Assembly: GCA_963823665.1 (NCBI GenBank)
Contig: CAWGMQ010000003.1
Location: forward strand, 768,001 to 832,000
Reading direction: 5' to 3'
Origin: an uncultured Planctomycetota bacterium
GTDB lineage: Bacteria > Planctomycetota > Planctomycetia > Isosphaerales > Isosphaeraceae
DNA: 64,000 nt
Position numbers and translations under genes: made by a program. This document shows positions 1 through 64,000 of the stretch, piece after piece. The notes beneath the pieces were generated by a model. That model did not search any database. It was not told the DNA's origin and saw only the letters and a list, made by a program, of their open reading frames with translations. Within the stretch, counting starts at the first letter, position 1. Every line of letters begins with the position of its first letter.

Positions 1-101
1 TGAGGATGAATGCCAGCCAGCGAATAGACTGAATGAAGGCAGACTGGACAGCGTCTCCGATCGGGATCAAATATCGGAGTGTGCCGGTACTTGGGAAACA
101 T
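1..101 (-). CDS. Small CxxC...HP(Q) putative zinc-binding protein, 5' part only (runs off window start)
   Basis: Not in the ORF track. Manual translation from ATG at 101 gives MFPKYRHTPIFDPDRRRCPVCLHSVYSLAGIHP..., with GAGGA RBS at 110-106. Resembles the small 'CPVC..VYS..GIHPQC' proteins I recall from planctomycetes. Confidence 0.7.
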   Translation of the reverse strand, partial: MFPKYRHTPIFDPDRRRCPVCLHSVYSLAGIHP

Positions 102-539
102 CTCATCCTCTTGGTGTGACTGGAGCGAGAACTGTGAGAGGAACTTCGATGGTTAGCCAAAACAGGCGATGTGAGACGGAGGAATTTCACCGCTCACCTG
201 GATCGAGGGAGTCGAAGACAGGGGCCTTCTTTGGCTCCTCGGCCGGATGTAGCAAGGGGCCTGGCTATGGCTCCCTGACTGGTACAGGATTCAAGCCACA
301 CTTGGCATTGGGCTGAGTCGCTTTTGACCAAGCGGCTGCCAGGAGAATCGAAAAAGAGCTTGTCCAGTGGTGGGATCGGTTGCTTCGAGATCAGTGACTT
401 CGGTTAGCGAGACGCAGACCGAATCCCCACACTGCTGCGCTCGGATATAGACGAGGAACGCACGCCCTTGGGTGGCGCTCTCCAGATGTCCAAAAGTGGG
501 GCTGATTTCCCGTTTGGGCTCGCTTGCTTTCGAGACGGA

Positions 540-881
540 TTAGCGGATCACGCCTTTGACCAGCTTGGAAAGCCGATAGCCGGTGTCGGTAAGGGCATAG
601 AAATTGTTCTTGCCCTGGCGGCGACGATCGACGATTCCCCCATGCCGCAACAGCGCCAGGTGGTGGCTCACCGCAGGCTGGCTCATGTTAAACTGGTCGC
701 ACAGCGCCCCGACATGGTGCTCACATTCGGAGAGCAGGGTGATGACCTGGAGTCGGGTCGGGTCGCTAACTTGCTTGAGCAGATTAGCTGCCCGCTGAAA
801 GGTCTTTGTACGCAGCAGCGTCTCGTTCGTAGCCAGTGCAGACTTCGTCGCCTTCTTCATCTTAAGGGTTGCCGTTGTCAT
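540..881 (-). CDS. ArsR/SmtB family transcriptional regulator
   Basis: Typical ArsR wHTH: SDPTRLQVITLL...SQPAVSHHLALLRHGGIVDRRRQGKNNFYAL; GGAG RBS upstream. Confidence 0.93.
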   Translation of the reverse strand: MTTATLKMKKATKSALATNETLLRTKTFQRAANLLKQVSDPTRLQVITLLSECEHHVGALCDQFNMSQPAVSHHLALLRHGGIVDRRRQGKNNFYALTDTGYRLSKLVKGVIR

Positions 882-1048
882 CGGAGTCTATCTCCAAAGG
901 GCTGTGACGGGATGGAGGCAGGACAATACATCACCCTGTCCGCATACTGTCTGAGGTGGAAGCGAGGAGGAGAGGATCGTAAAGAGCACCGGCACCAGGC
1001 GATTCAGCATTCCGGTGTCAAAACCTGCCCGCCAACTTGTCTCTCATT

Positions 1049-1077
1049 ATACTATTGTAATGGTCTGACATAGTCAA
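1049..1077 (-). promoter_or_regulatory. Putative sigma70 promoter for the ArsR gene
   Basis: Minus strand TTGACT (1077-1072), 17 nt spacer, TAGTAT (1054-1049) in an AT-rich patch; TGAC-N3-GTCA dyad at 1066-1076 overlaps the -35. Confidence 0.5.
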
Positions 1078-1297
1078 TTTAAAACTATTTGCATTTACTG
1101 ACTTTGTATGGGTTTATTCTATGACGACCCGGTTGGCAGCTCGCCGGAGGTGGGCACCAGCACCCACGGCTTCGGACCCGGTGCGGCGACCCGCTACCTG
1201 AACGATGTGATCACCCTCCAATTCAGTGTGCCCTCGATGGGAGGGATGATTTGCGAGTCCGGGCATTCACGGTCCGTTGCCGGCGGTCGGCATGAAC

Positions 1298-1606
1298 TCA
1301 TCCACGGGAGCTCGTCATTTCGAGAAATACGCCGTAACGTTGCCGCTCATGTCCGTCAAGCAGGTCCGTCCATCCAACGATCGGCGACTCCAGTCTCGTT
1401 CGTTGTGATTCAAACTCCCTTCTGGCGATAACATCCCCGATTACGACCAACCACCGGTGCGGCGGCTCATCCGCTGAATCAGCTTCCTTTGGGAGCGGTA
1501 CGGAGACGAACACGTCGCCGCTGCTGTCGATGCAAGGCATCTGGAATAGCCAGGACTCATAGCCCACGAGACGGGGTGGGAGTTCCGTTTCCCAAGAATC
1601 TGCCAT
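1298..1606 (-). pseudogene. Probable N-terminal fragment of a PP2C/SpoIIE-type phosphatase domain
   Basis: PPRLVGYE...SSGDVFVSVPL...RWLVVIGDV resembles the first two PP2C motifs (GGD and GDV); similarity stops right after GDV. Confidence 0.45.
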
Positions 1607-1782
1607 GAATCTGGTCCTTCACCAAAAGATTGGGCGGATTTCGTAGGGCGTCGTTCGTCGATCGGGAACTGCTCGCCAATTATCTCAAACTTGTTGATCG
1701 TTGACGACGACTGATTGAGCACAAGAGAATCGTGGAAAGGCTTGGGGGTTGCTGCCCCACTTGGATCGAGAGTCGGGGATTC

Positions 1783-2010
1783 ATGTCGAATCGAAGATCT
1801 CCAGGCGAGGAGCTACTCGAAGTTAGCCCTTACCTGCGAAAATGGCTGAACACCTGCGGAGCGTGCTGCCATGTCGGACACAAGCCAGATTGTCCCGACA
1901 CGGGTCCTGTCTATTGGAAACTCAAGCGTTGCTTCCCGCTTCTCGAATTGAATCAAGTGGGATTGTGTCCAACATGTGAACAGATGCCACAAACGCCCCG
2001 AGACTTTTGA
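1783..2010 (+). CDS. Small hypothetical protein with two CxxC pairs (putative zinc ribbon)
   Basis: KWLNTCGACCHVGHKP...LELNQVGLCPTCE; ATG 1783 preceded by GGGGA. Confidence 0.6.
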   Translation: MSNRRSPGEELLEVSPYLRKWLNTCGACCHVGHKPDCPDTGPVYWKLKRCFPLLELNQVGLCPTCEQMPQTPRDF

Positions 2011-2303
2011 AGTCATCATCTCGTTCGCACGTTCCGTTTGCAGGCCATCCTGTCATTGAGTGGCGAATAGGAGTTGCGTGATGGATGCGTCCCCCCCGAA
2101 ATTGCCGTCATGCCGTCAGCGCCTTACTGGGACTAGACTTACGTCTGACGGCGCCTTTTGGCCATAAAATGCTAATCGACTCATATCTTTTCGTACATGA
2201 GATTTACGCCTGACGGCACTTGTGTCGGATCCGCGATTTTCCGGTCCCCTCGATCCCCGTTGGCTCGAAACGCATCGGATGCCTCCGCTAATGGGTGGCA
2301 GTA

Positions 2304-2368
2304 CGTAGGGTGGGTGCAACCCACCGGTCGTAATACGATATGGGATGGTGGGTTACACCCACCCTACG
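2304..2368. repeat. GTAG-family REP-like inverted doublet
   Basis: CGTAGGGTGGGTGCAACCCACC (2304-2325) and its reverse complement at 2347-2368 with 1 mismatch in 22; each arm has an internal GGTGGG/CCCACC palindrome. Confidence 0.8.
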
Positions 2369-2557
2369 ACGGGACCGGCGGGTCGGTCGCGCCTCGAATG
2401 GCGTCGAGGAGTGTTACCCGCGCTTGAACCACGCCGAAAAAGTGGCAGTGTTACGATCCCTCTCCAACATCCGTACACTAGTGTAAACCGGCCGCCTTCT
2501 GAATCCCGATCTTGATCTGAATTCAGTCCGCACCGCGCGCCGGCGCAGGCACCGAAA

Positions 2558-2638
2558 GGCCGACGCTCCTGTCGGCACACCCCCCGTTTCCCGCGCCAAC
2601 CGGCCGCTGCGTCCTAAGGGCCGACACTCCCGTCGGCC
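2558..2638. repeat. Two direct copies of a small palindrome GCCGAC-N7-GTCGGC
   Basis: ggccgacgctcctgtcggc (~2558-2576) and ggccgacactcccgtcggcc (~2619-2638). Confidence 0.6.
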
Positions 2639-2656
2639 ACGGCCCGGCCATGTCCC

Positions 2657-2705
2657 GCCCCAACGGGGCGCAGGTCAAGAGCGAGGGGCTTCGAGCCCCT
2701 GGAAC
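2657..2705. repeat. REP-like element, copy 1 (GCCCCAACGGGGC...GGGCTTCGAGCCC)
   Basis: Two short hairpins; second copy at 36892-36939 matches 39 of 49 alignment columns (manual). Confidence 0.7.
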
Positions 2706-2830
2706 ACTTCCCTCGGTAATGAATGAATTCCTCCAATCTCCGCGTGTGCCTCCAGAACGCAGGCCGTGGCATGCACCACCTCCCAGCGGTGCAAAGCGCC
2801 GCCGCACTGCGCACCCCCTCATCCACAATA

Positions 2831-2910
2831 TATGCGGCGAGCTTGCAGATTCCGCCGGCGTTCGACCGGGAGATTTCCAGAAAGATTCCGGGTTCCAACG
2901 ATCCGACCGA
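2831..2910 (-). repeat. 80-bp conserved non-coding element, copy A
   Basis: Reverse complement aligns ungapped to 26969-27048 at 65/80 positions (manual count). Confidence 0.8.
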
Positions 2911-3009
2911 TTCATGGACAATATTCATTCTTTATGCGCGCGCGGCGCGAACGGAAGACCCGCGCCAGCGCGCGTCTCGCGGTGAGACGGAACCCGGTCG
3001 GGTTCGGAA

Positions 3010-3288
3010 TCACTCCTCGGGCCGCCTCAAAACCCGCCCGGTCGCCAGCGCAATCGACGAGACAACCCATCGCCCGGCCGACTCTTCCTCGGCGTCGGCC
3101 TCGAATCCTTTGCCGGCAACATGATCCGGGTCGAGCGAACCATCGCCGAGCAATAGATCGTACGGGACCACCAGAGTGCGCGGCTGGCCTGCCCCGACCC
3201 CTTGCACCTTGAGCGTCATCTCGATGCGGTCCGAGCCGGGCGGGTTCTCTTCGAGCGTCCCGGACCGTACAATTCCCTTGATCTGCAC
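3010..3288 (-). CDS. Hypothetical protein
   Basis: 92-aa ORF with GC3-rich codon usage, GTG start with AGGGA RBS, globular-looking sequence. Confidence 0.7.
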   Translation of the reverse strand: MQIKGIVRSGTLEENPPGSDRIEMTLKVQGVGAGQPRTLVVPYDLLLGDGSLDPDHVAGKGFEADAEEESAGRWVVSSIALATGRVLRRPEE

Positions 3289-3498
3289 AATGTGTCCCTG
3301 CCGGCGATGGAGTGATCGAACTTATCGTCACAGGCGATCCGCAAAAAGTCGTTCAACCATTCCATCATGGCGTCCTTGATCGCAGAATGTCAGTGGGTCG
3401 CGTGTTGTGCAGTGAGTGCTTGACGGGTCGCCGATCCGATCGCGCGACCTCGGCGATTGTGCCGTCGCGTGAAGGAGTCTCTGGAAACCGCCCCCTCG

Positions 3499-4304
3499 AT
3501 GTTGCCCCGAACCAAGATTGCGCGCCTGGACGCACCCATCGTGCTGGCCCATGGCCTGTTCGGCTTCACCCGGATCGGCCTTGGCCCCGTCACGCTCACT
3601 CCGTACTTTCGGACGATTCCCGACGTTCTGATCTCGGCGGGCAACCGCGTGCTCATCACGCGCGTGCCGTCCATCGCGGGAGTCGAGCGGCGTGCCGCGC
3701 GCCTCGGCGAGCAGATCCTGAAGGCGTTCCCCGACGAGCCGGTCCACGTGATCGGCCACAGCATGGGCGGTCTCGACGCACGCCGTCTGCTGGCAAACCC
3801 AGTCTGGCAGCGGCGCATCAAAAGCCTCTCGACCATCGGCACGCCCCACCAGGGAACCGCTCTGGCCGACTTCGCCAAGCTGCGGGTCGGCCGCATCTTC
3901 CGCTTGCTGAGCTCGATGGGAATCGATCCCCAGGGCTGCCTCGACATCACCCGCCGCGCCGCTCGGCGATTCAATCGCAAGTACCCTGCACCTCGGGACC
4001 TCCCGTGCTTCTCGGTTGCCGGCACCCCGACTCCCGAAACGGTATGCTGGCCCCTCACCCGCACTTTCGCGGCACTCTCGGAGCTCGAAGGGCCCAACGA
4101 TGGCTTGGTCCCCGTCGACTCGGCACTTGCCTTCGGCACTCCCCTGCCCCACTGGCCCGTCGATCACCTCCGCCAGATGAACTGGATGGAACGCGACGAA
4201 TCTCACCGCCCGCTCGCACCCGCCGATCGAGCTCTACGCCCACCTGGTCGCTCATCTCGCATCGCTGGGATTCGAAAGCAGGTTCCTCTGCGCCCCTGCC
4301 CTGA
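3499..4304 (+). CDS. Triacylglycerol lipase / alpha-beta hydrolase (C-terminus frameshifted)
   Basis: PIVLAHGLFG oxyanion motif, GHSMGG nucleophile elbow, TIGTPHQG, NDGLV, DH. A plausible C-terminal helix IELYAHLVAHLASLGF lies in another frame after ~4220, so the end is approximate. Confidence 0.85.
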
Positions 4305-4346
4305 ACGAGCAGAACGAATCAGCCGAAGGGGACGCCCCGGAGGATC

Positions 4347-5875
4347 ATGATGCCGTCGGAACGAGACTGGACTCGCCGCGATGTTCTGAAGAGCCGCCAC
4401 GGCGGGCGGGCTGGCCTGCGGCCGTGAGTGCCGGGAACGGCGCAGCCAGCGAGCCTGCCACGGCTGATCCCGAGCGAATCCGCCGCGAGAACGAACACCC
4501 GGGCACCCGGGAGTGGATGACGACCAACGTCCGCATCGATCCGGCCACGAAGTATCGCAGCCCATGGATCGAAGGCTATGTCTCGAGGACGAGCGTCCGG
4601 CCCGGCGAAACGCTCTCTGTTCATGTCAGCACTAATCCTGCATCGCCGTTCATGCTCGAGATCTATCGGCTCGGTTACTACCAGGGGCACGGCGGACGCT
4701 TCATGATGAAGGTCGGGCCGTTCAAGGGAACGGTGCAGCCCGACCCGCCCGTTGGGCCCAAGCGGCTGCGCGAGTGCACATGGGCCCCGTGCACGTCGAT
4801 CACGATCCCCGCCGATTGGACGAGCGGCGTTTACCTGGGCAAGCTGACGGCCGAGCGCGAAAAGCTCCAGAGCTACGTGATCTTCGTCGTCCGCGACGAT
4901 CGCCAGGCCGACTTTCTCTTCCAGGTCTCTGACACGACATGGAACGCTTACAACCGCTGGCCCAGCCAGTATTCGCTCTACGATGACGGCAAGAAGGTCT
5001 GGTACTGGGGCCCGAACGTTCAGACGAGCTTTGATCGTCCGTACGGCAAGTATTGCCAGATCGTCGATGCTCCGCTTTCCGTCGGCTCGGGCGAATTCCT
5101 GCTCTGGGAATTTCCGCTGGCTTACTGGATGGAGCAACACGGATACGACGTCACGTACATCTCGAATCTCGACACGCACTCCGACCCGCGAGGCCTCACG
5201 CGTGCCAAGGGATGGCTCTCCGTGGGCCATGACGAGTACTGGTCGCTCGCGATGTTCGAGACGATGATGCAGATGGTGTCAAAGGGATTGAACCTGGCCT
5301 TTCTGTCCGGTAACAGCATTTGCGGCGTGATCGACGTGAGCCCGTCCGAGGACGGTCGCCCCGGCCGTATTATCGAGCGCGTTGGCCGCTATGGCTCACC
5401 GCAAAAGGTCGAGATCGAGAACGGTTTTCCCGAGGAAGCCCTGTTCACCAAGAATGGACCGAACGAAGCGACGCTCATGGGTGCCCGCAGCACGTGGCCG
5501 ACCACCGGCGGCGGCGACTGGACTTGCCGCAAGCCCGGCCACTGGCTCTTCGCCGACACAGGCATGAAGGAAGGCGATGGCATCCCCGGCCTGGTCGGAT
5601 GGGAATGGCATGGCGACCCCGCCCGGATTCCGGGTCTCGAGATCGTTGCCAGCGGCAAGACCACGAGCCCGCGCGACGAAGGGCTCTACACCGCCACGAT
5701 TTACCCTGGGCCCAAGGGCAACTTCGTCTTCAACGCCGCAACGATCTGGTGGTCCGACGGCCTCTCCGAGCCGCCAGGTTATATCCGTCCCGCTGTTTAC
5801 ACCCGTCCCCACGGCCCCGACAAGCGCGTCCAGCAAATCACAAGGAACCTGCTTGAGCGCATGCGAAACGCCTGA
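4347..5875 (+). CDS. N,N-dimethylformamidase beta-subunit-like (DUF6605) protein with probable Tat signal (frameshift near 4400)
   Basis: IEGYVSRTSV...EIYRLGYY, TTWNAYNRW, SFDRPY, SVGHDEYWS motifs; GGAGG RBS then MMPSERDWTRRDVLK in a different frame. Confidence 0.82.
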
Positions 5876-5915
5876 TCGAGCGCCCGGTGTCGCCGTATGC
5901 TCGGTTACGGGGCGC

Positions 5916-8018
5916 TCAGCTTACAGATCCGCCCGGCGCGCCTTCGATCGTTACCGCGCCCTTGTCGAGCACCGCAACGGCCGTGCCACCCGGCTGGCCG
6001 TCCTGATTGCCGTCAATCAACCGGCCTTCGGCGTCCTGTAGCCCTGATGGCGAATTCCCGTTGATCGTGAGCATGATCGGCCTTTTCAACTCGAATGGAG
6101 TCCTTGGAATGAGGGTCACCGTGTCGGGCTCGCTGGCAGCGAAATAATCCACGTTGCTCACTTTGATCACTGCCGCATTCTTGCCGGCGAAAGATCCGTT
6201 ATTTGCTCCCATCACCAAGCGGTACAGCCCCCTGTCCGGCGCAAGGCTGGCGTCGAGGCCGCTGCTGAAAGTCAAGATGATCTCCGAGACCTTGTGCCTT
6301 TTGATAATTGGAACGACATTGGTCAATGTGACAGGCGGCGGGTCCACCGCGAGCGTGGTCGCGCCGGTGAGTCCCTGATAGGTGGCGCTGATCGAGGACG
6401 GCCCCGCCGTGTTCCCACTCGCGAGTCCCGCCGGCGAGATCGTCGCCACCGATGGATTGGCCGACGCCCAGGATACGAGGCTCGTCAGGTTCTGAGTCGA
6501 GCCGTCCGAATACAGTCCGGATGCAGTGAGCTGATCGGCCGTGCCCTCGAGGATGCTCGGGGCCGCCGGAGTGATCAGGATCGACTCCAGGACCGCAGGC
6601 GTGACCGTCAACGACGTCGAGCCAGTCACCCCCTCGAACGTCGCGCTGATCGACGACGTGCCGGTCGCAAGCGCCGGCGCGGAGCCAATCGATCCGGATG
6701 TGTTCGAGATCGTCGCCGTCGCGGTGTTTGTCGAGGACCATGTCATGTCATTCGTGAGGTTTTGAGTCGAGCCGTCGGCGAACGTGCCGGTCGCCGTGAA
6801 CTGCTGCGTTTCCCCCTTCGGAACGTCCGGATTGGCCGGAGTAATCGCGATCGACTCCAGCTCGGGCGTGACCTCCAGCGTCGCGCTACCCGTGATTCCG
6901 TCCACGGCGGCGCTGATCGTGGAGCTTCCCTTTGCCACGCCCGTGGCGAGTCCTTGCGAGCCGGATGTATTGGAAATGCTCGCCACCGAGGCTGCGCCGG
7001 ATGCCCAGTTCACCGCCGTCGTCAAGTTCTGGGTCGTGTTGTCCGTGAACGTGCCCGTGACGCTGAATTGCTCCGTGCCTCCGACCTCGATCAACGGATC
7101 AGCCGGCGTGATTGCCAGGGATTTGAGCACGGCGGAGCCGACGGTGAGCGCCGTGGAGCCGGTCACCCCGTCGATCGTGGCGCTGATCGTGGTCGTTCCC
7201 AGTCCCACACCGGTGGCCACGCCTTGTGACCCCGAAGCACCGGAGACCGTCGCCACCGAGGGCGCACTGGATGACCAGCTAACCTGGCTGGTGAGGTTCT
7301 GTGTCGAGTTGTCGGTGAACGTCCCGATCGCAGTCAACGCATCGGTCGCCCCGTTCGGAACGCTGGAGCTCGCCGGTGTGACGGAAATCGAAGCGAGGGT
7401 CACCGTCGCCGAGACGACGAACGGAGTACCGCCATCGTTGATGGGCGCTCCCGGATAAACGGCCGATGTCCCCACCGGCACGCCGGAGTAGATCTGCGAA
7501 TTCCCGTCGACTGTTGAGGGCGGGTCAGTGCTGATAAACGAAAAATTCAAGGAGCTTCCTGGCTGGATGTCATTGCTCGCACTGTTGGCGACGAATTGAA
7601 TACCGTAGCCGTCACTTCCGCCGCCGCTGGTTACCTGCGCGGTCCAGCCGGAGGGCGCGGTCACGGAAATGGGATAACTGGAAAGGTAATCCTGACCGGG
7701 CATCCATGCGTACCAGAATGATCCGATTGCCGAGCCGCTCTGACTCGAGTTCGTAAGAGCGATCGAGTAGTCATAGACGCCGGAACCCGCGGTATCACTG
7801 ATCACACCGCTCGCGATGATGTTGGTCCCCGACGTACTGCTACCCGATGAGTTGCTGTTCCCTCCGGTCGCAATGATGCTGGAAAGCAGCGCGCGCGATT
7901 CGAGCGATTCAACCCCCAGGAATCGAGCCGCTCTTCCCCGGCGCTGCCGGGTCAACCCGCCGGAGGCGATTGCCCCACGTACCTGGTCAATTCGTCTGCC
8001 GAGGTAAGCAAGAGGCAT
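5916..8018 (-). CDS. Secreted/surface protein with four tandem bacterial Ig-like (Big_2) repeats
   Basis: Planctomycete-type N-terminal GVESLESRALLS motif; four ~87-aa repeats L.SI.ITP...TATG.F.D.STQNLT..V.W.S....A.IS; C-terminal LIDGNQDGQPGG domain. Confidence 0.88.
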   Translation of the reverse strand: MPLAYLGRRIDQVRGAIASGGLTRQRRGRAARFLGVESLESRALLSSIIATGGNSNSSGSSTSGTNIIASGVISDTAGSGVYDYSIALTNSSQSGSAIGSFWYAWMPGQDYLSSYPISVTAPSGWTAQVTSGGGSDGYGIQFVANSASNDIQPGSSLNFSFISTDPPSTVDGNSQIYSGVPVGTSAVYPGAPINDGGTPFVVSATVTLASISVTPASSSVPNGATDALTAIGTFTDNSTQNLTSQVSWSSSAPSVATVSGASGSQGVATGVGLGTTTISATIDGVTGSTALTVGSAVLKSLAITPADPLIEVGGTEQFSVTGTFTDNTTQNLTTAVNWASGAASVASISNTSGSQGLATGVAKGSSTISAAVDGITGSATLEVTPELESIAITPANPDVPKGETQQFTATGTFADGSTQNLTNDMTWSSTNTATATISNTSGSIGSAPALATGTSSISATFEGVTGSTSLTVTPAVLESILITPAAPSILEGTADQLTASGLYSDGSTQNLTSLVSWASANPSVATISPAGLASGNTAGPSSISATYQGLTGATTLAVDPPPVTLTNVVPIIKRHKVSEIILTFSSGLDASLAPDRGLYRLVMGANNGSFAGKNAAVIKVSNVDYFAASEPDTVTLIPRTPFELKRPIMLTINGNSPSGLQDAEGRLIDGNQDGQPGGTAVAVLDKGAVTIEGAPGGSVS

Positions 8019-8436
8019 GACTTTATCCTGACTGAAGTGGGAAGCGCCTCCGCTTTTCGTTCGACCCCGCAGTAGGGGGCGCAGTCACAACCGTGTGGCG
8101 ACTGATTGACGGAAAGCTTGGCACCGCGAAGTGATGTTAGAAATGCACTCGGCCGAGGACGACGAGAGCTCTGCCGGTTGAACCGGCGCGGGCGGGATGT
8201 GTGTGGTCGGATGGTCCCTTCGAGTATCGCTTGGGCGCGAACCCGGGGCCATTCCGTTTTCGTGCATCGGTCGTCGCCCCGCCTTGACTTGAGTTTTCGC
8301 ATAACTTGACGAAGCGCTCGTCGAGCATCGAGGCGCGGCGCTCGCCCATCCTACCCGAATTGCCACCTCGATCGTTCCGAAATGGGGGGATCACCAACTC
8401 GACGTGGCGGCCTACGTTTCGATCGTCGCACCGGTC

Positions 8437-9276
8437 TTACTGAGAATCGCAACGGCGTTGCCACCCGGCTGGCCTTGGGGCCGCGCCGGAGCTGCGCCTT
8501 GCGAAAACGATCCATCCTCCTGCCCGAAACTGATGAGCCAGCCACGGCTTGGCGATCGGTGCCGCCGAGACCTCGTCGAGCGGAATGACTTTGTCTACGC
8601 GCAGCCCGGCGGAGCGTAGGTCACGCTTGAGCTCGCCCCATCGATAAAGGTGGACATACATGCTGTTGATTCCCCGATAATCCATGCGGCGATCGCCAGG
8701 TGAATCGCGGCGCGCGAGCACGTTCGCGGCATGACGCAGCAGCCAGCGCCGGCCCTGCGGATCCCGCAGGTTGAGCCATAGATTATGGACGTGCAGGGCG
8801 ATGCGGCCACCCGGCCGCAAAATCCGGCTCGCCTCCTCAATCGCCCGGCGCCGTGAAGCCCGACCGCGAATCATTCCGAGCGTGCTGAACATGGAAATGG
8901 CGTAGTCAAAGCACTGATCCGGCACGCATTGGAGCTGGCAGAGGTTGGCCTGAATGCGCAGCAGGTCGACCCCCGCTTCCCCGGCCTTCTTCCCGACGAC
9001 GTGTAGCATCGAGCGCGAAAGGTCGACTGCCGTGACCGAGAACCCGCGCTGCGCGAAGTGAATCGAGTGTCTGCCTGCACCGCACCCAAGATCGATGAGC
9101 CGTCCGGGCACGGTGAAGCACTCGTCGAGTGCGCGCCGGTCAGCCTGAAAGAGCGGGTGCCCTTCGAAATAAGCATCCTCGTCCGCGGCCAGTCGCGGCG
9201 TATGCGTGTATTGCCAGAGGGGCGCATCAACACCATCGGGCAATCGCCAGGCGGGAGGAATTCGTGCGAGGTTCAT
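8437..9276 (-). CDS. Class I SAM-dependent methyltransferase
   Basis: LIDLGCGAGR motif I, VTAVDLS, RILRPGG. Confidence 0.88.
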   Translation of the reverse strand: MNLARIPPAWRLPDGVDAPLWQYTHTPRLAADEDAYFEGHPLFQADRRALDECFTVPGRLIDLGCGAGRHSIHFAQRGFSVTAVDLSRSMLHVVGKKAGEAGVDLLRIQANLCQLQCVPDQCFDYAISMFSTLGMIRGRASRRRAIEEASRILRPGGRIALHVHNLWLNLRDPQGRRWLLRHAANVLARRDSPGDRRMDYRGINSMYVHLYRWGELKRDLRSAGLRVDKVIPLDEVSAAPIAKPWLAHQFRAGGWIVFARRSSGAAPRPAGWQRRCDSQ

Positions 9277-10461
9277 CTATCGCTTGAACTCAGGAATCGC
9301 TCTGATCATGAACTCATCGAACAAAGGCACCGTGAACGCGATGTCCCCATGTGCTGGGCTGCAGATCATACCTTTCTTGATTAGTTTCGCCCGCACGGGT
9401 CCAAGACTTGTGGCTTTGACACCGAGCGCATCGGCGACGTCTCCGGACCGCTGCGGTCCCGGTCCGAGTTCGGCAATCGCTCGCAGAAAGTTTTTCTCGC
9501 TCGGGGTAAGACGGTCGTAACGCACCCGAAAAAAATTCCGGTCCAGCCGTGGGATCACGGTCGCGGTTGCCTTTTTCACGATCGATTTCGTGATGGGGCT
9601 CGCGGCGGCGAGATTCCAGCTCTGATAGCCCCACTCTTGAACGAAATAAGGGTAACCCCGTGTCAGACGGAAGATCTCATCCAAAGCCGGCATCTCGAAG
9701 ACCACTCCAGCCTCGCGCGCAGGGTCGTCTAGAGCCTTCGCAGCGTCCCCCTGCGATAAAGCACCGATATCCGGAAAATTAAACAGTCGCTCTGCGTAAG
9801 ATTTTGACTCTCCCGCAAGCCCCGGAAGAATGGGCAGCCCGGCGCCCAGGAGCAGTAGCGGCAATTGTCGTTGTTGTACTCGGTGCATCGCCATGATCAG
9901 CGCACCAAGCTCCTTCTTGCTGAGATACTGAATCTCGTCGATGAAAAGCCCGACCGCACAGCTTCGATCCTCAGCCGCCTCGCCGACGGCGACAAAGAGA
10001 TTCGGGAGATCGACCTCCAGATCACCGCTATCCGCGGTTCCGCGCTCCGGATCGATATCCATTCCAATCGAAAAATCCTGCACCGTCACCTTCAGCGAAC
10101 CGATGAAGCCGCCAAGAACCGCCAGTCCCCGTTTCACCTTGTCTCCCACCCCCGCCATTCGATCCAGCTCGTACAGCAGCGTTCGCAACGGCGGGGCAAT
10201 GAGCGCACCCAGCGGCTTGTTCTCATATGCCTCCGTGGAGATCGTGCGGTAGCCATCGCTCTTTGCAATTCTTTCGATTTCATTGAGGAGCACCGTCTTA
10301 CCCACGCCGCGAAGACCGCAGAGAAGCATGCTCTTTTCCGGCCGCTTCTTCCTGACCCGACCCAGCAGGATGCGCGCTTGATCGAGCACCGGGTCGCGCC
10401 CAACGAGCTCCGGCGGTGGCGAACCAGCACCCGGAGAAAATGGATTCTTGATCGGGTCCAT
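9277..10461 (-). CDS. AAA-family (AAA_16-like) ATP-binding protein with C-terminal winged helix
   Basis: NPFSPGAG start, Walker A GLRGVGKT, Walker B LFIDEIQ, GYPYF, C-terminal DVADALG...LIKKG; stop codon abuts the methyltransferase ATG. Confidence 0.9.
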   Translation of the reverse strand: MDPIKNPFSPGAGSPPPELVGRDPVLDQARILLGRVRKKRPEKSMLLCGLRGVGKTVLLNEIERIAKSDGYRTISTEAYENKPLGALIAPPLRTLLYELDRMAGVGDKVKRGLAVLGGFIGSLKVTVQDFSIGMDIDPERGTADSGDLEVDLPNLFVAVGEAAEDRSCAVGLFIDEIQYLSKKELGALIMAMHRVQQRQLPLLLLGAGLPILPGLAGESKSYAERLFNFPDIGALSQGDAAKALDDPAREAGVVFEMPALDEIFRLTRGYPYFVQEWGYQSWNLAAASPITKSIVKKATATVIPRLDRNFFRVRYDRLTPSEKNFLRAIAELGPGPQRSGDVADALGVKATSLGPVRAKLIKKGMICSPAHGDIAFTVPLFDEFMIRAIPEFKR

Positions 10462-10469
10462 GACTTGTT

Positions 10470-10519
10470 TTATACCAAATTATTACCGATTATACCAAGT
10501 TATACACGGTTATACCGAT
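10470..10519. repeat. Five tandem 10-bp repeats, consensus TTATACCnnn, in a divergent promoter region
   Basis: ttataccaaa ttattaccga ttataccaag ttatacacgg ttataccgat; includes a minus-strand TATAAT at 10494-10489; plus-strand TATAAT at 10527-10532 inside a CCCA...TGGG dyad. Confidence 0.85.
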
Positions 10520-10582
10520 TTCCCAGTATAATTGGGTATACTTGCCCTGTCGAGTTTTTCCAATCCTGTGAGGCCACACCGT

Positions 10583-12172
10583 ATGGACCGGGGTACTACG
10601 CTCTTCGGAAGCATGATCTTCGTTCTCTCGACGACTGCTGTCCTCGCCCAGCAGGCTGGGCCAGCACCGCCGGAGAAAGCACAGGCCAAGGGCAGCCAAG
10701 GTGTCACGAAGCCCGCGTCGCCGCAGGAACCGGCGCCCGAGAAGACGAAAATCAAGTCATCGACCGATGAAGAGTCGGTAATCACACACCACCGAATCTC
10801 CGCAGGCGGAAAGGAGCTGAAGTACACGGCCACAGCCGCCCTCATGCCCATCAAGGATTCGAAAGGCGAAACCGAAGCGCGAATCTTCTATATTGCGTAT
10901 ACCCTGGACGATCCGCCGGCTGGCACAGTTCGCCCCGTCATGTTCAGCTTCAACGGCGGCCCAGGCTCGGCCTCGATCTGGCTGCACTTAGGAGCGCTCG
11001 GCCCGCGCAGGGTTCCCATCACGGACGAGCCGGTGATTCCCGCGCCCCCCTTCCGTCTGGTTGATAACGAGGCAACCTGGCTCGACCGCACCGATCTCGT
11101 CTTCATCGATCCCGTAGGAACCGGGTATTCACGCGCGGCGAAGCCCGAACTGAACGCCCGTTTTCACACCTTGCGCGGCGATATCTCATCAGTTGGCGAA
11201 TTCATCCGCATGTACCTCACCCGCTACGACCGCTGGGCGTCGCCGCTCTACTTGATCGGCGAAAGCTACGGCACGACCCGCGCCGCCGGGCTCGCCGGCT
11301 ATCTCGTCGATCACGGCATCGCTTTCAACGGTTTGATTCTCGTGTCTTGTGCTCTCGATTTTCGGGGCTTCATCTTCAGTGATGCCAATGACGCACCGTT
11401 CCGGAATTACCTCCCTTCCTATGCAGCCTCTGCGTGGTATCACAAGAAGCTCCCGAACGACTTGCAAGCACGCGGTCTGTCTGCACTCCTCCGCGAAGTT
11501 GAAGAATGGACGGACAAGGAATACGTGTCGATCCTCGCCCAGGGCGACCAGCTCGGTGGCGAAGCACACAGGAACGCCGTGTCGCAACTGGCGCGATTCA
11601 CCGGCCTGCGCGCGAGCGACATCGAAGCGACCAACCTGAGAATCACACAACCCTATTTCTGCAAACACTTGCTCGAGTCCGACCGGCGGTCGATCGGCCG
11701 CTTCGACGCTCGCTACAAGGGAGTCGAAAACTCACCCGCGGCGGAAGCTCCCAGCTTTGACCCGAGCCTGGCGGGAGTTCGCGCACCCTATACGTCCGCA
11801 TTCAACAACTACGTCCGCACCGAGCTACTGTACCGGACCGACGCGCCTTATCACGTCCTCGGCGAAGGCCTGGGGGGCCGCTGGGACTGGCAGCAGGAGA
11901 TGGGTTATCCCGCAACCACTGAAGAGCTCAAGGACGCAATGGCCAAGAACCCGCACATGAAGGTGCTCATCGCCTCAGGCTACTACGATCTTGCCACCCC
12001 CTATCGCGGCGTCGAGCAAACGCTGGCCGGCCTCGCACTCGACCCAAGCCTGCGCCAGAACATCACGATTGAAAAATACGAGTCCGGCCACATGATGTAC
12101 GTCCACGCACCGTCGCTCCACAAGCTGAAACGAGACGCCGCGGCGCTCATCGACAAGACGATGAAGAAGTGA
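10583..12172 (+). CDS. Peptidase S10 family serine carboxypeptidase, secreted
   Basis: Signal peptide; FNGGPGSAS, IDPVGTGYS, GESYG (catalytic Ser), YDLATP, GHMMY. Confidence 0.92.
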   Translation: MDRGTTLFGSMIFVLSTTAVLAQQAGPAPPEKAQAKGSQGVTKPASPQEPAPEKTKIKSSTDEESVITHHRISAGGKELKYTATAALMPIKDSKGETEARIFYIAYTLDDPPAGTVRPVMFSFNGGPGSASIWLHLGALGPRRVPITDEPVIPAPPFRLVDNEATWLDRTDLVFIDPVGTGYSRAAKPELNARFHTLRGDISSVGEFIRMYLTRYDRWASPLYLIGESYGTTRAAGLAGYLVDHGIAFNGLILVSCALDFRGFIFSDANDAPFRNYLPSYAASAWYHKKLPNDLQARGLSALLREVEEWTDKEYVSILAQGDQLGGEAHRNAVSQLARFTGLRASDIEATNLRITQPYFCKHLLESDRRSIGRFDARYKGVENSPAAEAPSFDPSLAGVRAPYTSAFNNYVRTELLYRTDAPYHVLGEGLGGRWDWQQEMGYPATTEELKDAMAKNPHMKVLIASGYYDLATPYRGVEQTLAGLALDPSLRQNITIEKYESGHMMYVHAPSLHKLKRDAAALIDKTMKK

Positions 12173-12267
12173 CCGAACGGCCCGACGCGGCGAGGTTTGT
12201 CGTCTTGTTCGATGTTCGCAAATTTGCGATGATCGGGGAATTCGAGCAGGCGAAGACCGAGGTGATC

Positions 12268-12591
12268 ATGGTACGCAAGCGGCGTCTGGAATCATCTTCC
12301 CTGAAGTTCGCATACGACCGTTACATCGGCACCGACCCAGAAAAGGCACAGACTTTCGAAGAGGAGCTCGCGAATGCCGATGTGGCCAGGAGAATCTATA
12401 GCCTGCGCACGAAAGCCGGGCTGACACAGAAGGAGCTCGCGAAGCACGTCGGCACCGCGCCTTCCGTCATCAGCCGGCTCGAAGATGCAGATTACAAAGG
12501 CCATTCATTAGCGATGCTCCGCCGAATTGCTCGGGCTCTCGACAAACGCGTGGAGATCCGCTTCGTTTCCCTGAAGCGCAGCAATTCGTGA
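12268..12591 (+). CDS. XRE/HTH_3 transcriptional regulator (HigA-like)
   Basis: LRTKAGLTQKELAKHVGTAPSVISRLEDADY; GAGGTG RBS. Confidence 0.88.
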   Translation: MVRKRRLESSSLKFAYDRYIGTDPEKAQTFEEELANADVARRIYSLRTKAGLTQKELAKHVGTAPSVISRLEDADYKGHSLAMLRRIARALDKRVEIRFVSLKRSNS

Positions 12592-12654
12592 CCCCGGCCC
12601 GAGCGTGATCCAAGGCCTCCAGGACCCGGACACATCTCTGCGTCGGAGCGCCAG

Positions 12655-13104
12655 ATGCGAGAAGCCGCCCAATTTGCAACCGAGCTCGACGCGCGGCACG
12701 CCGAGGCGAAAAGAGCGTTTGAGCGCAGAGATCTGGCAGCCTACCGCGAGATCTTCGCGCCCGACCTCGCATATTGCCAGGCCGACGCTCGGGTCATCGG
12801 CCGCGAGCAATTGATGCGGGACGTCGCGATTCAATTCGACCGCCTTCGCTGGGTCCGGTCGTCTTTCACGCGAGAATCGATCGAGCCCGGAAATGATCGC
12901 GCAATCGAGCTCCTGACGCAGACGGCCCTCGCCGGCGCAACGGCCTTTTTCTTCATCCATCGAATCTGGAAAATCGCGCGGAAAGGCCGTTATCACTGGA
13001 CCAAGGTTGAGAACCAATGGCGGATCAGTCGGGTGGAAGTGCTCGAAGAATGCGTCACCGGCCACTTCAAGTTCGGCTCACCGCCGTCAATTGTCAGCGA
13101 TTGA
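12655..13104 (+). CDS. NTF2-like / DUF4440-type protein
   Basis: AFERRDLAAYREIFAPD...VIGREQL...HWTKVENQWRI pattern. Confidence 0.7.
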   Translation: MREAAQFATELDARHAEAKRAFERRDLAAYREIFAPDLAYCQADARVIGREQLMRDVAIQFDRLRWVRSSFTRESIEPGNDRAIELLTQTALAGATAFFFIHRIWKIARKGRYHWTKVENQWRISRVEVLEECVTGHFKFGSPPSIVSD

Positions 13105-13116
13105 TCGCGTCGCCGA

Positions 13117-13629
13117 TTACCTGGGCACTTGAAACCCAAGGTGCAGCTCCGCGTGTCTCAGGTTGATCGCGATCCACTCAGCGTGAGTAAGCGTCCCGAA
13201 GATCGGGTGCACAAGAGTCGGCGTTTCTGAATTGAGCCGGGCCATCACACGGCGGTATCGCTCGAGCGCCTCATCGAGCGTTACCGGCTCCGTCGCCAAA
13301 GTCCCTCCCGGAATCCCGGGGATCTTCACCCCGGCCCGCATCGGCTCATGAATAAACGCCTGCTTGCGGCTGCGCAGAATCCACCGAATGAAAAACGGCG
13401 GCTTCATCGGATAACCCGTATAGGCATATTCGGCCCACGCTGCCAGATGCCCGAGCGTCTGCCCCAGCGCCCAGTTTCCGACGTGGTCCAGCCGCCCGTT
13501 GCGCTCGGCGTCGACCAAGCGATCGACATCAGCCAGAACGTGCTCGACCGAATCAAATTTGAGCTTCCTGCGCGTGGAGACTTTCCCGGTATCCACGGGA
13601 CCTGCCGCCGCCTGAGCTGATACACTCAT
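13117..13629 (-). CDS. DUF1569 (DinB-like) protein
   Basis: RRKLKFDS, GNWALGQTLGHLA, HPIFGTLTHAEW...HAELHLGF. Confidence 0.85.
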   Translation of the reverse strand: MSVSAQAAAGPVDTGKVSTRRKLKFDSVEHVLADVDRLVDAERNGRLDHVGNWALGQTLGHLAAWAEYAYTGYPMKPPFFIRWILRSRKQAFIHEPMRAGVKIPGIPGGTLATEPVTLDEALERYRRVMARLNSETPTLVHPIFGTLTHAEWIAINLRHAELHLGFQVPR

Positions 13630-14246
13630 GAGACCCCCGTTTCGAGTCGTCGACGAAGCTGCGGTCTGGATCTGAAACAATGAACTGTCATCTTTAGTCA
13701 GGTGCGTGCTGAAAGACAAGAAGATCACCGCAGGGAACCTGGCTCAACTCAGCGTCTGCCGACGAACGGGCACCAAAACGATTGATCGAGCCTCTTGATC
13801 GTCTTCTTGCTCCCGAATCGGCCCCGACTACGCTCGAAGCTGATGCACGCCCTCCCCTGCCCCGCCAAAACCCTGGCATGCAAAATGCTCGAGAACGATA
13901 CCGAGGCCGATTCGGGCCGCCGAACATGCCGATATCTAATCCTGACGCGCGTCGCTGACACCGTCCACGAGAATCCGATCGCAAAAACCGCCACACTCTG
14001 GACGACGCCCGCAACGCGTAATAGATTATGTGAGTCTGAAGGTGTGCAGTTGCCATTTCGCGTCCGATTCGTTTGATTTATTCACCTAGTATCGATTCGT
14101 ATACACGTGGGCTGCGGCTCCGCGCCCGGGTGGTCTGCGCCGGAATCATCCGTCCTTCATCGAGTCGGTCGCTGCTCGCAACTGACGCTCTGTGGTGTTC
14201 GCTGCGAAGGCTGCTCAGGAACCCCTTCTGGACAGGAATCCTTGCC

Positions 14247-14413
14247 ATGAGCGACAAGAAGGACTTCTCGAAACAACGCCTCTCAGACTTCCTGGCCGCG
14301 CGCTGCGCGCCAAGGGCCATGACGAGGCGCAGGCCCAAAAAACCCGGCGCGATTCGGTCAAGCCAACCGCAAATCCCGCCGAGAAGCGCAACACGCCTTC
14401 CGCCGGGTCTTGA
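14247..14413 (+). CDS. Small hypothetical protein (one frameshift)
   Basis: AGGA RBS + [17 protein letters not shown], joining [37 protein letters not shown] in the neighbouring frame at ~14298. Confidence 0.45.
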
Positions 14414-14421
14414 TGACCGGT

Positions 14422-15897
14422 TCACGACGCGTTCGTAAAAACACGCCCCGTCCGTGGACGAACATTCAGGTCGTGCAGCTTTGCCCTCTCGACCTGGATC
14501 GAGTCGTGCGACCAGCATTCCGAGAGGACTGTTCCCTCGCGGAGCAGGTTGCCCAGAGGCAGGTCCAGCCGGCGACGTTTGGTGGCTGGCGTTCAAGACG
14601 ACGATCGTCGTTTCCGTTGCGAGCTGGCGTGCATAAGACACGACGTTTCCGCTCGCCCACAGAAACTGAAACGCCCCTCGCCGCAGCGACGGTCGCGCGT
14701 GCCGAAGCGCAATCAGACGCTGATATTCGTGTAACAGCTCGGTGTTCCACGAGTCAGTCTGATGCCACGGAAACGCGCCCCGGTTAGCCGGGTCGTGCCC
14801 TCCGGCCAGACCAATCTCGTCACCGTAGTAAATCGAAGGCGCGCCCGGGTAGGTCATCTGAAAGAGCGTCGCCAGCCGCAGCGCAGAGAAATCACCCTTC
14901 GCCAGAGTGACGAACCGCGCCATGTCGTGACTGCTGAGCAGGTTCAGCATCACCCCTGTGACGTTGGGATGATACAAACCAAGCAGCGACTCAATGTTCC
15001 GGCGAAACGCCTCGGCTGTGGTCGCACCGGCCGGAAACAGGCTCGTCTTGCGCAGGTCTGCCTCCTCCAGGTTCTCGCCGATGAAGAATGCAATGCAGGC
15101 GCGGGTGAACTGGTAGTTCATCACGGCGTCCCACATGTCGCCTTTCAACCAGCGCTGGGCTTCGGTCCAGACCTCGCCGACGATGTATGCTTCAGGATTG
15201 GCAGCACGAACGCGAGTGCGAAACTCGCGCCAGAAGTTGTCGTCGTCAATCTCGTTGGGAACGTCCAGCCGCCAGCCGTCGATTCCGAATTCAATCCACT
15301 TCCGGCCGATGCCCCACAGGAATTCACGAACGTCGGGACAGTTTATGTTGAATTTCGGCAGCGCGGGCAGTCCCCACCAGGCTTGATAATTGGGAGACCT
15401 CTCAAGGTCATAGGCGTAAAGCGGAAAGTCCTTGATGCTGAACCAGTCCAGATAAGCCGAGTTGGGGCCGTTCTCAAGGATGTCGTGAAACGGAAAAAAG
15501 CCCCGGCTGGCGTGGTTGAAAACTCCATCGAGAACGACGCGAATGCCTCGGTTATGTGCCTCATCAACCATGCGTTCGCAGCGCGGGCGTGCCGCCCAGC
15601 ATGGGGTCGACCTTCTCGTAGTCGTGGGTGTGATAGCGGTGGTTGGACGCCGACTGGAAGACTGGCGTGAAGTACACCGCGGTCACACCCAGCGAAACCA
15701 GGTAATCGAGGTGCTCCACCACGCCGATCAGGTCGCCGCCCTGATAGCCGTGGTAAGTCGGCGGCGCCCCCCACGCGTCCAGGTGCCGTGGCTTGGCCAC
15801 CGTCGCGCTGCGCAAAACGATCCGGGAAGATCTGATAGAACACTGCGTCACGAACCCATTCGGGCGTTTGCGGATCGAGCACCAGCAACTCCGTCAT
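14422..15897 (-). CDS. GH13 alpha-amylase family (neopullulanase/cyclomaltodextrinase-like), three frameshifts
   Basis: [17 protein letters not shown] / GGDLIGV...SNHRYHT / LDGVFNH, DGWRLDV, GEVW, SSHD, YYGDEIG; frames switch at ~15810, ~15575 and ~14575; reconstructed stop at 14422. Confidence 0.9.
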
Positions 15898-16003
15898 CGA
15901 GGTCAGGGTCCTATTCGCTACGCCCTCGAGCCACCATGCTCGGAGCGCTCGATGTGCCGGCCCAAAGACGACATCCAGAATCTGCGTGTGCGCGCCGCGA
16001 CTC

Positions 16004-18332
16004 TCATCGTGTGCTGATCCGGTGCCAGTAAAGCTGCTGCCGGTCGCCGCGCACTCTGAGGTCGTCGAGCATCGGCTCCATGTCCAGCTTGATCTTCGCC
16101 GCCCGGCTGAACGGCTTGCCGTTGATCCGGATGTCCACCTTGCGGCTGAAGTCGATCAATTCCGGGCTCAACCAGATATCAAGCGCGGTGACCCCTTCGA
16201 CCTGTAATCGGATCAGATTCGAAATCGTGCTCGACTTCATCTCGATCGCCGCCGGCTTCAAGTTGCCACCCAGCACCTCCACCGCGGCCGGGTCCGTGGT
16301 TCGCCCGGCGCCGAATTCCCGCACCACCAAACCGTAGAAACGGTCGTCCGAGACGCGGGCCGTGTTCACCTTGAATGACTTGGGGTGAGGGTCGCGGCGA
16401 TGACGGTCCATCCAGTCGAACGCCGGACCGATCTCCTCGGGCAGCGCCTCGAGTCCCCGGCGATGATACTCCACGTAGGTGATGTCCCAGGTCTTGATGA
16501 TGAGCGGCTTGACCTGCTTGCTGTAGATGAACTCGTTGGCCGCCGGGGCCAGATCGCCAAGCGCGCAGAACAGCGGCAAACGTTCGTGATGAGGAAAGTA
16601 GCGGGGCACATACTTGGCCGGAAGCCCCGATATGACAACCACCCCGGCAAACAGGTCCGGATGCGCCAGAGCCAGGTCCCAGGCCATGCTTCCGCCCACG
16701 AGCTGGCCGGCCACGAAGACCCGGTCGCTGTCGATCGAATACCGCTTGCGGGCGTCGCGCAGCGCGAGCTGCGCGGCGGCGTGCTCGTTCGGCGTGTAGT
16801 GATACTCCGGCGGCTCCCCCGCGGTCATGTATTCCGGCGCGATCAAAATGTAGCCGCGGCGAGCAGCCTCGGCCGCCATCTCGTCGATCGCCGAGTCGGG
16901 CCCCTTGCCCGAGTGCAGCACCATCACCGCCGGGTAGCTCCGCAAACGATGATATTCGGGCGGGACCCTCACCGCGTACTCGGTCGGCGCGTTGTTGTCA
17001 ACCTCCGCGACTCGATGGTGCAGCGTCTTGGAGAGATCCAGCTCCGATTCGTCGGGCACCGGGGGCATGATCTCGACGATCGCCGACAAGATCGCGAGCC
17101 GCCCGGCCATCTCGCTTGCCCCTTCGATGCCTTCCCACGGCAGCTTGTTGAGCGCGGCTATCTGCTCGCTGCTGGCCGCCGGCTCTGCCCCCTGCAAGTA
17201 CTCGCGAACCAGCTCGCGGGCCTTCCACATCACCTCCGCCCCCGCCAGGTCTCGCGTGGCAGTGGTCGGCCCCGGCGACATAGCTCGACATCGCCAGCGC
17301 GAAGAGGGCCTGATCCGGGGTACCCGGTTCTGACTTGGCCTTGCGCCAGCCCGCGAATCGCTGCCGGATCGCGTCGGGTGCCTCGTCGAGGGCCTTGGTC
17401 ACTTCGGTCACCGGTTCTTTCCAGAACTTTCGCGCGGCCGCCGGCAGCGCGCTGGAGAGCTTGCCCAGGTCCGCCTGCCAGGGCCTGATCGGCCGCGTGC
17501 TGCTGCTCGTCATGACGCTCCATCTCACGCGCCTCAAGCTGAAGCTCGGTGGGCACGCCCTTCTCGCGAAACGTCTTCAGCAGGGCGGCCGCACGCTTGA
17601 TATTGCTGGGCCTTGCGGCTTTGCATCATCTCTGCACGCCGATCAGTGGCCTCGCCTTGAAGAATGAACGTCCGGGCATTCTCGGACCGTTCCTTCAAGT
17701 CGGGCTGCGGGAAGTCTCGAACCAGCCGGTCCAGCTCTTTCTTGGCCTCGGCATTCCAGCCGATGTCCATCAAGAACCGGACAACCCGCTCTCGCTCGGT
17801 CACGTTCTTCTGCTCGACCCGAGACAGCACGCTCGTGATCACCTCACGTGGTACCTGACCGGTCTCGACCGCACCTCCCCAGAAGCCGTCAACCCCGCGA
17901 AACTTGACGATGTGCGGCCCGATCTCGATGATCGCTTGTTCCATCCGAATCCACTTGCCCGCCCCCCCAGCTTGATAGCGAAACGGCCGCCGCCCCCGCT
18001 CGTCCCACGGGCCCGCCTCGACGCGCACCACGTCCGTCGGCATCAATCCGCCATGCACGACCAGCGGCTGAACCAGCTTGAAGGTCTCGCCGCCGCGGAA
18101 TGCATTATTGGCCTCGATCTGCTCGATCCTCGAGTCGCGCACCACCACACGCTTCAGCCCGTCCCAGATGTAGACCAGGGTGTTGTCCCGATCCGGAGGC
18201 CCCGTCCCGCGGTAAACGACCCCGCTCTTCATGATCACGGAATCGCCCCGACTGTGCGCCGCGAGCAAGACAGCAAAAGACCGCCAGAACGACTCCCGAA
18301 AGAAGATGTCCGATTTCGCGACGGCACGCCAT
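16004..18332 (-). CDS. Secreted planctomycete protein with C-terminal alpha/beta-hydrolase-fold domain, frameshifted in about three places
   Basis: Signal-like N-terminus at 18332; consecutive ORFs 18268-17534, 17537-~17270 and 17281-16004; YAVRVPPEY...YPAVMVLH, IDSDRVFVAG, HPDLFAG. Confidence 0.72.
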
Positions 18333-18524
18333 GCTCGCCTCCCTCACGTTCGGCCCTCGCCCGCTGCCATCCATGCAGCCCATCGTCCGGAAAGCGACTT
18401 GCGGTCACGTCCTTGACGTCTTGACCGTCCCAGATCGCCTCACCGGTATGGCCGGCCCGGGCGATATCATCAATCCGGCCAGAGTTCATTGTGACAGCCC
18501 TTGCTGTGAGGTCAAGTCGCGGCC

Positions 18525-19367
18525 TCATGACTTCCTCGCCCGAGCTGCAAGTCCCATGAACTCGCGTACCTGCCCCGTGATCGCCAGCTCGGTCGGCAGC
18601 CGCTCCATCGAGCTGGCACCATAGAACCCGTCAATCGCCGGCGTCCGATACAGCACATACCGAGCATCCGCGGGCGTCGCGATCGGCCCTCCATGGCAGA
18701 GTGCCAGCACGTCACCTCGCGCACCCTTGGCGGCTTCGGCGATCGCCGTCACCTCGCGCACGCAGTCATCGAGCGTCTTCGCTGTCACCGCCCCGATCGA
18801 GCCCGTCGTGGTCAGCCCCATGTGGGCAACCACCAGGTCGGCGCCGGCCTGGGCAAGCAACCGGGCCTGGCCCGGGTCGAACGCATAGGGCGTGGTGAGC
18901 AATGCCAAGCTCGTGCGCCGCCGCGATGCAATCGATCTCGTGCGAAAACCCCATCCCGGTTTCCTCGAGATTGATCCGCATCACCCCGTCGATAAGCCCC
19001 ACGGTCGGGAAGTTCTGAATGCCCGCGAATCCCATGTCCTGAGCTCGCGCAGAAACCGGTCGCGCAACAGGAATGGATCGGTCGCACACACACCCGCCAG
19101 CACCGGCGTGACCTTCACGGCCGTCAGCACCTCGTGGGCCATTTCCTTGACGATTGCGTTGGCATTGCCATACGGCATCAATCCGGCCAGCGATCCTCTG
19201 CCGGCCATGCGAAACCGGCCCGAGTTGTAGATGACGATCAGGTCGATTCCGCCGGCCTCCTCGCACTTGGCGCTGATCCCGGTCCCCGCTCCTCCGCCGA
19301 CGATCGGCAATCCGGCGGCAACCTTCTTGCGAAAACGCTCCATGATGGCCAGACGCGATTCAGGCAT
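18525..19367 (-). CDS. Phosphoenolpyruvate-hydrolase-like TIM-barrel protein (two frameshifts)
   Basis: [37 protein letters not shown] / GIQNFPTVG...LEETGMG / HMGLT...CHGGPI...[10 protein letters not shown]. Confidence 0.9.
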
Positions 19368-20640
19368 CGCATGAGCTCCTCGATACCAGCCAGTGACGTT
19401 TGACGATCTCTTTACCGAGCACTTGAGAACGCAAGCTCAGAAACGCCTCCACGAGCGCCTGAGCAAATGCCGGCTCGTTGATGTGATAGGGAAGCCGCAC
19501 GATCGACCGGCCTGGTGCTCTCTCGACGGCCGATTCCAGCTCGTCAAAGAGCGCCGCATCAGCCTCCGGGTCGAAAAAAGGCTGCCCCGGCGCATCGAGC
19601 GCCGACACGCCTTTCTCGGGAATCAGCACCCGGAAAGGCGCCGTCGCACAGTTCAGCTTGGCGGCGATCCAGCGAGCGCACCGGCGATTCTCATCCGGCG
19701 TCGTCCGCATGAGCGTCACCTGCGCGTTATGCACGTGCAGCTTCCGCCCGCGAAATCGCTCGGGCACCGTGTCCATCGCCCCGAAGTTCACCATGTCGAG
19801 CGCACCAAGCGAGACGACATATGGAATCTTCGCCTCGAGGATCGCCTCGAACCGCGCCGGCCCGCATGCCAGCACCCCCCCGACCACTCGATCAGCGACC
19901 TCGGTGGTCGTGACGTCGAGCACCCCCGTGATCAACCCGGCCTCGACAAGCTTCTCCATCGCCTGCCCGCCCGTCCCCGTGGCGTGAAACACCAGGCAGT
20001 CGAAGCCCTGCCCTTCGAGTGATTCGCGCACCTTCGTGACGCACGGCGTGGTGACGCCAAACATCGTCATCCCGAGCGTCGGCTTGCCTTCCTCCGTCGC
20101 CACGGGAAACCGGACCATGCCCGCGATCGCCGCCGCCGCATTGCCCAGCACGCGACGTGAAACCGAATTGAGGCCCGAAACATCGACGACCGAATACATC
20201 ATCGTGACGTCGCTCGAGCCGACGTAAGGCGCGGTATTTCCGCTGGCGACGGTCGAAACCATGACCTTGGGCAATCCGATCGGCAGCGCCTGCAAGGCCG
20301 GCGTGATGAGCGCGGTACCCCCGCTCCCGCCAATTCCGATCACCCCCGCGACCCGCCCCGAATCGTACTCGCGTTTCAAGAAGGCAACGAGCGCCTGACT
20401 CATCGCCGTGATCGCCGGCGAGCGATCGCCGGGAGCAAGCGCCGCGATGCGACCTTCGGTGGTCGCATGCGCACCGGCAACGGTCGCACAATCCACATCG
20501 GCGACGACGCTCGGCGAGCTCTGCACTCCCACGTCCACGATCGTGACCGAGACACCCGCAGCGCGCAGCCGCTCGGCCACAAAGGCCAGCTCGCGGCCCT
20601 TCGTGTCCATCGTCGCAACGGCATAAACCGACTTCGTCAT
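19360..20640 (-). CDS. Tm-1-like ATP-binding domain protein (UPF0261)
   Basis: [56 protein letters not shown]; overlaps the TIM-barrel gene start. Confidence 0.92.
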
Positions 20641-20998
20641 AAGCCTCCCTCGCACCAAGGCCGAGGCTAACATACACGCTTTGCACGAGCCAGAAGAAAC
20701 TCCTTTGGATTCGAGACCGGCCAGCGTCGTTACCTTCTCCGACGCGGCAAGCGACGGAGCGCCGCCGTCCATATCGAGCGGTTCGCAACGACCGATACGT
20801 GCAAGCGCCGGCGACGCACCCGAGCGAACTCCGCTGCTGGCCGTGCGTGGTACAGCGCCTGCTGTGCGCGGTGCTGGCCGCGAGGCACCCAGCGAGCGCG
20901 CGACGCGAACCTGTGCGAGTCGCGTGTGTTTGGCTTCCCCTCCTCGCTTCCCCTGGCACCCGCTCCACAGATTGGGTGTCTGGCTCTCCTCCGCGCAA

Positions 20999-21796
20999 TC
21001 AGGGATACCAACTGGGGTTGGTGAGGATCACGCCCCCGGGATACATGCCAAGGTATGCGTCGGGCTTCAGCACCGACTTGGCGTGGCCATCGAGATACAG
21101 AACGTTCGAGGTTCCGTGCCGGTTCCACGGAATCCATTTGTCGAGTGTCACCGTGCCCAGCCAGATGTCATAGTCGTCTTGCCTGGGGTCGGTGGCTGCG
21201 ACGGGGTCGTTGATATTGGCGTCCATGACCGCGCCGTCCCGCTCGTTCATCGCGATGAAGTTCGACGTGCCAATGTCGTACTGGAAGCGCGGAAAAGTCC
21301 AGCGACCGTAGCGAATGGTCTTGTGGCTCAGTTGCGAATTCAGCAAATAGCTCGTCCGGTTGGTGATCCCGTCGACGAGCCCGGTGGTCGGATCGACGTA
21401 CGGTTGAACGACCGAGGTGTCGGACATGCAGCGGTAGATCTTTTCATCGGCGACTTGAACCCCCGACTTGGCGATCTGGGCATTTGCATACGCCGGGTTG
21501 ACGTAGGGCATGATCTTGTCTTCCCAGTAGATCTCGGCGAATGACTCAGCATTGCCCACCTCAGAGATACTGTCGGCGTTGAACGGGTGGTGCAGAAAGA
21601 ATTGCCCGTTCCAATCGTCGAAGTACTGCATGATCCCGAGCCCAATCTGGTGCAGATGGCTCTGGCAGTCCATGCGCCGGGCCGCCTCGCGAGCCGCCTG
21701 CACCGCCGGAAGCAAGAGCCCGACCAGAAGTGAGATGATCGCGATGACCACTAGCAGCTCAATCAAGGTGAAGCCGTTTCGGATTTGACGATTCAT
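20999..21796 (-). CDS. DUF1559 prepilin-type N-terminal cleavage/methylation protein
   Basis: [14 protein letters not shown]...[14 protein letters not shown]-terminal [13 protein letters not shown] (H-X9-DG-like). Confidence 0.93.
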
Positions 21797-21961
21797 GTCG
21801 GCTGATCCTCGGTCAAGTCCTCAGGAGCAACGCGGTATTACGAACATTCGAAAGATAATACTCACGCGCCGGACACGCAATAGGGTGCCCGAGTTGTGCT
21901 GGTTCGGGATCCAGTCAGCCAAGTAACGGCCGAACCCTTGACACTCTATCTCCGGCGTTAG

Positions 21962-22495
21962 ATGATTACTGGCTCATGCAAAGTTGTCCGACCGAGCTCG
22001 CTCGCATTTTTCAAGGTCGCCGGCGTGTGCCCTGAACTTCGTGCTAAACAGATTGGCGAGCTTTGCCGCAGGACGTTGGCGGCTGTGCTGCTTGTCGCAA
22101 TTGGCCCGGCGCAACAAGTCGCCGCCTCATCGTATTCAGCGGCGGGGAGTTCGTCAGACCAAGAGCACCACTGCAAGTGCGGCACGAAATGCCATGGCGG
22201 CTCGTGCTGCTGCGGACCGCGCGACGCGAAGACGCGACCACGCATTTCGGAACCGCTTTCAGAGTTGAGCCACGCCGATGCAAGCCCGTGCCTGAGCTCG
22301 GCACCTTGCGGTGATTCAGCGCTTCCCAAAGGCGCGCCGGGCAGTCTCGCCAAGGCGAGCATCGCGTTCGCGATGCCCGTGCATCCGACGCGCGATACCG
22401 AAGGGCGTCTCGCTTGTTTTCCCCGTTTCTGCATTCTCCCGTCTGAGCGCACCTGCCGCGTCGAGCGCCCGCCCGAGCGCTCTGTGCTTGCCTGA
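21962..22495 (+). CDS. Cys/His-rich putative exported or leader protein ending in ERPP (start uncertain)
   Basis: Hydrophobic stretch RRTLAAVLLVAIG, HHCKCGTKCHGGSCCC cluster, C-terminal RVERPPE; TTGACA at 21938-21943 just upstream. Confidence 0.6.
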   Translation: MITGSCKVVRPSSLAFFKVAGVCPELRAKQIGELCRRTLAAVLLVAIGPAQQVAASSYSAAGSSSDQEHHCKCGTKCHGGSCCCGPRDAKTRPRISEPLSELSHADASPCLSSAPCGDSALPKGAPGSLAKASIAFAMPVHPTRDTEGRLACFPRFCILPSERTCRVERPPERSVLA

Positions 22496-22674
22496 TACCA
22501 GGCCTTCATAACAGGCGTGCCTCAAGCCCTGCCGAAGCGTTCCTCGCGCCTGTGCGGGGTAAGACATCCTCCGTCTCCTTACATCGCAGCGCTACCGAGG
22601 CCCGCGGCCCGAGTGCCGTTGGCTTCTCGTCGGCCTTTGCGCCTGAGTTTCTTTTTCCCGGGAGTTCTTCCGAA

Positions 22675-23646
22675 ATGCATCGTCGTCGAGCCTTTACATT
22701 GATTGAATTGCTGGTGGTGATTGCGATCATCGCCGTGCTGATTGCCCTGCTGCTGCCCGCTGTCCAGGCCGCCCGAGAAGCTGCGCGGCGCACCCAGTGC
22801 ATCAACAACTTGAAGCAACTTGGGATCGCGCTGCACAACTACAACGACACGGTCGGTTCCTTCCCACCGGGCTACCTATCGCTCATGGATCCCGTGACCT
22901 TCGACAACGACGGCCCCGGCTGGGGCTGGGCGGCCAGGAGCCTCAATCAGATGGAGCAGTCTTCCCTTTACAACAGCATCAACTTCGTGCTGGGAATCGA
23001 GTTTCCAGCCAATCAAACGTCTCGATTGACCGTGATCGCGTCCTTTCTGTGTCCCTCGGATGCATGGATCCAAAACACGTTTACCGTCGTCGATTCGACG
23101 ACGACCGGCGCAATGGCCGGCGCCCCGATCTGCAGCGTCGCCTCATCGAACTACGTGGGATCGGTGGGTAGTGGCGACCCGTCTAGCCTCTATCCGTGGA
23201 TCATCGACGACGACGACGGTCCGCCGGGCCGCGACAACGGCAACGGGATTTTCTTCCGGAATAAATCCGTAATTATCGCATCGGTGACCGACGGCACCAG
23301 CCAGACCTTTCTGGCGGGGGAGCGTAGCCAGAACCTGTCGCGCGCAAGCTGGACCGGCGCAGTCACCAACGCGGCCGTCCCCCTGGTGGCGCTTCAGGCC
23401 GGAGCAGGCTTCGATCCTGAAGGCGGCGGCGCACTCGTCCTCTCGCACACCGGTGAAGGGCACGGACCGAACTCCCCATCGGGGCTGGCCCACGGCGACC
23501 AGTATTGGGCAATGCATCCCGGCGGCGCCAACTTCTTGTTCTGCGACGGCAGCGTGCGGTTCATCAAGGAGCTAGTCGGCTTCACCATCTTCCAGTCGCT
23601 CGCAACCCGGGCCGGCGGCGAGGTTCTTTCCGCCGACCAATTTTGA
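22675..23646 (+). CDS. DUF1559 prepilin-type protein
   Basis: [14 protein letters not shown]...AREAARRTQCINNLKQ; TDGTSQT; HPGGANFLFCDGSVRF. Confidence 0.95.
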   Translation: MHRRRAFTLIELLVVIAIIAVLIALLLPAVQAAREAARRTQCINNLKQLGIALHNYNDTVGSFPPGYLSLMDPVTFDNDGPGWGWAARSLNQMEQSSLYNSINFVLGIEFPANQTSRLTVIASFLCPSDAWIQNTFTVVDSTTTGAMAGAPICSVASSNYVGSVGSGDPSSLYPWIIDDDDGPPGRDNGNGIFFRNKSVIIASVTDGTSQTFLAGERSQNLSRASWTGAVTNAAVPLVALQAGAGFDPEGGGALVLSHTGEGHGPNSPSGLAHGDQYWAMHPGGANFLFCDGSVRFIKELVGFTIFQSLATRAGGEVLSADQF

Positions 23647-23699
23647 GGAAGTAGTCGATGAGCCAGATTTCCATCATCGACCGAAATAAGGGACTCCCG

Positions 23700-24356
23700 A
23701 TGAACAAACACGTTTTTATTTGGTTCGAGGTCGCATTCGCGGGCTTAGGAGTCGTTTATGCTTGCAGCCGGATGCAAAACGATCGCACCCAGCCCTCCGC
23801 CGCTCCTCCGATATTGATCGAGGGCGCGGGAAAGCACATGGTCACACCGAAGATGGTCAACGCGACCGAGAGGATGACGGACGTGACGGCCCCGGCCGTC
23901 CAAGCCGAAGCGACTGACGGCAGTCTGTACGACGTCAATGAGCTGACAAGAGACGGGCCGGCCGTCCTCGTCTTCATCAAGGACGGCTGCCCGTGCAGCC
24001 AGGCAGCTCAGCCTTTCTTCAACGTCCTTTTTAACGCTTACGGCAAGCACGCCCGCTTCTTTGGGGTCTTCGACGGTGATGTCACCGTGGCCAAGAAATG
24101 GGCCAAGCAGAATCTCGTCGGGTTTCCCATCCTGAGCGACCCTGACCTGCGTGCCGTGCACGAATACAAGGCCGAAAATTCGGCTTACGTGGCGCTCATC
24201 GCGAAAGGAGGAAGGATCGAAAAACTGTGGCCTGGCTATTCGGCCGACATGCTCGCGGATGCAGTCGCGCGGCTTGCGCGGCTCACGGGGTTTGTCGCAA
24301 AGCCAATTGACGCCCGCGGTGCGCCGGACGAGATGACGACGGGATGTCCTTACTGA
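23700..24356 (+). CDS. Redoxin (AhpC/TSA, thioredoxin fold) family protein
   Basis: FIKDGCPCS, FPILSDPD, C-terminal TTGCPY; N-terminal hydrophobic anchor. Confidence 0.8.
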   Translation: MNKHVFIWFEVAFAGLGVVYACSRMQNDRTQPSAAPPILIEGAGKHMVTPKMVNATERMTDVTAPAVQAEATDGSLYDVNELTRDGPAVLVFIKDGCPCSQAAQPFFNVLFNAYGKHARFFGVFDGDVTVAKKWAKQNLVGFPILSDPDLRAVHEYKAENSAYVALIAKGGRIEKLWPGYSADMLADAVARLARLTGFVAKPIDARGAPDEMTTGCPY

Positions 24357-24640
24357 CATCTCGCGGATCTACGAGCGGGTGGTCCAATGCGGTTTCTTGC
24401 TGTTTTCGAGATTGCAGGACGTGCGGGGAATGCCCGGCGTCGCTTGACTTGGAGTGATTCCTCCCCAGAGGAAAGGCCCGACCAAATCGGATCAGGCGGT
24501 GAGTGCCGGGTCGGGCCAGTGATCGTCGGCATGCAGAACCCCGCCCGCCGGGGCGGACGATCTCCTCGCCCGGCCCCGGCATTTAGCTTTCGAACAAAAA
24601 CTCAGTCGGACGACACCAACCAAGCGAACAGGAGTGACCC

Positions 24641-24890
24641 ATGATGAATGACTTGACTACCAGGCGCAGTGCTCCAGGCGAAAAACCACCAATTGAGCGT
24701 CGCCTGCAACGCGATCCCGCTCCTGGTCATCGACGTCTGGGAGCACGCCTATTATCTCAAATACAAAAACGTCCGAGCTGATTACGTGAAGGCCTTTTGG
24801 AACGTTGTCAACTGGGGCGCAGTCGATCAGTGGTACGGGCTCATCAAACAGAGGCACCACGTTCCCGCGAGTGAAACTCATGGCCATTGA
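24641..24890 (+). pseudogene. Fe/Mn superoxide dismutase remnant (C-terminal part only)
   Basis: [34 protein letters not shown] is the SOD signature; N-terminal domain absent; AGGAG RBS + out-of-frame MMNDLTTRR start. Confidence 0.85.
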
Positions 24891-24998
24891 TCGAAGCAGT
24901 GAGGGCGATGGAGTACCGACAGCAGCGCCAGGAAAGGGCGAACTCGAAGCAGTCCGACGTTTGCAAGTTTCACCTTTTTTACGTTCAGGAGATGCGAC

Positions 24999-25421
24999 AT
25001 GAAGAAGCCGATGTGCGTTGTGCTGGTCCTGGGTCTTCTGGGTTTCTCGGGTCTGGCAAGCAGACTCGCCAGGTCCGACGATGAAAAAACCGCGACCATC
25101 AAGGAGGTGATGCAAAAGCTACATAAGGGGCCTAACGCCCACCTGGCGAAGCTCAAGAAGGACCTTGCGGCGGATTCGCTCGACTGGGAGGACATCAAGG
25201 CGAAGGCCAAAGACTTCGAGACGTACGGAGCGGATCTTCCCAAGAACGACCCGCCCAAAGGAGAGAAGGAGGATTGGAAGAAGCTCGCCGACTCGTATTA
25301 CGAGAACGCCAAGAAGCTGAACGCTTCGGCCAAGAAAGAAGACAAGGACGGCGTCAATGCCGCGTTCTCGAAGATCTCAAACGCGTGTGCAGCCTGCCAC
25401 AAGGCCCACAAGCCCAGTTGA
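24999..25421 (+). CDS. Cytochrome c' / class II c-type cytochrome, periplasmic
   Basis: Signal peptide, helical-bundle composition, C-terminal CAACHKAHK; AGGAG RBS. Confidence 0.88.
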   Translation: MKKPMCVVLVLGLLGFSGLASRLARSDDEKTATIKEVMQKLHKGPNAHLAKLKKDLAADSLDWEDIKAKAKDFETYGADLPKNDPPKGEKEDWKKLADSYYENAKKLNASAKKEDKDGVNAAFSKISNACAACHKAHKPS

Positions 25422-25957
25422 TGACCACCAGACTCCCGGCCCGTCCGCCTTTGATACCGGGCGGCGGGCACGGAATAATTCCGGATCGATTCAAGCGCGG
25501 AGCTACGTACTAAGGGGATACAAGCCGCCCAACATCTGCCGTCGGACTCGAATTATCAGCGGTATCCGCTCCCAGCAGCGGTCGTTGTCCACTCCGTGTA
25601 CCGTCGAGCAGCGAAGGTTTGAAATGAGGAGCCGTGTGCGTTATTTGCGCGAGCACGGACTTGCCCGTCGGAGAGGCATCGGGCTCGTCACGTTGGGGAA
25701 TCACTGTCCCTCACATGACTAGGTCGTTTCGCGGTGACACGCTGGTGAGGCACGGTGTCCTCACTTCCGGCTGCTGGCCCGGCTCTGCCGGACGGGATTG
25801 GTTACCCGCAGGGTTCCAGTAAAAGGTTTCACATTGAGATGATCCTCCTTTTCCGAGCTTCTTGGCGCAATGTCTGGATTCCCATTGCCACGGTCACCGA
25901 CCTGGTTGATCTGAACACGGCCCTCGACGATAGAACCAGGCCGCCGGTCGAGGCCCA

Positions 25958-26422
25958 TCAATCCACGAGAGTGACCTCAATCTTGTTGCTGGGGTCCAAG
26001 GCGGTCCCCTTCACGTCACACTCGGCCAAGACGAAGTATTCTTCTTTCTCGCCCACGGCAAAAGCCCCGAACTTACCGACGGCGCCAAGGGCGCCGCTTT
26101 GGTCCTTCAATCTTTTCTCCAGCGAATAGGGGATCGAGAACTCGAGCGTCTTGCTCTCCCCCGTCTTCATGTCGAATGGCTCGTTCCGGCCCGACTGCCC
26201 AAGGACGAATTCTTTGGTCTTCTTGTCTTCGCCCCTGCCCGTCGTTTGCTCCATGACGAACTTGTAGACTAGCTTCAGAACCTGCTTTTCCCCCTTTGAA
26301 GTGAGCAGAACCTTGCCGGTGATCTCATTTGCCGCACGAGAGACCCTCGGATTAACCTCCTGGAGCTGAACCTTGACACCGCCGATGTTCACCCAACCTT
26401 TGACCTTGTCGAGAAGCGCCAA
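25958..26422 (-). CDS. Spo0M-like (arrestin-fold) protein
   Basis: (M)ALLDKVKGWVNIGGVKVQL...ITGKVLL...ECDVKGTALDP; TTG start with GAGGGGG RBS; family call from motif recall. Confidence 0.6.
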   Translation of the reverse strand: MALLDKVKGWVNIGGVKVQLQEVNPRVSRAANEITGKVLLTSKGEKQVLKLVYKFVMEQTTGRGEDKKTKEFVLGQSGRNEPFDMKTGESKTLEFSIPYSLEKRLKDQSGALGAVGKFGAFAVGEKEEYFVLAECDVKGTALDPSNKIEVTLVD

Positions 26423-26968
26423 ACCGCACCCCCTCTGATGAGCGTTATGTGAGTCCGAATAGGGACCGTCCCGTATGGGAAATCCACGCCACTCATAAAA
26501 GTCCAAGCATATAATTAAGCAAATAGAATGCCGTTCGCCACTTGAAAAGCGAGGCTGGCCACAGTCGGCGCTTCTCCGAATGATTCGCAAGAATCTCTTC
26601 GATCAATACGAGAATACCTCCCGTGGAGGTTCAGGACTCACTGCCTCAGGCTGGCGGTCGTTGACGTGATACCAAACGTGAAGTCCGTGTAATCACGCCG
26701 TGGTCGGTGACGGCCTGCGTTTTGTCGCTCACGAATTGTGGATGGGCGCTAAACCAGTGTGCGATTGTTCAATTTGATCGCATGCCCTGACGGCACCAAT
26801 CGCGTTAGCCGTTTTAGCGCCGTGGCTAGCCTCGACAGAACAACGCGCCAAGCCGCCATCGGACGCCGGAGTCATGCCTCAGAAAATCCACTTATATAGA
26901 GTTCCAACTGAAAAAAGGCACGAAGTTACCCACACGCTTGGGAGAAGAACCTCAATTTTCTTACTTAC

Positions 26969-27048
26969 TCGATCTGATCGCTGGAACCCGGCTTTTTTCT
27001 GGAAATTTCCCGGTCGAAGGCGCGTCGAATCTGCAAAGTCGCCGTATA
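26969..27048 (+). repeat. 80-bp conserved non-coding element, copy B
   Basis: 65/80 ungapped identity to the reverse complement of 2831-2910. Confidence 0.8.
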
Positions 27049-27350
27049 GTTGATCGAACGGGCACTGACGTTGGCGCTCGCGGCGAGCGTGCGACGAAGA
27101 CTTGGCCGAAGCCGAGAACTGCGAGAGAAAGCGAGAGTGAGTTTTTCAAAATCAGTAACATCCAACAACATTTCGTGACATGAAGGAAGAGTTTTCGAAG
27201 TCATGCGACGGTGCGTGCCTTCGGAACGAGTTTCTTCTTTACTCGATCACACCATGGGCGGAAGTTCTTCGCCATCGTTCCCAGCGTTGGTCACCTGCCT
27301 CCACACCGACACGCACAAGCACACCGCTTTCGGTGCTGGTCGCGAATGGA

Positions 27351-27428
27351 ACGGAATCCCTTCGCGGAGCGAAGGGCGACACTGGGGCGGAGACGGAATC
27401 CCTTCGCGGGGCGAAGGGCGACATTGGG
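27351..27428. repeat. Tandem pair (42-bp period) of REP-like palindromes CCCTTCGC-GG(A/G)-GCGAAGGG-CGAC
   Basis: acggaatcccttcgcggagcgaagggcgacactggg at 27351 and a near-identical copy at 27393. Confidence 0.85.
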
Positions 27429-27712
27429 CTGGGCGCGCCCAGACGCTGGGCTCTGCGGTCTGCCCTGCGCGCGCCGCGCCGTCCGACGCCTGCGGCGGCA
27501 CCTGGCGCAAGAAGGGGCGGTATGCACTGCCAGGTCCGATTATGCGGGCGGGCCGAAAAACCCTTTTTGGGATCGGCCAATTTCGCGCAAAAAAAGGAAG
27601 CGGGTTTGCAGATCATCTCTAGTAAAGGCTTTGGGAAGTTTGGGGAAATTCTCGAGGTCGCGGGACTTCGGGCCAGGCTTCCAGGCTTATTGTAATATGC
27701 ATTCATATTGTT

Positions 27713-29298
27713 ATGTCCTCTGACACACAAATCAATGCGAATCGGCGCAATGCGTTGCGCTCCACTGGGCCGGTTACTCCGGAGGGCCGGGCGAGAAGTG
27801 CTCGCAATAGTCGGAAGCACGGTATGCGGTCGGAGCGGGAGAAGCTCGCGCGGGAGGAAAGCATCGCGTATGAAGCGCGACACTTTCGCTGGTCCGCGCA
27901 TTATGGGGTGGAGAGTGACCCCGAGGAGTTTCTATTAAATGCCAACCTGTTCCTGGCGTCGGACATGGATCGGGTGAGGGGTGCCTACCTGGAACTCACT
28001 CAAAGCCAGATCGACAATGCCGAGGACGACGAGATCAAAGAGGTGCGCGAGACGGGCGAGTTGCTGTTCACCGATTCACGAGGCGTGCCGGTTTCGTTGT
28101 ATGGCACCCGTCGGTTTAACAACAAGAAACCAGGGGGGCCGTCATGGGGTAGCGAAACTGCGCCGGGGATCAAGCCCCAAGAGCTCATGGGGAAACTGGA
28201 ATCGAGTGCGATGGGGTGCTACTGGATCCTGGAGGTTCTGGAGGAACTGCTTGAGCGGCGCGCAAGCGATTCTGGGCAAGCGGCGATCGGCTGATGATGA
28301 TCAGGTTGCTGGGGCGGCATCCTGTGGACGGCGTCGCAGATCGGCGGGTCGCGGAGATCTTCGCCGCAAGCCACGCGATTCGGCCGGTGGGCAAATCGTT
28401 CGACGATCTGCTCAGCGATATGAATGAGCTGGCGCTCGAGGCCCATGTGAAGGAAATCGTGGCGGCGTGGCCTGACCTATCGCAGCGCGGTGAAAAGGAG
28501 GAGGCCAGGCAGAGCCTGATCGACCTGGTGGAAGGCGAGATCGAGCGGGTGTGGGCCATTGCGGCGGAACATGACGAGAATATCAAGGATCAACCTGCGC
28601 GGACGAGGGCGCGCAAGGGGTTTGTTCATTCCAAAGAAGCCAACGCGATGCGGCAATGGTTCGTGCGCGCCAAGGGGTCGGTGGAGCGAGGGGGCAAGGA
28701 TCGGGATGCAAGGTGTGGGGGCGGCGGGCCAGTTGCGGATGGTGGTTCGAACGCGGGCCTTGAAGTTGGCCGTGAGACTCGGGCGGACGGCACACGGAGT
28801 GTGCCTGCTACACCGAATGGGAGGGGCCGCGGGTGGGACTCGGTCGTCGTGGAGGAATCGGAGGTTCTGGCGTGTGGGGGGTACCTTCCGGAGAACTACA
28901 TCGGGATCGCGGGCGAGGGTGACGCGGTGGTCGGCGGGGCGGATGAAGTCTCGAATACTGAAACGGGTAACTCGGATCGTGAGGAAGCCGGGCCTTGCGA
29001 GCCGGATGAACGCGAGAGGAGTTGGCCCGATGATGGACGAGGAACGGGTAGAAGTGGCTTGTGGCGAGCGGTTGGAAGTGGTGGACGGTGGCGCCGGGGC
29101 CGGGTTGACTCTGGACGTTGGCGGGCACGCCCGCTCCGTCGCCGACGGCGACGACCGCCGTCCGGCTCTCCAGTCTGGATAACGTCGCAGAATCGGCACG
29201 CAATTCGCGTAATGGAGCGTGCGGCGCGCAAGAGACCGAATGCACGCAATCGACAGGCTCGTCATGTCGACGGGCTTGAGGTATGTTGTCGACATTGA
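27713..29298 (+). CDS. Hypothetical protein of the 'QI.ANRRNA..STGP.T.EG..S..N..KHG' family with low-complexity tail (frameshift ~28260)
   Basis: MSSDTQINANRRNALRSTGPVTPEGRARSARNSRKHG; joins RFWASGDRLMMIRLLGRHP in the next frame; 3' end uncertain. Confidence 0.72.
28783..28811 (-). repeat. GTAG-family REP-like palindrome embedded in the CDS
   Basis: Minus strand GTAGCAGGCACACTCCGTGTGCCGTCCGC (GGCACAC/GTGTGCC stem); translated in frame as ADGTRSVPAT. Confidence 0.7.
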
Positions 29299-29419
29299 TG
29301 AAACAGGGGCGTCGAGGTTCCGCCGCGCACACGGCACGAGGTTCAAAGGACCCGATTTCATCCCCCGATCCGACCCGAATTCAAAGTACCGGCCCGCCGT
29401 TCATGCTCGATAGAGCCCC

Positions 29420-31264
29420 ATGAAGCCCCACTTGGAACTTCCAGAGCTCGGTGCGGTCTTCCAGGCGATCGGAACCTGTCGTTTTCGCGTCTGGGCACCA
29501 CTCGTCCCGCGAGTGAGCGTTCACCTGCTCCATGACGACCGGCGGATTTCGCTCGAGCCGGAGCGCTTCGGCTATCATTCAGCCGTTGTCGAGGACGTCC
29601 AACCCGGCGATCGCTATCTCTTCGAGATTGGCAATGATCGCGCGCGTCCCGACCCGGCATCGCGGTCTCAGCCCGAGGGTGTGCACGGACCGTCGGAGGT
29701 CGTCGAGACCAGCTTCAACTGGACCGACGGGGACTGGAACAGCCCGAATCTCGACGATTTTGTAATCTACGAGCTCCATGTCGGCACATTCTCGACCGAA
29801 GGAACCTTCGATGCGGCAATCGCTGATATGGATCGCCTCCGCAGCCTGGGCGTCACGGCCGTCGAGCTGATGCCCGTCGCTCAGTTTCCAGGCGCGAGAA
29901 ACTGGGGCTACGACGGGGTCTATCCCTTTGCCGTCCAGGCAAGCTACGGCGGCCCCACCGGGCTCAAGCGCTTCGTCGACGCGTGTCACGCTCGCGGGCT
30001 CGCCGTGATCCTCGACGTCGTCTTTAACCACCTCGGACCGGAGGGAAACTACCTCCGCGACTTCGGCCCATACTTCACCGACCAGTACCGTACGCCCTGG
30101 GGCGAGGCCTTGAACTTTGATGGCCCGAGCAGCGATCGCGTCCGCGAATTCTTCCTGGCCAACGCCGCCATGTGGCAAACCGAGTTTCACGTTGACGCAT
30201 TGCGCCTCGACGCGGTTCATGCAATCAAGGACGCCTCGGCCTACCCATTTCTTGCCGAGCTTGCCGACTCCACGTCCCGTCGCGCCCATGAGCTGGGCAG
30301 ACGCTTTCATCTGATCGCCGAGAGCGACCTGAACGACACCCGGCTCGTCCGGCCGTCGCACACCGGAGGCATGGGCATGGACGCCATGTGGAGCGACGAT
30401 TACCATCACGCGCTTCACACCCTCTTGACCGGCGAGCGCTCCGGGTACTACGAAGACTTTGGAAGGCTCGAAGACCTCGTCGTAGCCTACAGAACAGGCT
30501 TCACCTACAGCGGCCAGTACTCTCGCTTTCGCGACCGTCGACACGGCAACAACCCGGCAGGCCTCGAGCCATGGCGCTTCGTCGTCTCCTCGCAGAATCA
30601 CGACCAGGTCGGCAACCGCGCACAAGGAGAACGGTTGGGTTCGCTCTGCGACTGGGAAAGTCAGAAACTCGCGGCGGGACTGGTGCTCCTCTCGCCATTC
30701 ATCCCGCTCCTCTTCATGGGAGAGGAATTCGGGGAAACCGCGCCGTTTCTCTATTTCGTCAGCCACGGCGATCCTGCCCTCGTTGACGCGGTGCGCCGCG
30801 GCCGCCGTGAAGAATTCGCAAGGTTCTCCTGGAATGACGAGGTTCCCGACCCACAAGACGAGGCGACATTCATCAGATCCAAGCTGAACCGCACTCTGGC
30901 CAATGACGGCCGTGGAAAGATCCTACACCGCCTCTACCACGAGCTGATCCACCTGCGAAAAACAGCCCCAGCCCTTAGCCGCCGTGGCTGCTCGCCTCCC
31001 GAGCTCTTCGTCGACCCCTCCGGTTGCATTCTCATCGACCGCCGAGCCGAGTGCGCATCCGCTCTTCTCCTGTTCAATCTCGGCGATCGGAGCGCCTCTT
31101 TGCAGCCGAGGCGGACCGGCGGGCCTTGGCTGAAGGTCTTCGACTCATCGGCAACGCGCTGGGACGGCCCGGGTGAAGAGCTCCCCGCCACGATCCCCCC
31201 CGGCAATGCCGCCACGCTCGGCGTTCCACGACGGTCTTTCGCTGTTTTTCTTCTCGGTTCCTGA
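29420..31264 (+). CDS. treZ: Malto-oligosyltrehalose trehalohydrolase
   Basis: FRVWAP, PDPASRSQPEGVHGPS, YELHVGTF, RNWGYDG, LRLDAVH, QNHDQVGNR, FMGEE. Confidence 0.95.
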   Translation: MKPHLELPELGAVFQAIGTCRFRVWAPLVPRVSVHLLHDDRRISLEPERFGYHSAVVEDVQPGDRYLFEIGNDRARPDPASRSQPEGVHGPSEVVETSFNWTDGDWNSPNLDDFVIYELHVGTFSTEGTFDAAIADMDRLRSLGVTAVELMPVAQFPGARNWGYDGVYPFAVQASYGGPTGLKRFVDACHARGLAVILDVVFNHLGPEGNYLRDFGPYFTDQYRTPWGEALNFDGPSSDRVREFFLANAAMWQTEFHVDALRLDAVHAIKDASAYPFLAELADSTSRRAHELGRRFHLIAESDLNDTRLVRPSHTGGMGMDAMWSDDYHHALHTLLTGERSGYYEDFGRLEDLVVAYRTGFTYSGQYSRFRDRRHGNNPAGLEPWRFVVSSQNHDQVGNRAQGERLGSLCDWESQKLAAGLVLLSPFIPLLFMGEEFGETAPFLYFVSHGDPALVDAVRRGRREEFARFSWNDEVPDPQDEATFIRSKLNRTLANDGRGKILHRLYHELIHLRKTAPALSRRGCSPPELFVDPSGCILIDRRAECASALLLFNLGDRSASLQPRRTGGPWLKVFDSSATRWDGPGEELPATIPPGNAATLGVPRRSFAVFLLGS

Positions 31265-31279
31265 GAGGATCTTGCTCCC

Positions 31280-34200
31280 TTGGCTCGATACGCATGCATT
31301 CATGGCCACTTCTATCAGCCTCCGCGCGAGAGCCCCTGGCTGGAAATGATCGAGCTCCAGGACTCGGCTTATCCCTTTCACGACTGGAACGAGCGCACCA
31401 CCGCCGAGTGCTACGCTCCCAACTCCGTCGCACGCGTGCTCGATGCCAGTGGCCGCATCCTACGTCTTGTGAACAATTATTCACGCATAAGTTTCGATTT
31501 TGGGCCGACCTTGCTGCCCTGGATCGAATCTAACGCGCCCGACGTCTACCAGCGCGTGCTCGACGCCGACCGCGAAAGCCAAAGCTCCTTCGCGGGCCAT
31601 GGCTCAGCCATTGCACAAGTATACAATCATATCATACTGCCTTTGGCAAACGATGACGACCGCAGAACCCAAGTCGACTGGGGAATTCGCGACTTCCGCC
31701 ATCGCTTCGGTCGCGAGCCCGAGGGAATGTGGCTCGCCGAGACCGCCGCCGACATCCCCACCCTCGAGGTTCTGGCCGAGTATGGCGTCCGCTTCACCGT
31801 GCTCGCCCCCAACCAGGCGGCGCGTGTCCGTAAAGTCGGGTCTCTTGAATGGACCGACGTGAGTGGGGCAAGGATCGACCCCTCCGTCCCCTACGTTCAG
31901 AAACTCCCGTCCGGGCGCTCGCTCGCTCTCTTCTTCTACGATGGACCGGTCTCGCAGGCCGTCGCGTTCGAGAAGCTGCTCACGCGCGGAGAATCCCTCG
32001 CCGGCCGCTTGATCTCGGCATTCTCGGACCTGCGCGAGGGCGACCAGTTGGTCCATATCGCGACCGACGGTGAATCCTACGGCCACCACCACGCGCACGG
32101 CGATATGGCCCTGGCCTCCGCCCTCGAACTTCTCGCCGCTACCCCGGAAATAACTCTGACGAACTACGGCCAGTTTCTCGAAAACCACCCGCCACAGTCT
32201 GAAGTCGAGATCTTCGAGAATTCCTCCTGGAGCTGCGCCCATGGCGTCGAGCGCTGGCGGTCGAATTGCGGGTGCAACTCGGGCCGGGCCGGCTGGCATC
32301 AAGATTGGCGCAGCCCCTTCGAGCCGCCCTCGATGCTCTCCGCGACAGTGGACGCACCTTGTACGAGCAGCATGCAAGGGAGCTGCTCAAAGATCCTTGG
32401 GCCGCCCGCAACGAATACATCGAGATCATCCTCGACCGGTCTCCCGAAACAATCGACGCCTGGTTCGCGCGACACGCGCGACGAGCGCTCTCCGGCGCCG
32501 AGCGCGTGCAGGCGATCAAGCTGCTCGAGATGCAGCGCCATTCATTGTTGATGTATACCAGTTGCGGATGGTTCTTCGACGAGATCTCCGGACTTGAGAC
32601 AGTCCAGATTCTCCAGTACGCCGCCAGGATGATCCAGCTTGCCGAGGAGACGTGCGGCGCGAGCCTGGAGCCCTCGTTTCTCGAGCAATTGTCCCTCGCT
32701 CCCAGCAATCTCCCTGACCTTCACCCCACCGGGCGCGAAGTCTACGAGAAATTCGTGAGCACCTTCCGGCTCGGCTGGCAGAATGTCGCCGCCCACTTCG
32801 CCGTCGCCTCGCTCTTCCGGTCCGTCGAGGAATCATCTCAGATCTCCTGCTACGACGTCGTCCAGAACGCAGCACAAGTCCGCGAGGCCGGAAGCGTCAA
32901 GCTGTTGGTCGGCCAGGCGCGTCTCGAATCCCGCATCACCCTGGAGTCCTGGCACTTCGCCTATTCCGCCCTGCACCTCGGCGATCACAACGTGAACGCC
33001 GGCGTGATCGCCTACCCCGGCGACCAGCCCTACGAGGAGATCGCCGCTCAACTGGCTGAAGCCTTCGCAACCGTCGAAACGCCCCAGATCATTCGCCTCA
33101 TGGATCGCTTCTTTGGTGAGGCTGGCTACTCGATCGCCTCTCTCTTCCGCGACCTCCAGCGCCAGGTGCTCAAGAGTCTCTTCCGCGAGCGCCTCACCAT
33201 GATCACCGAGATGTATCAGCGCGTCTTCGATTCCAACCTGCCGCTGATGCGGTTCCTCCAGCACCTCTCGGCACCCATTCCGATGCCCCTCCACGCGACC
33301 GCCGAGGTCCTCTTCAACTCCGACTTGCGATGGGCGCTCAAGGACGACGCCCCGGACTTCGATCAGATAAGGCGCCTCTTTCATGAGGCGCAGACATGGA
33401 GCCTCCCGCTGGACGGCAACGGACTCAGCTACCAGCTCACCAAGACGCTCGACCGCGCCGCCCAGCGCTGGCTGGCTGAGCCGGATCAGCTCGAACCCCT
33501 GAACGTCCTGGCGTCCGGCATCGACCTGGCGCGCGAGCTCCCGTTCGAGCCCAATATCTGGACGCCGCAGAACGTCTACTTCGAGGTGCGCGGTCGCGTC
33601 TTCGAACAAATGGCCGAACAGGCGGCCCAGAGCGAGGCCGCTGCAAATTGGGTCAATGAATTCTTGAGCCTCGGCGAAAAGCTGGGAATTGTCGTCGAAG
33701 CCGAAAAAAAAAAGAGCCTCCAGTTGGGGGCCCGCCCCAGGATCGAGCTCTTGATCGATGAGTGCTTGGGCTCCCGTCACGTCCCGAGCGCAACCTATCG
33801 CCTCCAGTTGAACAGCGACTTCTCCTTCGAGGCCGCGCAAGCCCTCGTTCCCTACCTGCACGCCCTGGGCGCGAGCGACGTCTACGTCTCACCTATCCTC
33901 CAGGCGCGGCCCGGCAGTCGCCACGGCTACGACGTCTGCGATCACTCCCGGATCAGCGAAGATCTGGGCGGCGAGCCCGCGCTGCTCGACCTGGCCGCGG
34001 CCCTCGAAGCCCGGAACATGGGCCTGGTGCTCGACGTCGTCCCCAACCATATGGCTGTGGGAAACGCGGCCAATGCCTGGTGGGCAGATGTGCTCGAGCA
34101 CGGCGCCAGCTCGCATTACGCGGAGTTCTTCGACATCGACTGGCACCCGACCAACCCCGATCTGAAAGACAAGGTCCTCCTCCCTATCCTGGGCGATCAG

Positions 34201-36747
34201 TATGGCAAGACCCTCGAGGCCAGGCAGCTCCAGCTCTCGTACGGCGCCGGCGGCTTCCTCATCCACTATTACGACTCAACCCTCCCGGTCTCGCCGCGAT
34301 CCTATCTCCGGATTCTCTCGCCCCAGATCGAAGAGTTGACCCGCCGCTTGGGCGATGACCATGACCAGTTGCTGGAATACCGCAGCATTCTCACCGCCCT
34401 CAAACACCTTCCGCCGCCCACCGGCCTTCAAGAAGAACGCCAGGCCGAGCGGTATCGCGAAGTCGCAATCATCAAGAGGCGCCTCGCGGCCCTCGCGGAA
34501 GCAAGCCCCGACGTGCTCACGATGGTCACCGCCGCGGTCGATCGCTTCAACGGGCGGATCGGCAGCTCGGAAAGCTTCGACGAGCTCGACGCCCTGATCG
34601 CCGATCAGTCCTACCGGCCGGCTTTCTGGCGCGTCGCGATGGACGAGATCAATTACCGCCGCTTCTTCGACATCAATGAGCTGGCCGCGATCCGCATCGA
34701 AAACCCTCGCGTATTCGACGCCACACACGACGTGATCTTCCGCATCCTCGCCGGTGTCCCTCGTTGTGGTCTTCGGATCGATCATCCCGACGGGCTGTAC
34801 AACCCCGCACGCTACTTCCAGAACCTTCAAGAACGCTATCTGCTCGACCAGCTCCAGGCACGACTCGAGGGCGCCCCCTTGACCTCCCCGATCAGGCGCG
34901 AGGCTCTTTCTGCCCTGTCGGCACACCTGGCCAACGGAAAGCCCGCCCCCCTCTACGTCGTCGTCGAGAAAATCCTGGGCGAAGACGAGCCCTTGCCCCA
35001 TGACTGGCGCGTCGATGGTACCAGCGGATACGACTTCTTGAACGCCTGCAACCGCCTTTTCGTCCAGGAGCAGAGTGTCGCCGCTCTCGAACGCCTCTAC
35101 CACGAGCTCACCGCCGAAACCCGCAGCCTGGGCACACTCGTTCGCGATTGCAAACAAATCATAATGCAAACATCAATGGCAAGCGAGATCATCACCTTGA
35201 GTCACCAGCTCGACCGGATCACCGAGCGGAACAGGCGCTACCGTGACTTCACTTTCAGCAACTTGAGGCACGCAATCCGCGAGTTCATCGCCAGTCTGGC
35301 CATCTATCGCAGCTACACAACGCCCGACGCCAGGGTCTCCGACCGCGACCGCCATTTCATCGAGCTCGCTTGTGAACAAGCCAAGCTGGTCAATCAGCGC
35401 GTCTCCGAGGGCATCTTCGACTTCATCCGCGACACCGTCCTGCTGAGCAGTTTGGATCAGTTTCCCCCCGGCGACCGCCCGCGCATCCTCGACTGGGTCC
35501 TCCGCTTCCAGCAGGTCACGGGCCCGATCATGGCCAAGGGCATCGAAGACACAGCCTTTTACGTCTATAACAAGCTGATTTCGCTCAACGAAGTCGGAGG
35601 GCACCCGGATCGCTGCGAATCGACCCTTGAGGCTTTCCACAACCTCAATGCCGAACACGCAGAGCACTGGCCGTGCACCATGCTCTGCTCGTCCACCCAC
35701 GACACGAAACGCAGCGAGGACGTCCGCGCTCGGTTGAGCGTCCTCTCCGAGCTCGTCGACGACTGGGCCCAATCGATCGCCCAGTGGTTCGAGCTCACCA
35801 GGAATCACCTCGCACAAGTCGACGGAAAACCCGCTCCCACCGCCAACGACCGGTACCTCCTCTTTCAGACCCTGCTGGGCACCTGGCCCGACCCCACCCC
35901 GGCTTCTTCGCAAGAGCTTGCGGTCTATCGCGATCGCATCCTTGCCTATATGGAGAAGGCCATAAAGGAAGCGAAGCAGAACAGCAACTGGGTCAACCCG
36001 AACGTGCAGTACGACGAGGCCGTCCGCTCCTTCGTCGCCACCTTGCTCTCGGACCGCCCGGACAATCCCTTCCGCAAATCGTTCGCCCCATTCGCGCGGC
36101 GCGTAGCCCGTCTGGGCCGCTTCAATTCCCTCGCCCAGGTGGTGCTGAAACTTACCGCCCCGGGTGTTCCTGACATCTACCAGGGTAACGAAATCTGGGA
36201 TTTCAGCCTGGTCGATCCCGACAATCGACGCCCCGTCTGCTTTGAGAGCCGCGCCAGGATCCTCGACTCCCTCCGCCCATTGCTCGACCAACCCACCGAA
36301 AACCTCGACCGGCAAGTCGCGGACTTGTTGGCCCACGCGATCGACGGACGTATCAAGATGTACGTCACGTCTCGCTTGCTTCGTCACCGCCAGTCAAATC
36401 CCGAGCTGTTCAAGTTTGGGAGCTACCTGCCAGTCAAGCCCGTCGGCTCGAAGGCAGAATGTCTCTGTGCATTCCAGCGCCAGCACAACGACCGCGCCCT
36501 GATCGTCGCGACTTGCATTCGACCGGCAAGCGTCGCGCCAGAGGAAACTGCCCCTCCAGTCGGAAATGCCGCGTGGGCGGAGACATTCCTACCTTTGCAC
36601 AACTTGCCTTCCGACATGAGACTGACTGAGATCCTGACAGGCCGTGAGCTCCGATCCACGATGGGCCAGGAAGGCGAGGCGCGCCTGGCCCTGAGCCAGG
36701 TTTTCGCGACCCTCCCCGTCGCCGCGATCGCGGCCAGCCCGGCCTAG
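31280..36747 (+). CDS. treY: GH57/DUF3536 glycoside hydrolase fused in frame to malto-oligosyltrehalose synthase (one indel at ~32315)
   Basis: HGHFYQPPRE, GMWLAET, ATDGESYGHH, MYTSCGWFF (GH57); then VPSATYRLQ, HGYDV, DVVPNHM, INYRRFFDI, LRIDHPDG, STHDTKRSEDVR, LVDPDNRR (TreY); no stop codon between the domains. Confidence 0.9.
33704..33747 (+). other. A10 run / A_AAA_AAG slippery heptamer plus downstream hairpin at the GH57-TreY junction
   Basis: In-frame codons GAA AAA AAA AAG (33703-33714); TTGGGG-gcccg-CCCCAG stem at 33724-33740. Confidence 0.55.
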
Positions 36748-36891
36748 CTTCGAACAAAGGTGCCAGGAACCGAAAAAACCTGGTTCCCGCTCCCAGCGAG
36801 GAAAAGGACGTGCTCGACTGAGGACAACGAATCAAGCTTCGGCTCCAGGACGTTGCGGAAATCTCCGCCGTCGCCGCCGGCATCATCCATG

Positions 36892-36939
36892 GCACCAACG
36901 GGGCCCCTGTCAATAGCCACGGGCTTCAGCCCTTGGCAC
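36892..36939. repeat. REP-like element, copy 2, between convergent treY and oleD
   Basis: gcaccaacggggcccctgtcaatagccacgggcttcagcccttggcac matches 2657-2705. Confidence 0.65.
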
Positions 36940-36996
36940 CATGAACTACGGCCACATCGCGCTTTCACCCGGATCGCCACCACCGCTCGCCCATCG

Positions 36997-38007
36997 TCAC
37001 TTCACGCCCCCCAAGTGCTCCTCCAGCAGTCGCATCCCCTGCTCAATACTGATCCTTGGCTCATACCCCAAATCGCGCCGCGCCGCGTCGATCTTGAACC
37101 AGTGCGTCGTCGAAAGCTGGCGAACCAGAAATCGTGTGAGCGGCGGCTCGGCCGTTTGACCCGACAGCAAGTAGCCCAGCTCGAGCAGCCCGGCCGTAGC
37201 AATCGCCACCGGCCGCTTGATCGATCGCCTCACCGGCGCCATGCCCGCGGCGGCCAGCAGCCGGTCGATCATTGTCCACAGGGGAATGATCTCGCCCTGT
37301 GTGACAAAATAAACCTTGCCCGCGATCGGACTGCCCGGCTCAAGCATGTCGGCGGCCAGGAAGTGGGCCTGGGCCGCATTGTCGATGTAAATCGGGTCAA
37401 TCTTCGGCTCACCGTCGCCGATGCGACGCAACCGCCCACTTTGCGCCCGTGAAATGATCCTGGGCAAGAGGTTGTTGTCTCCCGGCCCCCAGATCAAATG
37501 CGGGCGAATCGACACCGCTGCGAGGTCCTTGCCGTTCGCCGCGATGATGAGCTGCTCGGCGCAGCGCTTTTGTCTTGGGATAGCTGGCATCAAACCGGCT
37601 CGGGTAAGGCGCCGTCTCGTCGGCTCCCTCCATCGCGCGGCCGTTGAACACCACGCTCGGCGAGCTCGTGAAGATGATCCGTCGCGCCCCCAGCCGCCGG
37701 CAGGCGTCGATCACATTCGTCGTTCCCTGCACGTTCACGCGCTCATACTCACGCTCCGGTCCCCACAGGCCGGCCTTCGCCGCCGTGTGGAAGACCGTCC
37801 GGCAACCCTCGACGGCGCGATCGACCGCAGCCGCGTCGGAGACATCGCCTTGGATCTGCTCGACTTCGAGTTTGGCGAGGTGCGAATAATACCGCCGCGA
37901 AAGGCTGCGCACAGGCAATCCACGTCGCGCGCAAACGCGACCAGCGCGCTGCCCAGGAACCCGCCGCCGCCGGTCACCAGAACCTTGCCCAGCCCGGAAT
38001 CGCTCAT
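36997..38007 (-). CDS. oleD: NAD-dependent epimerase/dehydratase, OleD-type 2-alkyl-3-oxoalkanoate reductase (two frameshifts)
   Basis: VLVTGGGGFLG, FHTAAKAG.WG, TSSPSVVF, YPKTK, IRPHLIWGPGD; start overlaps the oleC stop. Confidence 0.85.
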
Positions 38008-39710
38008 GACAGCTTTCTCGTCGCCCACTCGGCCAGCTTTTCGCGGAAGATCTTGGCGTTGTGCCGCGCATCCACCGGAAAGCTAGGGTGAAATAAGATC
38101 GTTCGAATGTTCATGGTGTGCGCGAATAAAGCCCCGCGCTCGAGAAGCTCTCGCGCAACCCGTTGCCGCTCGACACGAGTTAATCGCCGTACAGGCTCGA
38201 CGCAGATCACCGGCGTCACCTCGCCCTTGACGAGTGCTCCCACAAGCGCCGTCCTCGCCACTTCCGGATGCGCGTTGAAGATTGCCTCGCACGGAATCGT
38301 GAAATACGTCTGCCCGCGAGCGATCACCCGGTGCAACTTGCGGCCGCAGAACCAGAGCCTTCCCTTCTCGTCTCGATAGCCGACGTCGCCCATGCGATGC
38401 AAGACAGCGTCGCCTTGGGCACTCTTGATCTTGGCGAGTGCCGTTGCTTCCGGTCGATCGAAATACGCACGCGTCACAACCGGCCCCGACACCACAAACT
38501 CACCGATCTCCCCGTTCGAGACCAGCAAGTCTCCAGACCAGGTCGCGATCGGTCGATCATGGATCGAGATCACCTCGACCTCCATCCCATTCGCCGGCGT
38601 GCCCACGCAGACGCCCATCCCGCGCTCGGTCGCCGCCCGCGTCTCGCTCAGGATTTCGTCGCTGCCGATCGATGCGACGGGAAGTGACTCGGTCGCCCCG
38701 TACGGCGTGTAAATCTGCGCGGGTGGATCGATCAGCCGCGCCAGTCGCTCGATCAGCGCCGCCGAGACCGGGGCCCCCGCGGAGATGATCCGCTTGAGCG
38801 TCGGCAATCGGATCGCGGAAGCCTCGGCTCCCTCGGCCAGCCGCCGCAGCAAGGCCGGCGACCCGAACAGGTTGGTAATGCCGAAGTCTTCAACCGCCTC
38901 GAAAAGCTTGAACGGGTCGACCCGCGCGGGCCGAGTCGGATCCATGTCGGGAACCACCGCCGTCATCCCGAGTGCCGGTGCGAACAAGGCAAACAGCGGG
39001 AACGTGCACAGATCAATCTCGCCCGGCTCGATCTTGTAGAGCGCACGGAACGCATTCACCTGCGCAAGGAAGATCGCGTGCGAATAGACCGCCCCTTTGG
39101 GCGGGCCCGTGCTGCCGCTGGTAAAGAGGATCGCGGCCGTTTCATCGGTCGCTCCCGGAGTGACCAGAGGCGCACTGCCGGGCTGCTTGGCGAGCTCGTA
39201 GTTTCCCGCGAAACGCAGGTATTCAAGTGTCTTGATTTTTTCCCCGAACGACGGCACGCCGGGGCCGACCCACACCCGCTGCTTCACGGTCCGGCCGCCC
39301 CAGGCAAGGATCCGCTGCGCCGCGATCGCCTTCGGTATGCCGATGAACGCGTCGGGTGCCGCTTGTGCGCAGCAATGGGCAAGACCCTTCATACCGATGC
39401 CCGGATCGATCACGACCGGAACAATGCCCGCCTTGAAGAGCGCAAACACCAGGGAAAAGAAGTCGAGGCCGGGGCGAACCATCAGCACGGCCCGAGCTCC
39501 GCGCTCGATCCCCGCGGCGTAGAGGCCAAGGGCAATCGCATCGCTGTCGCGGTCGAGCCCACGGTACGTGAGATGCGTGTAACACGCGCGTCCGGCGTGG
39601 TCTCTTCCCGCCGGCGCGATCACCGCCGGCTTGTACGGCTCGCTCGCCGCCATCGCGACCAGGTGGCCCGCGATGTTCACAGGCTCGCTGAGAACAAGTT
39701 TCTGGCTCAA
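38004..39710 (-). CDS. oleC: Olefin beta-lactone synthetase (AMP-binding family)
   Basis: AAILFTSGSTGPPKG, TPYGATESLPV, HRMGD, FPVDARHNAKIFRE; lies between oleB and oleD. Confidence 0.9.
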   Translation of the reverse strand: MSQKLVLSEPVNIAGHLVAMAASEPYKPAVIAPAGRDHAGRACYTHLTYRGLDRDSDAIALGLYAAGIERGARAVLMVRPGLDFFSLVFALFKAGIVPVVIDPGIGMKGLAHCCAQAAPDAFIGIPKAIAAQRILAWGGRTVKQRVWVGPGVPSFGEKIKTLEYLRFAGNYELAKQPGSAPLVTPGATDETAAILFTSGSTGPPKGAVYSHAIFLAQVNAFRALYKIEPGEIDLCTFPLFALFAPALGMTAVVPDMDPTRPARVDPFKLFEAVEDFGITNLFGSPALLRRLAEGAEASAIRLPTLKRIISAGAPVSAALIERLARLIDPPAQIYTPYGATESLPVASIGSDEILSETRAATERGMGVCVGTPANGMEVEVISIHDRPIATWSGDLLVSNGEIGEFVVSGPVVTRAYFDRPEATALAKIKSAQGDAVLHRMGDVGYRDEKGRLWFCGRKLHRVIARGQTYFTIPCEAIFNAHPEVARTALVGALVKGEVTPVICVEPVRRLTRVERQRVARELLERGALFAHTMNIRTILFHPSFPVDARHNAKIFREKLAEWATRKLS

Positions 39711-40633
39711 CCGACAGGCTCCTCCATGGCAGGCTGCTTCGCGAGGAACTGCTGCACGAGCCCGCTGATCGAATCGGCTTCATCCTCGAACAGATAATGC
39801 CCGGCGTGCGGAAAGCGATGCACCCGTGCCGCGGGAAACTTGCCCTCCCACTCCTCGAGAAAACGGTGATCGAAGACAAAGTCTTTCATGCCCCAAAGGA
39901 TGAGCATGGGAACCGATTGAAGCCGGTGCAGCCGCTCCTGCACCCACGACACCAGCTCGTAGCTGCGATCACCCGGCGCGAGCGGAATGTCCTGGACGAA
40001 TCGATGAACAGCGATCCGATTGCTCCATGAGTCATAGGGGTACACGTACGCCCGCCACAAATCGCGTGGCATCATTCGCCGCTTGCATCCGATCAGCGCC
40101 GTTCCGTGGCAGAATGCGTTGCCGCCCCTGACCATCACCGCCGCCAGCGGCGATCGTCGACAGAAGGCCAGCACGCGCGGCAGCCGTTTCGACTGCGGCA
40201 AATGAAACGCCGCGGTATTCGTCACGACCAGCCGGGCGATCCGTTCTGGATGCCTGGCCGCATAAGCCATGCCGATCATGCCGCCCCAATCGTGCACGAT
40301 CAGCGTGAGCTCGCGATCGAGGCCGAGGTATTCCAGGAGCGCCTCCAGATCATCGACCCGGCTCTCGAGCGTGTAAGCATACCGCGAATCATCGGGCTTT
40401 TCGGAAAGGCCACAGCCGATATGGTCGGGCACGATCACTCGATGCGAGCCGCGCAGCGACTCGATCAAGCGCCGGTAAAGGAACGACCAGGTGGGGTTGC
40501 CGTGAAGCATCACCACCGGATCGCCCGCGCCTTCGTCGATGTAATGAAGCCGCAGCCCGCGGCAGTCGAAATCGCGCCCGGGGTGGTTCGACAGGAACGC
40601 CTCGAGCACTTGCCGTACTTTCTTGATCGTCAT
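39707..40633 (-). CDS. oleB: Haloalkane-dehalogenase-like hydrolase, OleB beta-lactone decarboxylase
   Basis: HGNPTWSF, PDHIGCGLS, VHDWGG (Asp nucleophile), RFVQDIPL, WGMKDFVF, AGHY. Confidence 0.88.
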   Translation of the reverse strand: MTIKKVRQVLEAFLSNHPGRDFDCRGLRLHYIDEGAGDPVVMLHGNPTWSFLYRRLIESLRGSHRVIVPDHIGCGLSEKPDDSRYAYTLESRVDDLEALLEYLGLDRELTLIVHDWGGMIGMAYAARHPERIARLVVTNTAAFHLPQSKRLPRVLAFCRRSPLAAVMVRGGNAFCHGTALIGCKRRMMPRDLWRAYVYPYDSWSNRIAVHRFVQDIPLAPGDRSYELVSWVQERLHRLQSVPMLILWGMKDFVFDHRFLEEWEGKFPAARVHRFPHAGHYLFEDEADSISGLVQQFLAKQPAMEEPVG

Positions 40634-40646
40634 AGCTCCGCGAGTT

Positions 40647-42143
40647 TCAGGCGATAATCGGGGTGATCACCTTGCCGGCCACGTCCGTCAGGCGAAATCG
40701 TCTGCCGTTGTACTTGAACGTGAGTCGTTCGTGATCGAGACCGAGCAGCCGCAGGATCGTCGCGTGGAGGTCGTTGATGGGCACGCGGTCGACCACGGAA
40801 TGATACCCGATCTCGTCGGTTGCGCCGTAGGAGACGCCCCCCTTCACTCCCCCGCCAGCAAGCCAACAAGTGAACGCGTGCGGATTGTGGTCGCGGCCCG
40901 GTTTCTGGGCCTTCTGGGCAATCGGCAACCTGCCAAACTCGCCGCCCCAGATCACCAGTGTTTCGTCGAGAAGCCCGCGCTGTTCCAGATCCGCCAGCAG
41001 CCCGGCCACGGGCTTTTCAGTCTCGCCAGCGAACTGCTCGTGATTTCCCTTGATATCGATGTGTCCATCCCACGACCGCTCGTTCTCCATTCCGCCCGAA
41101 TAGATCTGGACGAACCGGACGCCGCGCTCGATCAATCGCCGGGCCACCAGGCACTGCCTGGCAACGTGGTCGCACCGCGGGTCATCGAGACCGTACAGCT
41201 TCTGTATGTGAGCAGGCTCGCGATCGATCTCGATCGCCTCCGGCGCCGCGCTTTGCATGCGATAGGCAAGCTCGAAGCTCTCGATCCTCGCAGTCAGCTC
41301 TGATTCGGCGGCAAGCCGCTCGTGATGAAGCTCATTCAAGTTGCGCAAGTAGTCGAGCTGCGCCCGCTGCTCGCCGTCGCTCATCGCCGCGGCCCGTTCG
41401 AGGTTGTCGATCGGCGCCCCCTTGGGGTGCAGATGCGTGCCCTGAAACACTCCCGGCAGAAACGCCGCACCCCAGTTCGCCGCGTGCCCCTTGGGCAGCC
41501 CCCGGCCCCGCGGGTCGCTCATGACCACGAAGCCCGGGAGATCCTGCGACTCGCTCCCCAGTCCGTAAGTCACCCACGAGCCCACGCACGGATAACCCAT
41601 GCGCGGAAAGCCCGTGTTCATCATGAAGAGCGCGGGCGAGTGGTTGTTCGACTCGGTGAACCCGGAGTGGATGAACGCCATCTTGTCGACGTGCTCACCC
41701 AGATTGGGGAAGATCTCCGAGACCATCTTGCCGCATTCGCCCCGCGCGCTGAATTTGAACGGCGACTTCATCAGACCGCCGACCGCGTCCTTGAAGAACC
41801 CCGTGGTGTTCTTGAAGCCCGGGTCAAACTCCTTGATCGATTTGCCGTCCCACTTCGCCAGCCCCGGCTTAAAATCCCAGGTATCAACATGGCTGGGCCC
41901 GCCGTTCACAAAGAACCAGATCACTCGCTTTGCCTTGCCGGGCAAATGCCCGGGCCGTATCGCCATCGGGTTTTGAGAAAGCTTGGCCGCCACGTCGTTC
42001 GGGCCCGCGCCCGAGTCGGCGCGCGCCTGTTCGAGCATTCCCTCCGACTGCAACAAGCTCGCAAGACCCAGCAGCCCGAAGCCGCCCCCAGCCCGCCCGA
42101 GAAGTTGCCGGCGCGTCAACATGAAAAGCTCCGTGGAAAGCAC
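40647..42143 (-). CDS. DUF1501 protein with Tat-like signal
   Basis: TRRQLLGRAGGGFG, AKRVIWFFVNGGPSHVDTWD, WDGH, GGEFGR, GRDHN, HATILRLLG. Confidence 0.93.
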   Translation of the reverse strand: MLSTELFMLTRRQLLGRAGGGFGLLGLASLLQSEGMLEQARADSGAGPNDVAAKLSQNPMAIRPGHLPGKAKRVIWFFVNGGPSHVDTWDFKPGLAKWDGKSIKEFDPGFKNTTGFFKDAVGGLMKSPFKFSARGECGKMVSEIFPNLGEHVDKMAFIHSGFTESNNHSPALFMMNTGFPRMGYPCVGSWVTYGLGSESQDLPGFVVMSDPRGRGLPKGHAANWGAAFLPGVFQGTHLHPKGAPIDNLERAAAMSDGEQRAQLDYLRNLNELHHERLAAESELTARIESFELAYRMQSAAPEAIEIDREPAHIQKLYGLDDPRCDHVARQCLVARRLIERGVRFVQIYSGGMENERSWDGHIDIKGNHEQFAGETEKPVAGLLADLEQRGLLDETLVIWGGEFGRLPIAQKAQKPGRDHNPHAFTCWLAGGGVKGGVSYGATDEIGYHSVVDRVPINDLHATILRLLGLDHERLTFKYNGRRFRLTDVAGKVITPIIA

Positions 42144-42161
42144 CGCAAAAGCACCAGTGTG

Positions 42162-44452
42162 TCAATTAATATAAATGGTTTCGCTCATGCTCAAAAGCGC
42201 CTGACATAGATCGACCAAAGCTCGCCGCCCGGCATCGCTCTTGTTGTCCGCGGCATAGGTCGAGTGCTGGCGCGCCATGAAATCAAGCCCGAGGCGTATC
42301 TCTTGCGGGCTGGGCTCGCGGCCGAAACACAACTTGTACGCGTGCCGCAGCGGGCCGTCCGTGCCCGGCTCGCCGATCACCCGCGCTGCCAGGCCTTCAG
42401 CCGACGTTCGTCCGAGCGGGCTATTCATGAACAGAAGCGCCTGCGGAGCGGTGGTCGTCGACGCCCGCTGTCCGATGCTGACCAGGTGCTCCGGCCAGTC
42501 GAACAGCATCATTGACGGAATGAGCTGGCTCCGCTTGATGAAGAAGTAGACGCTGCGGCGCCGCATGTTCGGATCAAGCGTTCCCGCGCCGAACATCCTC
42601 GAATCGAGCTGCCCGGATAGTGCCAGCAAGTTATCGCGGATCGGCTCGGCCTCCAACCGCCGAGGCGTGTGCCGCCACAAGAGGACATTCTCGCGATCGA
42701 TCTTCGAGCGAGCTTCATCGGATCGGCAATCCTGCACATACACAGCGCTCGTCACGATCAGCCTGTGAACGCGCTTGAGGTTCCAGCCGTGCTGGACCAG
42801 GTCGGCCGCCAGCCATTCGAGCAATTCGGGATGCGAGGGGGCGTCACCCTGCTGGCCGAAATCGCCGGGCGTGGCGACGATTCCGCGACCGAAGTGATGC
42901 TGCCAGAGCCGGTTCACGATCACCCGCGCTGCCAGTGCCCCGGCCCCATCCGCGGTGTCGGTCATCCAGCGTGCCAGCGCGGCACGGCGCATGCTCGTGC
43001 GCGTCCATCCCGAGGGCGGAGTGACGTTCCAGTCTCTATCGGTATGCCCCGTGCGTTCGAGAACATGCAGGTAGCCCGGAACGGCCTCTCGTTGCTTTTG
43101 ATTGGCGTCCCCGCGAGCAAGGACGTACGTCTTGGGATAGAAGTGGGGAAACCCGCGTTCATCGGCGTGGTGTTTGGTGGGTGGAAGCCCCTCGCTCGTC
43201 ACCTGCACTTTCGTCGGCTTTGCGCCCGGTTGCATCACCAGATCGACCTCGTTACGAATGGCCGTCGTGAACACCGAGGCAAGCCGGTAATAATCGTCGG
43301 CGAGGATCGGATCGTATTTGTGGTCATGGCACCGCGCGCAGCCGATCGTCAGCCCGAGCATGGCGGTTCCGGTGGTGGCGACCATATCATCCAGCTCGTT
43401 GTACCGGGCCGATTCGAATTCGGCCTCCGTGAGCTGCGTCGGAAACGCGCCCGCACCCAGATATCCAGTGGCGGCCATTGCCAGCGGATCATCCGGCGCC
43501 AGTTCGTCGCCGGCGAGCTGCCAGCGCAAGAACTGGTCAAACGGCATGTCGTTGTTAAGGGCCTCGATCAGAAAATCACGGTAGTGAAAAGCGTACGGGC
43601 GATCGTAATCTTGCTCGTACCCGTGCGACTCCGCAAACCGCGCAACATCCATCCAGTGCCGCGCCCAGCGTTCGCCGTACTGTGGCGATGAAAGAAGCCG
43701 GTCGACCAGGCGATCGTAAGCGTCAGGCCGGTTGTCGGCCACAAAGGCGTCGACTTCTTCAGGCGTCGGGGGCAGCCCGATCAGATCGAATGAGACCCGG
43801 CGGATGAGCGTTCGACGCTCGGCCGGTGGGTTCGGCGAGATCCCTTTCGACTCGAGCTTTGCCAGGATGAACCGATCGATCGGCGTGCGCAACCACGACG
43901 CAAGTTTTGCCGAGACCGCCGGTGGCGAAGGCGCTCGAGACCGTGGAATGCCCAGTAATTGCGTGCCTCCTCGATTTCCTTGGCAGTTCTTGGAGCGGCG
44001 GTTTTTGCCGCTGTCGTGGAAGCGCTGAGCGGTTTGTCGTACGGGGCTCCCAGATCAATCCATCGCGCGATGTTCTCGATATCCGCATCGGCAAGCTTCG
44101 GCTTCTTCGACGGCATGTGGGGTTCTTCGGCGTGAGTAATCAATTTGTAGAGCTGGCACGCCTTGCCACCCCCCTCGATCACACCGCTGTCGACGAGTGG
44201 TTTGCGGTCCGAGAGATCAAAATCTGCCTTCTTGGCCTTCCCGCCGTGACACTCCAGGCATTGCGAAATCAAAACCGGCCGCACCCGCTCCTTGAAAAGG
44301 GCCAGCCCCTGAGCCATCTTCGCCGCATGATCCGGCGGCACGGACGTGGGTTTTTGCTGCGCCTGCGCGAAGGCGAACGAGGCATAAACCAGGCCAATCA
44401 CAAGAGCAACGACACTCGTTCCGAGGCGGTTCTTCGTCAGGACGGATTTCAC
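42162..44452 (-). CDS. Planctomycete cytochrome c + PSD1 (DUF1549/DUF1553) protein (frameshift ~43940)
   Basis: CLECH, RWIDLGA, YWAF / PIDRFI, YGERWARHW, CARCHDHKYDP, VNRLWQHHFGRG, HPELL, PQAL. Confidence 0.92.
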
Positions 44453-44705
44453 TGGCGAGATTTCCTGATCATCATGTTCGGCAATAACGCGCGGGCGGTT
44501 GATTGCCACATTCGAGCAAACGAGAGCGCGGCACAACACAGAGAGATCGCCGGAGGTTTCCCGGTTTGGTCGAGACAGCTTCCACCTTATCGCGAGAAAG
44601 CTTTCTTCATGGCGGGGTACCCGTGGAGGACTCTATAATAACATAACCACGACCGGGCGTCGTCGGAACGCCAGCGAGGAGGGTCACATCGCGGATAATG
44701 ATCGA

Positions 44706-44948
44706 ATGTCGAGTAACCGCGAAGACCAACTGGTCGAGCCGGATGTTTTGACAGTCGCTTCGAACGCCCCGGTATCGGCTTATGATGAGTCCGACGTGAT
44801 GCTCGACCCGTGGATTGACCTGCCGCGGCCGACTCCGCTGTTGACGGTAGTGGGCGAATTCGGCCCCGTGCCGCTGCCGGATCCTCCCGAGATTCCCGAT
44901 GACGGTGACACTCGACGACGCTCCGCCGAGTTTGTCGAAGTGGGATGA
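44706..44948 (+). CDS. Small acidic Pro-rich hypothetical protein
   Basis: MSSNREDQ...MLDPWIDLPRP...LPDPPEIP; TATAAT at 44634-44639 upstream. Confidence 0.5.
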   Translation: MSSNREDQLVEPDVLTVASNAPVSAYDESDVMLDPWIDLPRPTPLLTVVGEFGPVPLPDPPEIPDDGDTRRRSAEFVEVG

Positions 44949-45015
44949 GACCAACTGGAAATGGGAATAGCCAGCTTCCACGACCTTCGGGTCTAGCCGC
45001 CGGAGTCAACCGAAC

Positions 45016-45630
45016 ATGAATCTCGACGACTTTGATGAGGCTCTTGGCCGATGGGAGGCGAAATATGAGCAATGGGTAAAGCCCATTGATCAATTTCTCC
45101 AGGTCGCTTTCTTTAAGATCAACAAGGACGGATATTCTTTGACTGACTTCGAGCGGGAACACAAGGCGATAGCGGCTCGCCAGCGCAGCAAGTATGATCC
45201 CCAACCTGAAATCGCGGCAATCCTCGATCGGATGTGCTCAGAATACCTCAGTGCGACCCCGCAGGAACGTGAGCAATGCCGGTCGCTCGTTCGCGATCGG
45301 AAAGGCATTCTGGGCGCTCTCATGGGGCATGTGCATTCGGCAACCGAGCGGCTCGGCGCTACGAAGGACATCGATCATCTCCGTCTGGGCTTGGCCGCCG
45401 CCTCGATCGGGAATTGCGCCACGGATTATCGGGACGACCTCGTGGCTCTGGCTGACATCTGGTTGGCGGCGGAACGGGCAGGCTTTGACCCATCGCCACA
45501 CTTTCGGGATGTGGCGAAACTGTCCAGCGACGAAGTGCCTCAAGGAGGAACGACACCGGTTTCCGAGATGATGAACGACTTTCAGGATTACGCCATCTTG
45601 AGTGAGCGTCGAGCCGCAAAACGTGAGTAG
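45016..45630 (+). CDS. Hypothetical all-helical protein
   Basis: 204-aa ORF with GGAG RBS; LRLGLAAASI...DYRDDLVAL...GFDP motif; less GC-rich than its neighbours. Confidence 0.72.
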   Translation: MNLDDFDEALGRWEAKYEQWVKPIDQFLQVAFFKINKDGYSLTDFEREHKAIAARQRSKYDPQPEIAAILDRMCSEYLSATPQEREQCRSLVRDRKGILGALMGHVHSATERLGATKDIDHLRLGLAAASIGNCATDYRDDLVALADIWLAAERAGFDPSPHFRDVAKLSSDEVPQGGTTPVSEMMNDFQDYAILSERRAAKRE

Positions 45631-45736
45631 CCGCCAACAATTTCGGGCACAGTGAGGGACTCATCAATGCAGGTTCGCGCGGCCTTCAGTGGGTAAGGCG
45701 GCCGATCGCTGCTTCTTGCTGTCCCTTGCCTTCGCG

Positions 45737-46789
45737 TCACCACTCCAACCCCAACATCAAACAATTCAGCCCACTCCCAATCCCCAAAAACCCAACCCGG
45801 TCACCACGCTCCAGAAAGTCTCGCCCATCTGCCAGCGCAGCGGTTATCGGCAGCGCCACCGTCCCCGTGTTCCCCAGAAACGGATAGGTCGCGAAATCCT
45901 TTGACTCGGGGATCTCAAGCGCCTTCAGAATCGTCTCCCGATGCGCCGCACCCACCTGGTGGCAGATCACCTTGTCAACCTGCGACGCAGTCCAACTCAT
46001 GCGCTCCAGAAATGCATTCCACGTTTGAACGCCCAGCTCGATACCATTGGTCAACACAGCCGATGCATCCGTCGAAGTAAACTGCTGGAACTGATAACGA
46101 CCCGGCGGGCCTGTCTCCTCGATGCCCCAGCGGCACAGCCCGTGAAACGCCGACGCATTCCGCGTGACACCGCCCAGAAGCCGATGGCCTCTCTCCTGCG
46201 AGAATGAGCCATCCGTGAGCACGAGTGCGACCGCGCCCGAACCACCCGTTAACGTGGCCAGCGATAGCTTGAAAAAATCCATGCTGCGATCGGCCAGCAA
46301 CTGAGCGATCACGATTTCGTTGATCTCTCGCGCTGTCTCGCAGGCAACGACCATCCCCGCGCGGATCTGACCGACCTCGATCCGGTTCGCAATATCCACC
46401 AGGCCGTTCAAAACCCCAAGGCATGCGTTGCTCACATCATAGACCGCGGCTTCCGGACTGACCCCGACGAGCGACGCGACCCGGCACGCCGTCGCCGGCT
46501 CAAAATACTCGCGGCACACGCCGCCGTAGATCAACACCTCGAGCTGCCTCGCCTCGACGCTCGACGCCTCGAGCGCCCGCCGTGCCGCCGCAACCGCACC
46601 GTCTGAGATGCGGTAACCTTCCTCCCACCACCGCCGCTCGTTGATGCCCGTCAAGGCCTCGAGCTGGCCCTCACCCAGATGCAGCGCCGAATAAAGTCCC
46701 TCGAGCCGCCGCTCTAGCTCGAGCGACGACACCACGACCGGAGCAATCTCATAACCAATCGCGTCGATAAATACATTCGTATACTTCAT
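45737..46789 (-). CDS. oleA: OleA-type thiolase-fold condensing enzyme (3-oxoacyl-ACP synthase III family)
   Basis: EPATA (catalytic Glu position), DVSNACLG (Cys), ICHQVG, LGNTG, LGIGSGLNCLML. Confidence 0.9.
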   Translation of the reverse strand: MKYTNVFIDAIGYEIAPVVVSSLELERRLEGLYSALHLGEGQLEALTGINERRWWEEGYRISDGAVAAARRALEASSVEARQLEVLIYGGVCREYFEPATACRVASLVGVSPEAAVYDVSNACLGVLNGLVDIANRIEVGQIRAGMVVACETAREINEIVIAQLLADRSMDFFKLSLATLTGGSGAVALVLTDGSFSQERGHRLLGGVTRNASAFHGLCRWGIEETGPPGRYQFQQFTSTDASAVLTNGIELGVQTWNAFLERMSWTASQVDKVICHQVGAAHRETILKALEIPESKDFATYPFLGNTGTVALPITAALADGRDFLERGDRVGFLGIGSGLNCLMLGLEW

Positions 46790-46840
46790 GGACTCGCTTT
46801 TAACAAGTGAGGCGTTGCGGGACCTACGTGATTCCCGGAA

Positions 46841-46870
46841 CCCCCCCTACCCCCCCTTCGTAAGGGGGGG
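46841..46870. repeat. REP-like C/G hairpin between pfaBC and oleA
   Basis: CCCCCCCTT-CGT-AAGGGGGGG perfect 9-bp stem (46850-46870) preceded by a further C-run. Confidence 0.65.
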
Positions 46871-46927
46871 AGTTTGGGGTGGAATTCTGGCCCGGGTGCC
46901 GACACGTCGATATCGTATGGTGAAAGT

Positions 46928-49900
46928 CTAACCGGGCGAGAGCCCGATTGCGAAGTCGTGCATCTGATAGATGACCTTTCCGTCGACTTCGAGGTGGCCG
47001 TCGGCGAGGAGCCGCTTGAGACCGTCATCGCGCGCCTTGACCACAGCGTGCACCGTCACGCGATGATCCGTTGGCACAATCTGGCCCCGGTAAGTCCAGC
47101 GATGCGTCGCTCCAATCACAGGCGATTCAAATGCAGAGCCCTCGCTCACCCCCCAGCGCGAGGCCGCGATCAATTTCAAGAGCTGCATCATCGACTCAAG
47201 ACCCAGCGAGCCCGGCCAGACGGGGTCGTTCATGAAGTGCGCCGCGAAGAACCACGCCGCGGGATCCACCTCGCTGCTGCCGCGAATCAATCCCAGTCCG
47301 TGCGGCCCGCCGTCCGCGAGCATCTCCTCGACCTGATCAACCATCCGCCATCGTGAATCCGGAAACGGCCGCCGATCCGGAAAAACCGGCGATTCGGCTC
47401 GTGAGCGTTCCGCCTCGGTCATTCGATACAGCGCAGCGTCACGGATGCCCGCCTGGTCCTGCATCGCGCGAGGAGGAAAAAAGCCGAACTCCGCAGACCC
47501 GTCGTAGACCAGTCCCTCGGCTGACGCGATCGAGAAATCATACGATTGCAAGATCATGCCGGCTGCACTCGTAATCTTGGTGGCCTTCACCCGCGTGGTC
47601 AGCGTGCCGCTACGGCGAGTGACACTTCGGTGCAGCCGCGCCGTTCCGCCCAGGTTGCGGAACTGGAGGTCCTCCGGGCTGTTGAGCGCAGAGCCCATAT
47701 ACGCAGCCAGCCAGCCGCAGGGCTGAAGCGCGATTTCCAGTAGAATGGCCAGCGGCACCGCGTCTTGTCGATCGGCTTCGAAGAACCAGGCGTCCGGGTC
47801 AACGTCGTACTCGGCCACCGCGCTCGTGCCGGCTTCCATCATCCAAGGCCGTGCATCCGTGCTCATGATCCGGTGCACACACGCAAACGGAGGGGCCGGC
47901 AATCGAGCGAGAAAACGGCCGTTCTCGAACGGACGATAACGTTCTCCGAACGCTTCGACCGGCCTGCCGAGTGCAAACGCAAGAATCCGGTCGTGATCGA
48001 AGAACGCTGGTGTGCGCGCAACAGCGCGAACATCGACTCTCGCCGAACTACCCCAGAGCGCCTCCAGCTCCTCCCAGCTCGATCCGCTCAGTTGCAGCGA
48101 AATGCCGATCAACTCGACGATCGGCTTGCCTTCGACGACGACAAGCGCATCCGCGATCGCATAAGGCTCGGGACGATATCCTCGTTCCTTGACCGTTACC
48201 TCATAACTGACCTGCTTCGTCGATTCGACCACCTGCCCGCGGCACTTCAGCCGGATGGCCCCTCCTTTGACCGGCTCGTAGACGACACGATCGCGCCGGC
48301 CAACCCATCCCACCCCCATCATCAAAACCCGCAGCGCATCCAGGCAGCTCTGGTACATCAGTGTGCCGGGCATCACACGATCGTCCACGAAGTGGCAGAC
48401 AAGGAACCAATCGTCGGGATGAATGTCGGTCTCGGCACGGATGAACCCCAGTTCAAATGAGCCGCCCGCGGTCTCGAGGCTTGTCACGCGATGCAGAAGC
48501 CCCAGCCGGCCGCCGGCCAGCGGCAACAGATCATCGACGGCAAGGCGATCAAACGGTGGTCCGAACGCGCCGGCAAGATCGCCGCGGCGAAGCGATTCAA
48601 CCGCGTTCGCATCCAGCGCGGTTGTGATCGGTGGAACCAGGTCGGGCGCTTGTTCCTTCGTTCGTCCAGCTCGGGATTCGAAATCAATCGCATGCGGAAT
48701 GATCCCGCGGCCGGCCGCCAGCTCCTCCGCCGTGAAAAAGCCAGCGCAGCCGTCACGCATGGAAAGGAACGGTTCGCCGGCAACCGTCGCGTCGAGCCGG
48801 AACCGGAATAGAATCGTCTGCCCCTGACGGAAGAACTCATCAATGCGGATGTCGTACCGGATGACGTCGCCTTCGCGGGGCAACGCGCGATGAAACGTGA
48901 CGGTCGCATCAAGCAACCGGTAGACCGCCAGGCCCCGTGTCGCTAAATCGACGCCGAGGTATCCGCAGAGCAAGAGATCAGCCTGCCCCGCCTCGATCGC
49001 AATGCTGGGCACAATCCGTCCCGCGTCACAATACCACCCTTGCGGTCGCACGAGGTGCTCGGTGACGATCCGGCCCCCCTGCATCGATCGCGGAACACCC
49101 TCGATCGACAGAACCCGGTCAACGAGCATGAGCGGTTCGTCGGGCAGCCGCACCCGCGTTGGATATCCATCAACGGGCGCATATTCCTGCCCGAGCGCCG
49201 CCGCGATCCGTCCCACGGCAAACTCCAGGCAGGCGGGCCGTTCAAGCACGGGGCGTGGAGAGGAATGGTCCTCAGGCACCGCGCGCAGACGCTCGGCTCC
49301 CGCACAGTGCTCGATCAGCTCGAGCTCGAATGCAACTTGCTTCGCGATGAGCGCCGTCGACTCCGCTGAAACACTCAAGAACGCGCGATGCGCCTCGGCA
49401 GTCGCCCGCTCGGCGTCGAACATCGCCCGCGCGACTCCTGATCGCTCCAGCCGCTCCGGTGCGACGATGAATCGCTCGCCTCGATCAACCGACCGACCAG
49501 TCGCAGCCGCCGATTCGACCTGAGCCGGCATCGCCGGCACATCGAACCCCGAGCCTCGGACCTTGACGCAAACCTTGGAACGACTCGAACGCTCGGGCGG
49601 CGAAGATGACTCTGCGCGCGACTCCTTCCCATAAATCCCTGCCAGGCTCACCGGAACTCCCTCGGCAATCAGCCGGGCCGCGACGTCCATGATCGCCAGA
49701 ATCGGGTCACCCTCGGACCTGCAAGCCGAGCAAGCCAGATGCGGCCGGGAGCACAGAATCTGGCCGATCAACCTCGTGCATGAGCTGCCAGGGCCCGCTT
49801 CCACGAACACCCGAACACCGTCTTCGTAGGCCCGTTCGATGAGCGCGGGGAAATCGATCATGCCGGATGCTTGTGCGGCAATGGCTTCCGCAGCAGAACG

Positions 49901-52900
49901 GCGATCGACGGCATAACGGCGGGCGGAGACTCCGCTATAGAACGCAATTCCTTCCGGCGCCGCCGTCTCGACATCGTGAAGCGCCAGATACTCTCGCTCG
50001 ACCGATTTGCCGATCGAGCAGTGCACCGTGCTGACGGTCGACAATTCAAAGAACGAACAATTGAGTTTTCCTACAACATCTTCGACGGCGCGCCGCGAAC
50101 CGCCGATCACGGTTTCATCCGCCGTGTTCTTGATCAGAATCTCAACGCGCCTCTTGCCACTGATCGCCGCGCGCACGCGCTCGACCGAACACGGAACAAT
50201 GCCGGCGACCCAGTCCACACGCGCGTCAGCGGGTATCCCCCAGACGCGCCGAGCCGCGTTGCACGGGCCAGCCAGCTCGGTCTGAAACAACGGCGACGAC
50301 CGGAGCCGATGCAACATGTCGTCACGCAAGTTCCAGGCGCGCAACGCAAGCAGTGCGGTCGTCTCACCCAAGCTGTAGCCGATCGCGGCCTGCGGCAGCA
50401 CACCCAGAGCACGGAGCACATCCGTGACGAAACAACCGAGGGAAACGCTGCCGAGAATCGGTACGAGGTGGCTGTCAAACGCATGCGGCGCATCATCGGC
50501 CCACCACACCCGCGGGTCGAGCTGATCGCGGAGAAACGCGTTCTCGACGTCCAGCGTACGAAGCACCTCCGGCCACACCAGCGACAGGCCGCGACCCATG
50601 CCCGGAAACTGGTTTCCCAGGCCGGGGTAAACGAAGGCCAGCCGTTTCGGACCGGAAGGAATCGCCCGTCGTAAGTAAATCCGGTTCGATTCGCCCGAGG
50701 CCTGCGGGCGCGTGTGCGATTGGCCGCCGCGGGCGCGTTCGAGAGCCTCATCGAGCAGGCTCCGGAGCGTTTCCACCCCATCGGCAATGACTGCCAATCC
50801 GTGAGCAAGCGTGTTGTCGTCGCGATTGGCTCGCCACCACGCTCGTGCGAGTTGATCGATGCCGCCCGGCCATTCACCGCTCGCGAGAGCCGCCAGCCTC
50901 TTGATCTGCACAAAGAGCGCTGACCGATCCCCAGCTTGAATCGCGAAGAGACCCGGCCGCCGGCCCGCCGGATCGAATCGTCGGACCGCGAGCGAATCCG
51001 CGGCCGGATCGGCGTCAAGTTCCTCGAGAACGACACGCTGGCAGTTTCCGCCGAGGCTCGAGGCAACCACCGCCGCTCGCCGTGCCCCTTCCGAGCGGTT
51101 TCTCATCCAGAATTGTGATCCCTCTGGTAGAAAGACGGAACTCTTGATCGCGCCCGAATTGCCAAGCCAGTCGGGGCAAGCCCTGAGGCCGGGAATGATC
51201 TGTTCGCTCAGGCAAATCGCGGCCTTCGCCACCGCCGCCAGGCCCGACGCCGCTCCGGCTGCCCCGAGATCGCCTTCAATCGAACCCAGCGCGAATGTAT
51301 CTGCCGTCCCCGAACGCGTGCACTTCTTGATCGCCGCGCGGATGCCGCGCTCTTGCCCCGGTGCAAGCGCACCAGCCGACTGCAAATCGACATATCCGCT
51401 CGGCCCTTGCTCGCGAAGCTGTTCACACAGGTCCCAGCCGCCGTCTGTGCTTGTCAACACGGCATAGACACGATCGCCGTGACGGCGGGCATCCTCGAGC
51501 CTCTTCAGCAGGAGCGCCACGGCGCCGTCACACGGCGATCCCGTGCTCTCGCTCATCCAGCCCGATCGAGCCGCGAGCTCTCGCCTGGCCAGGACCGCAC
51601 GCAGATCGCCCGCCAGATCGACTGCACCGACGATCGCCGCATCCAGCTCGCGGCGCCTTAGCCACGACGCCGCGATCGCCAGGGCCTGCATGCCCGATGT
51701 TTCGTCGCAAGACACCGTGAAGCTCGGCCCGCCGATCCGAAGCTCGCGTGCGATCCGGCTGGCGACCATGCCTCCGAGTGAGCCGATCGTCCGGTTGGCC
51801 GAGAGAGCGGGGCCAGCCGCGCTCTTCAGCTCGGCGATCCAGTGTTCCAGCTCATCGCGCGAAAGCCCAAGCGCGAGCCTGTCATTCCATTGCCGCGCCT
51901 GCGCAGCGAGCGACCACCGCAAGTGATAGTTGGTCGTGCTCGAGGTCCAGCCCGATCCCGATCAAAACGCACGTTGAAAGCGCGAGCCGCTCGTCCCATC
52001 GCGCGTCCCCCGCCGCCTCGGCCGCAACCTTCAGCATGAGCGACTGCTGAGGAAGCATCTCGCCGAGCTCCCTGGGCGGAATGCGAAACTGATCGACCGG
52101 GAACTCGAGCTCGTCGATGAACAGGCCGTCGAATCGCCGTTTGCTCGCGGCATGAGCGCGATACCACGGCGTGTCAGGAATTCCCCACCAGCCGGATGGA
52201 GGCGTCGATACGGTCTCTCGATCGCCGCTCAACACGTGCTGCCGGAACTGCGATAATCCGTCGATCGACCCGAACCGCGCACCAATGCCCACGATCGCGA
52301 TGGGTGCGTCGACTGGCGCAGCACGTGTCTTCGCAGTGCGGGGTCGTTCTCGCGAGCTGGTCCATTCTTCAATCAGCACATGCGCATTGATGCCGCCGAA
52401 ACCGAAGCCGCTGACAGCCGCACGGCGCGGCTCCCCTGCCCTACGCTCCGGCCACGGCTCTGCCCGGGAGAGCACGCGAAACGGGCTTTCTTCCAGGCCG
52501 AGCTTGGGCGCGGGGCTCTCGAAGTTTGCCGTGGGCGGCAATACCCGGTGCTCCAGAGCCAGCAAGACCTTGAGCAATCCAGCCGCACCGGCAGCCGTCG
52601 AGCGCATGCCCGATGTTGGATTTGACCGAGCCAATCGCACACTGGCCCGCGCGCCGGGGCCCTCCCCCCAGAGCGCTCTGAGGCTCTCGACTTCCACCGC
52701 ATCGCCGACTGCTGCGCCGGTGGCGTGGCATTCGACCAGATCAACTTCGCGAGGGCTCCAGCCCGCCTTCTCATAGGCTTGCCGCATCGCGCGAAGCTGG
52801 CCTTCGCTGCTCGGTGCCAGCAAGTCGCCCCGGCAGTCGTTCGAGAGCCCGGCAGCCACGACAAGAGCGTAGATCCGGTCGCCGTGATCGAGAGCATCCG

Positions 52901-53714
52901 CGAGCCGCTTGAGCACGAACATCCCCGCCCCCTCACCGGCGACCAGCCCGTCGGCGCTCCGGTCAAATGGAGCCGGCCGGCCCCGCGCCGAAAGCGCGCG
53001 GAGCTGCGAGAAACCCATCTGGATGTAAAGTGCATCCGGCCGCGACACGCCACCGCAAAGGATGGCGTCTGCTCTTCCGGAGCGCAGCTCATCCATCGCC
53101 AGCGCGATCGAATAAAGCGACGTTGCACACGCCGCGTCCAGGGTGTATGCCGGCCCACTCAATCCCAGTGCGCGGGCAACAAACGCCGCGGGCAATCCCG
53201 CGGGAAACACGTTCGCGGGCTCAATCTCACCGGGCATCTGTGACGGCAGCCCGAGCTTCTCTTCGAATGCGGTGGCAAGCACGTCGCGCGACCAGGCGGA
53301 GAGCGTCTGGACGGGGAGCACAATGTTTCCGAGGATCACGCCCGCTCGATGGCCGTCGATGCGATCGGTTACCGCATCAGCCCACGCGGCGCGCGCCACG
53401 TGGAGCGCAAGCTGAAACACGGGGTCCAGCGTGGATACCGCGATGCCGTCGATCTTCAGATCGCCCGGATCGAAGCGTTCCGACGGTACAAACCCACCGC
53501 GCGTCGAATACACCCGATCGGCCTGAGCGATCCGGGAATCAAATGCCTCGGCGGGGTCGATCTGCCAGCGGCCGGCGGGCACTTCACTCGTCGAATCCAC
53601 GCCATTGCGGATGTTGTCCCAGAATTCCTCGAGTGTCGCACTCCCGGGAAAGAGCCCGGCGAAGCCCACTATGGCGATCGCCGCGTCGCTTGGCACGGAT
53701 GACTCAGGCGGCAT
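46928..53714 (-). CDS. pfaBC: PUFA synthase PfaB/C-type subunit: KS-CLF-AT-FabA-like DH domains (frameshifts at ~52655, ~52600, ~51930)
   Basis: DAACATS, ECHATG, GSVKSNIGH (alternate frame), Cys-less second KS, GYSLGE, RLPDEPLML, HFVDDRVMPG, HFMNDPVWPG. Confidence 0.88.
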
Positions 53715-53717
53715 AAC

Positions 53718-56700
53718 TCATCTCGAGACGACGGAGAATTGGGACGAAAGCCGGTTCCGCCGAAACGCCTGGTTCAGTGACGCGTCGATCACGCACTCGA
53801 AGCCGTCTAGCCGGGCGATCAGCCGGCCGCTCTGGTCGATCAGCTCGATCACGGCCACCGCGCGCGCCGCACTTGACTGGCCGATCTCGACGATCACCCG
53901 CACACCTTGCTCCGGAAACTCGCGGGCGAACAGCCGCAAGCCCCCGATGCCGGTCGGCAGCGAATTGGAGCCGATTTTCGTTCGGGTCCAGAGCCCGACA
54001 AGCTGGAAGGCCGAATCGATCGCCAGCGGATCGATCAGCCACTTGCCGCGCGAAGGCCGGTCGATCCACTCCGAGGTACCGGGTGCGGACGATACCCACC
54101 CCGCGATCCCGCGGTCACCGCAGCCCTCGACCGATTCGATTCCTTGCATCTGCGGACCGTGGAAGAGCACCGTCTGATAGATTTCCTCGCGTGCCATCAA
54201 GTGACGCGAAAGTGACGGCTCGGCCAGCCGCGGGCTCGATGGCTCAAGTCGATCGCCCAGCACAATGACCGCGCGAGCATGCGCGACGGCCTTGCCCGTT
54301 GCGAGCGTGCCCGAAAGCTCGACCGGCACAGTGAACTGCCCCGCTCGTCGGACGGGCTTACCCGCGAGAAGCTCAACCGTTGCCGGCCTCTGGTGGCCGA
54401 GGATCACACCTTTGAACAGCCGGAAATCGTCGACACCAACAACGGAAAGACCGGGGTTGCGATCGAGGGCAGCTTCGGCCATCCACTCGAGAATGAGCGC
54501 CACGGGCAAGACGGGGTGCGAGTCGATCACGTGTGACGTCAGCACGGGAACCGACTCGAGATCGACATCGCGCCGGAAGACGGTCGCAAGCGATTCGCGA
54601 TCAGCGGCGGAAGCCGTTGTCGCCGGCTTCGATCGCGCAGACGTCTGGCCCGCTGCGCGCCCTGCCGCGACAACCAGTTCGACGCCGCGGCTCGTCTCTC
54701 GCCGAGCTTCTTCGACGACCAGCTTCGCGCCGGCGTCGAGCGGAATCAGTGCCAGCCCTTCTTGCTCGAACATTGGCTTGAGTGCGTCTGTTACCATGCC
54801 GCCGGCCCACGGGCCCCAGTTGAACGAGACGACCCGGCACTGCGGCAACCGCAGGGACTGCTGCTGTGCCCACTTGTTGAGATACTCGTTCGCCGCCGCG
54901 TAGGCAACCTGTCCCGCGCGGCCGAAGCGCGCCGTCGAGGACGAGAACAGAACCAGCAGCTTGAGCGACTCGGGATCGAGCGCGCTGAACAGATTGTGCA
55001 GGCCATCGACCTTGGTCTGGTAGACCAGGTCGAATTGAGCGTCTGTCTGATCGACGATTCTGCGGTCTGCGAGGACGCCGGCGCCATGAATGAGCCCACG
55101 CACCGGACCGAGCTCCCGATGAATGCGGGCCATCGCCGCGTGAACCGCCGCGCGATCACGCACGTCGACCGAGTGATAGGTCACCGGCGAGCCGGCCGAC
55201 TTGATCCGCTCGAGATTACGGCGTATCTCTCGCTCCGCCAGAATTCGGCGCGATTCCTGGCCCAACTCATGAGGCGAAAGGCGCCGAGGGGATCGCGCGG
55301 CCAGCGCACGCTTCAGCTCGGCCTCGTCCGTGATACCGGGAGCCCAGTCCTCCTCGCGCGAAGGCACCGGCGACCGGCCGAGCAGAACCAGACGCGGCTG
55401 GAACGCCGAGGCCAGCGCCGCCGCTACCTCGGCCGTGATTCCCCGGCCGCCGCCTGTGATCACCAGAACGTCTCCCGGTGCAAGCGGCCGTGCCGGTCGC
55501 TGCTGGGCCTCTTCGATGGTTTGGGTCGCCAGCTCGACCACCATGCGGCCCTGCCGCGACAGACCGACCTCGAGCGGACCGCGTTTCAAGAATTCCTCGA
55601 CGATCACGCGAGCGGCGCCCTCGGGCACGTCGAACGCCGCGTCCACGTCCATCGCCTTGCAGTTGACCGACGGCCACTCGCATGCGGCCGTTTTTGCGAG
55701 CCCCGCCAGTGCGCCGGAAACCGGGCTTGCCCCCGTGCCAAGCCCTGAGAGGCCGAACGACCCGTCTAGCCGCGAGACAGTCAGAATCGACGCGCCTCCT
55801 CTGGCCGCCGAGTCCTCGAGCGCCGGGCCGGCGGCTCGCATCAGTCGAAAGGCGTTCATGACGAGAGCATGATCCGACCCGCCTCGAGGAGCCAGAACGA
55901 TCAACCCACAGAGCCGCTCGCCGGGCGAAGGTGGTCGTGCCTCGGCTGGACCGAGCACCCTGGCCGTGTATCCGCGCTCGGAAAGCCGGCGCTCGACTGC
56001 ACGGGCCAGCGGTGATCCGTCGTCGCTGATCCACACCGTGCCACCGCCGCGCAGCGAGATCTCGTCTCGGCCATCCGGCAGCTCGAGCGGGCGAGCGAGT
56101 GGATAGAGCGTTCGCAGCAGGGAAATGCCCGTCCTCTCAAACCCGTTCACAGACCTGGAGCCCGCGTGCTTCTCGTTGCCGTTTGACAAGGCCGAGCCGT
56201 TGCGATGTGTTTCAATCAGTCCAGGTCCGCCGGCCGGCGGCCCGGTCTTCGCCGCGTTCGAGCGCGCTGGCTCCGCGACTGCAGAGCTTTCGGTCGCGGG
56301 CGTGCCCGACAGAAACTCGGCGATCTGCCGCAACGTTCGCAGCGTGCCGACCTGCTCCGGGCCGAGCGCACGCGCAGCGGGCAACCGCTCCTGAACGGCC
56401 GAGAGGATCTCGACCCGCTTGATCGAGTCGATGCCAAGATCAACGTCGAGTTGCATGTCGAGCTCGAGCATATCAATCGGGAAGCCCGTCTTGTCGGCCA
56501 CCGATTCGAGCAAGATCTGCTCGATCGTCGTCGTGGCCGGCAGATCCGGTCCAGTTGCGGCCGCCGGCCTACCCTGCGCTGCGACGACCGCGGGCACGCT
56601 TCCTTCAAGAAACGTGACGATGTCTTGAAGCGTGCCGAGCGTACCGATTTCTTCAGGGCCGGCGGCGCGGATGCCCGGCAGCCGGTCTTGAATGGCCGAG

Positions 56701-59700
56701 AAGATCTCGACCCGCTTGATCGAATCGATGCCCAGGTCGGCATCCAGCCGCATTTCCAGCTCGAGCATCTCCGCGGGATAGCCGGTCTTCTCGGCAACCG
56801 TCTCGACCAGCACACGGGCGATCTCCGCGGGCGGGCCGAAAACCGGGTCTTCTTGCTGCAAGGCGCCGGCGGCCGCAGCCGGCTCGTTGTTCGAAGCCAG
56901 AGGCTCGCTGATCGCGTCGACGATCGATCGCAGGCTCCGCAGCTTGCCGAGCACCTCCGGGGAAATCGCCGGCAGTGACGGCACGCGCTCTTGCAGGGCC
57001 GATAATATCTCGACCCGTTTGATCGAATCGATCCCCAGGTCCGCGTCAAGCTGCATGTCGAGCTCGAGCACCTCCCCCGGATAGCCGGTCTTCTCGGAAA
57101 CAACATCGATCACGATGGCAGCAATCGAGCCATTCGCGAGCGGAACCGGCAACGGAGTGCTCGCGGCGGGTAAGACTGCCGCCGAAATCGTGGCATCCGA
57201 GCGCGAAACGATATGGGAGGGTGCGAACCCATTCGTCGAGGGCCGCGCCGATGATTCCGTTTCCACTCCAGAGCGGCCGCCCGCGAAATCGGGAGGGCGA
57301 GGCTCCCGCCGAGCCGCGCCCGCGTCGCCGGCGGCGGAAAGACGCGTTGTCTCACCCTGCTGACCGAACAAAGCCCACGACAACCGCTGCTCGTGCTCCA
57401 GCAGCTTCAGGAAGGATTGCTGGGTCTTCGCCTGGCCCTCGAGGAACTGGCGATGAAGCTCGGCCGTTTGTTCCGCCAGCTTCTCGAGCGCGACCAGGCT
57501 CTGCCGCGCATTCTCGAGCGCGACCACGATGCCCTCCGGCGGCGCACTCGCCCGCGCCAGTACAGACTCGTTCACGGACGGCGCCGCGGAAGGAACCTGC
57601 TGAGCGGCCGCCGCGGCGACCGGCAGCGGCGGGGCCCCGACCGGCGACGGCACCGCCCGTTGCGGCGGGCTAGCCTGCGGCCGCGCATTGGCGCCGCAGA
57701 CCTTCACGGTGAGCGCGGGCCGTTTCGAAGGCGCCGGTGCGAACGAATCATCCCAACCAGTGAGATCGACGGCATACCCCTGCGCCGCCAGCGACGCGAG
57801 CGTGCAGGCAAGATCATCGACGTTCCCCGACGCCCCACGCGACGCGTCCACGGCGATCGCCTCGTGGTCCCGTCCCTCCAGGATCGCTCGAACCAGCGCG
57901 GTGAGCTTCGCGTCCGGACCGACCTCCACGAATGTCCGAGCCCCCATCTGGGACATCGCTTCAATCTGGGCCACGAACTCCACCGGCCTGGCGAGCTGAC
58001 CGGCCAGCAAGGCACGCACCGAACCGGGATCAACGGGATAAGGAAGCCCCGTGGAATTTGCGAAAACCGGGACCGGCGAAGAAGGGAAGTCGACGGATTC
58101 AAGGACCAAACGGAATGAGTCGACTGCGCCGGCGACCAGCCGGCTGTGAAAGGCCCGCGACACGCCAAGTGCGTGGGTTGCGATCTGCCGTGCCGCGAAA
58201 AGGCCCCTGCTCCGCTCAATCTCGACGGCCGGCCCGGAGAGCACGCACTGCCGCGGCGCGTTCTTGTTGGCGATGACCAGGTCAAGAGCGTGTTCCCGGA
58301 GCACGTCGGAGGCGTCGTCAACCGCGGCGAAGACCGCCAGCATCGCGCCCTGCTCCTCACCCGCTGACGATGCCGCCATCAGCTCGCCGCGCTTCGCAGC
58401 CAGCAGCGAGAGCGACGCGTCATCAAGGCGGCCCGCAGCGCGAAGCGCCACCAGCTCACCGAAGCTGTGGCCTCCCACAAGCTCGGGGCGTAATCCGAAA
58501 TCCTCGAGGATCGCCAGCAGCCCCAGACTGACGGCCCCGATCGCAGCCTGTGCGTTTCGCGTCTCGCGAAGCGCCTGCTCCTGCTCGCGCCTCTCGTGAT
58601 CGCTATAGCCCGGTCTCGGATAGATCCGGCTCGAGATCGGCACTTCCCCCTGATTGCACAGTGCGTTCGCCAGCGCGATCGACTGCTGCATTCGCGGGAA
58701 CCGGCAAGCCAGGTCGCGGAGCATGCCCGTGTACTGTGATCCCTGGCCGGGAAACAGGAATGCGAGCCGTCCTGAAGGCTGGCCCGTTCCGCAAAAGACA
58801 GACTCCTTGCCGCGGGCCGGGGCGAGCTGTCCGTTCTTTCCGGGCGCACCCTTTGAATCGCCACCAGAGGCGCTCACTCGTGACCGTGCAGTGGCGAGCA
58901 ATGCGGGCCAGCTCGCCTGATCGCGCCGCGTCACGATCAACACGCGGCGGCTCTGGTCGTGCCGGAACGCCTGCCGGCTGCGCGACGCTGCTGCCCGTAT
59001 ATCGGTCCAGTCGGCGAGCCCTTCGAGGGCACCGAGCTGCTCGAGCAACTGAAGCGGCTCCTCGCCCGAGAGAGCAAGGATCTGCACGTCGCCGTCCCAG
59101 TCAACTTCGCTCTTGGCCGGGCCGGCTTCCTCGAGCACGCAGTGAAAATTGCTGCCGCCGAAGCCAAATGCGCTCACGGCCGCGCGGCGGGGCCCGCCGG
59201 CCAGCGAAAACCAGGGCCGGGCCTCTGTGTTCAGGTAGAACGGCGAACGGCCGTTCGCCAGCGGCTCAACGGGCGTCTGCACCTTGGTGGTCGGGGGAAG
59301 CACCTTGTGATGGAGCGCCAGCGCCGCCTTGATCAGCCCCGCTGCCCCCGCGGCCGCCTTGGTATGCCCGATCTGCGACTTCACCGACCCCAGCGCACAC
59401 CACGGGCCGTCCTGGGCCGCCGTGCCGTAAACCTCTTCGAGGGCTTGCAGCTCGGTCGAGTCGCCGACGCGCGTGCCGGTACCGTGGGCTTCGACCAGCT
59501 CGACCGTGCGCGGCGCGATTCCCGCGTGGTTGTAGGCCCGCGAAAGTGCGAGCACCTGCCCCGCCGCGCTCGGCGCGTAAACCGCCTGCCCCATGCCGTC
59601 GCTCGAGCTGCCGATGGAGCGGATCACGGCGTAGATGCGATCGCCGTCGCGGCGGGCATCGTCCAGCCGCTTGAGCACCAGCATTCCCAGACCCTCGCCC

Positions 59701-60521
59701 AGAATCGTGCCGTCGGCTCCCGCATCAAAGGGCCGGGCCTCACCGCTCGGCGAAAGCGCCGGCGTCTTGCTGAAGCACATGTAGACAAAGATGTCGTTGA
59801 ATGTATCGATACCGCCGGTGACGGCCAGATCGCACCGCCCCACGGCGAGCTCGAGCAACGCGAGCTCCAAGGCCCCCAACGAGCTGGCACAGGCTGCGTC
59901 GACCACGCAGTTGGTGCCGCGCAGGTCCAGCCGGTTGGCGATGCGGCCGGCGGCGACGTTTCCCAGCAAGCCGGGGAACGAGTTTTCCTGCCAGCCGACG
60001 TAGGATGAGGCGATCCGATCGACCACCGCATCGGCCGAAGCTCCCGAGATGCCCTCTTCGGCCAGGGCCCGCCTCCAGATCGGCTCACCCAGCCGCGCGC
60101 TCAGAGGAATGACCAGCTCGAGGGTGCCGCTGATGCCCAGGACCACGCTCACCCGCTCGCGATTGAAATCACGGTCCCCACCATAGCCCGCGTCGGCAAG
60201 CGCCTGCCTGGCGATCAACAGGCCGAGGAGCTGCGTCGTGTCGGTCGCCTCGATCGAATGCGGGGCGATCCCGAATTCCAGCGGCGGAAAATCAACCGGC
60301 GAGAGAAAGCCGCCTCGCCGGCAGTAGGTGCGGTCGCGTGCCTTCGGGTCCGGATCGTGATAGTCGCCGGCTCGCCAGTGGGTATCGGGCACTTCGGTGA
60401 TGGCATCGACGCGATCGAGGATATTGGCCCAGTACCGCTTGAGGTCCTCTGCTCGAGGAAACAAGCAGCCCATCCCGATGATGGCCACCGGAACCGGGGC
60501 CGAAGGAGCGAACGAATTCAA
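53718..60521 (-). CDS. pfaA: PUFA synthase PfaA-type: KS-MAT-ACP x3-KR-DH
   Basis: DAACASS, EAHGTGT, GHTKAAAG, GHSFGE, three LGIDSIKRVEI ACPs, ITGGGRGI, HGAGVLAD, YAAANE, C-terminal PKS-type dehydratase region. Confidence 0.93.
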   Translation of the reverse strand: MNSFAPSAPVPVAIIGMGCLFPRAEDLKRYWANILDRVDAITEVPDTHWRAGDYHDPDPKARDRTYCRRGGFLSPVDFPPLEFGIAPHSIEATDTTQLLGLLIARQALADAGYGGDRDFNRERVSVVLGISGTLELVIPLSARLGEPIWRRALAEEGISGASADAVVDRIASSYVGWQENSFPGLLGNVAAGRIANRLDLRGTNCVVDAACASSLGALELALLELAVGRCDLAVTGGIDTFNDIFVYMCFSKTPALSPSGEARPFDAGADGTILGEGLGMLVLKRLDDARRDGDRIYAVIRSIGSSSDGMGQAVYAPSAAGQVLALSRAYNHAGIAPRTVELVEAHGTGTRVGDSTELQALEEVYGTAAQDGPWCALGSVKSQIGHTKAAAGAAGLIKAALALHHKVLPPTTKVQTPVEPLANGRSPFYLNTEARPWFSLAGGPRRAAVSAFGFGGSNFHCVLEEAGPAKSEVDWDGDVQILALSGEEPLQLLEQLGALEGLADWTDIRAAASRSRQAFRHDQSRRVLIVTRRDQASWPALLATARSRVSASGGDSKGAPGKNGQLAPARGKESVFCGTGQPSGRLAFLFPGQGSQYTGMLRDLACRFPRMQQSIALANALCNQGEVPISSRIYPRPGYSDHERREQEQALRETRNAQAAIGAVSLGLLAILEDFGLRPELVGGHSFGELVALRAAGRLDDASLSLLAAKRGELMAASSAGEEQGAMLAVFAAVDDASDVLREHALDLVIANKNAPRQCVLSGPAVEIERSRGLFAARQIATHALGVSRAFHSRLVAGAVDSFRLVLESVDFPSSPVPVFANSTGLPYPVDPGSVRALLAGQLARPVEFVAQIEAMSQMGARTFVEVGPDAKLTALVRAILEGRDHEAIAVDASRGASGNVDDLACTLASLAAQGYAVDLTGWDDSFAPAPSKRPALTVKVCGANARPQASPPQRAVPSPVGAPPLPVAAAAAQQVPSAAPSVNESVLARASAPPEGIVVALENARQSLVALEKLAEQTAELHRQFLEGQAKTQQSFLKLLEHEQRLSWALFGQQGETTRLSAAGDAGAARREPRPPDFAGGRSGVETESSARPSTNGFAPSHIVSRSDATISAAVLPAASTPLPVPLANGSIAAIVIDVVSEKTGYPGEVLELDMQLDADLGIDSIKRVEILSALQERVPSLPAISPEVLGKLRSLRSIVDAISEPLASNNEPAAAAGALQQEDPVFGPPAEIARVLVETVAEKTGYPAEMLELEMRLDADLGIDSIKRVEIFSAIQDRLPGIRAAGPEEIGTLGTLQDIVTFLEGSVPAVVAAQGRPAAATGPDLPATTTIEQILLESVADKTGFPIDMLELDMQLDVDLGIDSIKRVEILSAVQERLPAARALGPEQVGTLRTLRQIAEFLSGTPATESSAVAEPARSNAAKTGPPAGGPGLIETHRNGSALSNGNEKHAGSRSVNGFERTGISLLRTLYPLARPLELPDGRDEISLRGGGTVWISDDGSPLARAVERRLSERGYTARVLGPAEARPPSPGERLCGLIVLAPRGGSDHALVMNAFRLMRAAGPALEDSAARGGASILTVSRLDGSFGLSGLGTGASPVSGALAGLAKTAACEWPSVNCKAMDVDAAFDVPEGAARVIVEEFLKRGPLEVGLSRQGRMVVELATQTIEEAQQRPARPLAPGDVLVITGGGRGITAEVAAALASAFQPRLVLLGRSPVPSREEDWAPGITDEAELKRALAARSPRRLSPHELGQESRRILAEREIRRNLERIKSAGSPVTYHSVDVRDRAAVHAAMARIHRELGPVRGLIHGAGVLADRRIVDQTDAQFDLVYQTKVDGLHNLFSALDPESLKLLVLFSSSTARFGRAGQVAYAAANEYLNKWAQQQSLRLPQCRVVSFNWGPWAGGMVTDALKPMFEQEGLALIPLDAGAKLVVEEARRETSRGVELVVAAGRAAGQTSARSKPATTASAADRESLATVFRRDVDLESVPVLTSHVIDSHPVLPVALILEWMAEAALDRNPGLSVVGVDDFRLFKGVILGHQRPATVELLAGKPVRRAGQFTVPVELSGTLATGKAVAHARAVIVLGDRLEPSSPRLAEPSLSRHLMAREEIYQTVLFHGPQMQGIESVEGCGDRGIAGWVSSAPGTSEWIDRPSRGKWLIDPLAIDSAFQLVGLWTRTKIGSNSLPTGIGGLRLFAREFPEQGVRVIVEIGQSSAARAVAVIELIDQSGRLIARLDGFECVIDASLNQAFRRNRLSSQFSVVSR

Positions 60522-60598
60522 GTCTTTACCCTTTCGAGCGTCGCGATGGTGACCGGCATGATCCTGACTGGCCCGGTCGCGTCGATGAAGGTGCTATG

Positions 60599-62202
60599 TT
60601 AGGAGAAGATCAGCCGGTTCTCAATCTCATCGACCTCCAGAGGCGCCAGCCGCGGCACCCCAGCCGGCAACACGACGCCCTGCATGCTCGCGATCCGCGC
60701 GCGAGTGAGGACCGCCGCGCCGTAGAGAATGTTCAAGGCGACCGTCGCCACGTGTCGATTGTCGGGATCCTCGAGAAACGTGCCGCGCACCCAGTCGTTA
60801 AATGCCGCCATGGCCGGTCCGCACCAGATCTGGTAGTCGACCGTCCGCGCCGGATCGCCCTGATTGGCCCACTGCGACGACATCCCGAGGTACCAGCGGA
60901 AAACCAGGGCCATCTTCTGCTTGGGATCGCGGAGTGCCCGCTCGATTCGCGACGGATCGCGTTCGGCAAAAAAGTCCTGGGTCTGCTGCCAGATCTCCGC
61001 GATCGGAGCGCGGAAGATCGTCTTTTCCAGGTTCGCGCGGTCGGCGTCGCTGAGCTTGTCCAGGCTGTCGTGGCTGCGGTAGAGCTCGTAAAGCTTTGTA
61101 GCGCGCATTGCAAAGAGCGTGCCCCGCTTCAGCACCTGCACCTTTACGCCCATCTCGAACATGTCGGCCGCCGGCGCCATGGCGATATCAGCCTGCTGCG
61201 CCTGGGCGAGCATTCGCCGCACCGCAGGCGAGGTTCCGGCTTCCGACGCATGACTGGTTGACCGACCCGGTCACGATGTAGGCCGCCCCCATCGCCAGTG
61301 CGGCGGCCGCCGACCAGGGCGTCGAGATTCCTCCGGCGGCGCCGATCCGGGGCGGAGTCTCGTAGGCATGCCGCGCCTGCATCTGCTCGAGCAGCGTGAG
61401 CATCGTCGGCAGAAGCACGATGGCCGGCTGGTTGTCGGTGTGCCCGCCGGAATCGGCCTCGGCGGTGATGTCCTCGGCCATCGGAATCGGTCGACGCCAG
61501 CTCGGCCTCTTCGGCACTCAACTGCCGCGATGCGACGAGCTCGCGCAAGAACTGCGGCGGTGGCGGCGCCAGGAACTTGGAGGCAACCTCGACCCGCGAA
61601 ACCTTGGCAATGATGCGATTGGGCGCGACCACCCGCCCGGAGCTGTCGCGAGTGATCCCCGCCACGCGATAATGGACCACCGGCAGCGTCAGATTGAGGA
61701 ACGCCGACGCTTCGACCAGCCTCACTCCTCGTTTGAGATACAGATCGACCACGGCCCTTTCGTGGTCGGGCTCGCCGGGGCTATGGATCAAGTTCATCCC
61801 GAACGGAAGCCGGTCTCCCAGGCTTCGTTCGATCCGATCGAGCGCACGCTCGATCGCCGCGATCGACAGACCGGCCGAGCCAAAGACCCCCAGGAAGCCG
61901 GCACGGGCCATCGCCTCGACGATCTCGACCGAGCCGATGCCGTTGGCCATCGCGCCCGACATGCAGGCATACCGCAGCCGGTGCCGCGCACGGAAATGAG
62001 GGTCTCCAAGCTGCTCCAGGGGGCATGCCGGAATCGTCGCCAGCACACCGTCGCCCGCGCCTGAGCGGCCTGAACCGATCCGCTGGGCCACGACCTCGAC
62101 CTCCGGGCGGTCAGAGCCCGAGGCGTCGATCAATCGAACCGACTCGGCGACGCGCGAAAGCGCGCGCTCGAGGGTCAGGGCGTCGGTGGGGGCCAGTACC
62201 AC
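60599..62202 (-). CDS. pfaD: PfaD-family enoyl reductase (two frameshifts)
   Basis: GAMANGI, VEASAF, IAKVSR / AEADSGGHTDN, AAGGISTP / APAADMFEMGVKVQVLKRG, DYQIWCGPAM. Confidence 0.93.
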
Positions 62203-62332
62203 TAGTGGTGCTCCGCTCGGTGTCAGTTCATTCCGCGTGGCAGATTGAGATTGCTCTGTTCGTTCAGGATTGATCTTTCTGCGAGTGCTTTCGAGGCCGG
62301 CTTCATCCCGGCCCGTCGACTAACACGCTAGC

Positions 62333-63032
62333 CTAGCTGTCGCGACGCTCGGAGAATCGAAAATGGGGGGCCGGAATCACCGGAATGGGCTCCGCGGCCA
62401 CGGCTTCCGTGATCAGGAACGGGGCCGGACCGTGGTACACTCGCTGAGCCACCGCCTGCAGACCCGCTTGTGCGTACAACTCGCGAAACCGCTTGGCCGA
62501 TGCATGGTGCACATCACCCTCGACGCCCGCGACGCACACGTCGTAGATGAACCAGCCCCAGGGACCGTCGCGGTAGCCGTCGATGATCATCACCCGCCCG
62601 CCGCTGCGCAATACGCGGCGCATTTCCGCGACGGCACGATCCTGCCGTGGGTAGTGGTGGAAGCTGTTGGCGCAGGTCACGACGTCGAATACCCCCGACT
62701 CAAACGGCAGCCGCTCGCTGTCTCCGCGCACCGGAAGCACGTGCGCGCCGTCCAGCCGCCAGCGCTGCTTGCCTTTCTTCAGCATCTCGGACACCAGGTC
62801 GACCCCGCAGACTTCCACCTGCGGCAAGGCCTCGCGCACCCGCGATGCAAACACGCCGGTGCCGCAGCCCACATCCAGCATCTTCAGCGGCCGGTCACCC
62901 GCCACGTCGCGAATCCGTCGAATCAAGACCCGGTGGGATGGTCCGAACAACAGCCACTGAAGAATGCTTCGGTCGTAACTGTTGCTCCACCGCGTGAACT
63001 CCTGGTCGACCTGATCCCTTATCGTACGCCAT
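62333..63032 (-). CDS. Class I SAM-dependent methyltransferase (UbiE-like; indel near 63015)
   Basis: MAYDK / QEFTRWSNSYDRSIL, LDVGCGTG, LPFESGVFDVV, SFHHY, MRRVLRSGG. Confidence 0.85.
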
Positions 63033-63192
63033 CCGGGGGCCTCCTTGCCGCCGAAAAACCGCGACAGAAAAAACCTTGCGTCCGCGGCTCGCCCGTTTTT
63101 TCGACCTTCTGTCTTTACCGTAAGTCGCGTCGTCCCGCAACCCGGAATTGACCGAGACCTTGGCGGACACCTATCTTAAAGAGGGGCTCCGA

Positions 63193-64000
63193 ATGGTTCA
63201 CAAGCCGGTTTACCTCGATCATCACGCCACCACGTGCACCGACCCGCGCGTGCTCGAGGCAATGTTGCCGTATTTCACCGAGAAGTACGGAAACGCGGCC
63301 AGCACCTCACATCGCTTCGGTTGGGAGGCCGCCGAGGCCGTCGACCACGCCCGCGAACAGATCGCCGCCGCCCTGGGAGCAAACGCACGCGAGATCATCT
63401 TCACTTCCGGTGCCACCGAATCAAATAATCTTGCTATCAAAGGAGTTGCGCTCGCTGCTCAGCGGCGCGGCAAACATCTCGTCACCGCCGTGTCCGAGCA
63501 TAAGGCTGTCCTCGACCCCATCAAACGGCTGGCTCGCGAAGGATGGGACGTCACCATCGTACCCTGCGACCGGCACGGACAGGTTCAGCCGCAGGCCGTC
63601 GAACGTGCCGTCACGGATCACACGGTGCTCGTTTCGGTGATGGCGGCCAATAACGAGGTGGGTGCGCTCAACCCGATCGAGGAGATCGGCCGTCTCTGCC
63701 ACGAGCGTGGCGTGATCTTCCACACCGACGCAGCCCAGGCCGTCGGCAAGGTCCCGCTCGCCGTGGAATCCGGGGCGATCGACCTACTGAGTATTTCTGG
63801 ACACAAGGTCTATGCCCCCAAGGGGATCGGTGTATTGTACGTCCGTCGAAGTGAGCCGCCAATTCGCCTGGCACCCCTGCTCGAAGGCGGCGGCCATGAG
63901 CGCGGCTTGCGCAGCGGCACGCTACCGGTGCCCTTGATCGTGGGGCTGGGGCTGGCGCTCGAAATTGCCGTGCGAGAGCAGGCGGAGGAGGCCGCCAGGC
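63193..64000 (+). CDS. iscS: Cysteine desulfurase IscS/NifS family, 5' part (runs off window end)
   Basis: Manual translation MVHKPVYLDHHATT...YGNAAS, IIFTSGATESNN, EHKAV, ANNEVG, HTDAAQ, SGHKVYAPKG. Confidence 0.92.
   Translation, partial: MVHKPVYLDHHATTCTDPRVLEAMLPYFTEKYGNAASTSHRFGWEAAEAVDHAREQIAAALGANAREIIFTSGATESNNLAIKGVALAAQRRGKHLVTAVSEHKAVLDPIKRLAREGWDVTIVPCDRHGQVQPQAVERAVTDHTVLVSVMAANNEVGALNPIEEIGRLCHERGVIFHTDAAQAVGKVPLAVESGAIDLLSISGHKVYAPKGIGVLYVRRSEPPIRLAPLLEGGGHERGLRSGTLPVPLIVGLGLALEIAVREQAEEAAR

Follow-up and report, generated by a model that had tools for sequence, protein, structure and literature searches.

Productive slippage is known from few chromosomal gene families, for which the reports cited here name dnaX, type III secretion genes of Shigella and tssM (PMC5009743, PMC4256274). 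In Thermus thermophilus, the tau and gamma products of dnaX arise by transcriptional slippage on a run of nine A's, where both non-zero frames soon run into a stop and the host has two tRNA-Lys (PMC5009743), and dnaX genes with an A10 run one base out of frame exist beside the in-frame A9 form (PMC3711429). The tssM gene of Citrobacter rodentium undergoes a transcriptional frameshift on an A11 run, and the requirement for a given ratio has been tested there (PMC4256274). E. coli dnaX and copA use -1 ribosomal frameshifting (PMC5009743). On the enzyme side, the closest described protein is PoGH57 of Pontibacter sp. SGAir0037, a GH57 enzyme of the DUF3536 type suggested to be a 4-alpha-glucanotransferase, whose gene adjoins those of TreY and TreZ (PMC11206854).

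The locus studied here, a GH57-TreY fusion gene in a planctomycete DNA stretch of 64,000 nucleotides (the window), resembles Thermus dnaX in that a run of 9-10 A's marks a domain boundary, both non-zero frames meet stops nearby, the predicted short product is the N-terminal part and the host has two tRNA-Lys; both families also comprise in-frame versions and versions that are one base out of frame. It differs from Thermus dnaX in joining two unrelated metabolic enzymes (GH57 and the GH13 enzyme TreY), which are separate genes in many taxa, and in having lost the run in several sister lineages, and its slippage and product ratio are putative. As in tssM, a poly-A run would give short and full-length variants, and the tssM layout described in PMC4256274 is that of the out-of-frame loci reported below. 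However, tssM encodes one interrupted secretion-system protein, whereas the GH57-TreY run is of 9-10 A's and mostly in frame. In E. coli dnaX and copA, as presented in PMC5009743, one gene yields the N-terminal protein by itself along with a long form, as is proposed here, and the window contains the A_AAA_AAG heptamer; unlike in those genes, the heptamer is found in only 8 of the 22 run-bearing loci, the stem-loop is not conserved and a tRNA-Lys(CUU) is present. PoGH57 shares the HGHFY and E[ST]YGHH motifs with the GH57 of the window, a likeness drawn from motifs and gene neighbours, but it is a separate gene, and neither fusion nor recoding is described in the passages of PMC11206854 considered here.

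The window contains a treZ-GH57-treY cluster (Table 1), and the same gene order was found in a genome of the same genus (G001). The treZ product scored 715.5 bits against TIGR02402 (cut-off 538.8). Residues 1-347 of homologs align to the N-terminal half of the GH57, which contains the motifs HGHFY, WLAET and DGESYGHH, while DUF3536 and TreY share a single ORF (32266-36747). The motifs LRIDHPDG, VEKIL and THDTKRSED, which we take to be catalytic, were found in the TreY domain. With the query used, the fusion was the sole TreY match in the source genome (G000). That genome is a planctomycete one, probably from the Isosphaeraceae, judging by the source given for a member of a closely related protein cluster (P0160). 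TreY and TreZ together release trehalose from the ends of alpha-glucans.

Table 1. Features of the treZ-GH57-treY locus, in coordinates of the window
Feature	Position	Strand	Remarks
treZ, malto-oligosyltrehalose trehalohydrolase	29420..31264	+	first gene of the treZ-GH57-treY cluster
GH57 (DUF3536-type), N-terminal half	31280..32314	+	TTG start; Pfam Glyco_hydro_57 (PF03065), E 4.8e-17
One-base frame break inside GH57	32314..32320	+	P0001, P0002 and P0155 change frame there
DUF3536 and C-terminal helices of GH57, ending LGEKLGIVV	32314..33696	+	Pfam DUF3536 (PF12055), E 7.6e-105
A10 run, codons GAA AAA AAA AAG (33703-33714)	33704..33713	+	conserved putative slippage site
Hairpin TTGGGG (33724-33729)/CCCCAG (33735-33740)	33724..33740	+	present, not conserved; judged not to be a stimulator
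TGA, +1 frame (transcript with one A fewer)	33752..33754	+	13 codons past the run
TGA, -1 frame (transcript with one A more)	33759..33761	+	15 codons past the run
TreY, malto-oligosyltrehalose synthase domain of the fusion	33781..36747	+	TIGR02401, 901.3 bits (cut-off 498.65)

The initial annotation of this DNA had proposed a programmed recoding site at the seam of GH57 and TreY, on the grounds of an A10 run that is rare in its surroundings. Both the coordinates and the rarity of the run were borne out: it is the only run of at least eight identical bases in the 64 kb, and the 16.46-Mb source genome contains 48 A/T runs of at least nine (41 of nine, seven of ten and none longer), a tally derived from 55 nine-mer matches. 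The A_AAA_AAG heptamer is indeed in phase within the codons of the run, and both alternative frames stop quickly, where they had been said to stop. The shifted-frame tails in the window are EPPVGGPPQDRALDR in the -1 frame, as given before, and RASSWGPAPGSSS in the +1 frame. A hairpin had also been placed 9 nt after the AAG; its pairing arms are present, but it is absent from the minimum-energy fold of positions 33715-33790, which has a z-score of -0.23 against shuffled sequences. The hairpin is partly kept in G001, in which six of seven aligned positions can pair, one of them with a change on both sides.

Junction DNA was collected by genome searches and by a pattern anchored on the flanking protein motifs and blind to both run and frame. 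The pattern gave 131 hits (67 from metagenomes and 64 from genomes), 44 of which were dropped for want of a GH57 C-terminal match, and 6 of the 34 genome-search loci (L069, L071-L074 and L076) were dropped as they had no adjacent GH57/TreY pair. One of these, L069, has an A10 run and a TAA downstream, and is cut off by a contig edge. From the 165 loci examined, 115 true junctions (the C-terminus of GH57 adjoining the N-terminus of TreY) were retained, and 94 distinct ones were left after 21 near-duplicates had been merged before counting. They comprise 17 in-frame fusions with the run, 5 out-of-frame loci with the run, 35 run-less fusions, including one TreY with only a GH57-like N-terminal piece (L075), and 37 split gene pairs. 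In the family to which the window belongs, the junction search matched 3 of 121 genomes; no junction was found at E 1e-12 in 398 genomes of another planctomycete order, and a protein-seeded metagenome scan gave 476 pattern hits, among which no relative was confirmed. A protein search with the seam region gave about 50 seam-spanning proteins, mostly full GH57-DUF3536-TreY fusions near 1,820 residues and several of them named Gemmataceae. The residues at the seam of the 50 scored proteins were KKK in 24, KK followed by N, M, T or I in 6, KK in 3 and none of these in 17.

The initial annotation had suggested checking whether the run is conserved despite synonymous alternatives, and this was found to be the case. 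The longest A-run at the seam is A9 in 15 and A10 in 7 of the 94 junctions, A7 in one and at most five A's in 71, with no A8 and none of A11 or more. All 22 A9/A10 junctions are diverged copies that belong to one mostly planctomycete clade, the lone A7 junction sits outside it, and no locus of this clade has A6, A7 or A8 at the seam. The run is kept against the codon usage of the genes that carry it. AAA accounts for only 216 of their 744 other lysine codons (29%) and is close to absent from some, with 0 of 20 lysine codons in L159, 1 of 41 in L124, 1 of 38 in L056 and 1 of 34 in L052; Lys-Lys pairs elsewhere in the 22 run genes are written AAA AAA in 2 of 22 cases, and the 83,798 bases of the run-bearing loci hold no other A/T run of eight or more. 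At the DNA level, all 17 in-frame junctions that read KKK have a run of at least nine, for which the per-locus probabilities under local codon usage go down to about 1e-4. Nine loci begin the run at codon position 1, three at position 2 and ten at position 3; some seams read xxA AAA AAA AAG and others CTT, CTC or GTT followed by AAA AAA AAA. Since it occupies three codon registers, often by way of codons that are used 1-2% of the time (TTA, ATA and CTA), it is the length of the run that is kept rather than particular codons. Judged by these patterns, the A-run at the GH57-TreY seam is under selection.

The frames that the run would give access to are closed early. Stops occur within 20 codons in both other frames in all 17 in-frame run loci, as against 8 of the 35 run-less fusions and 5 of the 13 run-less fusions of the same clade. 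A TAG in the +1 frame arises in six in-frame loci from the codon directly after KKK, which is CTA, GTA or ATA and rare (1-4% of its synonyms), and in two further loci a TGA stands there. When the protein was kept constant, early stops were not significant in the +1 frame (Fisher combined p 0.11) and gave p 0.002 in the -1 frame, for loci that are related and thus not independent; a phylogeny-aware test of the stop pattern rested on 4 independent pairs on well-supported branches, was not significant (median p 0.5) and never pointed the opposite way. The predicted short products end a median of 10-11 residues past the anchor, and the natural stand-alone GH57 genes (37 loci) stop a median of 8 codons past the same anchor. 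As the two ends nearly match, the predicted short product would be a complete natural enzyme.

Five of the run-bearing loci (L036, L070, L100, L115 and L203) are one base short of the fusion frame, and all five need the same additional A to restore the fusion. In four of them (L070/L215, L100, L115 and L203) the seam is the sole frame break, with no stop in either half over the stretch fetched. In L100 a TAG follows directly after the run and there is no ATG, GTG or TTG from which TreY could start, while in L115 the run is followed at once by a GTG in the TreY frame, from which TreY alone could start. L115 apparently lacks a G located past the run, to judge from its fused relative P0153, in which a W codon is kept there (KKKW-A-D-L-K); the frame change of this locus would therefore be neither a homopolymer miscount nor a change of run length. 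In a FastTree phylogeny of the flanking protein, from which the seam was excluded, one clade of 36 rows (support 99) unites the 22 run loci, without exception, with 14 run-less rows. The out-of-frame loci fall in five separate places of the tree (five changes), and the presence of the run changes at least eight times. All split GH57/treY genes are outside the clade and without the run, as are the fusions labelled Chloroflexota, except for the run-bearing L156 inside it. In thirteen fusions of this clade the run is lost, so that the short product would be dispensable in some lineages.

The reliability of the run in the source genome itself was also considered. The N-terminal half of the window's GH57 (from 31280 to about 32314) does not share the frame of the remainder, which the initial annotation had overlooked. 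That annotation had warned that homopolymer length is error-prone in this assembly. As three full-length homologs change frame at 32314-32320 and G001 has one extra base at this break, the source genome carries indel errors; the break is most likely an assembly indel and lies outside the mechanism proposed here. The assembly (12 contigs, 16.46 Mb) is probably an error-prone long-read one, and owing to the indel errors its own A-run length is not certain. Contigs from four soil sequencing runs compared with positions 31200-36800, and from four compared with 33480-33960, left the run uncovered. Nevertheless, the nearest complete relatives (P0001, P0002, P0155 and P0161) are in frame with EKKK at the seam, and L124 has the identical codons GAA AAA AAA AAG, so that A10 is common to the window and a close relative; together these support an in-frame A10 in the source genome. 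The seam of G001 reads as an out-of-frame A9, which is probably an undercall and was discounted, three other one-base insertions being present in the GH57 of that assembly.

We propose that RNA polymerase slips at the conserved A9/A10 seam, so that one gene would give both a stand-alone GH57 and the GH57-TreY fusion, and consider this probable on the comparative evidence. Slippage on the run would produce a mixed mRNA pool, in which the unslipped message would encode the fusion of roughly 1,820 residues, whereas a message that has gained or lost one A would meet a stop 13-15 codons on and yield the complete stand-alone GH57. The out-of-frame loci would have the opposite default, with GH57 made alone and the fusion obtained after one added A. 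Such slippage would set the ratio of a free alpha-glucan-remodelling enzyme to a TreY-carrying enzyme that feeds TreZ and trehalose release. It would tune the pathway rather than enable it, because the 13 same-clade fusions manage without the run. Slippage itself, its transcriptional nature and a need for both products are inferred. Bacterial RNA polymerase slips efficiently on nine A/T, with a hybrid of 9-10 bp (PMC5009743), although E. coli RNA polymerase slips less on short poly(A) than on short poly(T) runs (PMC6260861), and ribosome sliding in E. coli extracts is robust at A11 and small at A9/A10 (PMC4363877). By these published thresholds (nine A/T against A11), the A9-A10 range would be at the threshold of the polymerase and below that of ribosome sliding. 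The behaviour of the planctomycete polymerase on A9/A10 is assumed here by analogy with E. coli and Thermus. That both products come from a single gene, as had first been suggested, gains comparative support from a conserved site of the recoding type. Among the mechanisms then put forward, slippage of the Thermus type fits best, given a run length of 9-10 kept in three codon registers; the E. coli dnaX mechanism did not find such support.

The same two proteins could also be made by the ribosome from a uniform mRNA, either by -1 frameshifting on A_AAA_AAG or A_AAA_AAA or by sliding on AAA codons, which we regard as unlikely though the best of the alternatives. An in-phase A_AAA_AAA, A_AAA_AAG or A_AAA_AAC heptamer is present in all 22 runs, a -1 shift would rescue all five out-of-frame DNA loci, early stops in the -1 frame are more frequent than under a synonymous null, and poly-A can serve both ribosomal frameshifting and transcriptional realignment (PMC3711429). 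However, a heptamer requires only six or seven A's, and the clade lacks precisely the A6, A7 and A8 forms; sliding, moreover, is weak at these lengths in the E. coli extracts of PMC4363877. A_AAA_AAG with a stem-loop, the E. coli dnaX arrangement put forward at first, was not kept among relatives: the heptamer is in phase in only eight of the 22 loci, and the downstream fold has a z-score below -2 in two of the 22 loci over 45 nt and in one over 35 nt (mean z 0.1). The hairpin TTGGGG/CCCCAG was accordingly rejected as a stimulator, as it is outside the minimum-energy fold of the window and no structure is conserved in the 22 loci. Upstream Shine-Dalgarno-like sequence was scored in the run loci only, with anti-SD duplex energies from +0.1 to -9.3 kcal/mol (window -3.8). 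The tRNA-Lys genes of the source genome comprise two with CUU and one with UUU anticodons. With no conservation of the hairpin, so few loci with A_AAA_AAG in phase and a tRNA-Lys(CUU) encoded in the genome, slippage of the Thermus dnaX type is likelier than -1 frameshifting of the E. coli type.

Phase variation, in which the run would be a DNA slipped-strand switch and cells would flip heritably between fusion-on and GH57-only states, had been offered as a further option; it appears less likely than slippage and, overall, improbable. In-frame and out-of-frame states do occur in sister loci five times, both states are found inside protein clusters of 90% identity (P0153 with P0083, and P0003 with P0171), and the tail of P0136, known from protein only, resembles the form with one A more. 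A mutable tract would nevertheless be expected to vary in length, and the run is held at 9-10 among relatives, with no 8, 11 or 12. In addition, 17 of the 22 run loci are in frame, and the base apparently missing from L115 after its run is not a change of run length.

It is more doubtful still, and very unlikely in our view, that no change of frame is involved and that the AAA codons act as a pause or attenuator at the domain boundary, or as an A-rich enhancer of an internal TreY start. The run does lie where two domains meet, ribosomes are slowed by iterated AAA codons (PMC4363877), and the GTG of L115 is suitably placed. Yet the near stops in both other frames and the intact out-of-frame loci would be left unexplained, an ATG, GTG or TTG occurs within six codons after the run in only 2 of the 17 in-frame loci, and L100 has none for TreY. 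A terminator on the minus strand was rejected, as there is no terminator-like site at the run and the antisense z-score is below -2 in none of the 22 loci. Least credible of all is an ordinary Lys-Lys-Lys linker combined with homopolymer assembly errors, to which the single-base indels elsewhere in G000 and G001, the error-ridden fragments of close relatives with both run states and a possible protein-level preference for KKK (24 of 50 fusion proteins) would lend themselves, but which is largely refuted as an account of run conservation by the runs of at least nine in all 17 in-frame KKK junctions, improbable by chance down to about 1e-4, and by the four out-of-frame loci that have no other break.

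The initial annotation knew of no description of such a site in trehalose or glycogen genes, and our literature search agrees with this: it turned up no report that GH57-treY is recoded or that slippage occurs in planctomycetes, the GeneTack cluster supplement of PMC3711429 lying outside the search, so that a listing there may have gone unnoticed. The slippage mechanism is known, and the gene family appears to be new to it. The putative site would extend productive slippage to a storage-carbohydrate and osmoprotectant pathway. In-frame slippage sites are invisible to screens that seek broken ORFs, and for this reason a single protein of 1,820 residues is annotated although two may arise, while out-of-frame copies are annotated as two genes or as a pseudogene. 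The natural run-bearing, run-less and flipped alleles make the slippage hypothesis directly testable.

More tentatively, the family may record a gene fusion in three steps, in which slippage would be a buffer that made the fusion of two enzymes evolvable and possibly also a stress-tuned dial. If this speculative reading were true, separate GH57 and treY genes (37 loci) would have come first, followed by a 'soft' fusion (22 loci) whose A9/A10 seam goes on giving the stand-alone GH57 of the ancestor and whose default frame flips freely, and then by 'hard' fusions (13 in the clade), from which the run was lost on several occasions. The seam would then act in soil planctomycetes as a dial between glycogen remodelling and trehalose release, which may be tuned by stress.

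The junction between the GH57 and TreY parts (the seam) was also compared in loci other than the fusions carrying the A9/A10 run. In split loci, in which GH57 and treY are separate genes, an ATGA-type overlap of the GH57 stop and the treY start is frequent, and an ATG is found at the seam in several fusions without the run (loci compared: L181, L198 and the Chloroflexota fusions). The seam of L198 contains an A7 followed by an ATG overlapping the TGA of the +1 frame, an arrangement that suggests a possible intermediate.

Three GH57 proteins (P0127, P0135 and P0136) have the C-terminal end LKKK plus 2-3 residues. Judging from these protein ends, they probably represent more out-of-frame loci; in P0136 the frame perhaps changes in the opposite direction. 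Some of the three proteins may be truncated by contig ends. The run-bearing fusion L156 lies on a contig of 2.2 kb whose record is labelled Dehalococcoidia; in the tree it is nested among planctomycete loci, a placement indicative of transfer or mis-binning.

The reading-frame break inside the GH57 gene of the window is probably an assembly indel, and the split in the epimerase gene a probable second one; the overlapping ORFs may be a single gene broken by an indel.

Features of the window and of its genome (G000)
Feature	Location	Strand	Remarks
Overlapping ORF pair, 193 and 334 aa	window 27713-29298		upstream of treZ; no Pfam match for either ORF
One-base frame break inside GH57 gene	window 32314-32320		not present in full-length homologs
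NAD-dependent epimerase/3-beta-HSD-like gene	window 36997-38071	minus	two frames, split near 37590
AMP-binding gene	window 38004-39710		adjoins epimerase/3-beta-HSD-like gene
Alpha/beta-hydrolase gene	window 39707-40633		neighbour of epimerase/3-beta-HSD-like and AMP-binding genes
tRNA array, 11 genes	L209 7-1560 (G000 contig 5)	single strand	within 1.6 kb

The epimerase, AMP-binding and alpha/beta-hydrolase genes resemble an oleBCD-type olefin cluster. Whereas the epimerase/AMP-binding cluster follows treY in the window, this position is occupied in the same-genus genome G001 by an ORF that appeared transposase-like by eye (L032, 13051-14775).

In a family of TreY proteins about 1,100 residues long (P0053-P0082 and L075), the N-terminus includes a segment with homology to the final helices of GH57, and the lysines (KKK) encoded by the run are missing. 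Two genomes (G514 and G516) each contain a full fusion plus a match to this type. These shorter proteins are possibly relics of the fusion.
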